From the NCBI GenBank assembly GCA_001600695.1, contig BCKQ01000001.1, positions 2,090,615 to 2,154,614 on the forward strand: a DNA stretch of 64,000 nucleotides, written 5' to 3'. Positions 1 through 64,000 of this stretch are shown one piece after another. This DNA is from Ascoidea asiatica JCM 7603. Lineage: Eukaryota; Fungi; Ascomycota. The first letter of the stretch is position 1, and each line of letters starts with the position of its first letter. Below the pieces are notes generated by a model. The model saw only the letters and a program-made list of their open reading frames with translations, had not been told where the DNA came from and searched no databases. The translations under genes and the position numbers were made by a program.

Positions 1-16
1 AAAAATTGTATAATTA

Positions 17-51
<35 letters not shown>

Positions 52-885
52 ATCATTATCATTAATATAATTTAAATTTCGAATTAAATTAGTTTCTTCA
101 ATTATTAAAATTGAATTATCTTTAAATTTATTAAATTTTATCTTTAATCCATTATTTTTTAATTTAAATAATTTTATTGGTTTAATTAATGAAATTTTAT
201 AATCAAAAATTAAAACTTCTTTATTATCTGTAATTAATCCAATTAATCCATCTTCATTTTCTTTTAAATCAATTGAATTTACACTTTTCTTATTTCCAAT
301 ATTTATAGTTAAATATTCTAATTTATCTTCATTAATATTATTATTAATATTATTATTATTATTATTATTATTATTATCATTATTATCACTATCATTACTA
401 TTTAAAAATGAATAATAATTTGAATGATTAATTAAAAAAATTAAATTTGAAGTAAATGAAGCTAAAACTATAAATTTAGAATTAATTCTAATTAAATCAA
501 TTGAATAATTTTCTTTAATTTTAAAATTTTTACTTAAAAATATTTTTTCTTTTTGAAAATTTGATGATAATGAATTAATAATTAAATTTTTCTCTTTTAA
601 AGATTTTTTATTTAAATCATTAGATTTATTTGAATTATTTGAATTATATGAAGGATATAAAGGTGATAAAATTGTTAAATTTTCTTCAGATCCTAAAGCA
701 ATTATATCATTATAACAATCCATACAATTGATTATTTCATTTAATTGAAAAGAAATTGAAATTGAATCATTTGTATTATCAATTAAATCTCCAAAAATTT
801 CTGGTATTAAAACATCAGATTTTTTCACTTTAAGTTGATTCAAACTTGAAGAACTTGAAGAGACTTTCGAATGAATTAATTTCAT
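1..885 (-). CDS. Partial CDS (3' end runs off the window); probable beta-propeller/WD40-like protein, possibly Nup37-like
   Basis: Not in the ORF track. ATG at 885-883; I read an open frame to the window edge: MKLIHSKVSSSSSS...FQLNEIINCMDCYNDIIALGSEENLTIL...RKSVNSIDLKENEDGLIGLITDNKEVLIFDY. Short beta-strand-like blocks separated by Asn-rich inserts. The family call is tentative. Confidence 0.6.
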
Positions 886-1417
886 ATTTTCTTTTGAATA
901 CTACTTTTAAATAATACTCTTTCACTAATTCTATTTGATTATTCTATGATTAAAGTTATAATATTATATTTAAATGCTAATAACTTCTTGTTGGTTATTC
1001 TCAATTACTGATTGTATTTATTTATTTGTTTTCAAATTCATCTTTCAAAAAGATTGTTTATAAACTGAAAAAATTCAAAACTGAACCTGGAACAAGAAGT
1101 ACCGCAAAACCGGCGTCGCTTTAAATTTTTTATAACTTTTTGTGACCAGTTTTATTGATTATTTTTCAATTAAAATAAATATTCGTTTGAAGTTGAAAGA
1201 ATTTAAAATCAATTGGTCTACAAATATGAAAATGAAAGTGGGTTATTGTTTCAATGAGAATAAAAAAAGAAATATCTATGAAAAAAGAATAAGAAATGAT
1301 TGAAATGAAAAAAAAAAATAAATAAAAAAAAAAGAACATTAATAGTGAAACTGACATTAGAGATATAGACATTATAGAAATAAAAATTTAGAAAATATAC
1401 TGTATTGTAGAATATTA

Positions 1418-2877
1418 TTATATTCCACCAATTTTAGTTAATGGTTTTTGTTTTTTTCTTTCATTCCAATGTAAAGTTTCACTTAATCTTTTAAACCAAA
1501 TTAAATTTGAATTACCATTTTTAATAAAAGGTAATGGATATCTACTTGCAGTTATTGTAACTAAATCACCTCTTTTTAATTCAATTCTATTTTTACCATC
1601 AAATGAACACCAAACTGTTGTTCTTGAATTATAAGGTACACCAACTCTTAAAATTATTGATTCTGGAATTACCAAAGGTCTAAAAGATAAAGTATGTGGA
1701 CAAATTGGAGATATTAAAATTCCAGGAATTTCAGGATGAACTAAAGAACCACCTGCAGATAATGAATAAGCAGTTGAACCAGATGGAGTTGCAATCACAC
1801 AACCATCAGCTTCAATTGAAGTTATTTTTTCAAAATCACCATATAAATCAATTGAAGTCATTGTTGAATTTGGACCTCTATCAATGACAATATCATTAAA
1901 TACAGTAAAAGTTTCAAAAACTGAATGAGTTAAAGAAAGACTACAAATATCTTTATTAATATTTTTTTTATAAGTACTTTTTGAAATTTCTTCAGATAAA
2001 TCTCTATGATTAAAAGCTGTAAACATTGGATTATTTTCTTCATCATCAATTTCTAAATTTGATTTTATTGATCTCATTACAGTACATTCAAATCTCATTC
2101 TTATAGAACATTGAAAACCATTATTTATAATTTCATTTAAAACAGATTTATAATCTTCAAATTGAAAATCAGTTAAAAAACCTAAAGAACCTAAACCAAA
2201 ACTTAAAACAGGTGGTATATAAGCTTGAAATAACCAACTTGCAAATAATACAGTACCATCACCACCTAAAGTTATAACTAAATCAAAAGATTCTGGTCTA
2301 AAATAACAAGAATCTTCAAACCAAAATTTTATTGAATTTAAATTATTTAATTTTTTTTGAAAATTTAAAATTTCTTCATAATTAAATTCTTTAATAATTT
2401 TTAATTTATCTTGAATAAAAATTTCAAAATTTTTTTTATTTTTATTAAATGATAATAAATATTTAACTAATTCATTTGTATCTAAAATTGGTTCAAGATC
2501 ATAAATTTTAGTTATAATTAAAATTTTAGAAACTTCAGAATTAATTTTTATTTGATTTAATTTTTTTTCAAGATATCTTATATTTGAAACTAAATGATTA
2601 AGTTGATTTTTACTTAATAAACTTGGATAAGTTTCAGAAATTTTATTTTCAATTTCCATTAATTGATCTTTATTATTTGGATGAGTAATTTGTAAAGTTT
2701 CTTTACCATTATTAATTATACTTGAAGAATCACTATTACTTAAACTATTACTTGAATTTGAATTTGTATTTAAGTTTGAATTTGAATTTGAATTTGAATT
2801 TGAATTTGTAGAATCTTCAATTGTTGTTGAAATTATATTTGGATCAGAAATAGAAGATGAAGAAATATTATTTGAAA

Positions 2878-2971
<94 letters not shown>

Positions 2972-3151
2972 TGAAATATTAATATTATATAAATTATCTT
3001 TGATATTATGAGTTTCCATAATTGGAGAATTATGTCTAAAGAAAGAAGTAGCAAGACTTGAAGAAGATGAAGATTCTTTTGGAGGTTCTTCTAAAAGTTC
3101 AGAAGATATAATTATATCAGATATTGATAATCCTTTAAATTGATCTGTCAT
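1418..3151 (-). CDS. ATP-NAD(H) kinase, Utr1/Yef1 family
   Basis: Motifs ITLGGDGTVL, GSLGFLT, NDIVIDRG, ADGCVIATPSGSTAYSLSAGG and PICPHTLSFRP; low-complexity N-terminus. Confidence 0.93.
2881..2971 (-). repeat. (AAT)~30 microsatellite encoding poly-Asn in the NAD kinase
   Basis: Uninterrupted TAT/ATT run on the + strand. Confidence 0.95.
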
Positions 3152-3630
3152 TTTATAAAAATTGAAAGTGGAATAAGATTATGATTGTTATTGTGATTGT
3201 GATTGTGATCGTGATGAGATTGAGAAAATGAATATGAATTTGAATTTGAATATGAATATGAATATGTGATAATAGATAATTTCGTGGTGAAGAAAGTGAA
3301 TTGAAAATTAATAATCTTACTTACTTTATTCTAGGAATGATATCAGGTTAATCGAATAATATGTGTATGAGTAATGAGTAATGATCAATTTCAATTTCAA
3401 TTGCAGAAGATGAAATATGTTCTTTGGAGTATTGTTAGACTAAAGTTATGAATATATTATGAATATGATTTAATTGAGGTAATTGACTTGTCTTCTTGTC
3501 TTCTTGTCTTCTTTATATCTGTTATATCTGTTATATCTGTTATAACTGTTGTTGTTTCTTCTGTTGTTCCTTCTCGTGCTGGTGCTTCTTCTGAGTTTGT
3601 TCTGAGTTCCTCGACGGGTGCAGTTTCTGG

Positions 3631-3664
3631 CCACGGTTTTCCATGGTTCCACGGTTCCGCGGTT
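3631..3664. promoter_or_regulatory. Four tandem CCRYGGTT elements in the GC-rich island upstream of the NAD kinase
   Basis: ccacggtt-tt-ccatggtt-ccacggtt-ccgcggtt. The CGG/CCG triplets resemble Zn2Cys6 (PDRE-like) sites; function is inferred. Confidence 0.4.
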
Positions 3665-3884
3665 CTTCTTTTTCCTTGCCCCGGCGACTCCCAAACCCTC
3701 GGATATCTCTCAAGGAGCGCAGTTAACGGAATGGAATAAGCTTGTAACTTCCATTATTTATTATTGAGTGCTACAGGTGAATATGGAATCTGAATCTAAA
3801 AAAAAAAGAAGGTGTAAATCTATGTAACAGATATTATAAAAATAAATTAAAATTAAAAAAAGAAACAATTTTCATTTCTATTTA

Positions 3885-5708
3885 TTAAGCAATCATGATT
3901 TCTCTATTGAAATATTCATTACTTTCATTTTCATTAGCTGTCAAATATTCACTATTTATTGAAATTTTTGAATCATTAGAATTATTAAATTGAATTTGAA
4001 CTTTTTTACATTTAGAATTTAAAATTATTAAAAGTTCTTTATCATCTTTATTATTTTCAACATCTTTTTCAATTATATTATCATACATACTTGTACTTGA
4101 ATTCTCACTTTGATTTGTACTAAAATATCCATTATCATTATAATAATTAAAATTATTTAATTCAATTTCTTCTTTATAAATCCTACTTATATTTGAATTT
4201 ATATCTTCTTTTGCATAAAACATATATGGATCTGAATTTATATTTAAATTTGGAATTGGAATTAAATTCATTGGAATAGTTGGAATAGTTGGAATAGTTG
4301 GAATCATTGGAATCATGGGAATTATAGGAATTATTGGAATTATTGGAATTTGTTGAAAAATCATATTCATTGGAAAATATGGTAATGAATTTCCATTTGT
4401 ATAAATTGGCATTGGATATAAATATTCTTGTTCTTGAATATTAACATTACTATTCTCATATCCATATCCATTTTCATATCCATATTCATATCCATTAAGA
4501 TTATTATAATCCATTTGATATTCCATATAATTATCATTTAAATAAGTTTCTAAATATTTTGATTCAATTTTAGATTCTGAAATAATTGGTGTTGAAGTAT
4601 CTTGAATATCAATATCTAAATCTAAATCTAAATCTAAATCTTTATTTTTCATATCTAAATTAGATTCATTTTCAAAATTATACAAATCTTTTTTCTCTTT
4701 CAATTCATTTTCATTTTCAGTTTTAATACCTAAAATTGTTTTTAATTCAAATTCTGCTTTTTTTTTAAATTCTTCTTTTTCTTTCAATAATTTCTTTTCT
4801 TTATTAACCCAATTCATTAATGATTCAAATATTGTATTAATAATATAATAATTATTATCTCTATTTGATATATGACTTATTGAATTATTTTTAAAATTAG
4901 AATTAAAATCAAAACTTGAATTGGAACTTGAATTACAACTTGAATTAGAACTTGAACTTGAAGAAGAACTTAAATTAAAACTTGAACAAGAACTTAAATG
5001 AGAACTTGAAAAACAATTTCTTTTGGAATATTTATAATTTCTTCTTTTAAAATAAATTTCATTTGAAATAATATTTAATTCTTTCCATTTAATTTCTTTA
5101 ATTTCATTTCTACATTTTGGTTCAAATTTAAAATTTTCTGGAATATTTTTAATTAAATAAATTTTATAATTTTTACCTTTAATATTTTTTTCAATAAATA
5201 AATCTTTATTAATTAATTTACTTACATCAAAACCAATTTCTTCAAAAGTTTCTCTAATTGCACAATTAATATCTGTTTCATTTTTAGAAATTTTACCTCT
5301 TGGAAAACTCCAAGATTTTGATTCTGTACCTTTAACTAATAAAATTTTATTTAAATTTGAATTAAATAATGCTGTACCTCTAACAGGAATTTTAGATTTA
5401 TATTCACCAAATTTTAATAAAGCAAAATTTAAATCATTATAATTATAATTTTTTAATAATTTTAAAATTATTGGACATTTTTTAATAATTTTTATTGAAA
5501 ATGTTTTTAAAATTAAATTTGGTAAATTTGGATTTAAATTTCTTATAAAATCTTTATAAAACCAACGAGCTTCTTCAATTTGAAAAAAAATTCTTTCTGG
5601 TGTTGATAAATCTTCTGGTGGACAATTAATTATAAATCTTACAATTAAATCATCTATTGTATCATCAAGAGTTTTATAACAAAAACCATCTTTTAAAGGA
5701 ATTGACAT
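3885..5708 (-). CDS. DCP2: mRNA decapping enzyme catalytic subunit Dcp2
   Basis: Box A (DDLIVRFIINCPPEDL...FFQIEEARWFY) and an intact Nudix box (WSFPRGKISKNETDINCAIRETFEEIGF). Confidence 0.93.
   Translation of the reverse strand: MSIPLKDGFCYKTLDDTIDDLIVRFIINCPPEDLSTPERIFFQIEEARWFYKDFIRNLNPNLPNLILKTFSIKIIKKCPIILKLLKNYNYNDLNFALLKFGEYKSKIPVRGTALFNSNLNKILLVKGTESKSWSFPRGKISKNETDINCAIRETFEEIGFDVSKLINKDLFIEKNIKGKNYKIYLIKNIPENFKFEPKCRNEIKEIKWKELNIISNEIYFKRRNYKYSKRNCFSSSHLSSCSSFNLSSSSSSSSNSSCNSSSNSSFDFNSNFKNNSISHISNRDNNYYIINTIFESLMNWVNKEKKLLKEKEEFKKKAEFELKTILGIKTENENELKEKKDLYNFENESNLDMKNKDLDLDLDLDIDIQDTSTPIISESKIESKYLETYLNDNYMEYQMDYNNLNGYEYGYENGYGYENSNVNIQEQEYLYPMPIYTNGNSLPYFPMNMIFQQIPIIPIIPIIPMIPMIPTIPTIPTIPMNLIPIPNLNINSDPYMFYAKEDINSNISRIYKEEIELNNFNYYNDNGYFSTNQSENSSTSMYDNIIEKDVENNKDDKELLIILNSKCKKVQIQFNNSNDSKISINSEYLTANENESNEYFNREIMIA
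4268..4349 (-). repeat. 9-bp tandem repeat encoding (IP[I/M/T])n in the Dcp2 tail
   Basis: ttggaatag/ttggaatca/ttggaatta units; protein IPIIPIIPIIPMIPMIPTIPTIPTIPM. Confidence 0.85.
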
Positions 5709-6461
5709 AATTTAGTAATTTGGTAATTTGGTAATTTGGTAATTTGGTAAAAAAAAAAAGATATTTGAATATGGTGTTGTGTATATAATTATGATATAAA
5801 GTATGATCCCTTGAAGAAAGAAAAAAAAAAAAAGAAATAAAAAATAATTAAATTTTCTATTGTTTATCTATACTTTTTTTTTTTTTTAGATTTTTTTATT
5901 AAAATTTTCAATCTAACTGTGAATTGAATATTTTTGATATATTAATCCTTCTTTTACAAAGAAAAATTGATCTATATTAATTAGATTTTATATTATAAAT
6001 ATTTGAATACAACATGTAATAATAATAACTGAAATAATAATGAAATAAGAATATTAATGAAAAAAAAGAAGCATTGATGGAGTAATCATTTTTCAAAAAA
6101 GAAGTTATTAAAATAGGTAAATTTTTTTTACAGATAAAGAAGAAGTAAGATAATTACTTCTTAAAAAAACAACATTTTATTTTTTTCAAATAAACTCTGA
6201 ATTTAGTGATAAATATTTATATAATTCATAACTCCTACGGTTTAGTTGAATTTTTTATTGCATTTTATTTGACTTTGATCATTGACAAGTAAAATGATAA
6301 AACTTATTTTTCATAAATTGAGGTTATAATATTAGTAGAAGTTATTTTTTAGTTATTAAAAGTAAATAAATATCTAAGATATATTATAAGAAGCTTTACG
6401 ATATTATTTAAAAAAATTCTATGATACTATTAGAAACTTTTATTTTGATAACAAAATGATA

Positions 6462-6558
6462 TATTATGATTTATTATGATATATTATGATTATATTATGA
6501 TTATATTATGATAAACTTATAATGATATTATGATGATATTATGATGATATTATGATGA
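6462..6558. repeat. Imperfect (TATTATGAT)n minisatellite
   Basis: Repeated tattatgat units in the DCP2/Ca3427-like intergenic region. Confidence 0.75.
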
Positions 6559-7580
6559 TGTGATTAAAATATAAGTATATTTGACTCTAACTTATGGAAA
6601 TTGACATTGATACAAGATTTATTATTAATAAAAATTGAATTATTTGTATTAATTGAAGTTAGTTGAAGTTAATTGAACAGTTAATTGCAAATTTAAGTGA
6701 AATCAAAGTCAAAATACTTCTATAGGTCCAGTAAAATATCATTAAAGGTCCATTAAATCTCAATAAAGTCTCATTAATTTAATTTTTAACTTATTCAAAT
6801 CATATTCTCTTTAAAATTTAACCAGTTAATAAAATTCTTGAGTGCCTCTGTAAAACTGTAACTGTAAAAAGTAAATAAAAAGTAGGTTAAACAGGTAAAA
6901 TCAATAAACGTTGATCTATTCTTGACTGGAGATTTAGCCCAGATCACTTTTAGTTTGTGATTTAACTGTACTCGAGTACTTTAACTCATGGAAGTAAGAA
7001 TTGGTATATGATTAGAGATACATTTATTCAAACATAGATAGATGTATCTATTCATATATTCAATGATATTATGGCAGGAGTGGTTCACTCACTCACCAAC
7101 GCCACTTGAGGTTTACTCGCTGCTCTCCTTCCCGACGCTACTGCGCAATCACAGCACTGCTGGAGCAGCCTGAGTTAAAAGCACATTGTCCATACAAACA
7201 GACCCAAAATATAATACAACAATGCAATAATACAATAGTTGTATTACAACAATGAGAATATTAATAAGAGTATCAACAAGAGAATCAATAAGAGTAGCTA
7301 CTAGAACTTGAAGAGAACAATATTGAAAACTGCTGTTTTAATCCTTTGTATTTGTTTCTGTGTCTGGGTCTGAATTTTTGAATTTGTGTGTGTTTTTAAA
7401 GAGTAACAATTATTATCAAATTCAACTTCCTTTAGAAATAATATAAATTGATTGGAAATTAATATATACTCTAAATCAGTATTCTTTTAATTCTTTGTTT
7501 TTGATTCTAGAAAGTCAACGAAGTCTGTCAAAATTTTGAGTCTGAAAGTAGTTAGAATTTGAAGTATTATTAAAAAAGTG

Positions 7581-7610
<30 letters not shown>

Positions 7611-7611
<1 letters not shown>

Positions 7612-8546
7612 TGGTTACCTCATTTAAGTTAGGTTATATTCCTGAACATTTTTCAACTCCTATACATTTTGCAAAAAATTTTGGTTTTATAAATAATGTT
7701 GAATTAATTCCATTTCCTTCAGGTTCTGGACATTTAATTCAATCATTAAAAGATGGTTCAATTGATATTGCAATTGGTTTAACTGAAGCTTTTATACGTG
7801 GAATTTGTAATGGTGATAAAGATTATTCAATAATTGGTACATATGTTGAATCTCCATTATGTTGGTCAATATCAACAGGTATTAATAGAGATGATATTAC
7901 AAATCCAAATGAATTAAATGGTAAAAAAATTTCTGTTTCAAGAATTGGTTCTGGTTCATATGTTATGTCTTTTGTACTTGGTTTACAAAATTCATTTGAA
8001 AAACCATTTTATGAATCATTTCCAATTTGTCATAATTTTAAAAATTTAAGAGATTCTGTTAATTTAAAATTAAATAATAATCAAGAAGAAATGAGTAATA
8101 GTGATGCATTTATGTGGGAATATTTTACTTCAAAAAAATATTATGATTTAAAAGAAATTAAAAAAATTGGTGAAATTTATACACCATGGCCATCATGGGT
8201 AATTGTAACAAAATCAAATTTATTAAAAAATGAAAAAACTTTAGAAGAAATTAAAGATTTTTTATTTGGTTTACAACATGGTATATTATATTTTGATAAT
8301 CATCCAAATGAATCAATTAAATATATTTATACAAATTTAGATTATACAATTGAAGATATTAAAGAATGGTTAAAAACTGTTAAATTTAATAGAATTATTA
8401 CTGAAATTAATAAAGTTGAAGTTATTGATAATACAACAAAAGTTTTAAAAGAAGCTGGAGTTTTAATTGAAAAAAATGATGAAATTATTAAAAAAAGATT
8501 AGATGAATTTGTAGTAAGTGATTTACTTAAAGATTATAGAAGTTAA
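7611..8546 (+). CDS. Type 2 periplasmic-binding-fold protein, Ca3427-like (SsuA/THI5-like), ligand unknown
   Basis: Motifs GYIPEHFSTP, PSGSGHL, DIAIGLTE, SRIGSGS, DAFMWEYFTSK and YTPWPSW. The start is the ATG at 7611; the track's GTG start at 7578 only reads a poly(A) tract. Confidence 0.85.
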
Positions 8547-8915
8547 ATTTAAAAAAAAATTGAAAAGTAAATCAAATCAGATACGAAAAAACTTTAATAT
8601 ATATACAGTATACTATATAGATTATGATAAAATGAGTTTATAAAAAATTTGTATACGATTTTTATTAGTACCGATAGATAAATGATTTAAATAATTTTTT
8701 TCAAATCAGAGTCAAATTATGTATGTAATAATTGAGATAAGATTTAATTTGTATCGTATAAATCATTTAATGGAAAGTTTTTAATGGAAAGTTTTTTATG
8801 GAAAGTTTTTAATTGAAAAGATTTTAAACGAGAAATAATTTAAGAGTTGATTTATAAAAAAAAAAAAAAAAAATTGGGTGAAATTAAATCTAAAAGAGTA
8901 AAAAAGACCGAGAAA

Positions 8916-10196
8916 CTATTGAAAAAATCTAACAACTTCATCAATTGCTTTTGCAGTATATTGAACATTATTATCATTAAGACCAGCAATTGAAATTCTT
9001 CCAGAATCAACTAAATAAACAGCATGTTTTTCAGCTAATCTTTGAACATGATTTTTATTTAAACCAGTAAATGAAAACATACCAATTTGATCAGTAATAT
9101 GATTCCAAGTACCAGGAGTATTTAAAGATTCTAAATTATCTCTTAATAATTTTCTCATTTTTATAATTCTTGTTGACATTGTAATTAAATCTTTATGCCA
9201 TTGAATTAATAAATCATTATTTGATAAAATTTCAGCAACAATTTTTGCACCATATGCAGGAGGATTTGATAATTCACTTCTTGTAATTTTTTTTAATTGA
9301 GATAAAATTGCATTATTTAAAATTTCATTTTTTTTAGGTAAAATTATATGAAAAGCACCAACTCTTTCACCATACATTCCAGTATTTTTTGCAAAAGATT
9401 GACAAATTAAAATTGGAGTATTATTTAAAATTTCAATACCTTTTCTTAAAGCCCAAGAATCTTTTTCTAAATTACCAGATGCAAAACCTTGATAAGCAGT
9501 ATCAAAAATTGGTAAATGATTTTTAATTTTAATTTGATTTAAAATTTCAATCCATTGTTCATGATTTGGATCTAAACCTGTTGGATTATGAGCACAAGAA
9601 TGTAATAAAAATATAGAACCATTTGGAGCAGATTTAATATCATTTAAAAACCCATTAAAATCTAAAATTTTTTTATCATTATTCCAATAATTATAAGTTT
9701 TAATATTAAAACCTTGAGATTTAAAAATTTGAATATGATTTGCCCAAGTTGGATTTGAAAGATAAATTAAAGCTTTATTTGAATTATTTAAAATAATATT
9801 TGATAAATCAAGTCCGGAAGAAGTAAGATGACCAGTATAAAATTGAGATAAAAATTTTGAAGATAAATGTAAAGCACCAGTACCAGATAAAGATTGTACA
9901 GAAATTAATCTATTTTCATTAATAACATTTGAATTTGAACCTAAGATAATTTTAGCAGAATTTAATAATAATTTTTTTAAACCATCAATTGGTAAATATT
10001 CATGATTATAATTTTTATTATTAATTATTAAATTTTCAGCTAATTTTACACTTGGTAAAATCCATGGATTACCATTATTATCACGATAAGCACCTAAAAC
10101 TAAATCAACTTTATTTGATCTTTTATCAGCTTTTGATTTTGCAGAAATTCCAAATAATGGATCAGGTGGTAATTGAGTTATATTTGCAAAAGACAT
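8916..10196 (-). CDS. AAT2: Cytosolic aspartate aminotransferase
   Basis: PPDPLFG, GAYRD, QSLSGTGAL, CAHNPTGLD, DTAYQGFASG and the PLP-lysine motif QSFAKNTGMYGERVG; no mitochondrial presequence. Confidence 0.95.
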   Translation of the reverse strand: MSFANITQLPPDPLFGISAKSKADKRSNKVDLVLGAYRDNNGNPWILPSVKLAENLIINNKNYNHEYLPIDGLKKLLLNSAKIILGSNSNVINENRLISVQSLSGTGALHLSSKFLSQFYTGHLTSSGLDLSNIILNNSNKALIYLSNPTWANHIQIFKSQGFNIKTYNYWNNDKKILDFNGFLNDIKSAPNGSIFLLHSCAHNPTGLDPNHEQWIEILNQIKIKNHLPIFDTAYQGFASGNLEKDSWALRKGIEILNNTPILICQSFAKNTGMYGERVGAFHIILPKKNEILNNAILSQLKKITRSELSNPPAYGAKIVAEILSNNDLLIQWHKDLITMSTRIIKMRKLLRDNLESLNTPGTWNHITDQIGMFSFTGLNKNHVQRLAEKHAVYLVDSGRISIAGLNDNNVQYTAKAIDEVVRFFQ

Positions 10197-11388
10197 TTTA
10201 TCAAAATATTGATTGAATTCGTTTTTGTTATTATTAATTGAAGTATTATGTATATATTTTATATTAATATATTTTATATTAATATACTTAATATTAATAT
10301 TATTATAATTAATAAAAGATTTTCTTTTTAAAGAATTCGTTAAAAAACGATTTTTAATTAAATTTTGAGAAATAATTTTGAAAATGTTAAAAAATTAGAT
10401 AAAATTGAATGAAATTAAATATTATTTAAATAAGAAATTTAAATAAGATATTTAATTTAAGTGTATGAGTAATAATAAGTTTAAAAAACTGGAAAATTGA
10501 AATTGAAATTGAAAATTGATAACTTTACGGAATAATAGTATAGTAATAGTATAGTAATAGTATAGTAATAGTATGGTAATCTTTAGAGAATTTTAAAGAA
10601 ATAAGAATAAATATTATTTAAAATTGATAAATTGAATAAATTATGGGATAATATGGGATAATATGGGATAATATGAGAATATAGTTATATTATATTATTA
10701 TATTGAATAATTGATTGAAAGAGGTAATAAAAAAAGAAAATATTTAGAATTTAAATGAAGAAATAAAGAGTATTTATAATATTTATAATAAATATCATTC
10801 AAATGATAAATTCAATTGAAAAGAAATAGAAAAGAAATTGGAGAAAGAAACTGAATCATCATCAGATTGAAGATAGAATTGAAGATTGAATTGAAGATTG
10901 AATTGAAGATTGAATTGAAGATTGAATCATGATTAGATTCAGTTCTTTTCAGTTGTATTCTTTTCAATCATTTTCAAATCTCAATGGAAAATAATAAAAT
11001 ATTATTCAAAGGGTAAATTGAGAAATTGAAAATTAAAAATTAAAAATTTCACAAAAGTAGATTTTTACCAAACTACAAACTACAAACTACAAAACACAAT
11101 AAACTTTTTACAAAATGGAAAATAATTTAATGTCATATATTTCTCCTGGAGAAGATTCTCATTTAGTTATTGCAATACTAAAAGATGATTGAACGGGAAA
11201 ATAATCTTGAATTGTTTTAAATATTATTAAAAGATTGAATAGAATATAATTGAATATAATTGAATTGAGACTATTGATTAAGATGATTGAATAAAATAAA
11301 GTAAAGTAAAGTAAAAGACTGGAGAATATACCACTGTAGTTTGAATTAGTACGGTAAATGATTCACTCCAGTAGTGTAATTAATCACT

Positions 11389-11395
11389 TGAGTCA
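11389..11395 (+). promoter_or_regulatory. Gcn4/AP-1 site TGAGTCA upstream of AAT2
   Basis: Exact TGASTCA next to the GC island upstream of an amino-acid metabolism gene. Confidence 0.45.
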
Positions 11396-11903
11396 AATGA
11401 CAGTGGTAAAAGAGGTAAAAGAGGTAAAAGAGGTAAAGAAGTGGTACTGAATCATGTGAATCACTGCTGCAATACTTAATATATGGATTATATTCACTTA
11501 CTCACTAACTAGCTACCGCCAGAACGGATTATATTCACTAATCCGCCGCCACCCACTGCGGGAACACGGAGCAGGTGCACGGAGCACGGAGCACAAAGGA
11601 TCAACACGAAACACGAAACACGAAACAAGGAAGAAAGTGGAGTCGGAGAAAGGCCACCCAGGCGGGGACCTGGCTGCGGACAATCCAGGCAGCGGATGAA
11701 CCAGGATAATTCTGCAGTTAATTCCAGACTCGCAGATTGCGCGCTCCACTAAAATTTAATCCTTTCTCGCACGTCGCTTAAATCGTTTAATTTCTAATTT
11801 CTAATTTCTTGTTGTTAATTGTTAATTGTTAATTATTCGGGGCTCGGTACACGCCGCTTTTATTCAAATAAGGAAATAATTAAAAACAAAATATAAATAT
11901 AAA

Positions 11904-11904
<1 letters not shown>

Positions 11905-11934
<30 letters not shown>

Positions 11935-11938
11935 AAGA
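11905..11938. repeat. (AAG)11 microsatellite
   Basis: Seen directly. Confidence 0.9.
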
Positions 11939-12159
11939 TCCATTGATTTGGCGTTTATATAATATACAAACTGTAATATAATAATATATTACTATAAAAC
12001 CTATATAAAATATATAGATAATATATTAAAGAAATTGAATTCAACTTCCTTTAACTAATTATTTACAAAATTTATATATAAAATATTATACAGTATATAA
12101 ATATTTAAAATTTAATATTTATCAAAATGATTACTTAGTTAATATGAAATACTATACAA

Positions 12160-12212
12160 AAAATATAATAAAATATAATAAAATATAATAAAATATAATA
12201 AAATATAATAAA
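12160..12212. repeat. (AAATATAATA)n decamer repeat downstream of NAB3
   Basis: About five tandem copies. Confidence 0.85.
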
Positions 12213-12563
12213 ATAAATAAAATAACAAATTTAGAATTTAAAATATGAAAAACAAAAGAAATATGAGAGAAATATGAAAGAAATGATAAAATAATAATAA
12301 AAATATAACAAAAGAACAACAAAAAAGATAAACAACACAATTAACAATAGATATATAATCTTTAATTCAATTCAATTACTTAACTAAATTCAATTTCAAT
12401 TTCAATTTCAATTCAAATTCAAATTCAAAACATTTCAGTATATATCAATATATATCAATATATATCAATATATATCAAATAATATAAAAGGATTCAAAAA
12501 GATATAAAACAATGATAAAACAATGATAAAAGAATAATAAAAGAATAATCAATAATATAATAA

Positions 12564-13285
12564 TCAATTTTGTTGTAATTTACTTAAACTTTCCATTAAT
12601 AATTGAACTGTCTTTGAAGAATTATTTTGTTGAGAATTATTACCATTATTTCCATTTGTATTTCCATTTCCACCATTATTATTATTATTATTAATATTAT
12701 TATTATTAATATTACTATTAGAATTTGGAATAGAACTATTTGTCATATTAGCTAAACTTGTTAAATTTGAAAGATTTGATAAATTTGATAAATTTGAAAT
12801 ATTTGATAAATTATTCATATTACTATTTCCCATATTCATATTATTATTATTATTATTATATTGTTGTTGCTGCTGTTGTGACATAAGTTGATTATATTGA
12901 ACTGGTGGTGATTGTTGTGGTTTATTTTGTTGAGTTTGTTGAAGTAAACTTATCATACTTTGTAATGCATTTGGATCAATATTTTGTATACTTTGCATAA
13001 AATTATTTCCATTATTTCCATTATTACCATCATTGAGACTATTAAGATTATTATTATGAGTTCCAATTGGGGTTGTATTAGAATTATTCATTCCATTCCT
13101 CATTCCATTTCTCATTGAATTTCTTCCCATAGAATTTCTACCCATTGAATTATTATTATTATTATTATAGTTATTATTATTATTATTATAATTGAAATTG
13201 TTATTGGAATATCCGGAATCATCATCATCATCATTTATATTATTATTATTATTATTGTTATTATAATAATTAGATGATCTTGATC

Positions 13286-13318
<33 letters not shown>

Positions 13319-14008
13319 TATTACCATTATTACGATTACCCATTCTTCTATTTCCTCTACGTTGTCCAACTGTTAATGGTTGTTCATTAATTATACCTTT
13401 ATTTATACGATTTTGTTTAGTTCTTGACATTAATTCAACTGCTGCTTCAATTTTTAATGCTGTATATTCATCAAATTTTATACCTCCATCTGGTTTTTTC
13501 TCAAAAATTTTAACATCAATATTACCATCTCTATGAATGGTAACAACACTAAAAACTCCTGCTCTTGCAGCATCTGTAATTAAAGCTTTTAAATCTGCTT
13601 GTGGTGTTAAATTTGTAACATATGTTGCAATTTTACTACTTCTTAAATTATCTCGAAGTTTATTAACTAATCTTTTATCACTACCTTTTTTAGCATATAT
13701 TTGACATTGTGGAACTAATCCAGTATAATCATTTGTAGTTTTTTTAATTCTTTTATTACCCATTTCATCTAAATCATCATTACCATTCATATTATTCATT
13801 CCCATATTATTATTATTATTATTATTCATATTATTCATATTATTCATATTATTCATTCCAATATTATTATTTCTTCTATTATTACTATTATTTCTTCTAT
13901 TATCTCCATATGAATCATTAAATGAATTTCTTCCACGTTTATTACCAATATGATTATCATTCATATATCCATTACCACCATTATTATTATTATTATTATT
14001 ACGATTCA

Positions 14009-14039
<31 letters not shown>

Positions 14040-15911
14040 GAAATTTGATTGATTTGAATTCATACCAAAATTATTATTATTCATATTGTTATTGTTATTA
14101 TTATTATTACTATTATTTTGCATTTGATTATTACTCATAGAATTATTTGCATTAAAATTTTTTTGTGGTTTTGAAACTTCTAAGAACATAAATTTACCAT
14201 TTAATGGAACATTAGTTTCACCTTCAATTGCATCTTTACATTGTTTAACAGTTTTAAATTGACAAAATCCAAAACCATCTTTAATACTAACTTGAACAAT
14301 ATCACCATATTCTTTAAAAATTCTCCAAATATTTTGTTTAGTTACAGTATTAATTGGTAAATTACCAATAAATAATCTTGATTCTGAAGGATATTGACCC
14401 CAATTACCAGTTGATAAATATTGAGATTCATTTGCAATAAATCTTGAATATGATTCAATTTCTTCATATGACATTGGAGCATCAAGATTTGGTCTTTTAC
14501 AATTTGGATTAATTTCTTTAAAATTTGAATTAATTTCATTTTGATTTAGATTTTGATTTGAATTTTCAATTTCATTTTGATTAGAAATTAAAGAATTTGG
14601 AATTGGTGGTAAAGAAGATGTCATTGAAGAAGAATCACTAATACTTTTATTTACATTTAAATTTGTATTTGCATTTGCATTAGCTAAAGAAGTAATAGTT
14701 TTAAATTGAGAAATAATTGGAGATTCAGTTTTTGTGTTAAGTAAAGATTGAGGAAAAAAATGTGATGATGATGGTGGTGGTGGTGGTGGTGGTGTAGTAA
14801 TGGAAGAAGAAGAAGAATCATTTACTGTTGTAGTTATATTAGAATTAGATTCAATTGTTGATGGAATTGGAGGTAATGAAATTGGTTTTTTTAAATCAGA
14901 TTTTATTATAGATGGAAATTTTACTGGTTTACCAATTAAATAATCTTGAATCATTATTTGTTTTTGATTATCAGATAAAATTTGAAATTTTGGATCAGTG
15001 AAAAATGGCATTTTTAACATTTTTTGAGCTAAAGTTAATGGATCAGAAGGTATTATTGAAGATAATTCAGTTTCATTTTTAGTTTCAGTATTAATTTCAG
15101 ATTTAGTTTCAATATTAGTTTCAGTTTTAATTTTATTATTTTCAGATTCTAATTTTATTTCAGAATTATTATCAAGATTGTTATTGGAATTATTAATTTC
15201 AGAATCTGAATTTTGATCAGAATTATTATTATTATTAACATCAGCTTCAGCTTCAGAATCTGAATCTGAATCTGAATCTGAATCTGAATTTGGATCAGAA
15301 TGTGGATTAGGATCAGAGATTGAATCAGAATCCGAATCAGAGTTTAGATTAGAATCCTGGTTATGATTATTATTATGATTATGATTATGATTATGATTAT
15401 TATCACTTTCAGAATCATCTAATGGATTTTTATCATAATGTATATGATCGTCATTATTATCGTCATTATTATTGTCATTATTATTGGCATTATTATTGGC
15501 ATTTAAGTTATTATTAATAGAATTAATTGAATTTTGAATAATAATATTTTCAATTTTTTCAGATTTTAAAGAAAATGATTCAGGATCATATTCATCAGTA
15601 GAATTAATAATATTATTGGCGGTAATATCTTTTAAAGTCAAATTTGAATTTTTAATTTCAACATCATTATTATTATCATTATCATCAACATCATCATTGT
15701 TATTGTTATTGTTATTATTATTATTAGTAACATTAACATTATCATTTTCAGAAATAGAAATTTCATTATTATTATTATTATTATTATTATAATTATTATT
15801 ATTATCATCAGTATTAGCATTGCTATTATTGTTTTCAACTATCATTATATTATCATTTTCAGTTAAATTAATGGCGGTATTGTCATTATTATTATCATTT
15901 ATTGGAGACAT
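12564..15911 (-). CDS. NAB3: Nab3 RRM protein (Nrd1-Nab3-Sen1 termination complex)
   Basis: RRM SRLFIGNLP...IVQVSIKDGFGFCQF; acidic/Asn-rich N-terminus; N/Q-rich tail ending in the Nab3-type helix VQLLMESLSKLQQ. Confidence 0.88.
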
Positions 15912-16599
15912 TTTAAATTAAATTAAACAAATATAATTTATAAAATAATCAAAACAATTTAAACAATTTAAACAATTTAAATAATTTGAATAATTTCGAT
16001 AATTTAATTTAAGTTAAGTTAATCAGATAAGTAAATGAGATAAATCAATTAAATCAGTAGATTAATAAACAACAAATATTTTTTTTTGGAGCTTTGAGTG
16101 AGTAAGTAATTAAGTAATTAAGTAATTAAGTAAGTAAGTAATAATAAGAAAATACGAAATAAAGCAAATTAAAATTGAATAACCAAAATGGGAATATAAT
16201 AAAACCAAAATATTAAAAATATCTATAATTTATAGAAACAAAACAATATTCAGGATAAGAATCAGAATACCACCGAATATTGAAGCAGAAAAGATTAATG
16301 AATTTTTAGTTAAAGACAAAATTAAACAATTTTGGTAAAATTTAATTAATATCAAAATTAAATTTAAATCTTATAAATGAGACTAATTTACTATTCTATC
16401 AATATGAATAAAGAATGATTTAAATATAATAATATATTACAAAAGAATATAAGATTATAAGAATATATTAAGAAATTTTTAATTTGCTAGATATTTTTGA
16501 AGTTATTTAAAGGAGGTTTTTCGAAATTAGTACGTAGCAAATAGAAGTAAAAAAATTTGCGTTTTTTTTTGCAAGTAACAGTTAGAGCTTAGTTAATTT

Positions 16600-17345
16600 A
16601 GTTCAATACCGCACAGCACTGGAGTTTTATCAGGGGTGGCAGGGCTCGCAATCTCCGGTTTTATCCCCTGAAAGCAGCCCAGAGCCAATGGAACAAGCCC
16701 GGATTGCAAGGAAAGCGGATCTACAAGGCGGTTCACTAACGATCACGTGAAGAGCGATTTTAAACGAGGGAATGGAAGGAGTACACGTGTCAGTCTAAAA
16801 CATGTGACTGTGCTGTCTCCTAATTCTTGGTTCTTTTACTGCTGAATAATTGTGACAATCAACCAGCAACAAACGATCGCGTGAGCCAAGCGAGAAAGAA
16901 AGGCTGGGACTTCCAAAACCACAAGCAGCAAAGGAAGAACAAGAAGAACAAGAACCGCTAAATATGTGCAGTATTATTGTGGACCTGCAAACCACAGATA
17001 GCTGAAAAGAGCAAGATGAATAGATAACTACGGGGAGGTTAAATAGGAGTGCAGCTACGCGTCGCACACAATTCACACAGCGTTGTAGCTTTGTAGCTTT
17101 GTAGCTTTGTAGTATTACGCGTCGTTGGTGGAGCGCACCTCCTCCTGGGAGGGTGGCTAGTCACGAGCAGCGCGCAATACCGCCTGTCTCCACTGCACTG
17201 GTAGCTGGAAACTGGTGAATATTTCGTTATTTCTCCATTTCACACCTGGAAAAAATTTTCAGTGGGAGTTCTCAGCGTGAGAATGAGCTTTTGGCTTGAG
17301 CTTTGGCTAGTTAATTTACCGTTGCGAGCAGGTCCAGTGCCTGAC
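16600..17345. promoter_or_regulatory. GC-rich bidirectional promoter island (NAB3 / eIF4G)
   Basis: Abrupt rise in GC between divergent genes. CACGTG at 16744 and 16784; TACGCGTCG (MCB core ACGCGT at 17057 and 17117); RRPE-like GAAAAAATTTTC near 17249. Confidence 0.65.
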
Positions 17346-17872
17346 AATACTCTCTATTTCTGCATTATATTATATTTTATTATATTTTATTATATTTTAT
17401 TATATTTCATTTCAAATTTTATTTTTTTTCCTTTCCTTTACTTTTCTTTCTTTCCTTTTAATTTATTGTAATTTATTCACTATTCAATAAATAATATCTC
17501 TTTTATTTTAAATTTTATATAAAATTTAAATAAAGAGACTTACTTAATTTAACTTATATAGTTATATTATATATACAAGAAAAAAAGTTAAAAAAAATAT
17601 AAATAGGTATATTATTTAATTTATAATATATTATAATATATATAAATATATAATTATAAATATATTCTAATCGTAAATTAAAATTTAGAAAGATAAATTT
17701 ATATACTATTTAACTATATTATATTCTAATTATTTATCATTCTAATATTTTATTTATTTATTTATTTATTCTAAAATCAAAATTCAAATTCAAAATCAAC
17801 ATCATTTTGAAAATATCATTTAAAAACCCCTTTTTTTTTTTATTGAAAATTTTTAATTAATTTTTTCAAATC

Positions 17873-18194
17873 ATGAGTAATAATCATACTCCCGATAATA
17901 AATCAACAAAAGTTATTAGTTCAACTTTTACTTCAACTTCATCAACTTCATCAACTTCAACTTCTGCTGAAACTTCAAGTCCAAGTATTAAAGCTACAGT
18001 TAAACCTTCTACTTCAATTCCTGCAAAAGTTCAATCTAAAGTTCCATCTTCACTTCCAACTCCAATTCAATCAAAATCAAAAACTTCAACTCCTACTCCT
18101 ACTCCAACTACAACTACAACTACATCAAATACCAATGCAAATACTAATACTTCAACTATAACTTCTGATTCAAATACAATCAAAACTTCAAATC

Positions 18195-18229
<35 letters not shown>

Positions 18230-21200
18230 CCAGTTAATTCAAAATCAAATATTATTAATAAATCAAATAAATCAAATAAATCAAATAAATCAAGTGCAAA
18301 TAATTCTCCAAATGTTTCGGATAATTATCAACAACCATATTTAAATACTCCTTATCAACAATTTCCACCAAATTATTCTCCAACTAATTCTTATTATCAA
18401 CCATATTCAAATTCTGGTTATAATTATTTAAATATGAATAATATGAATAATATGAATAATATGAATAATATGAATAATTTAAATAATATTAATAATTTAA
18501 ATAATATGAATAATTTAAATAATATTAATGGTATCAATGGTTTAAATATGAATAATATGAATAATATGAATATGAATCAAATGAATTTAAATAATATTAA
18601 TGGTTATAATAATAATCAATTAAATAATTTAAATAATATGAATATGAATCAAATGAATAATATTAATGGTTTAAATAATTTAAATAATATTAATGGAATT
18701 AATAATATAAATGGTATGAATATGGGTTTAATTTCTCCAATTAATTCTTTAAATTCAATCAATTATAATAATAATAATAATAATAACACAAATACAAATA
18801 CAAATACAAATAATTCAAACAATACAAATAATACAAATAATACAAATCCTAATACTAATAATAACCCTAATAGTAATAACAATAATTCTTCTTATTCTTC
18901 TTATTCAAATCAATATCAGTATTCAAATTCAAATAATTATAATAATAAAAGAAATAGTAAATATAATAATAATTATAATAAACATAATAATAACAATAAC
19001 AACAATAATAACAACAATAATAATTTTCATAATAATCAAATTTCAAGTCCTAATTTAAATTTAAATTTACCTTTAAATACTAATAATAATACAAATAATA
19101 TTAATAATAATAATATTTCAAAATCTCCAATTCCAACTCCAGTAACTATAAAAACTCCTGAAGGTAAATCAATTTCTTTAAATAAATTAAAACAACTGAA
19201 TATAAAATCTCCTTCAAATAAAAATTCAAATTTAAATTTAAATTCAAATTCAAATTCTATATCTGTTCCAAATTCAAATAATTTAATTAAATCTCCTTTA
19301 AAAAATAATTTTACTCTAGCTAATAATAATTCTAATAATTCTAATAATAATAATAATAATAATTCTATAAATAATTCAAATTCAAATTCTAATACAAAAC
19401 CAACAAATGATGTTGTTTCTACTTTTAGACAAAAAATTCTTGAAAAATTAGCTCAAAAAAAATTAAAAGAAGAACAAGAATTAAAATTAAAAGCTGAAAA
19501 AGAAAAAGAAAAAGAAAAAATTCAGACAGATAAAAAAGATGTTGATATTAAAGAAAAAAATGTAAAACCTGAGATTAAATCAACTGCTACTATTGAAAAA
19601 GATTCAAAAAAATCTGTTATTACTCCAAAAGAAAAAATTATAGAAGAATTTAAAAAAGAAGTTAAAGAAATCAAATCTGAAAAAGTAGAACACAAACAAA
19701 TAGAAAAAGTTGTTGAAAAACCAACTGAAAAACCAATTGAAAAACCAATTGCAAAAGTTGCTGAAAAAGTTAATGAGACTGTTGTGAATAAAACTGCTGA
19801 TAATAAAGTTTCTACAAAACCAACTGAAAAACCAATTGAAAAACCAATAGAAATAATCTCTGCAACTTCTATTACTAAACCAGTTAAAAAAGTTACTGAA
19901 CAAGCAATTGAAAAACCAGTGGAAAAATCAATTGAAAAAGTTGCTGAAAAATCTGCAGTTGAAAAACCTGTTGAAAAATCAACTGAAAAACCAGTTGAAA
20001 AACATTTCAAAGCAAATATTAAAACTGAAAAACCAGTTTCTAAACTAGTTGAAAAATTTGAAAAATTAAGTGTTTCACCTCCTTCTCAAGTAGTTGAACT
20101 GAAAAGAGAATCTACTCCAGAACCAAAAATTTCAAAATCAAAAGATTCTATTCAAGAAGTTCCAAACAAAAACAAAATTAATAAAGTTGATGATAAAGTA
20201 GTTGAAAAAACTGAATCATCTGTTAAAGTTGCAGAAAAACAAGTTAAACCAGAAACTAAAAAAGAGGAAGCAATGAAAGTAAATTCTTTTGCTTTACCAC
20301 CAAAACCAGTGGAGGCTGCATTTAAAAATACTGGAGCTATCACTCCAAAATCATCAATAATTGATTTAAAAGTTGAAAAAAAATCAAAAGCTCAAATTAA
20401 TCCTTTGGTTACAAAACAAACGGCTTCAGTTTCTTCTAGTCCTTCAACTCCAGTTGCTGGATCATTTAGTCCTGGATTTACAGTCACAGACTTATTTAAT
20501 ATGATTAAAAAAGCAAATCCTATTGAAAATCCATATGATTTCAAATATCCAGAAGGATTTTCTGCTCCTGTTTTAAATCCAAATGCTAAAAGACCAGCAA
20601 ATAAAAGAATATATAACCCTCAATTTTTAGTTCAATTTCAGAATGTACTTAGATTAGAACCTGATGAAAAATTTAAAGATGAAGTGATAGCAAAAATTCC
20701 AACAAAAACTGTTTCAAATAATAGAAATCATTCAAATAATAAAGCTGGACAAAATTCTGGTAGAACTTTTTCTAATAAACCTTCATTTAATAATAATTCT
20801 TTTGGAACTGGACATTTTGCTCAAAGAAGTCCAAGTATGACAACTCCATTCCCAAATAATAGACCTCAGAATCAAAATTCTAGACAATCTTCAAGAACTA
20901 AAGGTTCAAATAGAAAATTCAGTTATCCAGCTATGCAACAGAATGGATTTAATAATCAATTTCCAAATCAACGAAATAATACCAATAATAATAATAATAA
21001 TAATAACCAGAACAATAATAACAACCATAATAATAATAATAACCATAACAACAACAATAACAATAATATGAATAATCAAAACCGTTCTAATAGTAATAAT
21101 AGAGGTCAAGAAAAAGAAGTGGAGGTAGCACCACCAGTTCCAGTAGTGGCCCCAGAACCATTGAAAAAGAGTGGAACAGGATGGGTACCACGTAGATTAA

Positions 21201-22465
21201 GAAATTCAGCACCATTATCACCTGAAGAAGAATTAAAAAAGAATGTTAATTCATTATTAAATAAATTAACATTAGAAAATTTTTCAGATATTACTTCAGA
21301 ATTAATTGCGATTGCAAATAAATCAGTTGATGAAGATGATGCAAAAACTTTAAAACAAACATTAGCATTAACATTTGCTAAAGCTACAGATGAACCACAT
21401 TGGTCATCAATGTATGCTCAATTTTGTGCAAGATTATGTCAAGAAATTGATAAAAGAGTTACTGATAAAGATACTAAAGATAAATCAGGTAAATTAGTTG
21501 TTGGAGGAAAATTAGTTAGAAAATGTCTTTTAACAAGATGTCAATCAGAATATGAAAGTGGATGGTCTAATCAAATTCCAACTAATAAAGATGGATCAGC
21601 AATTGAAGTTGAATTAATGTCAGATGAATATTATAAGATTGCAGCAGCTAAAAGAAGAGGATTAGGTTTAGTTAGATTTATTGGAGAATTATATGGATTA
21701 AATTTACTTTCAGATACAATTTTATATATTATTTTAGCAAGTCAATCTAATCCAGAAAATCCAACAGAAGATGTATTAGAAAATTTAACACAATTAGTTA
21801 AAACTACAGGACCAATACTAGATGCTAAAAATACAGCAGTATTTGATATGGTTTTTCAAAATATTCAAAAAATTCTTGATAATAATGAACTTCCTTCAAG
21901 AATTAGATTTTCATTATTAGATTTAATTGATTTAAGAAAAGCTAAATGGGTATCAAGTGAAGGTAATAAAGGACCAAAAACTATTGCCGAAATTCATGCA
22001 GAAGAAGATCAAAAAAGAGCACTTGAAGAAAAAGAAAGACAAGATAGAAGAAATAGTAAAAATAATAGAAGTTTTAGTAATGTGGATGGTAGATCATATT
22101 CTACACGTCAAAATAGTCGTTCACATAATAATAATAATAATAATAACAATAATAATAACAATAATAATAATAATAATTGGGGAGCTAATAGAATTTCACC
22201 AAATGAAATTAAAACTATTGGAGTTATTAGAAATTCAGGAAGTGATAAAGCATTGGGTCCAAAAAATAATTTTACAAGACATAAATCCAATAGAGCTAAA
22301 TCTAATATTTCAGTTGCACTTGAAACATCAACCACTCCAGAACCAAAAAAATCAGAATCCAAGAGTAATTTATTTATTCTTCTTGGAGCAGGAGATGAAG
22401 ATGATGATGACGATGATGACGATGAAGAAGAACATGAAAACACAGAACATAAAACTGAAGTATAA
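17873..22465 (+). CDS. TIF4631: Translation initiation factor eIF4G
   Basis: eIF4E-binding motif YNPQFLV; WVPR motif; MIF4G domain (VNSLLNKLTLENF, KATDEPHWSSMYAQFC, KRRGLGLVRFIGELY); KGPKTIAEIH. Confidence 0.93.
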
Positions 22466-23732
22466 ATGTTAAAAAAAAATCTAATAATATCAAAAGATCA
22501 AATTTCAAAAAGGGCAATCATGTTCAATTAGATAAAAATTCTTCATTATCCTTTTACAGTTTATTATTTTAAACTTAATTATTATATAAATTGTTTTTTA
22601 CTTTTTTTTGAAACTTTTTTTTAAATCTTTTTGCCATTTTGTAAGTTACATTGTCATTTTCTTGAAGATAAAATCATTTTTTAATGATTATTGCATAACT
22701 TTACTTTTATTCATAACAATTTTTCATATATTTCATATAATTTATAGTGCTCTTTTATGTTTTCTTTATTCAAATTTTCTATTTTTCAATTTTTCAATTT
22801 TTCAATTTTATATTTTCTATTTTCTATTTTCTACTTTCTTTTTCTCCTCCCTTTTATTTTTCTACTCTTTTTATTGTTTATATTTAGTTACTTAATTACT
22901 TAGTCAATTATATACATTGTATATAATAAATAAAATAATCGGTTTTTATTTTTAAAATATTGCAAAATACAATACTAAATTCACCAAAATCATCAAAAGT
23001 TATCAAAATCATCAATAACAGCATGATAAATAATTTCAATCCCGCTTATGTAATATGTATGTCAGCAAAAAAATCAAAGTCACATGGTTAACCCACGTGA
23101 TTATTTTAAGTTCCAGTCTTACGGGTCTTTAACACTAGTACCATATCCCTGGGTCAGTTTCTGCTCACGTGCTGTTCCAGTGTGATGTTCCCGCGTGTTG
23201 CTTGTTGCTGGTGTGCTGCTGAAGTAAATTCATTGAAAATTTGCCTCTTTGGCATCCTGCACAGCATTTGCTTTCAGACCTTGCTCTTGCTCTTGCTCTT
23301 GCTCATACTGAACATTGTTTATTTTGTTTATTTTTCACCAACTCATTCAACCTTTACTTTTATCTATTCATTCAATCTTATATTTCATTCTTTAGAATTT
23401 CAAAAACCTTTTAAAAACTCTTTGAAAACATTTTATAAAACAATAATATTATAACAATCAAAAGTTATTTAAAAATTCAATATTGATTAAAGATAATAAT
23501 TTCAATTTCTTAAAATTTCATATATATTTCCTATATTTGCAATTTGCTATTCAAATATATCTTTTCTCTTTCTTTTCTTTTTACTATTTTCAAATTTTTA
23601 AATTTTAAATTCTTATATATAATTATAGATTTTCCTTTTTGAATTTAATATCATTATCAAATTTGAATTCAATCTATTAATCAATTAATAAATTAATTAA
23701 TCTATCTATAAAATCAATTTATCTTACTAAAA

Positions 23733-25931
23733 ATGTCTCATGAAGGTGAAGAAGAACTTTTAGATTACTCAGATCCTGAAGATATCTCAACTTCAATTTC
23801 AAAACCATCTGAATCAATTGCAAAACCAGATGTAACTGATGAAAAAAAAGGTTCTTATGTTGGTATTCATGCAACAAGTTTCCTTGATTTTCTTTTAAAA
23901 CCTGAATTAATTCGTGCAATTAAAGATTGTGGTTTTGAACATCCTTCTGAAGGTTAGTACCTTATATTATTATTATTATTATAATAATTATTACAAAATT
24001 ATTATACTATATTATTATACCATATTATTATATTATATTATATTATATTATATTCCGTTATCATATTATTTATTATTATGTTGCTTATATTGGAAATTGA
24101 ATTCATAATAATTCAAATATCATTATTATATTCCTTATTAATATTATCACCAATAACATTATGAATATAAATTTATATTCAATCCAAAATTTTTGGTTCA
24201 TAAAGAAATTTATCATATATCATCATTATAAATTAATCAACCTATGTTGAAATTTCATTAAAACTCTCATTTTTTTTACTATTTTTCACTATATTCAATT
24301 CTTGTTCTTATTATTCTTATCTTTATTTTTTTTTTCCTTCTCATTCATCAAATATCACATCACTATTTGATATAATCCTTTCCCCCATTATACATAATCA
24401 TGATCTATCATATTTATCATTTTATCCACTCAATTTCTTGAAAATTTTAGAATAACTACTTATTCTAATATCATTTCTCAAGCAAAACTATTCCATTCTT
24501 TGTTTTTTTTATTTCATTTAAACTGGATTCAATTCATTTTAATTTAATCCAATCATATAAGATTCGATTCATTTGTGTCTTATTTCAATTTAGGTCAATT
24601 TAAATATGAGACTAATGTCTGTTATGAAAATAGTTAATGCTTTATTAAAGTGATCCCAATTCCAATATAACAACCACTTTAATAATAATATTAATAATAA
24701 TATTAATAATAATGATAATAATATAATATAATAATTTAGTAATTCAATAATTTCCTATATATTATCAATATTTTATATTTTATAAATTTCATAAAATTTC
24801 AATTAAACTAACTCTTTTTTTTTCAATTTTCATTTTTCTTAAATATCAATAGTTCAACAAGTTTGTATTCCACAATCAATTGTTGGTACTGATGTTTTAT
24901 GTCAAGCAAAATCTGGTTTAGGTAAAACTGCTGTTTTTGTACTTTCAACTTTACAACAAATTGATCCAATTCCTGGTGAAATTTCAACAATTGTAATTTG
25001 TCATACAAGAGAATTAGCTTATCAAATTAAAAATGAATATTCTCGTTTTAGTAAATATATGCCAAATGTTAGAACTGAAGTATTTTATGGTGGTACTGAT
25101 ATTAAAAAAGATGCTGAAAAATTAAAAAATAAAGATACTTGTCCACATATTGTTGTTGGAACTCCTGGTAGATTACATGCTTTAGTTCGTGATAGAATTT
25201 TACGTTTAAATAATATTAAAAATTTTGTTATTGATGAATGTGATAAAGTTTTAGAAAGTTATGAAATGAGAAGAGATGTTCAAGATATTTTTAGATCAAC
25301 TCCTCATCAAAAACAAGTTATGATGTTTTCTGCAACTTTATCTCAAGATATTAGACCAATTTGTAAAAAATTTATGCAAAATCCTTTAGAAATTTATGTT
25401 GATGATGAAGCTAAATTAACTTTACATGGTTTACAACAATATTATCTTAAATTATTAGAATCTGAAAAAAATAGAAAATTAGCTGAATTATTAGATAATC
25501 TTGAATTTAATCAAGTTATTATTTTTGTTAAATCAACTGCAAGAGCAACTGAATTAAATAATTTATTATGTCAATGTAATTTCCCTTCAATTGCTGTTCA
25601 TTCAAATATGCCTCAAGAAGAAAGAATTGAAAAATATAAATTATTTAAAGAATTTAATAAAAGAATTTGTGTTTCAACTGATGTCTTTGGTAGAGGTATT
25701 GATATTGAAAGAATTAATTTAGCTATTAATTATGATTTACCAAATGAGGCTGATCAATATTTACATAGAGTTGGTAGAGCTGGTAGATTCGGTACCAAAG
25801 GTTTAGCTATTAGTTTTGTTACAACTAAAGAAGATGATGAAATCTTAGCTAAAATTCAAGATAGATTCGATGTTAAAATTACTGAATTCCCTGAAGAAGG
25901 AGTTGATCCTTCAACTTATATGAACACCTAA
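23733..25931 (+). CDS. SUB2: DECD-box RNA helicase Sub2/UAP56; exons 23733-23952 and 24853-25931 (432 aa)
   Basis: Exon 1 encodes [14 protein letters not shown]...GSYVGIH...DCGFEHPSE. Splicing restores [12 protein letters not shown], followed by [16 protein letters not shown] and [10 protein letters not shown]. Confidence 0.95.
23953..24852 (+). other. 900-nt spliceosomal intron of SUB2 (phase 1)
   Basis: 5' site GTTAGT, branch point AACTAAC (24806-24812), pyrimidine tract, 3' TAG; removal restores the conserved reading frame. Confidence 0.92.
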
Positions 25932-26161
25932 ATTATATGTTGCTATTATTCTTTAGCTGTTTTTTTTTGTATTAATAGTATTAATTATCTTATGTATTTT
26001 CTTTTTTTCGTCTTCTATCAATTTTTAAAAAATTAAAAAGTATTTCTTCAAATTAAATTATTTATCTTATATTACAGAGTACTATATTATAGCGAAAAGA
26101 TTAAGCAATGTACATATTATAAAAAAAAAAATTTGTAAAAACACAAAGTAAATTATTTATT

Positions 26162-29100
26162 TCAAAGTTTAAATTGAATTTCTTTGAAAAATGAAAATGG
26201 TTTTGCTGAAGTTGGAGCTTTAGAAAGTGGTAGCATTGCTCTAAATCTATCAATGTCCTTTATTTCTTTCAAAAAAATGCTTGGTTCTGTAAGATCTTCA
26301 ACGATATCCTCTTCTTTACTAGCTTCTTTAATATCTTCTTTATTAGTCTGTTCAATATCATCTTTATCTGGAGAGAAAACATGTATACAAAAATGGGATG
26401 AGGTTTCTTTATTTAAAAAATATTGATCATAGAAATTGATCAAATCTTTTTTGGTGATCTCTAATCGAGTATCTTTTTCATTTAAAATGGCGATTACTCT
26501 TTGTACTGAAGTAAAATCATAAGTATTATTTAAAATTTCTTCAATATAAAAAGAAAATTCAGAATCCATATTTCTGAAGTTTAGAGGTTTATGAGGAGCA
26601 GCCTTTAGCATAACAATCAATGAAAGTTTTTTGAAATTAAATTGTTCATCAGTTATATTATAAATCAATTCTTTTAGACTATTTGTTAAAAAATGGATTA
26701 CTCTTGATTGTAAATATTTACAATCTTTATGACTTTGAATAACAATTTTATGACCCAAAGTGGAACGAGTTATTCGAAGTCCGGAGGAAACAATATAACC
26801 AAGCTGTTCTTTAGTTCTTAATTGATTAAATGCAGGTTCTTTTATAAATTCATTAATCAATGCAAGAAGAATCATGTCTTTTGCTTTGGCTATATCAGAA
26901 TCATTTAATTCCGAAAGATTTAGAACTTTGAAATTGTGTTCATCTATATTGATTTTTGACATACTTCTATACAATTCGTTAGCATCAGCAATAAACGTGA
27001 AAAAATCAATTGAGGAATTGGAAGTTTTATTTTCTTTTAAAGGCATTTCAACATAGGAAGAGTTTCCTTTGATGAATAAATGAGAACGATAAACATTATT
27101 AATTTGATTAAAAAACAATGGAGCAACATTTGAATCAATTTTTTTCAATTTATTAAAAAAAGAATCATTTAAAATTTTTTCAATTTTATTTGTTAAATGA
27201 TAATTTTTATTTTCAAAATTCCCATAAAGTGTAACATCAACAAATACTTGATGAAATAATTGATTCACGAAGTTATTAAAATATTCTAAATTTATGAATT
27301 CATTTCCATTTATATTTTCTTCCATAATTTTTGAAAGTTTTTCTTTTTCACTCCAAGTTTGATCATGAATTATATTTCTAAAATACGATGAAGATTGTCT
27401 ATAAGGTTCTTTAAATTGAAAATTTCTATACGATTTTTTATGTATTTCTTTAATTGTTTGAAATTTTTCATTATTATTAATTAATTTATTATCTTTAAAA
27501 TTAATAATTTCTTGTAAAATTTTTTCAAAACATGAAATTAATTTATCATTATAACCATCCATTGAAATTGAAAATCCAGTAACTGACCATCTAATATTTA
27601 AATCTAAATTAGCTAAACTTGCAAAATATATTAAATCATTCAATTGAAGATTTAAAAATTTTATAAAAAAAGTAGTCATAATTTGATTTGTGATTGAAGA
27701 ATTTGGAATTGGAGTTTTAAAATTTAAATGAATAAAACCTTTTGGTTGAGAAAAAAAATCATCAGGTTTAAACCAAATATTATAAAATTTATTTGAAGTT
27801 ATTAAAGATGGAATTCTTTTTAATTTTGATGATAAATCTTTTTTTTCATTAAATATTTTAAAATTTTCTGGAATTAAGAAATTTTTTTCAGGTATATGAA
27901 AATTTTCATTTAATTTACAATTTTTTAAATTTGATAAAAAATTATCATCTAAATCATTTAAAGAATAATTAGTTTGATAAATTTCTTCAATTAATTTTAA
28001 ATCATTTATTGAATATTCATTATTAGCTAAAAATAATATAAAATTATCTGGATTTAAATAAGATAAATAATTTTTAATAATTTTAAAATCAAATTTAGTA
28101 TTAAATCTATAATTAAAATCTAATAAATTTTTTTTTTTATTAATTTTATTAAAATGTAAATTTGTTGAAAAATTTACAACAGTATCATCATCATCAGAAA
28201 ATTGTTCTTTATATTTAAAATCAAGTTTTGACATTTGATCTAATTCATCATTAATTGATTTTAAAGAAGATTCATCTAAATTTGATAACATTTTAATATA
28301 TTGAAAAAAATTAGTTAAAATTTCATTAATTATATTAACATTATCAAAAGCAAATTTTGTTAAAAATATTGTAGTTGTGAAAACAAAATTATTTTCACTT
28401 ATAATATATTGACTTGAAGATAATGAAGTTACCCAATTTTTATTAAATTTAAAATATTTTAATAAAGAACCTTTAGTTTCATGACCAATTAAATGAGAAA
28501 TTGTTTTTAAAGGATTATAATTTAAATGAATAAATTGAGAACCTGGTAAGAAAAAAAGAAGTTTAATTGATTTTGTTTCTTTTATTGGTTTATATTTTAT
28601 AATTCTTTTTGAAGGATATTTAGTTAAAATTGAATTTGAATTATTAAAGTTTAAAGAAGTTGGTAATGGATTAATTTGAATATTTTTATAATTTTGTAAA
28701 ATATTTAAATCAATATTTTTATTTTGAATTAAAGAAAAATATTCAATAACTTTTGAAACTAAATTATTTTTATTAATATTATCATTAATATCTAAATTTG
28801 TTAAAATTGATAATTTCATTATATTTGAAGAATAATGAATATTATACCAATTAATTAATTCATTTCTAATATTTAAATTTTTTTTAATTGGTAAAATTTT
28901 TAAAGTATTTAAATTACCAGTTGAAAATTTATGATATGGATGATTTTGATTAATTAATTTTTTTAATAATTGATTAAATTTTCTTGAATCATTTTGTAAA
29001 TTTTTATTATTTTCATTATTTACAGCATTTATTTCTCTATCTTGACAATTTTTTAAAAATAATGGATCAATAAAAAATCTTGAAAATTTATGTAATAAAA

Positions 29101-29869
29101 TTATTAAAAAATTAGAATCTATAGTAAAATAATAATTTGTATGTTCAGTTGAAGTAAAAGCATTTGAATTACCAGAATGATTTGATAAAAATTTTTGATA
29201 ATCATTTTCATCTGGAAATAAATTTGTACCCATAAATAATAAATGTTCACAAAAATGAGCTAAACCTTGAAAAATTTCAGGATCTTGAAATGAACCAATA
29301 TTTATATCTAAAGATACAGAAGATTTTAAAGCTTGTTTATCATGAATAAATAAAATTTCTAAATTATTATTATTTAATTTTATTAATCTATAATTACGAT
29401 TATCTTGAATTGGTTTATTTAAGTTTAAAAATAATTCTGAATATTCACCTTGATTAATAAATTGATTATAATCTTTTGATTTAAATTGTAAAGAAGATTC
29501 ATTTAAAACTTCAATAGATTGATCTTGTTCTTGATCTTGATTTTGATTTTGATCTTGATCTTGATCTTGATCTTGATCTTGATCTTGATCTTGATCTTGA
29601 TCTTCAATTTCAGATTTAAAATCTTTAAGTACCATTTTTTTATAAAAAGTTTTATTTGAAATTGAAAAAGTCAAAGGATTAAGAGGAGAAGTTGTAAAAT
29701 TTCTTGAATTATTATAACAATTAGAATAACAACTATAAGAATATTTTAAATTTTTAAAATTAATAATTGAATATTTAGAAAATATATAAATGATTTTTAT
29801 TCCATTTAAATTTTGTTTAGATTTTAAAATTATATTTTGAATAGGAGTTAAAAGCAGATATGAATACAT
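26162..29869 (-). CDS. STE23: M16A metalloendopeptidase (Ste23/insulysin), copy 1
   Basis: GLAHFCEHLLFMGT (HxxEH), NAFTSTEHTNYYF, REINAVNNE, KFSTGNLNTL and EPAFNQLRTKEQLGYIV. Second in-frame ATG at 29635; C-terminus QFKL. Confidence 0.9.
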   Translation of the reverse strand: MYSYLLLTPIQNIILKSKQNLNGIKIIYIFSKYSIINFKNLKYSYSCYSNCYNNSRNFTTSPLNPLTFSISNKTFYKKMVLKDFKSEIEDQDQDQDQDQDQDQDQDQNQNQDQEQDQSIEVLNESSLQFKSKDYNQFINQGEYSELFLNLNKPIQDNRNYRLIKLNNNNLEILFIHDKQALKSSVSLDINIGSFQDPEIFQGLAHFCEHLLFMGTNLFPDENDYQKFLSNHSGNSNAFTSTEHTNYYFTIDSNFLIILLHKFSRFFIDPLFLKNCQDREINAVNNENNKNLQNDSRKFNQLLKKLINQNHPYHKFSTGNLNTLKILPIKKNLNIRNELINWYNIHYSSNIMKLSILTNLDINDNINKNNLVSKVIEYFSLIQNKNIDLNILQNYKNIQINPLPTSLNFNNSNSILTKYPSKRIIKYKPIKETKSIKLLFFLPGSQFIHLNYNPLKTISHLIGHETKGSLLKYFKFNKNWVTSLSSSQYIISENNFVFTTTIFLTKFAFDNVNIINEILTNFFQYIKMLSNLDESSLKSINDELDQMSKLDFKYKEQFSDDDDTVVNFSTNLHFNKINKKKNLLDFNYRFNTKFDFKIIKNYLSYLNPDNFILFLANNEYSINDLKLIEEIYQTNYSLNDLDDNFLSNLKNCKLNENFHIPEKNFLIPENFKIFNEKKDLSSKLKRIPSLITSNKFYNIWFKPDDFFSQPKGFIHLNFKTPIPNSSITNQIMTTFFIKFLNLQLNDLIYFASLANLDLNIRWSVTGFSISMDGYNDKLISCFEKILQEIINFKDNKLINNNEKFQTIKEIHKKSYRNFQFKEPYRQSSSYFRNIIHDQTWSEKEKLSKIMEENINGNEFINLEYFNNFVNQLFHQVFVDVTLYGNFENKNYHLTNKIEKILNDSFFNKLKKIDSNVAPLFFNQINNVYRSHLFIKGNSSYVEMPLKENKTSNSSIDFFTFIADANELYRSMSKINIDEHNFKVLNLSELNDSDIAKAKDMILLALINEFIKEPAFNQLRTKEQLGYIVSSGLRITRSTLGHKIVIQSHKDCKYLQSRVIHFLTNSLKELIYNITDEQFNFKKLSLIVMLKAAPHKPLNFRNMDSEFSFYIEEILNNTYDFTSVQRVIAILNEKDTRLEITKKDLINFYDQYFLNKETSSHFCIHVFSPDKDDIEQTNKEDIKEASKEEDIVEDLTEPSIFLKEIKDIDRFRAMLPLSKAPTSAKPFSFFKEIQFKL
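29520..29603 (-). repeat. (GATCAA)n hexamer repeat encoding (DQ)n in Ste23 copy 1
   Basis: gatctt repeats on the + strand. Confidence 0.9.
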
Positions 29870-29962
29870 ATAACAATTGAATTATCTCTTTCGAGCAAAA
29901 GAAAAGAGTGAATATTTATCAACTAGCTATTTAAGACCCGGAATATTGAAGAAGATGATGAA

Positions 29963-30001
29963 ACAACAACAACAACAACAACAACAACAGCAGCAGCAGC
30001 A
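29963..30001. repeat. (CAA)n(CAG)n microsatellite, intergenic
   Basis: Seen directly between the STE23 start and the tRNA. Confidence 0.85.
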
Positions 30002-30181
30002 CAAACATCAAAACCTTCAGAAAAAGAAAAGTGGAGGCAACTGCAACTGCAACTGCAACTTCGTTTGCTGTCTTTTCATTGCATTTGCCTTCCGGACATG
30101 GAACCCACAATGGAACTCAGCCACACCCACAATTGGCATTTGCCCCTGACGTGAAACACTGCGGGGGCTGGAAAATCCAGC

Positions 30182-30189
30182 AAAAAAAA
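30182..30189 (-). terminator. RNA polymerase III T-tract terminator of the tRNA-Ser gene
   Basis: T8 on the minus strand, 12 nt past the tRNA 3' end. Confidence 0.75.
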
Positions 30190-30201
30190 GAAACAATGAG
30201 A

Positions 30202-30282
30202 CGACATTGGCAGGACTCGAACCTGCGCGGGTAAACCCAAAAGATTTCTAATCTTTCGCCTTAACCACTCGGCCACAATGCC
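30202..30282 (-). tRNA. tRNA-Ser(AGA), intronless
   Basis: GGCATTG/CAATGTC acceptor stem, discriminator G, A box TGGCCGAGTGG, anticodon arm AAAGA-TTAGAAA-TCTTT, variable arm GGG-TTTA-CCC, T arm GCAGG-TTCGAGT-CCTGC. Confidence 0.97.
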
Positions 30283-31809
30283 AGTCATGTGATAAGTTAT
30301 ATTAGAATTATTTAGTAGTCATCAAAGTTAAAAAGGTGCTATTTTTAATCAATTTCCTTTTTTGGTTATAAAGCCGCTGTAATATAATCCACGACATTCT
30401 TTCTGAGTGATTTGTATTCGGTGTAGCACTTGGCCTGCTGCGAACATCTCAGCACTGGCCCTCCTTGCCCTGATGTATGAAATTTAAGAGCCCTGTTTTC
30501 TAAAAGATAATAAAACAATCTCCAATCACTGATTTTTAATGTTGATGTTATTGAAGACAGTTTTTCTATTGAATATATTCAGAACAAAAAAAAACAAATG
30601 GAAGTTATTTTTAATGGAATATGAAATGCAAAATCCATTTCATTTTCACTTTTGCCTTCAGTTTCAATGCTTTCTTTCATATTCAATTGAAAACCATATG
30701 AGAAATTATTTTTTTTGATCATTTCAGATTAAATGAATAAAATATATCTCTAATAATCTCCCAAAATCTTTAAAAGAATACAATCTAAAATCAAATTAAT
30801 TCATAAAATTACATCATTTTATTTATTTGATTTTTTATTTTTTTCTTCTTATCCTATGAATTATATCTTAGGAGTTCGTTACCCTTGAGTTTATAATATT
30901 AAAATATTATTTTCTCCAATCAAAATATTTTTACTCATTTATCTAATGATGGCTTTAATTTATTATATTATATAATGAATCTTATTGATCAGAAGCTTAT
31001 CAATTCATTTATTTAAATTCTCATTGAATTATTTTTTATTCTTTCTTCTTTTGATTTATCCTTTTATCATTTATCAAATCAATCTGATCTTTTTCATCAG
31101 TTGCTGACATTTTACCTGTCTCTTATTGGTCCGCTGTTGAACCCCGTTAAAATTTATAATTTATATTCTTTATTTAAAAGTTTAAGTTACAAATTGAGTG
31201 TCAAGTCAAATCAAATTAATATTTATTAAAAAAAAAAAAAAATTATGCGTAACACACATAATATTATACTAATACTTATTTTTTTTTTTTTTTTTGAATT
31301 TTGAATTTTACTCGTTTTTTTAAAAAAAAATAAAACTTTATACAATATTTCTTTCTAGTAGTTCGATTACTAGCAAAAAAAAAGTTAAAATCAATTAAGA
31401 GAATAATTTTTTAACTAATTAATTACTCAATTAATTACATTTTTTATTACATGTTTTATTACAAGTTTTAATTTATAGTAATGATTGGTAATTTCATTTT
31501 CCTTCTTAGAAACAATTCCTTGAATATAAATATCCTCAAGGTTAAAAATTTTATACAATAATAATCTTGTAATTATTTTAAATTCAAAAATAATATAAAT
31601 ACCCTCTTGATTCTTCATATTTTAAAATTTTGAAAGATTTTTTTATTCTTTGCTTATCAATCTTCAACTCATTTCAATTAGATTAAATTCAATCCAATCC
31701 AATTCAATTCAATTCAATTTCTATTATAATAAACTATTATATTATTTCCCTAAAGTTTTAAATCATAACTTTTAACAGTTTAAATTCAACTAAATTAAAT
31801 TATTTCAAA

Positions 31810-31908
31810 ATGCCTTGTGCTTGTGGAGAAAAACCAGTTTGTGACTGTGGTGGTGCTTTCAGTAATGGTTCAAAAGAAGGTGAAGTTGACTACACTCATA
31901 AACACTAA
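31810..31908 (+). CDS. 32-aa Crd2-type metallothionein-like peptide MPCACGEKPVCDCGGAFSNGSKEGEVDYTHKH
   Basis: Below the ORF-track cutoff. GC-richer coding patch with AAAATG context, two CxC motifs, and a GEVDYT tail matching the GETDFT tail I recall for Candida Crd2-family proteins. Confidence 0.8.
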   Translation: MPCACGEKPVCDCGGAFSNGSKEGEVDYTHKH

Positions 31909-33155
31909 TCAGAATTATGATTTATCAATTTTAGTTGCTATTATTTATTTAATTTGCTTCCAATGAATCTCAATTAATTATCTAACTAGTTATTTAACTA
32001 ATTAATAAAATATCATTCTATCTATTATTATGTTTTCCTTTTAGAAATAGTTTTTATTCTCACCTTTTTTTAATCTTTTTCATCTTTCTATTTCTAATTA
32101 TACTTCTCTTTTAAGTAAATTTATGATCCTTATTCTTTAAATAAAAAAAATAAAATTAAAACTCCAACAATTGTTTAAATTAAATTCTAGTTTTCTTTAA
32201 TTTGTAAAAATACTGATTATTTTAACAACCCAAAATAAAGTTACGAAAATTAAAACACCAATTATTGAATTAATTTTTTAAATTAATAGTTTGATATGTT
32301 TTATTTTTTACTATCAAATTGACTTCTCTTTTATTATCTTTTATTATACTTATCAATTAACGTACACTCAACGTCATTTATCTTAGGTTTGTAGTCAATT
32401 GACAGAACAATCAAAATTACATACAGTAAGTTAACGTTGTGTTAAATGTTATTTTGTTCAAAAAATTGTGCGCATTGTCAATTTTAAAGCGTGCAAAACT
32501 AATTTCTAGCTTTTGCGTAACGAAATATGTGAATGCAATCTAATGCACACGCCAAACCAGTAGAATATTCAAAGTAAAATTTAAATACCGCTTATGGAAA
32601 TGAGAGCCAATAAACCAACCGGTTTTCCAAAACGGAAGTAACTGCCAAGTTCCGGTTTTATCAAGGTAAATTTAAATATTCTCCCGTAAAATATTTCTTC
32701 CCGCAAATATCAATTATGATATTAATCAAACCCCATACAAAAGCACCATGAATTGAAGGTGCAAAAAAGTTCTTAATTCAGCTTATGTCCGCAAACGTTT
32801 TTGAATCTCTATTGAAAATCTAAATTTTTCGAAATATTAATCATTTCACAAAGGAAATCAAGAATACTGAGAGGTTATCTTATTACAAGTATAACAAGTA
32901 TATGACAGTGTATATTAATAATAGTTCAATTTTGATAATAATAATAAATAGTGCAGTAGGTGTTCTAAGAAACTATTTCTCTTCTATTTAAACTCATCTT
33001 TATTTCGAATATTTAATATCAAATTGAATTTTCTTTATCGAAATTTATAGAAAAATATAGAAAAAAAATAGGATTTTAGTACTATTCACCACTCCCAACA
33101 TATTGTAACTCAATTCATTTTCATAATAATCAATCATACATCAAATTAACTCAAC

Positions 33156-34367
33156 ATGTTAGATTACAAAAAAGATATTGTTTCTCAATCTTTTAATTCA
33201 AAGACTATGAATAATTCTGTGAAAGAAGATACTTCTACTTTATCTCAAAAAATGATAAGTGCTTTAACAGGTTCTTTATTAACATGTTCAATATTAACTC
33301 CATTTGATGTGGTGAGAATAAGATTACAACAACAGCATTTGATTTCATCAACTTTAGCAAATAATTGCTCTTTACCAAAAGATAAATGTTGTCAAGGTCC
33401 CACTTTATTTTGGATAACTCCAAGTTCAAGTAATGAATATTGTTCAACCGCTGAAATAAATCAAACTTCAAAAATAAGATTCACTGGAACTTTCAATGCT
33501 TTTCAATCAATTTATAAAAATGAAGGTTTACCAATTCTTTGGAGAGGTCTTTCTTTATCTTTAATAATAGCTGTACCTGCAAATGTATTATATTATACAG
33601 GTTATGAATATTTAAGAGATAATTTCCCTTTAAATACTTCTCCAACTTTTAATCCTTTAATTTGTGGTGCAATTGCAAGAGTAATTGCTGTAACTTCAAT
33701 AGCTCCTTTAGAACTAGTCAAAACTAAATTACAATCAATACCTGCTTCTTCAAATAATTCAGAATTATTAAAAGATTTATTATTAGATTCTTATAAAACT
33801 ACAAAATCTCAAGGATTTTCTTCTTTATTTAGAGGTTTAGAATTAACTTTATGGAGAGACGTTCCATTCTCCGCAATATATTGGTTTTCTTATGAATTTT
33901 GTAAAAAAAGTTTTTCAAAAATGTCTTATTTCAATAATAAATCATCAAATTCTCAAATTAATAAAACTTCAGAATCTTCTAAAAATATTTTTAATCAATC
34001 ATCAATATTAAATTCAGATTCAACAAATCAAGTTTTTTTAAAATCTTTTTTATCTGGTACAATTTCTGGTACTATAGCTGCTTTATTTACAAATCCTTTT
34101 GATGTGGGTAAAACAAGATTACAAGTATCTGTTGATCCAGATAATTCTGATTTAAGATCAAATCCTTTGATCAAATCCAAAAATAAGTCACTCAAACATA
34201 AACCTAAAGAACCAATGTTTCGATTTTTATCAAATATAGTCAAAGAAGAAGGATTTTCTGCTTTATATATTGGTATAATACCAAGAGTTTTAAAAATCGC
34301 TCCTTCTTGTGCAATAATGGTATCAAGCTATGAACTTGTTAAGCACTTTTTTTTAAATCGCAACTAG
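33156..34367 (+). CDS. MTM1: Mitochondrial carrier Mtm1 (SLC25A39/40 family)
   Basis: Three Px[DE]xx[KR] repeats (PFDVVRIR, PLELVKTK, PFDVGKTR), Cys-containing first matrix loop, TLWRDVPFSAIYW and KIAPSCAIMVSSYE. Confidence 0.9.
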   Translation: MLDYKKDIVSQSFNSKTMNNSVKEDTSTLSQKMISALTGSLLTCSILTPFDVVRIRLQQQHLISSTLANNCSLPKDKCCQGPTLFWITPSSSNEYCSTAEINQTSKIRFTGTFNAFQSIYKNEGLPILWRGLSLSLIIAVPANVLYYTGYEYLRDNFPLNTSPTFNPLICGAIARVIAVTSIAPLELVKTKLQSIPASSNNSELLKDLLLDSYKTTKSQGFSSLFRGLELTLWRDVPFSAIYWFSYEFCKKSFSKMSYFNNKSSNSQINKTSESSKNIFNQSSILNSDSTNQVFLKSFLSGTISGTIAALFTNPFDVGKTRLQVSVDPDNSDLRSNPLIKSKNKSLKHKPKEPMFRFLSNIVKEEGFSALYIGIIPRVLKIAPSCAIMVSSYELVKHFFLNRN

Positions 34368-34883
34368 CTCTGAAACAATCGATGAATTGTTTATTGATGC
34401 TTTGTTGATCATTATTCCTTCATTTATTAATAATATATTGAACTCTTCAATCTGTAAATAAGCTAATACTTTACCTATATTCTACTCTCTTTTACTATCT
34501 TTATTAGTTTTTTTTTTGTTTTTAGATCATTCTTCATTTTCTTTTTTTTACACTCATAAATAGCTCATTCTCAATAAATGTCTTGAAATTATACATATTC
34601 AGATAAAATTTCAATATAATTCTCACAAAATTGAATCACTTTATTTTGGTAACTAAAATTTAATAGAATCTTCATAGCTTCATTTATCGAAAATACCTTT
34701 GTTGTGTCCGCACTCATTACTATGGTGGTTTCACTCTTCGTTCATGAGTTAGAATAAAAAGCATTGATCTGAAATTGTTCAGTATTTTCAAAATAAATCA
34801 TCATCAATATTTATTTATTGCGCTGAAGTGAAAATAGAAAATCAAATTAATAATCATCATTTGACTATTAATACTCATTATTG

Positions 34884-36365
34884 ATGTTTAATTATATGGA
34901 ATATGTTTCTAGATCTTTTAACAAGATAACTTCATGGGATGAAGAAAATTTATATCCAAATCTTGTTTCTTCTTCTCAGGCTTTGATTGATTTTAGGATC
35001 CCAGATGGTTTGAAATTAAGTGTAAATTCAAAAGCAAATGAGAAGTTTGTGAATTCCTTATCCTTATCAAATTTCAATTATATAAATGGCTCTTTATCTT
35101 ATCTATATTCTAATGTACCTTTAGATCAGATTGCAAATTCTCACGATGTCTTGCTACAAGATGTTATTCAAAATTATAAATTCATTCAGCCTGTATCGAA
35201 GACATACTCAGAGCAAAATTCCAATAAAATTCAATATAACAGCTTCACTAGTTCTCCTATGTTAATGTATGGTAAACTATTTTTTCCCGGGAACATTCTT
35301 GAATCATATTTTGTGAAAAATTTCAATAAAAATTCAAGGCTACTTGTACAATGTTTAAGCTCGAAGTCTCTAAAAAATAATGGTTTGATGACTTTATATT
35401 TACAGAAAAATACAATCAAATATTCAAGAGAGTTAATTTATTCAACAAATGAAGGATTGCTAGGTCTTAGATTTTTATACAATTTTGGTGAGTTAGTACC
35501 TAAAACTGTCAAAAAAGCTAAAAATCATATTTTTCCTTTATCTTCTTCAAATTTAAATCAAAATTCTGATTTAATCAATGAATTTCACCATTTCAATGAA
35601 TCACATAATAAGTTTTATAACCATTCAAGATTATCTGTGGGTGCTGAACTTTGGTATGGGATTTTAAATATGTCTCCTGGTTTATCGACTTCCCTTAGAT
35701 ATACTACTTTTTCAACTTATACTGGAAAACCACTATCAATGACTTTAACTTGTAATCCAATTATTGGTCATATAACTTCAACATATTCTGTTAAAACCTC
35801 TTTGAACTCAACTTTTTGCTCCAAATATGACTTTAATGTCTATTCATATGAAAGTGATTTATCTCTAGGTTGCGAAGTTTGGAAAATTGATGATTTACAA
35901 AAATCAATCAATGATATTCTATTTAGTAAAAATACGAAAAAAAAGAAAGTTGAAAAATCAGCTGAAAAACAAGTTAAATCAATTAAGCAGAACAAAATTT
36001 TAAAACAAAATCAAAAAGATAAAATTTCGATTAAAAATTCTTCAGATGAGGAATTAAAAACTCTCTCTTTTGGTGAAGAAAATATCAATAATTTCAAAAA
36101 CTTATTTTCAAAATTGAAATTTACTCAATTAATCAAATTATCTACAAGTTTTAATGATAAAAGTGTCAAACTTTTATGGGAAGGAAAATTTAAGGATTTT
36201 TTATTCGAATTTGGTATAAATGTTAAAAACATCATACCTCATAAAGCTTCCCCTAATTCTTACAATGCTTTATATGACCAGCAATCAATTGATAAAAAAA
36301 GCCAGAATATAAACTTGCTTCCAGAAATAGCACAATTGGGTTTTCATTTTCAATATAGCTCATAG
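34884..36365 (+). CDS. MDM10: Mitochondrial outer-membrane beta-barrel Mdm10 (ERMES/SAM)
   Basis: N-terminal YMEYV..F...TSW...N.Y, GSLSYLYS, MSPGLSTSLRY, FCSKYDFNVYSYESDLSLGCE and C-terminal GFHFQYSS. ATG at 34884. Confidence 0.92.
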   Translation: MFNYMEYVSRSFNKITSWDEENLYPNLVSSSQALIDFRIPDGLKLSVNSKANEKFVNSLSLSNFNYINGSLSYLYSNVPLDQIANSHDVLLQDVIQNYKFIQPVSKTYSEQNSNKIQYNSFTSSPMLMYGKLFFPGNILESYFVKNFNKNSRLLVQCLSSKSLKNNGLMTLYLQKNTIKYSRELIYSTNEGLLGLRFLYNFGELVPKTVKKAKNHIFPLSSSNLNQNSDLINEFHHFNESHNKFYNHSRLSVGAELWYGILNMSPGLSTSLRYTTFSTYTGKPLSMTLTCNPIIGHITSTYSVKTSLNSTFCSKYDFNVYSYESDLSLGCEVWKIDDLQKSINDILFSKNTKKKKVEKSAEKQVKSIKQNKILKQNQKDKISIKNSSDEELKTLSFGEENINNFKNLFSKLKFTQLIKLSTSFNDKSVKLLWEGKFKDFLFEFGINVKNIIPHKASPNSYNALYDQQSIDKKSQNINLLPEIAQLGFHFQYSS

Positions 36366-36593
36366 TTTTCTTTTCCTTTTTTTTGTACATATATAGTCTT
36401 TGTAATATAATTGTGTATAGTTTTACATTAATCTTTGAAAAAAAAAAACTGTTCATAAAAAAAATAAATCAAATAAAATAAAATAGTCATTAAAAGTAAT
36501 TAATGTAATATGATATAGGGAAATTCATGTAAACTAAAGAATTTAGTGGGGTTGATAAAAAAAATTATAAAAATACAAATTGGTTAAAGTAAA

Positions 36594-39500
36594 TTAAGGT
36601 GATTTACTACTGGGTCTCTTTTTAGTCCTAGATAAGCTTGAAAGCTTATTTGACAACTCTTTTCTTAATTTCTCTCCAAGATTTTCATCCTGAAAACCGT
36701 CAAGTTGATACCAAAGATAATGTTTAGGTGTTCTAGTTCCTTTGCTGATTATAAAGCTCATCATATCTCGCACATATTCGGGTTTACTGACACTACTTTT
36801 CAAAATTGGTATAAATCTTTTTGGTACATCTAAAATTTGAAATGTTATTGGAGTATAAATTATTTCTGGTTCTATCGGGGTTTCCAATTTGGTAGAGTTT
36901 GTTACTAAATCTTGCTTTTTCTGGCTTGACTTTAATAATTCTGTCTTTTTAATCCTATCTGCAGCCACGCCCTCTCCTCCTTTAGAATTGTTCATTAATC
37001 TTGAACTTTTTCGTCGAGTCCCGTATAATCGACGAGTCCTTCTATGCTTAGGTTTGGAAACCCCTTTAGATTTTTCACTGAGGAGCTGCACCTTATTATT
37101 ACTTTCATCAGTAATACTTTCTTTTTCAGAGCCTTTGGAATCTCCTGTTACCAAATCACTTTTTTCATTCTGTTCAATAGAGCTTTTAGATAATGAGTCT
37201 TTCCGATTTTCATCATCCTTATTTACAACTTTTTTAGCTTCTAAATTTGCATCGGAAGTAGATTTTGATTCCAGATCTTTGGAATTTTCTGCATTAGATT
37301 TCATTTTATTTGAATCATTTTTTAAGTTGTTTATAGCTGGTTTCTCTTTACTTTCATCAATTAAGTTATTTTTATCAGAATTATAGTTTATTTGCTCCAT
37401 TTTTGATGTCACACTAAGATTCAAATTCGGTGTGATATCCATTTTTTCTTTTTTTACCCCATCCAACTCTTCTTTTAAAAGCTTTATTTTCTTTTGCCTT
37501 AGTTCCCACATCCTTTCAAAGTGTTTTTTTGACTTATCATCAACGATAAGAATGAAAGAAATTGTTAATCTAAAAGTTCGATGATCTTCTTCCTCGATAA
37601 CTTCAACAATAGAATCTTTAGGTAATTCTAATCTTTCATTAGGATTCTCAAAAAACTCAAAAACAAGATCCGAACCGTTTACATATCTTTCTTGAAATTG
37701 AGTAAGCTTTTCTTCTTTTGGAGCTGTGGGTTTCTTGGGTCTGGCAGGTCTAGGTGGTTTTGGAGGTTTTGCCACCTTAGCAGGTTTAGATGGTTTTACA
37801 GCACAAATTGGTTTTGGCTTTTGAACCTTTAAAGTATTTTTGACAACAGGCTTTGGAATTTTCATTTGCTTTTCCAACTTCACCTTATTATTCACATGAG
37901 GGATTGAAACAGAAGCCGGTTTCAAATCAGTTTTTAAACCATTTAATGAAAGTGTTGGCACACTATTTGTGATACTTCTGTTACCGTTACCGTTAAGGTT
38001 ATTCACAGTAACTGAATTCTGAGATACTTGCTTTATTTGATGGGAAGTAGATGAGACTAAAAGAGGAACACTATTAGAAGTAATTCTAGACAGACTTCCG
38101 TTCACATTCAATCTTTCTTTCTGATTTTTTAAAATAAATTGAGTTGCAGCATTTATTCGATTTGCTAAAATAATTTTTGCTTTATGAAAATAAAATTGCG
38201 GATTTTGAAAGGCATTTATCCCCATTTGTTTTGATATCTGAATATAATCCTGAAATATTCTGATTTCTTCAGGAGAAGCGGCACTTAAGGCAACCTTCTT
38301 CATCAATGGTTTCAAAAATGGGTCGATTTTTGCAATTGAATTTAAATTTTGAATTATTATTCTATCATTAGTACTTGAACTGGATGGGGGCCGACTTTGT
38401 TGAGATTGCATAGGTCGTTTGATAACAGGTTTTATTGGCGTACTTCTGGAAATCTTATTTTCTCTATTGTTACAGGAGGGATTACTTAAATGATTTTGGG
38501 TTGCTGAACCAATGCCGTTAGTTTTAAAATTATCTTTCTTTAAATGATTTATAGAATTTGAATTCAATGAAACCCCGTTGCTTTTGTTTACATTATTTAC
38601 AATACTTTTTGGTGATATATCTTTGTTATTACTATTACCTTTATAATGGCTGGTTAATACACCATTTGATTTTGGCATTCCCACATAGTTAGCACTAGAA
38701 TCTTTCAAAGGGTTTATATTTCTAATTTCATTAATATTCTTGATATTCTTAGTAATATTGTTGTAATTTGCATTTTTATGATTATCGTTAACTTGGTTAA
38801 CGTTGTAAACATTTTTAACATTGTTGCTATTGTTAATATTATTAATATGGTTCATATTGTTTATTTTATTAATATTATTGGTACTATTCTTTTTATTATT
38901 TTGAATATTTTGATTGTTTTGATTATTATTACTGATATTTGAATTATTACTATTGTTATTAGTATTATTAGTATTATAAATATTATTATTATTCTTCTTT
39001 TTGATATTAGCAGCAGTATTCACATTTTGATTCATAGATACAACTTTAGAATCTTTCGATTTGAAGGAACCTCTATAGGAACTATCAATTTGAGTAATAC
39101 TAGGTTTCTTACTACCATATGACTGATTGATTGGCTGAATAGTGGATTGAGTGATATTATGATTAATAGTATTATTGATAGTATTATTAAGAGGTTGATT
39201 GATTAATTGTTTACTTTGTCTATTTACTGAACTGTCAAGAGGCTTAAGCCCACTTTTTTCCATAGATTTGTTGAGATTATTATTTGAAGAAATATTATTT
39301 GATTTATTCAAAGGTTGCTTTAGTAGGCTTTTTGAGGAATTGCCTAATGGAATATTCACAGGTGTAATTATAGGAACAATAGTAGAAGAAGTTTTAAAAC
39401 CTTTTCCAACAGTGTTTTGCTGCTGATTTTGGGAGATATCTTCTTTTTTTGGCTCATTTTTTTGTTCAACTTTTTGTTCACTTTTTTGCTCAATTTCTTT

Positions 39501-41453
39501 TTCTACTTTCTCCTCAAATCTTTCTTTCAATTTCTCTTTTTGTTTAAGTCTGTCTTTATTTTCTGATTTAAGTTCTGATTTAAGTTCTGATTTAAGTTCT
39601 GATTTATGTTCCGATTTAAATTCTGATTTAGGTTCTGATTTATGTTCAGTTTTATCTTCAGGTGTATCTGCATTTTTTCCTTCATTTTTTGATTCATTTT
39701 TTAATTGATCATTTTCTTTTAGTTTATTTTCTGATTTCTTTTCTTGATTTTTTTCCAATTTCTTTTCTGATTTATCTATAAAATTTTCTTTAGTTTCATC
39801 TTCATGCTTTTCTTCAGATTTAACTTCTGATTGAACGTTCAGTTGTTTAGATTGAAAATTATCTAGAGATCTGTCAATAAGTTTATCTTGTGAGGTTTGT
39901 TCTAATTTATCCAAATGCTTTTCAATTTTCTCATCAATAGGTTTTTCTATTTGATTTTTGATGATTTCAATTTTTTGTTTATCGATTGGTTTATTGACAC
40001 GATTTGTTGTGATTGAATCTTTTGGCTCAATTATAGACTTATTGATTTTTTGATCAGTAGATTTCTGTATATGATTCTCAGTAAGTTTAATTTCTATATT
40101 ATCAGTTTTTTTATCTCCAATTTTATCTTCAGTTTTAACTTCAGTTTTATTTCTAATGATTTTTTCAGGTTTATTTGAACAAATATCCTTAAGTTTATCA
40201 TCGGACTCCTTATTTGAAATACTTGATTGATTATTTATTTGTTTTTCTTCAAGATTATTATCTACAAGTTTAGTTATAGATTTTTCGTCAACTTTTTCAG
40301 ATAACTGAGTACTTGGTTGACTAACTAGTTTATCAGAGGAATTTTCAATTTTGGAATTTATTTTATTTGATACAAGTTCATTATCTCCAGATATATTTAC
40401 AGGTTGAATAATATTTTTTTCTTTTTCTAAAGATAAGGATTGATTGTTATTTGAAATATTTTGTAATTTTAATTTTTTTAAATCATCTTTTTTAATTTTT
40501 CTTTGTAATTTTAAATTTCTTTTAAAATTTAAATTTTTTTCAAAGTTTTTTTCAACAGTTTCATTTTTTAAAAGAAATAATCTAATTTTAAAAAAATGAG
40601 GACCTAATAAAATTGAACAATCACATAATTTATTCATTTTTTCTCTGATATTTATATTTATATTCAAATTGTTATTAGTATTGTTAATAGTAGGAGTGGT
40701 AGGGGTGAGAGTGGGAGTAGGAGTATTATTAGAATTAGAATTATTATTATTATTATTATTATCATTATCTGAAGTAATATTAGTGGTATTAGTAATATTA
40801 TTTTCAATTTTATTTAAATTATTGAATTTTAATTGTTTTGATAATTTTTTTGACCAAAATAATTTAAATAAATAATTTTTTGAATTATTTAAATAATTTG
40901 ATCTTGAAATTATTAAAGAATTATATAATATTGAAGAATCTTTAATTGATAATGGATTTTTAAGTAAATTATAATTTGGTTTCTCATTTAGTGATTTTGA
41001 TATAGGTAAATTATTATTCAATAGTTTGAAAGGTCTATTTTCATCAATTATCATAACATTTTTGTTATTGGAGTTATTGATGTTATTGGAAATATTATTG
41101 GGGTTATTATGGGGAATATTATCAATTTTATTTTCGATTTTAACTTTAATTTTATTTTTATTGTCATTAAGAATATCATTATCATTATCATTGTTATTGC
41201 CATTGAATTTAGTATTTTTATTGGTAATTGCAATCGCACTAGTATTATTAATACTGGTATTAGTATTGCTAGTTTTGTTGTTCGTATTGGTTTTAATATT
41301 CGAAATTGAGATTTTGTCATTTCCATTCGAAATGGATGTATTGATGTTTCTTCTTTTATTAGAATCATCATTTATATTTATATTATTATTGTTATTATTA
41401 TGATTACTTGAAATTAAGAGTGAGGATGAATTTCGTTTTCTACTTGGAGGCAT
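36594..41453 (-). CDS. SWC3: SWR1 complex subunit Swc3-like protein with large low-complexity inserts
   Basis: Blocks RPFKLL, PLSIKDSSILYNSLIISR, KMNKLCDCSILLGPHFFKIRLFLLKN, IIQNLNSIA, KLTQFQERY...LVFEFFEN and LWYQLDG. Confidence 0.78.
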   Translation of the reverse strand: MPPSRKRNSSSLLISSNHNNNNNNININDDSNKRRNINTSISNGNDKISISNIKTNTNNKTSNTNTSINNTSAIAITNKNTKFNGNNNDNDNDILNDNKNKIKVKIENKIDNIPHNNPNNISNNINNSNNKNVMIIDENRPFKLLNNNLPISKSLNEKPNYNLLKNPLSIKDSSILYNSLIISRSNYLNNSKNYLFKLFWSKKLSKQLKFNNLNKIENNITNTTNITSDNDNNNNNNNSNSNNTPTPTLTPTTPTINNTNNNLNININIREKMNKLCDCSILLGPHFFKIRLFLLKNETVEKNFEKNLNFKRNLKLQRKIKKDDLKKLKLQNISNNNQSLSLEKEKNIIQPVNISGDNELVSNKINSKIENSSDKLVSQPSTQLSEKVDEKSITKLVDNNLEEKQINNQSSISNKESDDKLKDICSNKPEKIIRNKTEVKTEDKIGDKKTDNIEIKLTENHIQKSTDQKINKSIIEPKDSITTNRVNKPIDKQKIEIIKNQIEKPIDEKIEKHLDKLEQTSQDKLIDRSLDNFQSKQLNVQSEVKSEEKHEDETKENFIDKSEKKLEKNQEKKSENKLKENDQLKNESKNEGKNADTPEDKTEHKSEPKSEFKSEHKSELKSELKSELKSENKDRLKQKEKLKERFEEKVEKEIEQKSEQKVEQKNEPKKEDISQNQQQNTVGKGFKTSSTIVPIITPVNIPLGNSSKSLLKQPLNKSNNISSNNNLNKSMEKSGLKPLDSSVNRQSKQLINQPLNNTINNTINHNITQSTIQPINQSYGSKKPSITQIDSSYRGSFKSKDSKVVSMNQNVNTAANIKKKNNNNIYNTNNTNNNSNNSNISNNNQNNQNIQNNKKNSTNNINKINNMNHINNINNSNNVKNVYNVNQVNDNHKNANYNNITKNIKNINEIRNINPLKDSSANYVGMPKSNGVLTSHYKGNSNNKDISPKSIVNNVNKSNGVSLNSNSINHLKKDNFKTNGIGSATQNHLSNPSCNNRENKISRSTPIKPVIKRPMQSQQSRPPSSSSTNDRIIIQNLNSIAKIDPFLKPLMKKVALSAASPEEIRIFQDYIQISKQMGINAFQNPQFYFHKAKIILANRINAATQFILKNQKERLNVNGSLSRITSNSVPLLVSSTSHQIKQVSQNSVTVNNLNGNGNRSITNSVPTLSLNGLKTDLKPASVSIPHVNNKVKLEKQMKIPKPVVKNTLKVQKPKPICAVKPSKPAKVAKPPKPPRPARPKKPTAPKEEKLTQFQERYVNGSDLVFEFFENPNERLELPKDSIVEVIEEEDHRTFRLTISFILIVDDKSKKHFERMWELRQKKIKLLKEELDGVKKEKMDITPNLNLSVTSKMEQINYNSDKNNLIDESKEKPAINNLKNDSNKMKSNAENSKDLESKSTSDANLEAKKVVNKDDENRKDSLSKSSIEQNEKSDLVTGDSKGSEKESITDESNNKVQLLSEKSKGVSKPKHRRTRRLYGTRRKSSRLMNNSKGGEGVAADRIKKTELLKSSQKKQDLVTNSTKLETPIEPEIIYTPITFQILDVPKRFIPILKSSVSKPEYVRDMMSFIISKGTRTPKHYLWYQLDGFQDENLGEKLRKELSNKLSSLSRTKKRPSSKSP

Positions 41454-42001
41454 AACTCTTTAATGGGTAGTATAAGAGATAATTTTAGTGAAATCCATAT
41501 ATATATATATTATTATATATTATTATATATATAATAAAATACAGAAATATAGAATATAAAAATGAAGAATTAAAGATATAATATTATATAATATAATGAA
41601 ATATGATAAAATATGATATTAAATGAAATAATTTGTATATACAGGCTGAAATTTATTTCAGATAGTTATATTTGATCAATTGAATATATTGGAATTATAG
41701 ATAAAGCCCTTTATATTAAGATAATGGTGGAAAAGACGAAAAAGGTGAAAAAGGTGAAAAAGACGAATGAATTGAAGAAAATGGTAACAGAAAGTAAACA
41801 AAGCAAATAAGCAACATTGAAGAGAGAAAACTGAGAAAAGACACAAAACTCAGGCAAAACTACAAAGAAAAAGAGAGAGCGAGCAGCAGTGGCGGGAGTG
41901 GCAACGATCAGGAAAAGTTTTCACAGAGCACGGCAACCCCTCAAAGAAGAGGTCTACATCACGTTTTCCGTTTCTGGATGAACCTCCGAATGGATGAATG
42001 A

Positions 42002-42055
42002 TGACTAATCCACGTCTTTTTAACCGTTTTTTCGGATACGATGTATCCGATAAAA
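42002..42055. promoter_or_regulatory. Yap/AP-1-like TGACTAA plus a palindromic CGG-N11-CCG element
   Basis: TGACTAA at 42002-42008; TCGGATAC-gat-GTATCCGA at 42032-42050. Confidence 0.5.
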
Positions 42056-42524
42056 TTAAGTTATTAATGATCCTAAAAATAAGGTTATTTCTATGGATTA
42101 AAAGAAAATAAGATATATTATCAATTTTACATTATTAATCTTTATTATTTTTTGGGAGAATAATACACAATGAAATTACTATTGTGCTGTTTCCATCGAC
42201 TCTGAAGATATTTTAGATCATAATATTACTAATATTCTTATTCCATGATTTATTTCCTGGTGTTCAATTGATTATTACTCTAACTTTTCTGAAACGATGA
42301 TTCTTGATAATGATTATCAATAATGATATTGATGGTGATAACCAAAGATTGTTTTTAATCTTGCGGATGAATTCCTTTCAATTATTGTAAAAGAGTATAA
42401 GTTTCAATTGAAAATCAGTTTTTCCCAATGATACTGGTTTTGATTTAATATATTCATTATAAAAAGATTTTGATACTCGATTAATCAATTAGTTAATAAA
42501 TAAATTACCAAAATTACTTCAAAA

Positions 42525-43630
42525 GGTACGGTGTTAAAAACTGGTTGTAATGAATTTATTGGATTACATATTGTAAATTTATTACTTGAAAATAATTATT
42601 CAGTTATTGGAACAATGAGATCTAAAATTGATTCAATTTCAATTTTAAATAACTTTAATAATAAAAATTTAAAAATATAAATTTTTAAAGATATAAAAAA
42701 TCCTTTATATTTTGAAAATTTATTTATTAAATATCCTGAATTTGATTATGTTTTACATACAGCTTTTCCCGTTAATGATCCCAATGAAAATAAAAATAAT
42801 AATAATATATTTAACCGTGAAAAAGCTTTCTTAAAACCAGCTTTAAAAGGAACTTTATCAATCTTGAATTCAACAAAAAATCTTGGTAAAAATGTTAAAG
42901 AATTTATTTTAACTTCTTCAGTTGGAACTTGTTTAAATTTGGATTAAATAGGTGATAAATTTTTCATTGCTAATGAATCAAGTTGGAATCAAATGTTATG
43001 GTCATTATCGAAAAGGAAGTTATTACAACTTATGCAGCTAAAAAACTGCTGCTGAAAAAGCTGCTTGGGATTTTATCAAAGCAAATCAAATTGTAAGTAA
43101 AATAAATCTTTATTTTTCAACAGTTAATTTCCTTTTAAGTTCTTGGTCTACAATTTTTCGATGATGTATTTGAAAAAAAATAAAAAATTAAATTTATCAA
43201 ATGAAATTTATCAAATGAAATTTATAATCAAATTTTAAGTTCAAATTCAAATGATAAAGATTTTAAAATTAGTTTAACAAATTCAATTATTGATTTTAGA
43301 GATTTTGCTAAATTTCATTTAATTTCAATTGAAAATAGAAAAACTGATAGTAAAAGATTAATTGCATCTCCAATTACAATTCCAAATGATTTAAATTCAA
43401 TTTTTTTTGGTCAAAAACTTTTAAATATTATTCATAATCAATTTCCTGAATTAAATAATAAAATTTCAAAAGGTTTTCCAGAAGGTGAAATCAATGAAAA
43501 AGTTTTGGATTCTGTTTTTTATATTGTTTTATCAAAATTTCTTGAATTAGTTGATTTTAAATTAATCGGTCTTGAAACTACTCTTCATGATTTCTACAAA
43601 CAAATTTTAGATCATCAAACTAAAATCTAG
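42525..43630 (+). pseudogene. GRE2-like NADPH-dependent aldehyde/methylglyoxal reductase pseudogene
   Basis: TVLKTGCNEFIGLHIV...VIGTMRS, FDYVLHTAFP, LKPALKGTLSIL, ILTSS, KTAAEKAAWDF and IDFRDFAKFH. In-frame TAA at 42678 and 42945; several frameshifts at about 43010-43220; no start ATG; terminal TAG at 43630. Confidence 0.88.
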
Positions 43631-44067
43631 CTTTCATAATTACTAAGTAATTGAAACTGAATAAATAAATAAATGAATAAATACTAAACAGCTAAATTAT
43701 CTTAATTAAACGACTATCACGTGCTCTTGCTATCAGTAAAATCAACACTTTGTTACTGTTACCGTACTTCAAAGATACCAAAATAACCATTTGTGCAGCA
43801 GCGTGGCCTCGGGACTGTCTGTTCCTCCAATCGCAGTCGTAGTTCAAAATGAAAACTGATTTAGGCTGATTATTCATCAAAACCATCTCTGGAAGCAGAA
43901 AAACCATATAAAAACAGAATTGTATTTTCGCGATTTCATCGCCATCATCATCAATAGAATCTTCATTACTATCCATTTAAGACTATTATTAAAGTATATA
44001 AACTAATTAAACTTACTAAAGTTATCAATCTAAATTTCAAATATAGCCATTATCAGATTAATTAATC

Positions 44068-45810
44068 ATGGCTTATTCAATCAATCATATTAATCATGCT
44101 GCAAACTTATCTTCTTCAATCTCCTCAAGCCCATTATTTTCAGTTAATTCAACTTTAAATTCAAATTTATTTACTTGTATTTCTTGTAATGTAAAATTCA
44201 TTGATAGATTAACTCAAAGAGATCATTTTAAATGTGATTGGCATAGATATAATTTAAAAAGAAGAGTATCAAATTTATCTCCAATTTCTCAAGAAATTTA
44301 TATTCAAAAAATTAAATTAATTGATTTAGATCAAAATGATAAAATTGATAGTAATTCAATGGAAGATGAATACGGCTTTGCAATTCCAGTTAGAAAAGTT
44401 AAAAATAATTCTTCAAAAAATATTAATTATAAATTAAATAATAATAATCAATTTCGTTTACAAAATTCAAATTTGAAAAAAAATTTATTAAAAAAAAATT
44501 TACTTAATAGAGGAAGATTTGATATTCAAAATAATCAATTTGAAAATGCAAGAGATCCAAGTCCTGCAAATTCTGAATTTTCAACTTTTTCATTATCCGA
44601 TCCTCATATTTCAAAAAATTCTTCACTTTCTAGATCAATTTTAAATTCAGATTCAATTTCAAAAAAAAATAAAAACAAATCAATTAAATCAAACGACTTA
44701 CTTGGTTTTGATATTGAAACTGAAAGTGAATTATATACTGATACAGAAACTGATACCGATACTGATAACTTTTATAATGATAATTTACGTTCAATGTCTC
44801 CTGTAAATAGTCTTGCTAACTTGAATATTAATGATCCCAATGATTATTCCCAATTAACTGTAATTTTGTCAAATACAAATTCAAACTTTTCAACAACTGA
44901 TTTATTATCATTAAATGATACCAATGAAATAGAAATTAAAAATAATAGTGAAATAGGATCAGAAATTGAAACCGAAACTGAAACTGAGGCAGAAGCTGAA
45001 ATTTATATAGATAACAAAATTTATGATAAAAATTTTAACTTGATTAGAAAAAAACAAAATAAATTACCTCTTGAAAATGAAATAGTTCCTATTAATCAAT
45101 GCATGCTATGCAATTTAAGAGATGATTCATTCAATTCAAATGATTTAAATTCTCTTAATTTTTATAAAAATCATTTATTTCTATCTCATGGTTTATTCAT
45201 ACCAATTGAATTAAATTTAAATTTATTTATCAATAATTTTTTAAAAAAGAAAATTATCAATGAAAAAATTTGTTTAATTTGTAAATTTAAATCAACAACA
45301 ATTAATGGTATTAGAAATCATTTAAAAGATAAAAATCATTTATATATTCCATTTGAAACTATAAATCAAAGAAGAAATTTTGTATCTTTTTATAATCATC
45401 AAAGTGATTTTTTAAATTCTTATTCAGTTGTTAATATTGATAAATCAGGAACTGAATTAACTTTACCAAATGGGAGTAAAGTTGGTAATAGATTAATGTC
45501 AAAATATTATAAACAATATATTCCAGAATCTTTTTCCCAATCTGATAATTTTAAAACTATTAAAGATATACAAAATGATGATAATAATAATCATAAAAGT
45601 AATCATAATCATATTCTTAATAAAAATAGTAGCCAATTGGTTAAGCAAGATAAAAAGGATAAAAAAGATAAGAATAAGTTTAAAGGAAAAGGATATAAAG
45701 TAGGTGATCGTTCAACCAAAGATGGCGAGGGAAATAAATCTCTTAATTCCGAATTCAATAATTATAGAAAGACAAATTATTTGAAACATTTAAGGGAAAG
45801 AGAACGATAA
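44068..45810 (+). CDS. REH1: Cytoplasmic pre-60S zinc-finger factor, Reh1/Rei1 (ZNF622) family
   Basis: FTCISC...QRDHFKCDWHRYNLKRRV, further C2H2 fingers, and ELTLPNGSKVGNR...YYKQ. The EDEYGF block favours Reh1 over Rei1. Confidence 0.82.
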   Translation: MAYSINHINHAANLSSSISSSPLFSVNSTLNSNLFTCISCNVKFIDRLTQRDHFKCDWHRYNLKRRVSNLSPISQEIYIQKIKLIDLDQNDKIDSNSMEDEYGFAIPVRKVKNNSSKNINYKLNNNNQFRLQNSNLKKNLLKKNLLNRGRFDIQNNQFENARDPSPANSEFSTFSLSDPHISKNSSLSRSILNSDSISKKNKNKSIKSNDLLGFDIETESELYTDTETDTDTDNFYNDNLRSMSPVNSLANLNINDPNDYSQLTVILSNTNSNFSTTDLLSLNDTNEIEIKNNSEIGSEIETETETEAEAEIYIDNKIYDKNFNLIRKKQNKLPLENEIVPINQCMLCNLRDDSFNSNDLNSLNFYKNHLFLSHGLFIPIELNLNLFINNFLKKKIINEKICLICKFKSTTINGIRNHLKDKNHLYIPFETINQRRNFVSFYNHQSDFLNSYSVVNIDKSGTELTLPNGSKVGNRLMSKYYKQYIPESFSQSDNFKTIKDIQNDDNNNHKSNHNHILNKNSSQLVKQDKKDKKDKNKFKGKGYKVGDRSTKDGEGNKSLNSEFNNYRKTNYLKHLRERER

Positions 45811-47634
45811 TTATTCTTGATTAACCTCAACTTGAACTTACTATTTTTCATATGTTTAGTAATTTCGTTGTGTAATTTAACTTTAACATGTTTCTTTTAA
45901 ATTTCAATTCTTTTATTTCTTATCATCCCTCATAAAATCTCAAATGTGGTTCTTATTTTTAATGAAACTAAATACATTTTTATAAACTTTTTTTATTATT
46001 TGTATAAACTATTTTTTTACTGCCAAAAGGGTTACTTGATAAGGCTCAGTGGTATAGTTAAATCTATTTCTACTAAAGTTCATAAAAATATTATATTACG
46101 ATAATTTTGTGATTTGTTTAATAATATTCCACGCTATTCTATTAAATTGAACAAAACAATTATATTTCTCAGAATTTAAAAATAAGATATCTGCACTCGG
46201 CTTTTAATTCTATAATCATTAATAATTGAAACTTTGTTAGATTCTTTGAGATATTGAGATTCTTTAAAATATAAGTGATTGATTCTCTTTTATGATGGTT
46301 GACTATAAATAACTTTTAATTCTTTTTTGATTTATTGTTTCTCTTTTTTGCATTATTATTACATCAAGGCAATAATGATAAAGTTGAATGGATTAGTATA
46401 TTTTTTATTATTTTTATGGCTATTTCTGATGAATAAAAAAAGTTTATAGATGTAATAATAGGATCTAAGTTATAAAACCTAAAAATATGGGGTAGCGAAA
46501 TTTGGTAAACTTTTCTACGAAGTTTCAAAAATTGGGATTGTAGCTGCTGCAACAGATTTGATTTTTCATTTGCATTACAGATTAAGCACAAACAATTTTG
46601 CCAATAACTGAGAATTAAAAAAAGTATAATAATCTTACTAGAAAGGTTAGACTTAGTTGTTGTCAATAAAACTACTTGCTGATTATTCTCATTCTATCAA
46701 GCATAAGCAAATACTTTTGATCTTTTTTGAAGAATCGAGGCAGTTAGTTATTAATGCTGTTTCTTTTTTCTCAGATATTGTATGGTGCGTTGTTTCATTA
46801 AAACCATCAAAGTTGATTATTGGAAATTTTACGAAAAGGAAAAAGAGCTAAAAATATGTTCAGGGTCATTAAGGGAGGGCTGAATCTGAAATAAAAAATT
46901 AATGTGAAAGTAAAGATTTTTTTCTGTTTTCCTGAATGTTCAATTATATTTCCACTTACTATAGTCTATTTTGAATTAAATATATTTGTTACATTTGCAT
47001 TTTGGTTTTGAATGCGTATATGGGCTTGATTTGAGCCATTGACCTAAATTATTCGACAAATATAAATACTTTTCAAGAAAAAAAAAAGAGCATTTATTTT
47101 AGATTGAAGTTTATATGAAGAAGGCTGAAAACTAGTTATATATTTTTTATTAATTCTTTTCTTGTAGCTTAGTAAAAGTTTTTGCAGCTTAGATTTGATT
47201 CTGGTTGATTTTCAGCTAGAGCTTTACTATAAATTTTCAAACAAATTTATTATTTGTTTTCAATAGAAATCTCTTAGTACCGGATGAAATATTCATGCTT
47301 TCTTTGAGCATTTTTTAATTGAGACTTTATTCGTTTATTCGCTTTTTCGTTTTTTCGTTTTTTCGTTTTTATGTGCGGATATTTAAGTTTCTGAATATTC
47401 TAGCTTTTTTTGAAAATGGGCTAATAAATAAATATTTAGACAAAATTCAATGAAAGAAATACCAAAAAATTTATTTTCTTCCTTTCATCATTTTGCTTTA
47501 TTTACAATTGAATTTCTCTTTATAGAGTGCTTTGAAAACTCGATTATATTCAAAGAAGCTCAACCAAAATCATCTCTACGAGCGCTATAAAGGTTAATCA
47601 CATTTTAAAAAGGCTCTGATACTTTAAATTGAAA

Positions 47635-49542
47635 ATGAATGATACCTATATAATCATTACATTACTGGTAATTATTTTAGGATGTGTTCTTTATTCGAAA
47701 TATCAGGAAACACAACAAGATATATCTTATGTTGCTTTGGTGAATCAAGCAAATGTATCACCTACAAGAACAGAAGGCCAAACTCCAATATTTCGATCAA
47801 ACTCAATCCCTTTCAATTATCCTTTGATTACAGGTTTATCAATAAAACAAGGACTTTATACACTTAGAAATGGTAATGTAAGAGATATCTGGTCAATATT
47901 TATCAAAGAATTGTCCTATAGATGGAAATCAGGATCATATTCAAAGTCTTTTTCAAAAGCAGAATTAAAAGATAATGAAGTGTATTATATTGAATTTTAT
48001 GATAATAAATTCAAATTACTTAAAAGATTTACTTATTTTCAGTTGAATTATATGTTTAGTTTCATTTATGACAGATTTCAAGAATTATTGAAATTCAGTT
48101 CAATTGAAGAATTAGAAAATATTAAGAAAACTGAGTTTCAAAACATAACTTTTCAAGAAGATTACACATTGTTAAGAATTGGTTCGATTTTGCCAACGTA
48201 CTCATATCAAAATTTTATTTTCACAATGGCTGGTTTAATTAACAATTTCACAGTTCATTCTTTCAATACAATAAATAATTTATCTAAATTCAGTCCAAAC
48301 CAAGATATTTGTGTTGATGCTTTAATAATAATGAAAGATGATTTACAAAAAGCTATCCAGTTCAAATCATTAAAATTGATTATTGTTTGTGATGCTGAAT
48401 CTTTAGAAGCGTCGAGCATAAATAATAAAGAGGGGTTAACTATTTTAACTTGGAATGAATTTTTCAAAAATGAGGTGAATTTTCCCGAAAAATTTTCATA
48501 TGATTATAAATACAAATCTAGTTATGATAAATTCATTCCCTTAATTGAAACAATTAATTTCAACACATATTCTTTTACTCTTCAAAATATTGTGAGTAAT
48601 GTTACATGCCAGTTGACTTCAATACCTAAAGAGAAGCATTGGAGTTCAAGTGATAGTTTATTGATGTTCTTTGATAGCAATGATCCAAATTCTTCTTTGA
48701 GTGTTTTTTGGATCAAAATGTTAACTGCATTTTTGACTTTATCCAAAAAAATTTCAATTATTTATCCAATAGATACACATGCAACAGTTAAAAAGAGCAG
48801 AATGCTCACATTATCTTCAATGGAAAACCCTAAGAAAGAATCGTTAAATGATCAATATTTAACAGGAACTAAAATGTTAAAAGTAATAAAAGATATAAAA
48901 CCTTCAATAGTTATTTCATCATCAAATTATTTATATTATATGTATTTAGGCGTATTTTATCCTAAAAGTGAAGCCCTTTCGATCATTCAAAAAAAATTTT
49001 TAATAAAAAGAAATTTTGCTTTACTTTCTAATAACATATTTTCAAAATTAAGTCAAATATATCCGTTGAACTCTTTGAGATTGATTTATAATATATCCAC
49101 ATCAAATACAACGTCCTTAAATCAAATTTCAAGTGAAAGATTGAGATATTTGATCATAGTCTCAGGAGCTAGAATAATTTCTGAAAGATCATTAAATGGA
49201 ATTTTAGGCCCAATTTTTCATACTAATTTATACGACTATAGAATTCTTTCTAATGATACAAAGATTAAAGTGAATGATATATATTACAAACGAAGAGGAA
49301 TTCCTTCTCAAGCATTAGAAATCAAACTTGTAGAATACAAACTCTTTAATGATATTTACTTGGCAAAAGATAACTCAGGTGAATTGTGTATTAGAGGATT
49401 TACTATTGGTAAACCGATGGATAAAGATGTATTAAAGAATGCTATAAAAGAAGCCCAAAGAGTAGGAGGTGAAGGATGGATGCCTACTGGTTTAATTGGA
49501 ACTATTGGTAAAGATGGATGTTTCTATGAAAGATTATATTAA
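47635..49542 (+). CDS. N-terminally anchored, degenerate AMP-binding (acyl-CoA synthetase-like) protein
   Basis: N-terminal TM segment YIIITLLVIILGCVLY; ANL-like remnants SFTLQNIVSNV, GELCIRG and EGWMPTGLIGTIGKDGCFY. First ATG at 47635. Confidence 0.7.
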   Translation: MNDTYIIITLLVIILGCVLYSKYQETQQDISYVALVNQANVSPTRTEGQTPIFRSNSIPFNYPLITGLSIKQGLYTLRNGNVRDIWSIFIKELSYRWKSGSYSKSFSKAELKDNEVYYIEFYDNKFKLLKRFTYFQLNYMFSFIYDRFQELLKFSSIEELENIKKTEFQNITFQEDYTLLRIGSILPTYSYQNFIFTMAGLINNFTVHSFNTINNLSKFSPNQDICVDALIIMKDDLQKAIQFKSLKLIIVCDAESLEASSINNKEGLTILTWNEFFKNEVNFPEKFSYDYKYKSSYDKFIPLIETINFNTYSFTLQNIVSNVTCQLTSIPKEKHWSSSDSLLMFFDSNDPNSSLSVFWIKMLTAFLTLSKKISIIYPIDTHATVKKSRMLTLSSMENPKKESLNDQYLTGTKMLKVIKDIKPSIVISSSNYLYYMYLGVFYPKSEALSIIQKKFLIKRNFALLSNNIFSKLSQIYPLNSLRLIYNISTSNTTSLNQISSERLRYLIIVSGARIISERSLNGILGPIFHTNLYDYRILSNDTKIKVNDIYYKRRGIPSQALEIKLVEYKLFNDIYLAKDNSGELCIRGFTIGKPMDKDVLKNAIKEAQRVGGEGWMPTGLIGTIGKDGCFYERLY

Positions 49543-49723
49543 TCGAGTGTCATAAAAAAAGAATTAAGTTTATAAATACCAGATATAGAAATAATAAATT
49601 GTATGAATAAGAAAATCAAAAAATTAACGTAAAATGAAAGTAAAAATAAATGAACAGCTTGTAAAGAAAAAAAAAAATAAATATTTACTTATTATTATAC
49701 AAAATTTCGAGTTATTCAAAATA

Positions 49724-52255
49724 TTAACGACCTCTTCTTCTTCTTGGAATTGCAAGTCTTCTTGAAGGTAAAGCGGTTTGAATATTGTTGTTATTGCTAT
49801 TATTATTATTGTTGTTGATATTTGCAGGCGAGCTGAACATTCCATTGAAGCCGTTTTGAGTATTTTGGGCACTTTGAATATTTTGAGGAGCTCCGAAAAC
49901 AGAAGATACATCCGTAGTATTTGAAGTGGAAGAACCAAAATTAAAAGTAGGCTGAGCATTAATTGTTGGTTTATTGAAAGCGTTATTTTGATTATTAGTT
50001 GGATTATTAATACTATTGCCATTTTGAAAACCAAATGAAACAGGAGTTGATACCAGTCTTTTTTGATTGAATGAGAAAGTAGGTTTATTATTGGAAAGTG
50101 CCGGGGCAGTATTTGAGCTAGAAAACATAGGCTTTTGATTGTTATTTGAAAATTGAGCACCAGAAGATACAGAGAAATCAAAGGGTTTAGTAACTCCATT
50201 AATGGGATTATTATTAGTGGTTCCGCCAAAAGAAAAGCTAGGTTTCATTGAGTTAGAAGCAGGTTCGGTTTTTGATAATGAATCCCCAAAGATACTGTTA
50301 GTAACAGGTTTAGTTGCTTTAAATTGAAATGGGTTTGAAGATGCAGGGGTATTTGAGGGATTAGGTTGATTGTTAGAAAATTGAAAAGAAGATTTAACTG
50401 GTTCATTTGAGGTAGGTTTTGGAAGAGGATTGAAAGAAAAGATTGGTTTCGAAGGAGTGTTTGTCTTTGTAGGAGAAGTGGAAGTAATATTGGAATTTAG
50501 TTTAGGTATTGTAGACGTTCCAAATGAGAATTGACTGGAAGGAAGTTGAAATTTATTTGAAATGGTTTGACTTGAATCTTCATCTCGAGTTCTTTTATTA
50601 GTATCATTTGCTAAAGAAAAAGAAGGAATTTTTTGATTTGATGTAGAATCATCAGTAGCATTTAATGGTTTTGAAAACGAAAAAGAGGGAGTGGTTAAAT
50701 TATTTTGTTTTGAATTAGAAGTTGAACTTTTAGAATCTAAACTGAAGTTGAAACTCTTTATTGGAGATTTCCCATTTTCTTTAGATTCGGGTATAGAATT
50801 GAGTTTTGGTTTACTTGAAGTATCATTAGAAGTAAAAGAAAACAATGGTTTTGAAATACTACTTTCAATATTAATTTTATTATTGTTTGAGCTATTAGAA
50901 CCATTGAGATCAGATTTTTTTGAAAAATCAAAAGAAGGAATGATTTTTTGATCTTTATTATTAGAAAATGAAAACATTGGCTTTTTTATTTTTGGATCTG
51001 AATCTGAGTTAGAATTTAAAGGTTCTGAAGTGCCAAAAGAAAAAGTAGGTTTTTGTATTGAATTTTCAGTCTTGTTTGCAATTGGGTTCCCGATTGAGCT
51101 TTCAACTGTTTTTTCGATTGATTTTTCGGTTGGATTTTTGGATTGGGAATTGTTAAAAGAGAATAAAGGTTTTTTGATTTCATTATTTCCAATTTTTGTA
51201 ATATTTGAATTTGTAGTCAAAGTATTATTAATTGAAATTGATTCCTTTTGGATATCAATGGAATTTGATATAGGAAATGAATTTGAACTTTTGTCATTGA
51301 TATTAGTAGTATTTGAAGGTTTACCAAATGAGAAATTTGAAGAAGGTAAAATTTTTGGATTAATAACATTAGGAGTTGGAGGGTTTGAAGTTTGAGTTTG
51401 ATGACTAACACTTTTAATTTTATTTTGTATTGGAGTTAAGGAAGATTTGATTTTAGGTTCATTATTGCCTTGATTATTGAGTTTATTATCAGCTTTATCA
51501 TCAATTTTATTATCATTTTCTATTGAAGATGAAGATGAAGCTGAGGCTGAGATTTTTTTGAATTTTAAAATACTCAAATCATTATTAAGATTTTTTGAAA
51601 CTGAGATTTTATTTGAATTCAAGATTTTATTATTCAAAATATTATTAATGTTATTATTACTATTGTTACCATTAATGGTATTGCTTGATATAATTAAATC
51701 ATTTGATATTTTTTGCTTTTTTTTAGAAGGAGATAACTGTAATAATATATTTTTTTTTTGAATATTATTTGGCTTATATGGAGTTAAAGAATTTGATTTT
51801 TTTTTCATTGTATTTGAGTTATGTAAAGTTAAATCAAAATCATCATAAGTAAAATCAGCTGAATAAACACCAAATTTTCTTTTTTTGAATTTATCATCAT
51901 TTAGATTATTTGATTTTATAATTGTCTTAATGTTTTTTTCATCTTGATTAGAATATATTTTCTCAATTTTATTTTCAGATTTATTTAGATCTATATTAAA
52001 ATTTATTATTGGATTTAATTTTCTGATTTTAAGACTAGGTTGGGTAATATCAGGACCTTTTTGATCTTTATCTTTATCATTATCGATACGTGAATTATTA
52101 AGATTATTATGATTATTTGAATAATTTTTTTTAACTTTTTTTGAATTTGAATGAGATAATTTTTTTTTTAATTTGAAATAATTTTGTAATCTCAAATTTT
52201 GTTTAAGCTTTATAAGCTCAAGTCTTTCTATTGGGGATAATGATAATGAAGGCAT
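49724..52255 (-). CDS. FxF/FG-repeat nucleoporin, Nup1-like
   Basis: Many [KP]xFSF(G) repeats; basic C-terminal tail PSRRLAIPRRRRGR typical of the Nup1/Nup153 class. Confidence 0.75.
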   Translation of the reverse strand: MPSLSLSPIERLELIKLKQNLRLQNYFKLKKKLSHSNSKKVKKNYSNNHNNLNNSRIDNDKDKDQKGPDITQPSLKIRKLNPIINFNIDLNKSENKIEKIYSNQDEKNIKTIIKSNNLNDDKFKKRKFGVYSADFTYDDFDLTLHNSNTMKKKSNSLTPYKPNNIQKKNILLQLSPSKKKQKISNDLIISSNTINGNNSNNNINNILNNKILNSNKISVSKNLNNDLSILKFKKISASASSSSSIENDNKIDDKADNKLNNQGNNEPKIKSSLTPIQNKIKSVSHQTQTSNPPTPNVINPKILPSSNFSFGKPSNTTNINDKSSNSFPISNSIDIQKESISINNTLTTNSNITKIGNNEIKKPLFSFNNSQSKNPTEKSIEKTVESSIGNPIANKTENSIQKPTFSFGTSEPLNSNSDSDPKIKKPMFSFSNNKDQKIIPSFDFSKKSDLNGSNSSNNNKINIESSISKPLFSFTSNDTSSKPKLNSIPESKENGKSPIKSFNFSLDSKSSTSNSKQNNLTTPSFSFSKPLNATDDSTSNQKIPSFSLANDTNKRTRDEDSSQTISNKFQLPSSQFSFGTSTIPKLNSNITSTSPTKTNTPSKPIFSFNPLPKPTSNEPVKSSFQFSNNQPNPSNTPASSNPFQFKATKPVTNSIFGDSLSKTEPASNSMKPSFSFGGTTNNNPINGVTKPFDFSVSSGAQFSNNNQKPMFSSSNTAPALSNNKPTFSFNQKRLVSTPVSFGFQNGNSINNPTNNQNNAFNKPTINAQPTFNFGSSTSNTTDVSSVFGAPQNIQSAQNTQNGFNGMFSSPANINNNNNNSNNNNIQTALPSRRLAIPRRRRGR

Positions 52256-53006
52256 CTATAATATTTATCTGGAATATAATATAAAAGATTCTAAGATTCT
52301 ATATATGAACGATGTTTAATATTTATTTATTTTTGATGTGTTTAGTTAATATTCAATTAGAAATAAATAAAGTAAAGTAAATAAAAAGATGCAGAAGATG
52401 TTGCAGAAAAAAAAAATTTAGCGGTACTGTATAAAGAATAGAAATAGTCGTTTCTGATTTCCTGAGATAGTGATGAATATTGTTATTGTTCTTTATTTTT
52501 ATTTTTATTGTTATTGTTATTGTTTTTGTTGTTTTTGTATATCTTTTGGCCCAAGAAAGGAACAGAAGAAAAAAGAAGCAGAACGCTGCCAGATCTGGCT
52601 CTGGATCTGACCCAGAGCCCAAGTTCTAGAAGTTCCGGGACGCGGAAAGAAAACCAGTAAAATATCCGGAGTTGGCACGTGCACTTATTTGATAAAATTC
52701 AATAAGGTTCCAGAAATTAGGATCCAATGCGCTCTGAAGTTGTAAAATGAAACTCTACAGTGAAAGGCATTAAAACCTTTTTAGTGGTTATAAAAAAATA
52801 TATCACGTGAATTTTACTGTACTTATTCTTCCAATCACTTCCAGTGAAATCCAAAGCATATACTAATTCCATAATCAGTAATCCTAGATTTTAATATCAG
52901 CTTAATCAGTTGAAAATATATAATTAAATAACTGCTTCAATATTGTAATTGTACTTAAAACTATTCCAAATTCACTTAATTTTCATTTACAATATTAATT
53001 ACAATC

Positions 53007-53342
53007 ATGGTTGGTTTACTTAGTTATGCTGGCTGGGCAACTTTTGGTATGTAGATAGCCTGTCAATTCAACTTTTCCATAATTATTTCTCAATGAAACT
53101 CCCACTAACAAAACTTCTTTATTTTGGTTGATTTTTTTTCAGGTGTTGCTGTTAGAGCTTATCAAATAGGTCTTAAACAAAAACCCTGGAGTTATAAACC
53201 TTTAGGTTATCTTTATTCTGGTGCTTTTTGGTCTGGTGTAGGTTACTTCTTTTATCAAGTTAAAGAAAATCAAGAAAAATTATTAGATGGTAGAGTTCAT
53301 GTGCTTCTAGAAAAAAGAGCAGAGCGTGCTTTGGAAAAATAA
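53007..53342 (+). CDS. NUUM: Complex I accessory subunit NUUM (fungal 14-kDa, NDUFC2-like); exons 53007-53046 and 53143-53342 (79 aa)
   Basis: Spliced protein MVGLLSYAGWATFGVAVRAYQIGLKQKPW...GVGYFFYQVKENQEKLLDGRVHVLLEKRAER fits the W..FG.AVR..Q.G...P / GY...V...Q...L.....LEKRA.R family pattern. Confidence 0.82.
53047..53142 (+). other. 96-nt intron of the NUUM gene
   Basis: GTATGT donor, CACTAAC branch point (53103-53109), T-tract and CAG acceptor. Confidence 0.92.
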
Positions 53343-53514
53343 TGATATATAAAAAATATACGCTAGCAATATTTTGTTCTGTTATTTCTCTATTTTATAA
53401 CTATATGGATACTATTATATTCTTATTCTAAAGTTTATTTGCATAATGATAATTTCTCTATAAAACAAAAAAAAGTACGATTTAGAGATATATTTATTGG
53501 TCAAGTGATATAAA

Positions 53515-54981
53515 CTATATCTTTTCCTCCAAAACTTTATTTACTATTTCAATTTTTTTTGAATCGTCTTTGATATCATTTTTGTTATTCTGATCTGTTA
53601 AAGCTTCATTATTATTATTTCTTTTAAAATCATATTCTTCTGCTTCTTTCTTTATTGAAGCGATTTCATCCATTATAAGATTGTTATCATCATCCTTAAT
53701 AGAATCCGATTCATCATAATCATCTTCTTCCTTCCAATTTTCATCCTCTGGGTTATAATCTGAATCATCCGAACTTTCTGAATCATCTGAATCATCTGAA
53801 TCACTTGAATTATCTGATTCATCTTGATTCTCTGAAAGATTATTTATATCATTTTCATCTTCACTGTTATCACTTGCATCTTCTTGTTCAGTCTTTAGTC
53901 TCATTTCTTCAAATTCTTTTTCAAGAATAGAAATAGATTTTCTATTATCACCCATTTTTTTATAACCTGAAGCTTTAATTTTAATATCTAAATCATTAAT
54001 TCTTTTGATATCTCTTTTAAATTTAGGATAAGGATACTTATACCCTTCTCCGAATCCAGTATCATCTAACATTGACTTATCTCTCTTTGGCTCATAGTTA
54101 AACCTTAATTTGAAAAATTTTTTGATACAATTAACATCTCTTTTAAAATAATAATCTGAATTTAAATGATTAATTGAAATTAATTGTGGAAAATCAATAA
54201 CTTTGAAATCAGTTTCATATTTACCTAATTCTTCTTCATTCAAAATTAATATATTATATTCATTAAAATCACAATGAATTAATCCATTATTACCTAATTT
54301 TATAATAAATTTCATTAAATCTGAGTAAAGTTTTTTATAATTTTTAAAATTATTTAAATTAATTAATTTCATTTGATATCCATTTACATATTCCATTAAT
54401 ATACAATGTCTTGAAAAATCAATTGGTATTGGTACATTGAATTTGTTCTCATATAATAATTTCAAAAATTCAAATTCCTTTTCTGCAGCTAATTTTGACA
54501 ATTCAATCCAATTTTTATTACCTGAATTCCTTAAAGTTTTATTTTTATTTGAAATAATATAATCTCTATTTGTTTTTATAGTTTTAAACGATGTTCTACC
54601 TAATCTAACGATTTTTAAAATCATTTGTTTACCTGATTCATTACTTACTGAATATATATCAGATTCTTTACCAACACCAACTGTTGTACCAATTGAATAT
54701 AAAGTTTTTTTATTAACCATTGATTTAAATGCTAAAAAATCATTACCATTATAAGTTAATTTATAACCATCATAAGATGCATTTCTTAATTTTGTTATAA
54801 GGTTTAATTTTGCTAAATTTGATATTGATCTATTTATATTTGAAATACTTAAATTTTTAATTAATCTATCAATTAATTTAGGTGGTACAACTTCGTGATT
54901 CCTTGATAATGATTCAAATGCTGCCAACACTCTAAAATCATTTGGAGATAAATATCTCATATATTCAGGATTTAATTTCAT
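53515..54981 (-). CDS. RIO2: Atypical kinase Rio2 (40S maturation)
   Basis: N-terminal winged helix (YDGYKLTYNG.D), GVGKESDIY, RLGRTSFK, IHCDFNEYNI and IDFPQ; acidic tail. Confidence 0.95.
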   Translation of the reverse strand: MKLNPEYMRYLSPNDFRVLAAFESLSRNHEVVPPKLIDRLIKNLSISNINRSISNLAKLNLITKLRNASYDGYKLTYNGNDFLAFKSMVNKKTLYSIGTTVGVGKESDIYSVSNESGKQMILKIVRLGRTSFKTIKTNRDYIISNKNKTLRNSGNKNWIELSKLAAEKEFEFLKLLYENKFNVPIPIDFSRHCILMEYVNGYQMKLINLNNFKNYKKLYSDLMKFIIKLGNNGLIHCDFNEYNILILNEEELGKYETDFKVIDFPQLISINHLNSDYYFKRDVNCIKKFFKLRFNYEPKRDKSMLDDTGFGEGYKYPYPKFKRDIKRINDLDIKIKASGYKKMGDNRKSISILEKEFEEMRLKTEQEDASDNSEDENDINNLSENQDESDNSSDSDDSDDSESSDDSDYNPEDENWKEEDDYDESDSIKDDDNNLIMDEIASIKKEAEEYDFKRNNNNEALTDQNNKNDIKDDSKKIEIVNKVLEEKI

Positions 54982-55595
54982 TTTTTGCTTGAAATATTCT
55001 ATATCGACGAAAAATATTTATGAACCTTAATATCTCCAGAAAATCAAATTTTAATGTAAATTATTGAACTACCTTTACTATTATTTTACATTAAATTTTG
55101 AACAAATCAATAATAATTATCACTAGTAGATATTCTCATTTTAAAAAATGAAAGAAAATGAAATAATTTTTGAAAAGTGAAAAAAATATAACCTTAATTT
55201 TTTGTCACGTTCTGATTTTCAGTTAAATCATAGAATATCCTTAAAACTGGCTTTTTAGTTTTTAAGTCCATGGATATGTTAACAACGCAAACCAAGCATT
55301 TTAAAGAAGAATTATAAATAGTCAAACATTAAAACCCTGATAGTGGTACTCCCGGAATCCCATACTGCAGCCAGACTTCTTTTCAAAATGAGCTTCAGCC
55401 TAGTTACGTAATCGAAGTTACTTTCATTCAAAACGACACAGTTTCACTGAATCAAGAAACATTCAAGAAATAGTCGAGAGAGCATTAGGATATAACAAAT
55501 TTACGATATCAGAGAATCAAGAGATTATAAAAATAAAAGTAATAATTCGAAAGAAATTCTTGTTACAAGTCATTCTACTATTATTTTCTTTCATA

Positions 55596-55709
55596 ATGAT
55601 AACCGATGCTGAATTAAATTCTATTGCTATATCCTTCGGTGTTGCCACAGTGGTCTTATCAATGGTTTATCAATTCATTTCTGCAAATACATCTAAAAAA
55701 ACAGTGTAA
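55596..55709 (+). CDS. OST4: Oligosaccharyltransferase subunit Ost4 (37 aa)
   Basis: MITDAELNSIAISFGVATVVLSMVYQFISANTSKKTV matches the Ost4 pattern MI[ST]D..L..lA..FG.....L...Y. Not in the ORF track. Confidence 0.9.
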   Translation: MITDAELNSIAISFGVATVVLSMVYQFISANTSKKTV

Positions 55710-55972
55710 GTGTTCATTATAAAAAATTTCGGTAAAGAAGTACAATTCATTTAAATATAATGTAATACTTACTACAATATTGAAAATAATGAATGTATTT
55801 AAATTATGAGAGTGTGATTATAATATAATATAAAACAAAAGTCAAAGAAAAAAAAAAATTGTTGAAAAAAAAATCTAAATATCTATATTTTTAACTATAT
55901 ATCTATATAATCATTAAGTCTAGAATAATAGTCAAAAATAAATACTTTTATCAAGAGAACACATTTTTATTA

Positions 55973-58900
55973 TCAGATACCTAATTCTTCTTCTCCTAAT
56001 AATATTTTAGAATATTGAATAATATTGTCCAATTCTTCTGTTATTTCTGTAAATGCTCTTGAAAATGCCATTCCATGAACTTCAGACCAATGAACCTCTT
56101 CATAACTGTCTTTATGATCATTAAAATTACTCTCATTTCCTTCTTCTGATTCAATTCTATCTTCAATTCCATGATTCTCATTAATTCCATTATTAGTATC
56201 ATTAGTACTATTATTATGATCTTCATTAATAGCATCAAATAATCTTTTTCTTAAACTTATTGCACTAGGTAAATAAATTGGGATTTCACTCTTACTTTTA
56301 AAACAATTACTTACAATATAAAGTACAAAAATTACGGAAACTACCGAATCCCTTCTTATTGCCAACATTTTTTTCCAATTTTCTGATTCTCTATCAATTT
56401 TAACATGATAAAAGATAGCTGCCATTCTAGCTTCAATAATTTTTTCTAAAATAAAATTACATGAATTAATCAATTTAATATAAATTTTAATTTCATAATT
56501 TCTACCTCTAACTCTGCTAACCCCATTTTCAAAATACATCTCATCATAGAATATCCCTGCTAAGAAATGCTTGTGTTGTAATTTACTCATTTTAATTAAA
56601 TCTTTTATCGAATAAAGTAATTGTAACATTCGAATCTCTCTAATATTAGCTAATTCAAATGTTAACTCAGTTGGATCATCAAAATAGTCTCTATAAAGAT
56701 ATCTATCTGTAATACTTTGATAACATTGTGAGATATAAGCCAATAATGGAGCAAATGATTTTCTTACTTCATTTCTTGCAATAAATGGCCATAATATCCA
56801 ATTCATACAAATTGCTGTGATTATACCGATAATTAAAGAAGAACCAACTATATATGTTACTTTCCAAATTCTTTTTGTTGAATTCAAATTATCATTTCCA
56901 TTATTTGTATATATTTCCATAATCGTGATAGTAAATGTCAACAACCCAATTAGCCCAGATCTTGAATGATTTGAAACTAATCTTCTATAAAACATAAATA
57001 TCGCAAATACAGTACCAATTAAAACGATTATATATGGACTTTTAAAGTGTAAATAATTCGAATGAATCTCTGCTGAAATCCAGGCGAGAAAAATTCCAAT
57101 GATTCCTATTGAAACTCTTGAACAAATCTTATCTAAATTTGTAGAAATGATAGGATTAAAAAAGAGATAAACTAACATTGGACACCAAAAGCAATTATAT
57201 TCTTGATACCAACTATTAGGGTAAATCCAAGATGGTAAACATAAAAATGTTAGAACAAATGTTAATTTAAATGCATATTTAGCATCAATACTAGCAAAAT
57301 AATTAATAATTAACCATAATTTGAATCTTAGCTTTGAACTCTTATTAGATGTCAAATGAGTATTGAAATCATTATGATCGATTGCTCTTATGCAATTTTT
57401 AAAACTTTTATCTTTCTTAGATTTATCACTATTTTCATTTTGTGGACATTTTTCCTTCATTGATAATTCAGGATGAATCAGATACTCATTAATATCAAAA
57501 TCATTCATAAAATCTTTATTGTTTTCATTTGTTTTATGTTCGGCAAATTTTGATGAATTCAAATTATAGATTCTTTCAAATGCTTCACGAACGTCAATTT
57601 TAGTTTGAAAGTAATTAAAAATAGACTCCACTCCCATATCTCTATAACATTGCTTTGATAATCTATTCATTGCTCTCTTTAATGGATAATCGATAAATAA
57701 AACTTTCCAATTAAAATTTGAGTTTATAACATTATTATCTTCAATTGCAGCTAAAACTGTAGTTGATAAAAGTAATAAAGACTTTGCGACTTGCCTTTGA
57801 TATCTCATAAAAAGAAAACTGTTAATAATTCTTGGTCCGCTTAATAAGTCTTTACAAAAATAATTTGTTTTTGTGAAAGCTCTATATGAATGGTCTAACT
57901 TTGCAATTTTTTTTTTAAGATGATTTTGAATTCTTTTTAAAACTTCAACTAATTCTTTATTCGAAAAATCTTTTTGCAAATATTTATTTTTTTCAATATC
58001 TAAATTAAAAGTATCTACTAGCGTTTTTTTATCAAATTTTAACTTGCAAAGCTTAATTATTAGAATTTGAAAGAATTCAGTTAATTTAACCATATCAATT
58101 AATAAAGAAAATGCTGGCTTCTTGAAATAATTTTGAATAACAGTAATATAAAATAATTCTGGATCTAAAATATTAAAGGAATTTGGAAGGATTGCAGGAA
58201 AGCTTGAAGGTTTGGGAGTCGAATTACCTGAAAATATTGGAGAATCAAAATTTGAATTTGAGTTAGATGTCATATTATTTGAATTAAAATCAAATTCCTT
58301 ATTTAAAAATTGACTATAAGGAAATTGAGAGTTATTATTACCTTGAAATAGAATATTATCGAAGGGAATAGCTCTTAATGGAGTTATAATATAATTTATA
58401 CAATTTCTAATTGAAATTAGTGAAGTTTGATCAAACAAAGAAATTTTTATTAATTCATTTGAAAATTCTCGGAAATGTTCAGATAATTGAACAATTGACC
58501 AATTTAATTTATCGATAATTATTGTTATTTGATCAGAATTTTGATTAGAACTTGTTTTTAAATTTCTTAAATTTTTCAAATTATTAAAATCATTATAATT
58601 ATCAAAGTTATCAAATTGATTCAAATGAAAGAAAGAAACATTATTATTTAAAGGTTGATTATAATGACAATTACCAACTTGTTGGATACCATCTACTGAT
58701 AAAGATTGATAAGTATTATCAATTGAATAAATCAAAACATCTTTAATTGTTTGCAAAGTTAATAAAATTGAAGTAAACAAAGTTGAATGAGATAAATTTG
58801 GGTAAATTAAAACTGAGGTTAATAAAGATAATAGAAGACCAAAAATGTATGGAACTAAAAAATTAAAAAAAATTATCTTATAGTTATCAAACTTATAATT

Positions 58901-59890
58901 AAAAATATTTTTACTAAGTGAATAAATTAAGGCTAAACCGCAAGATAATGAAAAATAATGAATTCTAATAAACTTTGATCTTAAAAAAGATAGAAAGAAA
59001 ATCGAAACAAATAAGACTAAGAATAAAATCGCACCAGAATAATTTTTAACAGGATTTGAAATTGTTGAAATAAAAATGGCAAATGCAGAAATTGAAATAC
59101 CAATTGTTGAACCGATTGAAGACATGAAAGTTAATTCTAACTGAGTTCCAACAGAATGAAAAGGGTGATGAATAATTATTGCAATTGGCAATAAAGATCT
59201 TTGATCTCCTAACCAATCACCAGAAGGATGAATTAAACATATAACTAGAGATATGAAATAAGGTAAAATCACTTTAATCAAAGGTATAAAATTTAAGTTA
59301 AGTAAAATTAAAATTGAACTGAAATAATTTTTCCAATAGGTTTTGTAGTAGCTATAACTATAATTTTTATTACTTTTTTCAACATTTGTTTGGTTTATAG
59401 GCTGCTCAGTTGATTGATCAATTGAAAGATCAATATTGGATGAATTTTTAATTTCATTTATAGTTTGAATTAAATTATGATCATTTTTATTTTTATTTGT
59501 AAAAACTGGATCAAAGAAATTATTTCTTAATTCTTGAATGTCAAAGCTTTTTAATGGTTTATAAACTTTAGCAGTTAATTGATTTAACTTAAATTGAGAT
59601 AGAGAGAGTCTTGACAAAGAAGGGTTATTATTTGAGTTACCATTCAAATTACCATTCAAATTACCATTCAAATTACTATTTGAATTACTATTTGAATTAT
59701 TATTTGAATTACTATTTGAGTTGGTATATGAATTGAATTGAGAAGGTGAAAAGGCAGGTTGATTATTTAAAAGATTATTTTTCAATAAATCAGTAAAATT
59801 TTGATACAGATTTGGATTCGGAGATGGAATCTGATTTTTTAGAGCCAAAGAAGATAGATGAGATTGAGAACCAATATCATATGAGGTCAT
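55973..59890 (-). CDS. Multi-pass FUSC/aromatic-acid-exporter family protein (YGL140C-like)
   Basis: LIHPSGDWLG...LPIAIIIHHP...GTQLELT, two TM clusters, WILWPFIARNEVR, SQCYQSITDRYLY and HGMAFSRAFTEI. Confidence 0.8.
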   Translation of the reverse strand: MTSYDIGSQSHLSSLALKNQIPSPNPNLYQNFTDLLKNNLLNNQPAFSPSQFNSYTNSNSNSNNNSNSNSNSNLNGNLNGNLNGNSNNNPSLSRLSLSQFKLNQLTAKVYKPLKSFDIQELRNNFFDPVFTNKNKNDHNLIQTINEIKNSSNIDLSIDQSTEQPINQTNVEKSNKNYSYSYYKTYWKNYFSSILILLNLNFIPLIKVILPYFISLVICLIHPSGDWLGDQRSLLPIAIIIHHPFHSVGTQLELTFMSSIGSTIGISISAFAIFISTISNPVKNYSGAILFLVLFVSIFFLSFLRSKFIRIHYFSLSCGLALIYSLSKNIFNYKFDNYKIIFFNFLVPYIFGLLLSLLTSVLIYPNLSHSTLFTSILLTLQTIKDVLIYSIDNTYQSLSVDGIQQVGNCHYNQPLNNNVSFFHLNQFDNFDNYNDFNNLKNLRNLKTSSNQNSDQITIIIDKLNWSIVQLSEHFREFSNELIKISLFDQTSLISIRNCINYIITPLRAIPFDNILFQGNNNSQFPYSQFLNKEFDFNSNNMTSNSNSNFDSPIFSGNSTPKPSSFPAILPNSFNILDPELFYITVIQNYFKKPAFSLLIDMVKLTEFFQILIIKLCKLKFDKKTLVDTFNLDIEKNKYLQKDFSNKELVEVLKRIQNHLKKKIAKLDHSYRAFTKTNYFCKDLLSGPRIINSFLFMRYQRQVAKSLLLLSTTVLAAIEDNNVINSNFNWKVLFIDYPLKRAMNRLSKQCYRDMGVESIFNYFQTKIDVREAFERIYNLNSSKFAEHKTNENNKDFMNDFDINEYLIHPELSMKEKCPQNENSDKSKKDKSFKNCIRAIDHNDFNTHLTSNKSSKLRFKLWLIINYFASIDAKYAFKLTFVLTFLCLPSWIYPNSWYQEYNCFWCPMLVYLFFNPIISTNLDKICSRVSIGIIGIFLAWISAEIHSNYLHFKSPYIIVLIGTVFAIFMFYRRLVSNHSRSGLIGLLTFTITIMEIYTNNGNDNLNSTKRIWKVTYIVGSSLIIGIITAICMNWILWPFIARNEVRKSFAPLLAYISQCYQSITDRYLYRDYFDDPTELTFELANIREIRMLQLLYSIKDLIKMSKLQHKHFLAGIFYDEMYFENGVSRVRGRNYEIKIYIKLINSCNFILEKIIEARMAAIFYHVKIDRESENWKKMLAIRRDSVVSVIFVLYIVSNCFKSKSEIPIYLPSAISLRKRLFDAINEDHNNSTNDTNNGINENHGIEDRIESEEGNESNFNDHKDSYEEVHWSEVHGMAFSRAFTEITEELDNIIQYSKILLGEEELGI

Positions 59891-60535
59891 TTTAAGTTAA
59901 TATCATTTATTGATACAGTTTATACTGATATTAAATAAGTTTTTGAGAATAAAAGAGGATATTAAAATGCTTAATTTATATTTGAATTTGATAAATAAAA
60001 TTAAAAAACAAGTAAGTCTATTGTAAAATAAATTTTCTCGTTAAAGCATACCGGTATGGCTAAACTTCAAAAATAAATTTTAAGTAAATAATCAATTTAG
60101 ATCTAGTTTTTTTGGTGGATAGGAACACATTGAATTAAAAAAACAAATAATTTAAATATAATGTGAATAATTTTAAAAAAACCAAATAAAATCTTATTGC
60201 TACATAGTAAAAAAAAAGATGAATCATTGTTAAAGAAGATTGATTTGGGGAGTAATTTACGTCTCATGAGTAGTGTTTTAAAAGTTATGTAAGAACCCAG
60301 CCTAACTACCTGACTTTAAAGCCACGTGATCATATTTATAATTGATTCTAAAGCTCAGTTTCAATGATATTACACCGGAAGCTCCCTCAGTAACCGTCGA
60401 GGGACCGTCGGTTTTAGGGCGCTCTATCTCTAAATCCGAACTTGTGACTGCTGTTGTGATTTCTTATTAGGGCAAGGTCGATTTGTTAAGTCCGCCTGCT
60501 CTTCTTCTGTCATATTTAGTGTCAAAAGAGTTCAG

Positions 60536-60564
60536 CCAATGAGCTGCTTGGAAATTGTGCTTAC
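60536..60564 (+). promoter_or_regulatory. CCAAT-N12-AAT (HapX/Hap43-CBC-type) element upstream of CCC1
   Basis: CCAAT at 60536-40, 12-nt spacer, AAT at 60553-55, TTAC at 60561; second CCAAT at 60618. Confidence 0.45.
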
Positions 60565-61215
60565 TCATTGTCACTTGGAATCCGTCTTCCAGATTACGCA
60601 AAAAGACTTTTTGCTCTCCAATGCGGCTGTTTGTCTAGGGATTCTGCGCGCGTTTCTATGAGATTCTGTGCTATTCTACGCAACGAAGTAATAAACAAAC
60701 AAATAAATCTGTTAGTGTTGACCCAATTTAATTGCAAAACAGTGCCAGAACAAGCGAAATATTCGAAACAAATTAAAATTCATCAAGTGCTGGTTATTAA
60801 CTACTGCTACTAAGCACACTTATATTATTAATATACTTCATTTTTAGCGTGTTCTAGCTGTAATTTTATCATTAAATCTATCTATCAATCCAGTAATACA
60901 TAAATATTTTCTATAAATTTATTTGTAATTATTGATGCTGCATTTTTGTTTTGTTTTAAATATTATTTTGTAATTAAATTTATCTATTTATATTCACCCA
61001 GATTCTCATAAATTGTTTTCAATCCAAATTACTTCGATACTTTTAATTGTTTAAATATTATTATTACATTTTATCCTTAAATTATTCTTTACCAAATATT
61101 ATAAATTTATAAATTTATAAAGTCATAAAGTATAATTAACTATCATACTATAAAATACTATAAACTACCATAAAATATATTCTAGCATATAAAAAAATAT
61201 TATTACACTTATATT

Positions 61216-62346
61216 ATGTCTCTTGTTGGTATAAAAAATTTAATTGGTAATTACTGGGCTTCTCAAAATAATTCAAAAAATACTTCAACTGATAATAAAA
61301 ATTCTTCTAATGTTGATAAAAATAAATTAAAAGAGAATTCTTCTTTATATAATACTTGGGATTCTTCGAATTATGGTTCAACCTCTTCTTCTGATGATTA
61401 TAATTATCCTCCTACTTATCCTCAAAATTTAAATTCAAATTTGATCAACATAAATAACAGTCAAGAAGAAGGTAGACCACTTCTAGATGAAGAAAACAAT
61501 ATTGAGAATAATCTTGGAAATACTGGAAATATTGAAAATAATATCGAAAGTATCATAAAAAGTAATAGCAACTCAATATTTTCTATAAGTGATGATATCT
61601 TTGATAATTCTTCAATATCATCCTCAACCTCAAACTCTAATTCAAATTCAAATACTTCATCTTTTGATCCAAGAGTAATGAGTGATATGATTATTGGCTT
61701 ATCTGATGGTTTAACTGTGCCTTTTGCTTTAACTGCAGGTTTATCTTCTTTAGGTGATGCTCATTTAGTTATAACTGGAGGTTTAGCTGAATTAATATCT
61801 GGGGCAATTTCAATGGGTCTTGGTGGTTATTTAGCAGCAAAATCTGAATCTCAATATTATAATAATGAAGTTTCAAAAGAAAAATTAATATTTTTAAAAA
61901 ATCCACAAAACATTGAATCGAATATTATTGAAATTTTAACTGATATTGGTATTACAAATCAATCAATTCAATTAGCTTTTATTCATGATTTAAAACAAAA
62001 ACCAAAAAAATTAATAAATTTTATTATACGTTATGGTAAAGATTTAGAAAAACCAGCAGAAAATAGACAATTTACTTCTGCAATTACAATTGGTTTAAGT
62101 TATTTTATTGGTGGCTTTATACCTTTAATTCCATATTTTTTTATCTCAACTGTTAATATTGGTTTAATTATAAGTTGTATAATAATGTTAATTACATTAT
62201 TTGCTTTTGGTTATATCAAAACAACTTTATCTTTAGGTAATGATATAAGTTATGCTTATAAATCTTATGAAGGTTTACAAATGGTTCTTGTTGGAGGTTT
62301 TGCTGCTGGTTCAGCATGGGGTCTTGTTAGATTCATAGGTAGTTGA
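61216..62346 (+). CDS. CCC1: Vacuolar Fe/Mn transporter Ccc1 (VIT1 family)
   Basis: DPRVMSDMIIGLSDGLTVPFALTAGLSSLG, AELISGAISMGLGGYLAAKSE and SYFIGGFIPLIPYFF. Confidence 0.96.
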   Translation: MSLVGIKNLIGNYWASQNNSKNTSTDNKNSSNVDKNKLKENSSLYNTWDSSNYGSTSSSDDYNYPPTYPQNLNSNLININNSQEEGRPLLDEENNIENNLGNTGNIENNIESIIKSNSNSIFSISDDIFDNSSISSSTSNSNSNSNTSSFDPRVMSDMIIGLSDGLTVPFALTAGLSSLGDAHLVITGGLAELISGAISMGLGGYLAAKSESQYYNNEVSKEKLIFLKNPQNIESNIIEILTDIGITNQSIQLAFIHDLKQKPKKLINFIIRYGKDLEKPAENRQFTSAITIGLSYFIGGFIPLIPYFFISTVNIGLIISCIIMLITLFAFGYIKTTLSLGNDISYAYKSYEGLQMVLVGGFAAGSAWGLVRFIGS

Positions 62347-63097
62347 GAAAAGTTTAAAATAAGATCAAAAACTTTTGAAATGAAAAAATTGAAAAAATTG
62401 AAAAAAATTTGGCTTTTCTTTTTATCATTTTTTGTTTTCTTTATATTTCATCAATTTGTATTATACAACCTATATTCAGTTCCCTTCAATCAATCAATTA
62501 AATACTCTTAGAAAATGATTAAATCAGTTATTCAAATAATCATCTAGACTTATATACAACTGGACAACTGTATATTACTCTTGAATTTACTCAATTATTT
62601 TGGTTTGTTTTTAGTCTTTTATTTTATGTCTGAAAAATGATTTCATTTATTTCTTAATTAAATTCTATCTTCCTTTATTTTTCTTTTTTCTTCATCTTTA
62701 TGCTTTTCTTTCCCTTTGCCATATGGAATTCCATCCTATCTCTGTCTTCATATTATCAACTACGTCTCTTAATTTTTATATTTTTTTATACATCTATACA
62801 CTATATAATACTTCTTTACTTGTCAAATTAATAATTGAATAGTTTTTTTCCATTAGTTCAATCTGCGCGTTCTTTGTTATATTTTAGTTCAACCTACTTT
62901 TCTGTAATAAATAAAAAGCAAATAAAATATTTATAAAAAAAATATATATACATTAATAAAATTTAAATTATAATATAGGTTCACGATTCAAAGCAAAACA
63001 ATTTAAATATATAAAAAATAAAAAATAGAATACTGAGATATAACATATACTGCACAATTTAGGAGAGATATATTACCAAAAAAATATTCGAAATTGT

Positions 63098-64000
63098 TCA
63101 TAGCTTAGATTCAAAGTAAGAATCATCATCATTATTATCATTAGAATTTTCAGACATTTTTAAAATATTAGTTGGGGTTGGAACTTTGGTCATTGAAAAT
63201 TCTCCAAATGATTCAATTTTATCAATAACTTCTTTACAGTTAATTAAATCTAGTTTATTTAAATTTTGTTCATTAAATTCATTCTTTTTTCTTAAAATAT
63301 TCTCATTAGTCGAGTTCAAATAAACTATTAACTTCGATGAAGTTTCATCATTGTAGAAAAATTCTTCAAAAAATTTAACTAAATCTTGTTTTTTGATTTC
63401 TTCAAGGATTTTTAAATTATCTTGAATCCAATTGAAGTTATAAAAATTTTTGAAAATTGGAGTGAAATATGCAAGATATTCACTTCTTTGATTTTTAAAG
63501 TTTAATAATTCTTTCATATTAGCTTTCAATGAATTGATTTTTCCATTAAATTTTTCATCCGATAAATTCTTAATTAATTCATAAACAGATGTTTTTAGAA
63601 AATGAGTGATTCTTGTTTCAACGTATTCTAAAGGTTTATCTGATTGAATAATAAACTTATAGCCAACAAAATTGGAAGAGTGAAACTTAGAAGAAAAAAT
63701 TAAATAGCATAATTGTTCTTTTGTTCTTAATTGATCAAATGCTAGATCTTTTGTTAATTCACTAAACAAATCTAATAACACTAGATTTTTTTTTGTATTA
63801 TTCATATTGTTTAGCATTTCAACTTCATCACCAATTTGTACAATATATTCAATACATGAATTGACATTTGATCTATCTAATAGATTTGAAGTGAATCTAT
63901 AATTTGAACCTTTATCTAACAAATAATTTTTAGGATATAATAATTCCTTAGGTGTGAAAGTTTTAAATTTCAAATTTGAGAGAAAATCATTGGAAATAAT
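63098..64000 (-). CDS. Ste23/insulysin-like M16A peptidase, copy 2 (C-terminal part; 5' end outside the window)
   Basis: Frame is open to the window edge. NSCIEY, AFDQLRTKEQLCYLIFS and IIQSDK...YVETRITHFL align with the C-terminus of copy 1. Ends ESKL-stop. Confidence 0.88.
   Translation of the reverse strand: MISNDFLSNLKFKTFTPKELLYPKNYLLDKGSNYRFTSNLLDRSNVNSCIEYIVQIGDEVEMLNNMNNTKKNLVLLDLFSELTKDLAFDQLRTKEQLCYLIFSSKFHSSNFVGYKFIIQSDKPLEYVETRITHFLKTSVYELIKNLSDEKFNGKINSLKANMKELLNFKNQRSEYLAYFTPIFKNFYNFNWIQDNLKILEEIKKQDLVKFFEEFFYNDETSSKLIVYLNSTNENILRKKNEFNEQNLNKLDLINCKEVIDKIESFGEFSMTKVPTPTNILKMSENSNDNNDDDSYFESKL

Follow-up and report, generated by a model that had tools for sequence, protein, structure and literature searches.

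A miniature Crd2/CmtA-type peptide gene conserved in two species of Ascoidea

Can a peptide of 32 residues with four cysteines be a genuine member of the Crd2 family, and what would it do for the cell? The question is raised by a 99-nt ATG–TAA ORF (mini-Crd2) at positions 31810–31908 of a 64,000-nt stretch of the Ascoidea asiatica JCM 7603 genome (the window; coordinates are those of the window and of its forward strand unless a minus strand is given). A sequence-only reading had taken it for a miniature of Candida albicans Crd2, composed of the last Cys module and the conserved tail. The function of the Crd2/CrdA/CmtA proteins is called unsettled in several papers: deletion mutants show no copper phenotype, and CmtA, whose expression depends on iron, co-purifies with GrxD. 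A natural version that has kept four Cys and the tail for ∼100 My shows what selection retains.

A short, single-exon gene beside STE23

The ORF, its position and its translation are as that reading gave them: a single exon of 32 codons without CTG, in a 2.87-kb gap (given earlier as ∼2.9 kb) that extends from tRNA-Ser(AGA) (30200–30283, minus strand) to MTM1, a mitochondrial carrier gene (33156–34367). The GC content is 40%, against 16–20% in the flanks. The remark that C-ending codons are rare in this window was borne out, as five of the seven F, D, Y, H and N codons of the ORF end in C compared with 5–16% among the long ORFs of the window (P = 3e-5, in a post hoc test run after the codons had been flagged); this bias suggests high expression. 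The gene is single-copy in the A. asiatica genome (20.3 Mb in 71 contigs searched). Exact look-ups gave no identical entry on any record searched. Protein searches were blank with phmmer against 1.84 billion representatives and in the Atlas, the PDB, which held no relative, and viral contigs, but at 32 residues they have little power and do not show absence; a word search with the 48-codon stop-to-stop frame was likewise blank, as expected at such a length. The AlphaFold model (pLDDT 56) is uninformative.

A. rubescens carries an ortholog, a 38-residue ORF without a called gene (L046:9359-9475(-)) that is divergent from STE23 and matches mini-Crd2 at E = 3.6e-9 in a search of 6667 six-frame pieces. 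The two peptides are identical at 20 of 32 residues, and both ORFs begin Met-Pro in a CAAAATG context and encode all four Cys and the GE[IV]D[FY]T tail; the species split ∼100 My ago (PMC6041473). The alignment of 32 codons holds 8 identical pairs, 12 synonymous differences and 12 replacements; nothing is alignable in the DNA that flanks the two ORFs. STE23, encoding an M16 peptidase (26162–29869, minus strand), is the divergent neighbour in the window as well, and is adjacent to SUB2 at both loci, the two together serving as the synteny anchor; the best matches of the window's MTM1 and STE23 are those of A. rubescens (56–57%). The tRNA gene, which lies between STE23 and the ORF in the window, is absent at the A. 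rubescens locus, and the adjacency to MTM1, rejected as a functional link for this reason, is not kept there. No Crd2-like ORF was found at the STE23 loci of Saccharomycopsis, Cyberlindnera and Pachysolen. That mini-Crd2 is a genuine gene, conserved in both Ascoidea and encoding a minimal peptide of the Crd2/CmtA type, we regard as almost certain.

The neighbourhood has some features of its own. STE23 has a paralog ∼33 kb away on the same strand (G000:C1:2153886-2157164), and A. rubescens likewise has two, ∼16 kb apart with other genes between; because both species carry the pair, the duplication is older than their split. The N-terminal extension of STE23 contains a (DQ)n run, encoded by a perfect hexamer repeat at 29540–29600. 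In A. rubescens an ANTH/I-LWEQ (SLA2-like) gene (L011:11703-14756) lies between MTM1 and MDM10, where the window has none.

The ORF could instead be the final exon of a spliced Crd2 of normal length, or a relic that is not expressed. A mould homolog (L036) is indeed spliced, and a CAG stands 34 nt 5' of the mini-Crd2 ATG. Against this, an in-frame stop lies 16 codons upstream (31759–31761), with neither Cys nor Met in the open frame between, and the Met-Pro start in its CAAAATG context is found in both species. A profile of the N-terminal half of Crd2 found no exon upstream of either Ascoidea ORF, no branch point lies within 300 nt 5' of either ATG, and the 525 nt between the STE23 start and the A. 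rubescens ortholog are free of CxC, CC and CxxC in all sense frames. The relic reading is disfavoured by the synonymous substitution pattern. We consider both versions very improbable. The earlier view of a single-exon miniature with no Cys-coding exon upstream thus stands, and mini-Crd2 is, as judged from these sequence comparisons, short by nature and not a fragment of a longer spliced protein.

Upstream, a candidate TATA box, TATAAATA, lies at 31594–31601 (−216), with a second copy at 31525–31532, and the A. rubescens ortholog has TATAAATA at −264; these are consensus matches only. A (CAATT)n-rich tract at 31663–31719 is probably 5' leader; at three of seven other loci checked in the genome, the tract directly precedes an ORF of > 250 residues, on its sense strand. 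Such tracts occur at ∼40 places in A. asiatica, several directly 5' of a sense-strand ORF. A check for Ace1/Cup2-type sites found GCTG cores upstream of the ORF in both species and no alignable common site; the A. asiatica genome encodes two copper-fist factors. An identical 12-mer with a GCTGA core occurs near both orthologs (31098–31109 and L046 ∼8893–8904), upstream in one species and downstream in the other, and was set aside at an E of 0.47, which is chance level. No iron-responsive, CCAAT-bipartite or Yap promoter motif was found to be shared between the two species.

A reduced variant of the DUF7871 family

Is mini-Crd2 then a Crd2 protein? Against Pfam PF25277 (DUF7871) it scores 15.9 bits (E 0.014), matching profile positions 73–105 of 105 only, and the A. 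rubescens ortholog scores 19.6 bits (E 0.001) on the last third only. Both are below the gathering score of 29.5 bits, whereas the four Crd2 orthologs tested, to which mini-Crd2 is 42–47% identical over ∼30 residues, score 52–57 bits and are all above it. A profile of eight real Crd2 proteins, a check suggested with the sequence-only reading, did return a match, giving mini-Crd2 21.7 bits, a score that none of 5000 shuffles reached, the best of them standing at 14.0; among the 6667 six-frame pieces the Crd2 profile matched the two Ascoidea peptides at E 1e-4 and 2.8e-6. Crd2 proteins were retrieved by a degenerate DNA pattern scan of metagenomes, which returned full-length yeast proteins, one of them (P0241) identical to C. 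albicans Crd2; of the spliced mould homolog the last exon alone was used, the joined model being left out. Because the scan pattern was built from the ORF and the known Crd2 tail, this retrieval is not independent evidence. Independent support for homology comes from the Pfam match and from the end primer of A. nidulans crdA, which encodes ETDFT (PMC5447758).

Ten columns are invariant across 10 sequences: the four Cys, G6 and, in the tail, G20, G24, E25, D27 and T29. With the Pfam match, the Crd2-profile scores and the shuffles, they uphold the proposed homology. The Cys module (C3, C5, C11, C13; 31816–31848) has the spacing CxC-x5-CxC, not the CxC-x6-CxC first read, and A. rubescens keeps all four Cys together with G6, E7, K8, P9 and D12. 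The tail, G-x3-G-E-[VIT]-D-[FY]-T (residues 20–29; 31867–31896), aligns within DUF7871 positions 75–105 and stands a few residues before the stop, as is typical of DUF7871; its GE.D[FY]T part is, as had been noted, conserved in A. rubescens and in Crd2-type proteins. The HKH end (31897–31905) fared differently: A. rubescens ends in GKF, so that the Lys alone is common to both, and neither a role for this end nor its His residues as ligands can be maintained.

Metallothioneins are extremely rich in Cys and nearly devoid of aromatic residues, bind several d10 ions in metal–thiolate clusters, and are metal-inducible through Ace1/Cup2-type sites. Mini-Crd2, with four Cys in 32 residues (12.5%) and both Phe and Tyr present, does not have such a composition, whereas two Cys-dense ORFs of the same genome reach 26–28%. 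The earlier judgement that four Cys are too few for bulk chelation is supported. Of the description of Crd2 as a copper metallothionein the homology holds, and the label itself is doubtful for the family (PMC9072627, PMC5447758, PMC7333239). Because both the Pfam cut-off and the multi-module architecture are missed, mini-Crd2 is, by sequence, a reduced Crd2/CrdA/CmtA variant and not a standard member. Three queries found no full-length Crd2 in the A. asiatica genome, though the same searches missed the miniature too, and the ASK1 region of this genome is without Crd2. A 9.4-kb segment that includes ASK1 is present twice near scaffold ends, 99.9% identical (G000:C9:672491-681900 and G000:C11:1-9398; L054, L055); this is probably an assembly overlap, or else a very recent duplication. 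None of the papers searched names both Ascoidea and metallothionein.

Crd2 has three CxC..CxC modules with spacings of x5, x7 and x7. Mean alignment scores of mini-Crd2 are 77 and 77 for the first module plus tail, and 72 and 77 for the last module plus tail; the last module, as originally proposed, is therefore one of two options that score about equally. A deletion between two CxCG repeats of Crd2 would give 37–38 residues. The two Cys-dense ORFs (G000:C13:45248-45337, 29 residues with 8 Cys, and 46030-46113, 27 residues with 7 Cys) also bear on origin. The first of them is 77% identical in DNA, over 56 nt, to the N-terminal half of mini-Crd2, and the first 14–16 residues of mini-Crd2 score 58 and 69 against it, compared with 40–50 against any single Crd2 half. 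Common descent, a chimera or convergence of short Cys motifs may account for this likeness. The pair (L051:4249-4338, 5031-5114) lies downstream of a JmjC gene. Long forms occur in both groups sampled, moulds and the Candida clade, which would make reduction in Ascoidea the parsimonious direction.

A proposed carrier with a docking tail, or a small metal buffer

Two-thirds of the Cys have been lost in both Ascoidea, and four Cys and the Cys-free tail have been kept; across the family the tail is near-invariant while the number of Cys varies from 4 in mini-Crd2 to 12 in Crd2 and 16 in CrdA. We give an even chance to the reading that mini-Crd2 comprises one four-Cys metal or Fe–S site and a docking tail, and is not a bulk chelator. 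The four Cys would form a single site that takes an Fe–S cluster, a Zn or a few Cu(I), the acidic-aromatic tail would dock a partner protein, and the peptide would carry or hand over the metal centre without acting as a bulk store; longer members of the family would add further Cys modules to this design. A function of its own for the tail, as the sequence-only reading proposed, is plausible. A carrier is favoured over a store because Cys were lost with the tail kept, because Cys-dense ORFs are encoded elsewhere in the genome, and because of the work on CmtA and CrdA. CmtA of A. fumigatus was recovered together with the monothiol glutaredoxin GrxD, chiefly under iron excess (PMC6762210), a link from one pull-down in one mould that may be indirect and is not mapped to the tail. 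GrxD is described as an Fe–S chaperone, cmtA is repressed in iron starvation, and the metallothionein status of CmtA, doubted by the authors, ‘remains to be shown’ (PMC9072627). Deletion of crdA gives no copper phenotype in A. nidulans or F. graminearum (PMC5447758, PMC7333239). By transfer from CmtA, the likeliest partner would be the cytosolic monothiol glutaredoxin (Grx3/4, GrxD); the specific version with an Fe–S site and Grx4 as partner is a tentative one that we think unlikely. Several points count against the carrier reading: the supplements to a proteomics study of C. albicans Grx3 yielded no Crd2, overexpressed CmtA gives partial protection from copper, and metals induce CrdA in two moulds (PMC5447758, PMC7333239). 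Nor do the two Ascoidea have an iron-responsive promoter motif in common.

Alternatively, mini-Crd2 might be a plain, minimal Cu/Zn buffer, perhaps oligomeric, its four thiolates binding a few Cu(I) or one Zn and its tail serving only stability or turnover; it would then work at low capacity and constitutively beside inducible metallothioneins. The CxC motifs, the codon bias and the N-terminal likeness to the 8-Cys ORF are in keeping with this, as are the partial rescue by CmtA and the description of C. albicans Crd2 as a copper metallothionein whose expression seems copper-insensitive. We nevertheless think a buffer possible but somewhat unlikely, for Cys make up only an eighth of the peptide, the loss of two-thirds of them was tolerated for ∼100 My while the Cys-free tail stayed, better chelators (8 of 29 and 7 of 27 residues Cys) are encoded in the same genome, and moulds tolerate copper without their orthologs. 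A role in thiol redox or sulfur handling, the two CxC pairs cycling as disulfides or persulfides with glutaredoxin as reductant, is distinctly unlikely: CxC spacing is the typical arrangement of metal ligands, and the description of GrxD as an Fe–S chaperone also speaks against it, although contact with a glutaredoxin would be compatible with redox chemistry too. An antioxidant role has been proposed for CrdA (PMC5447758), and cmtA ranks with the transcripts that fall most in a mutant of the sulfur regulator metR (PMC3757043).

Should the carrier reading hold for all of DUF7871, mini-Crd2 would be the functional core of the family, and the family a small Fe–S-binding partner of cytosolic monothiol glutaredoxins, with a four-Cys cluster site and a GE.D[FY]T docking tail, and not a copper metallothionein, a generalization that we offer as speculative and improbable at present. 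Mini-Crd2 shows that family members can escape both annotation and the Pfam cut-off, and similar unannotated miniatures may exist in yeasts thought to lack Crd2. It is short enough for chemical synthesis, and so provides a minimal object for testing Cu against Zn against Fe–S binding, and for binding of a partner by the tail.

Comparison with known systems

Mini-Crd2 is probably an overlooked miniature of a known family and not a new kind of system. Like C. albicans Crd2 (P0241; PF25277) it combines, in a single exon, a CACG...CxC module with the G-x3-GE[TIV]D[FY]T tail behind it. However, Crd2 has 76 residues, 12 Cys and three modules, and the Ascoidea peptides have 32 and 38 residues, four Cys and one CxC..CxC module; the spacing is x5 in mini-Crd2 and x7 in the last Crd2 module, and the fifth Cys, before the tail in Crd2, is Phe in both Ascoidea. 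The Ascoidea locus is linked to STE23, whereas that of Scheffersomyces Crd2 lies at ASK1–RGA1. Aspergillus CrdA/CmtA and Fusarium FgCrdA share the ETDFT-type tail (PMC5447758, from the primer), and the last exon of the spliced mould homolog L036 ends GEIDFTGKK, but CrdA, with 109 residues, 16 Cys and seven CxC, is ∼3 times longer; GrxD binding and iron regulation are reported for CmtA alone among these proteins. The Cys-dense ORFs of the A. asiatica genome are similar in size to mini-Crd2, and the 29-residue ORF shares the MP-x-x-CACG-x-K-x-x-CxC start, where it agrees with the A. rubescens ortholog at 10 of 15 residues; in contrast to mini-Crd2, their 7–8 Cys are spread over the full length and they are without the GE.D[FY]T tail.
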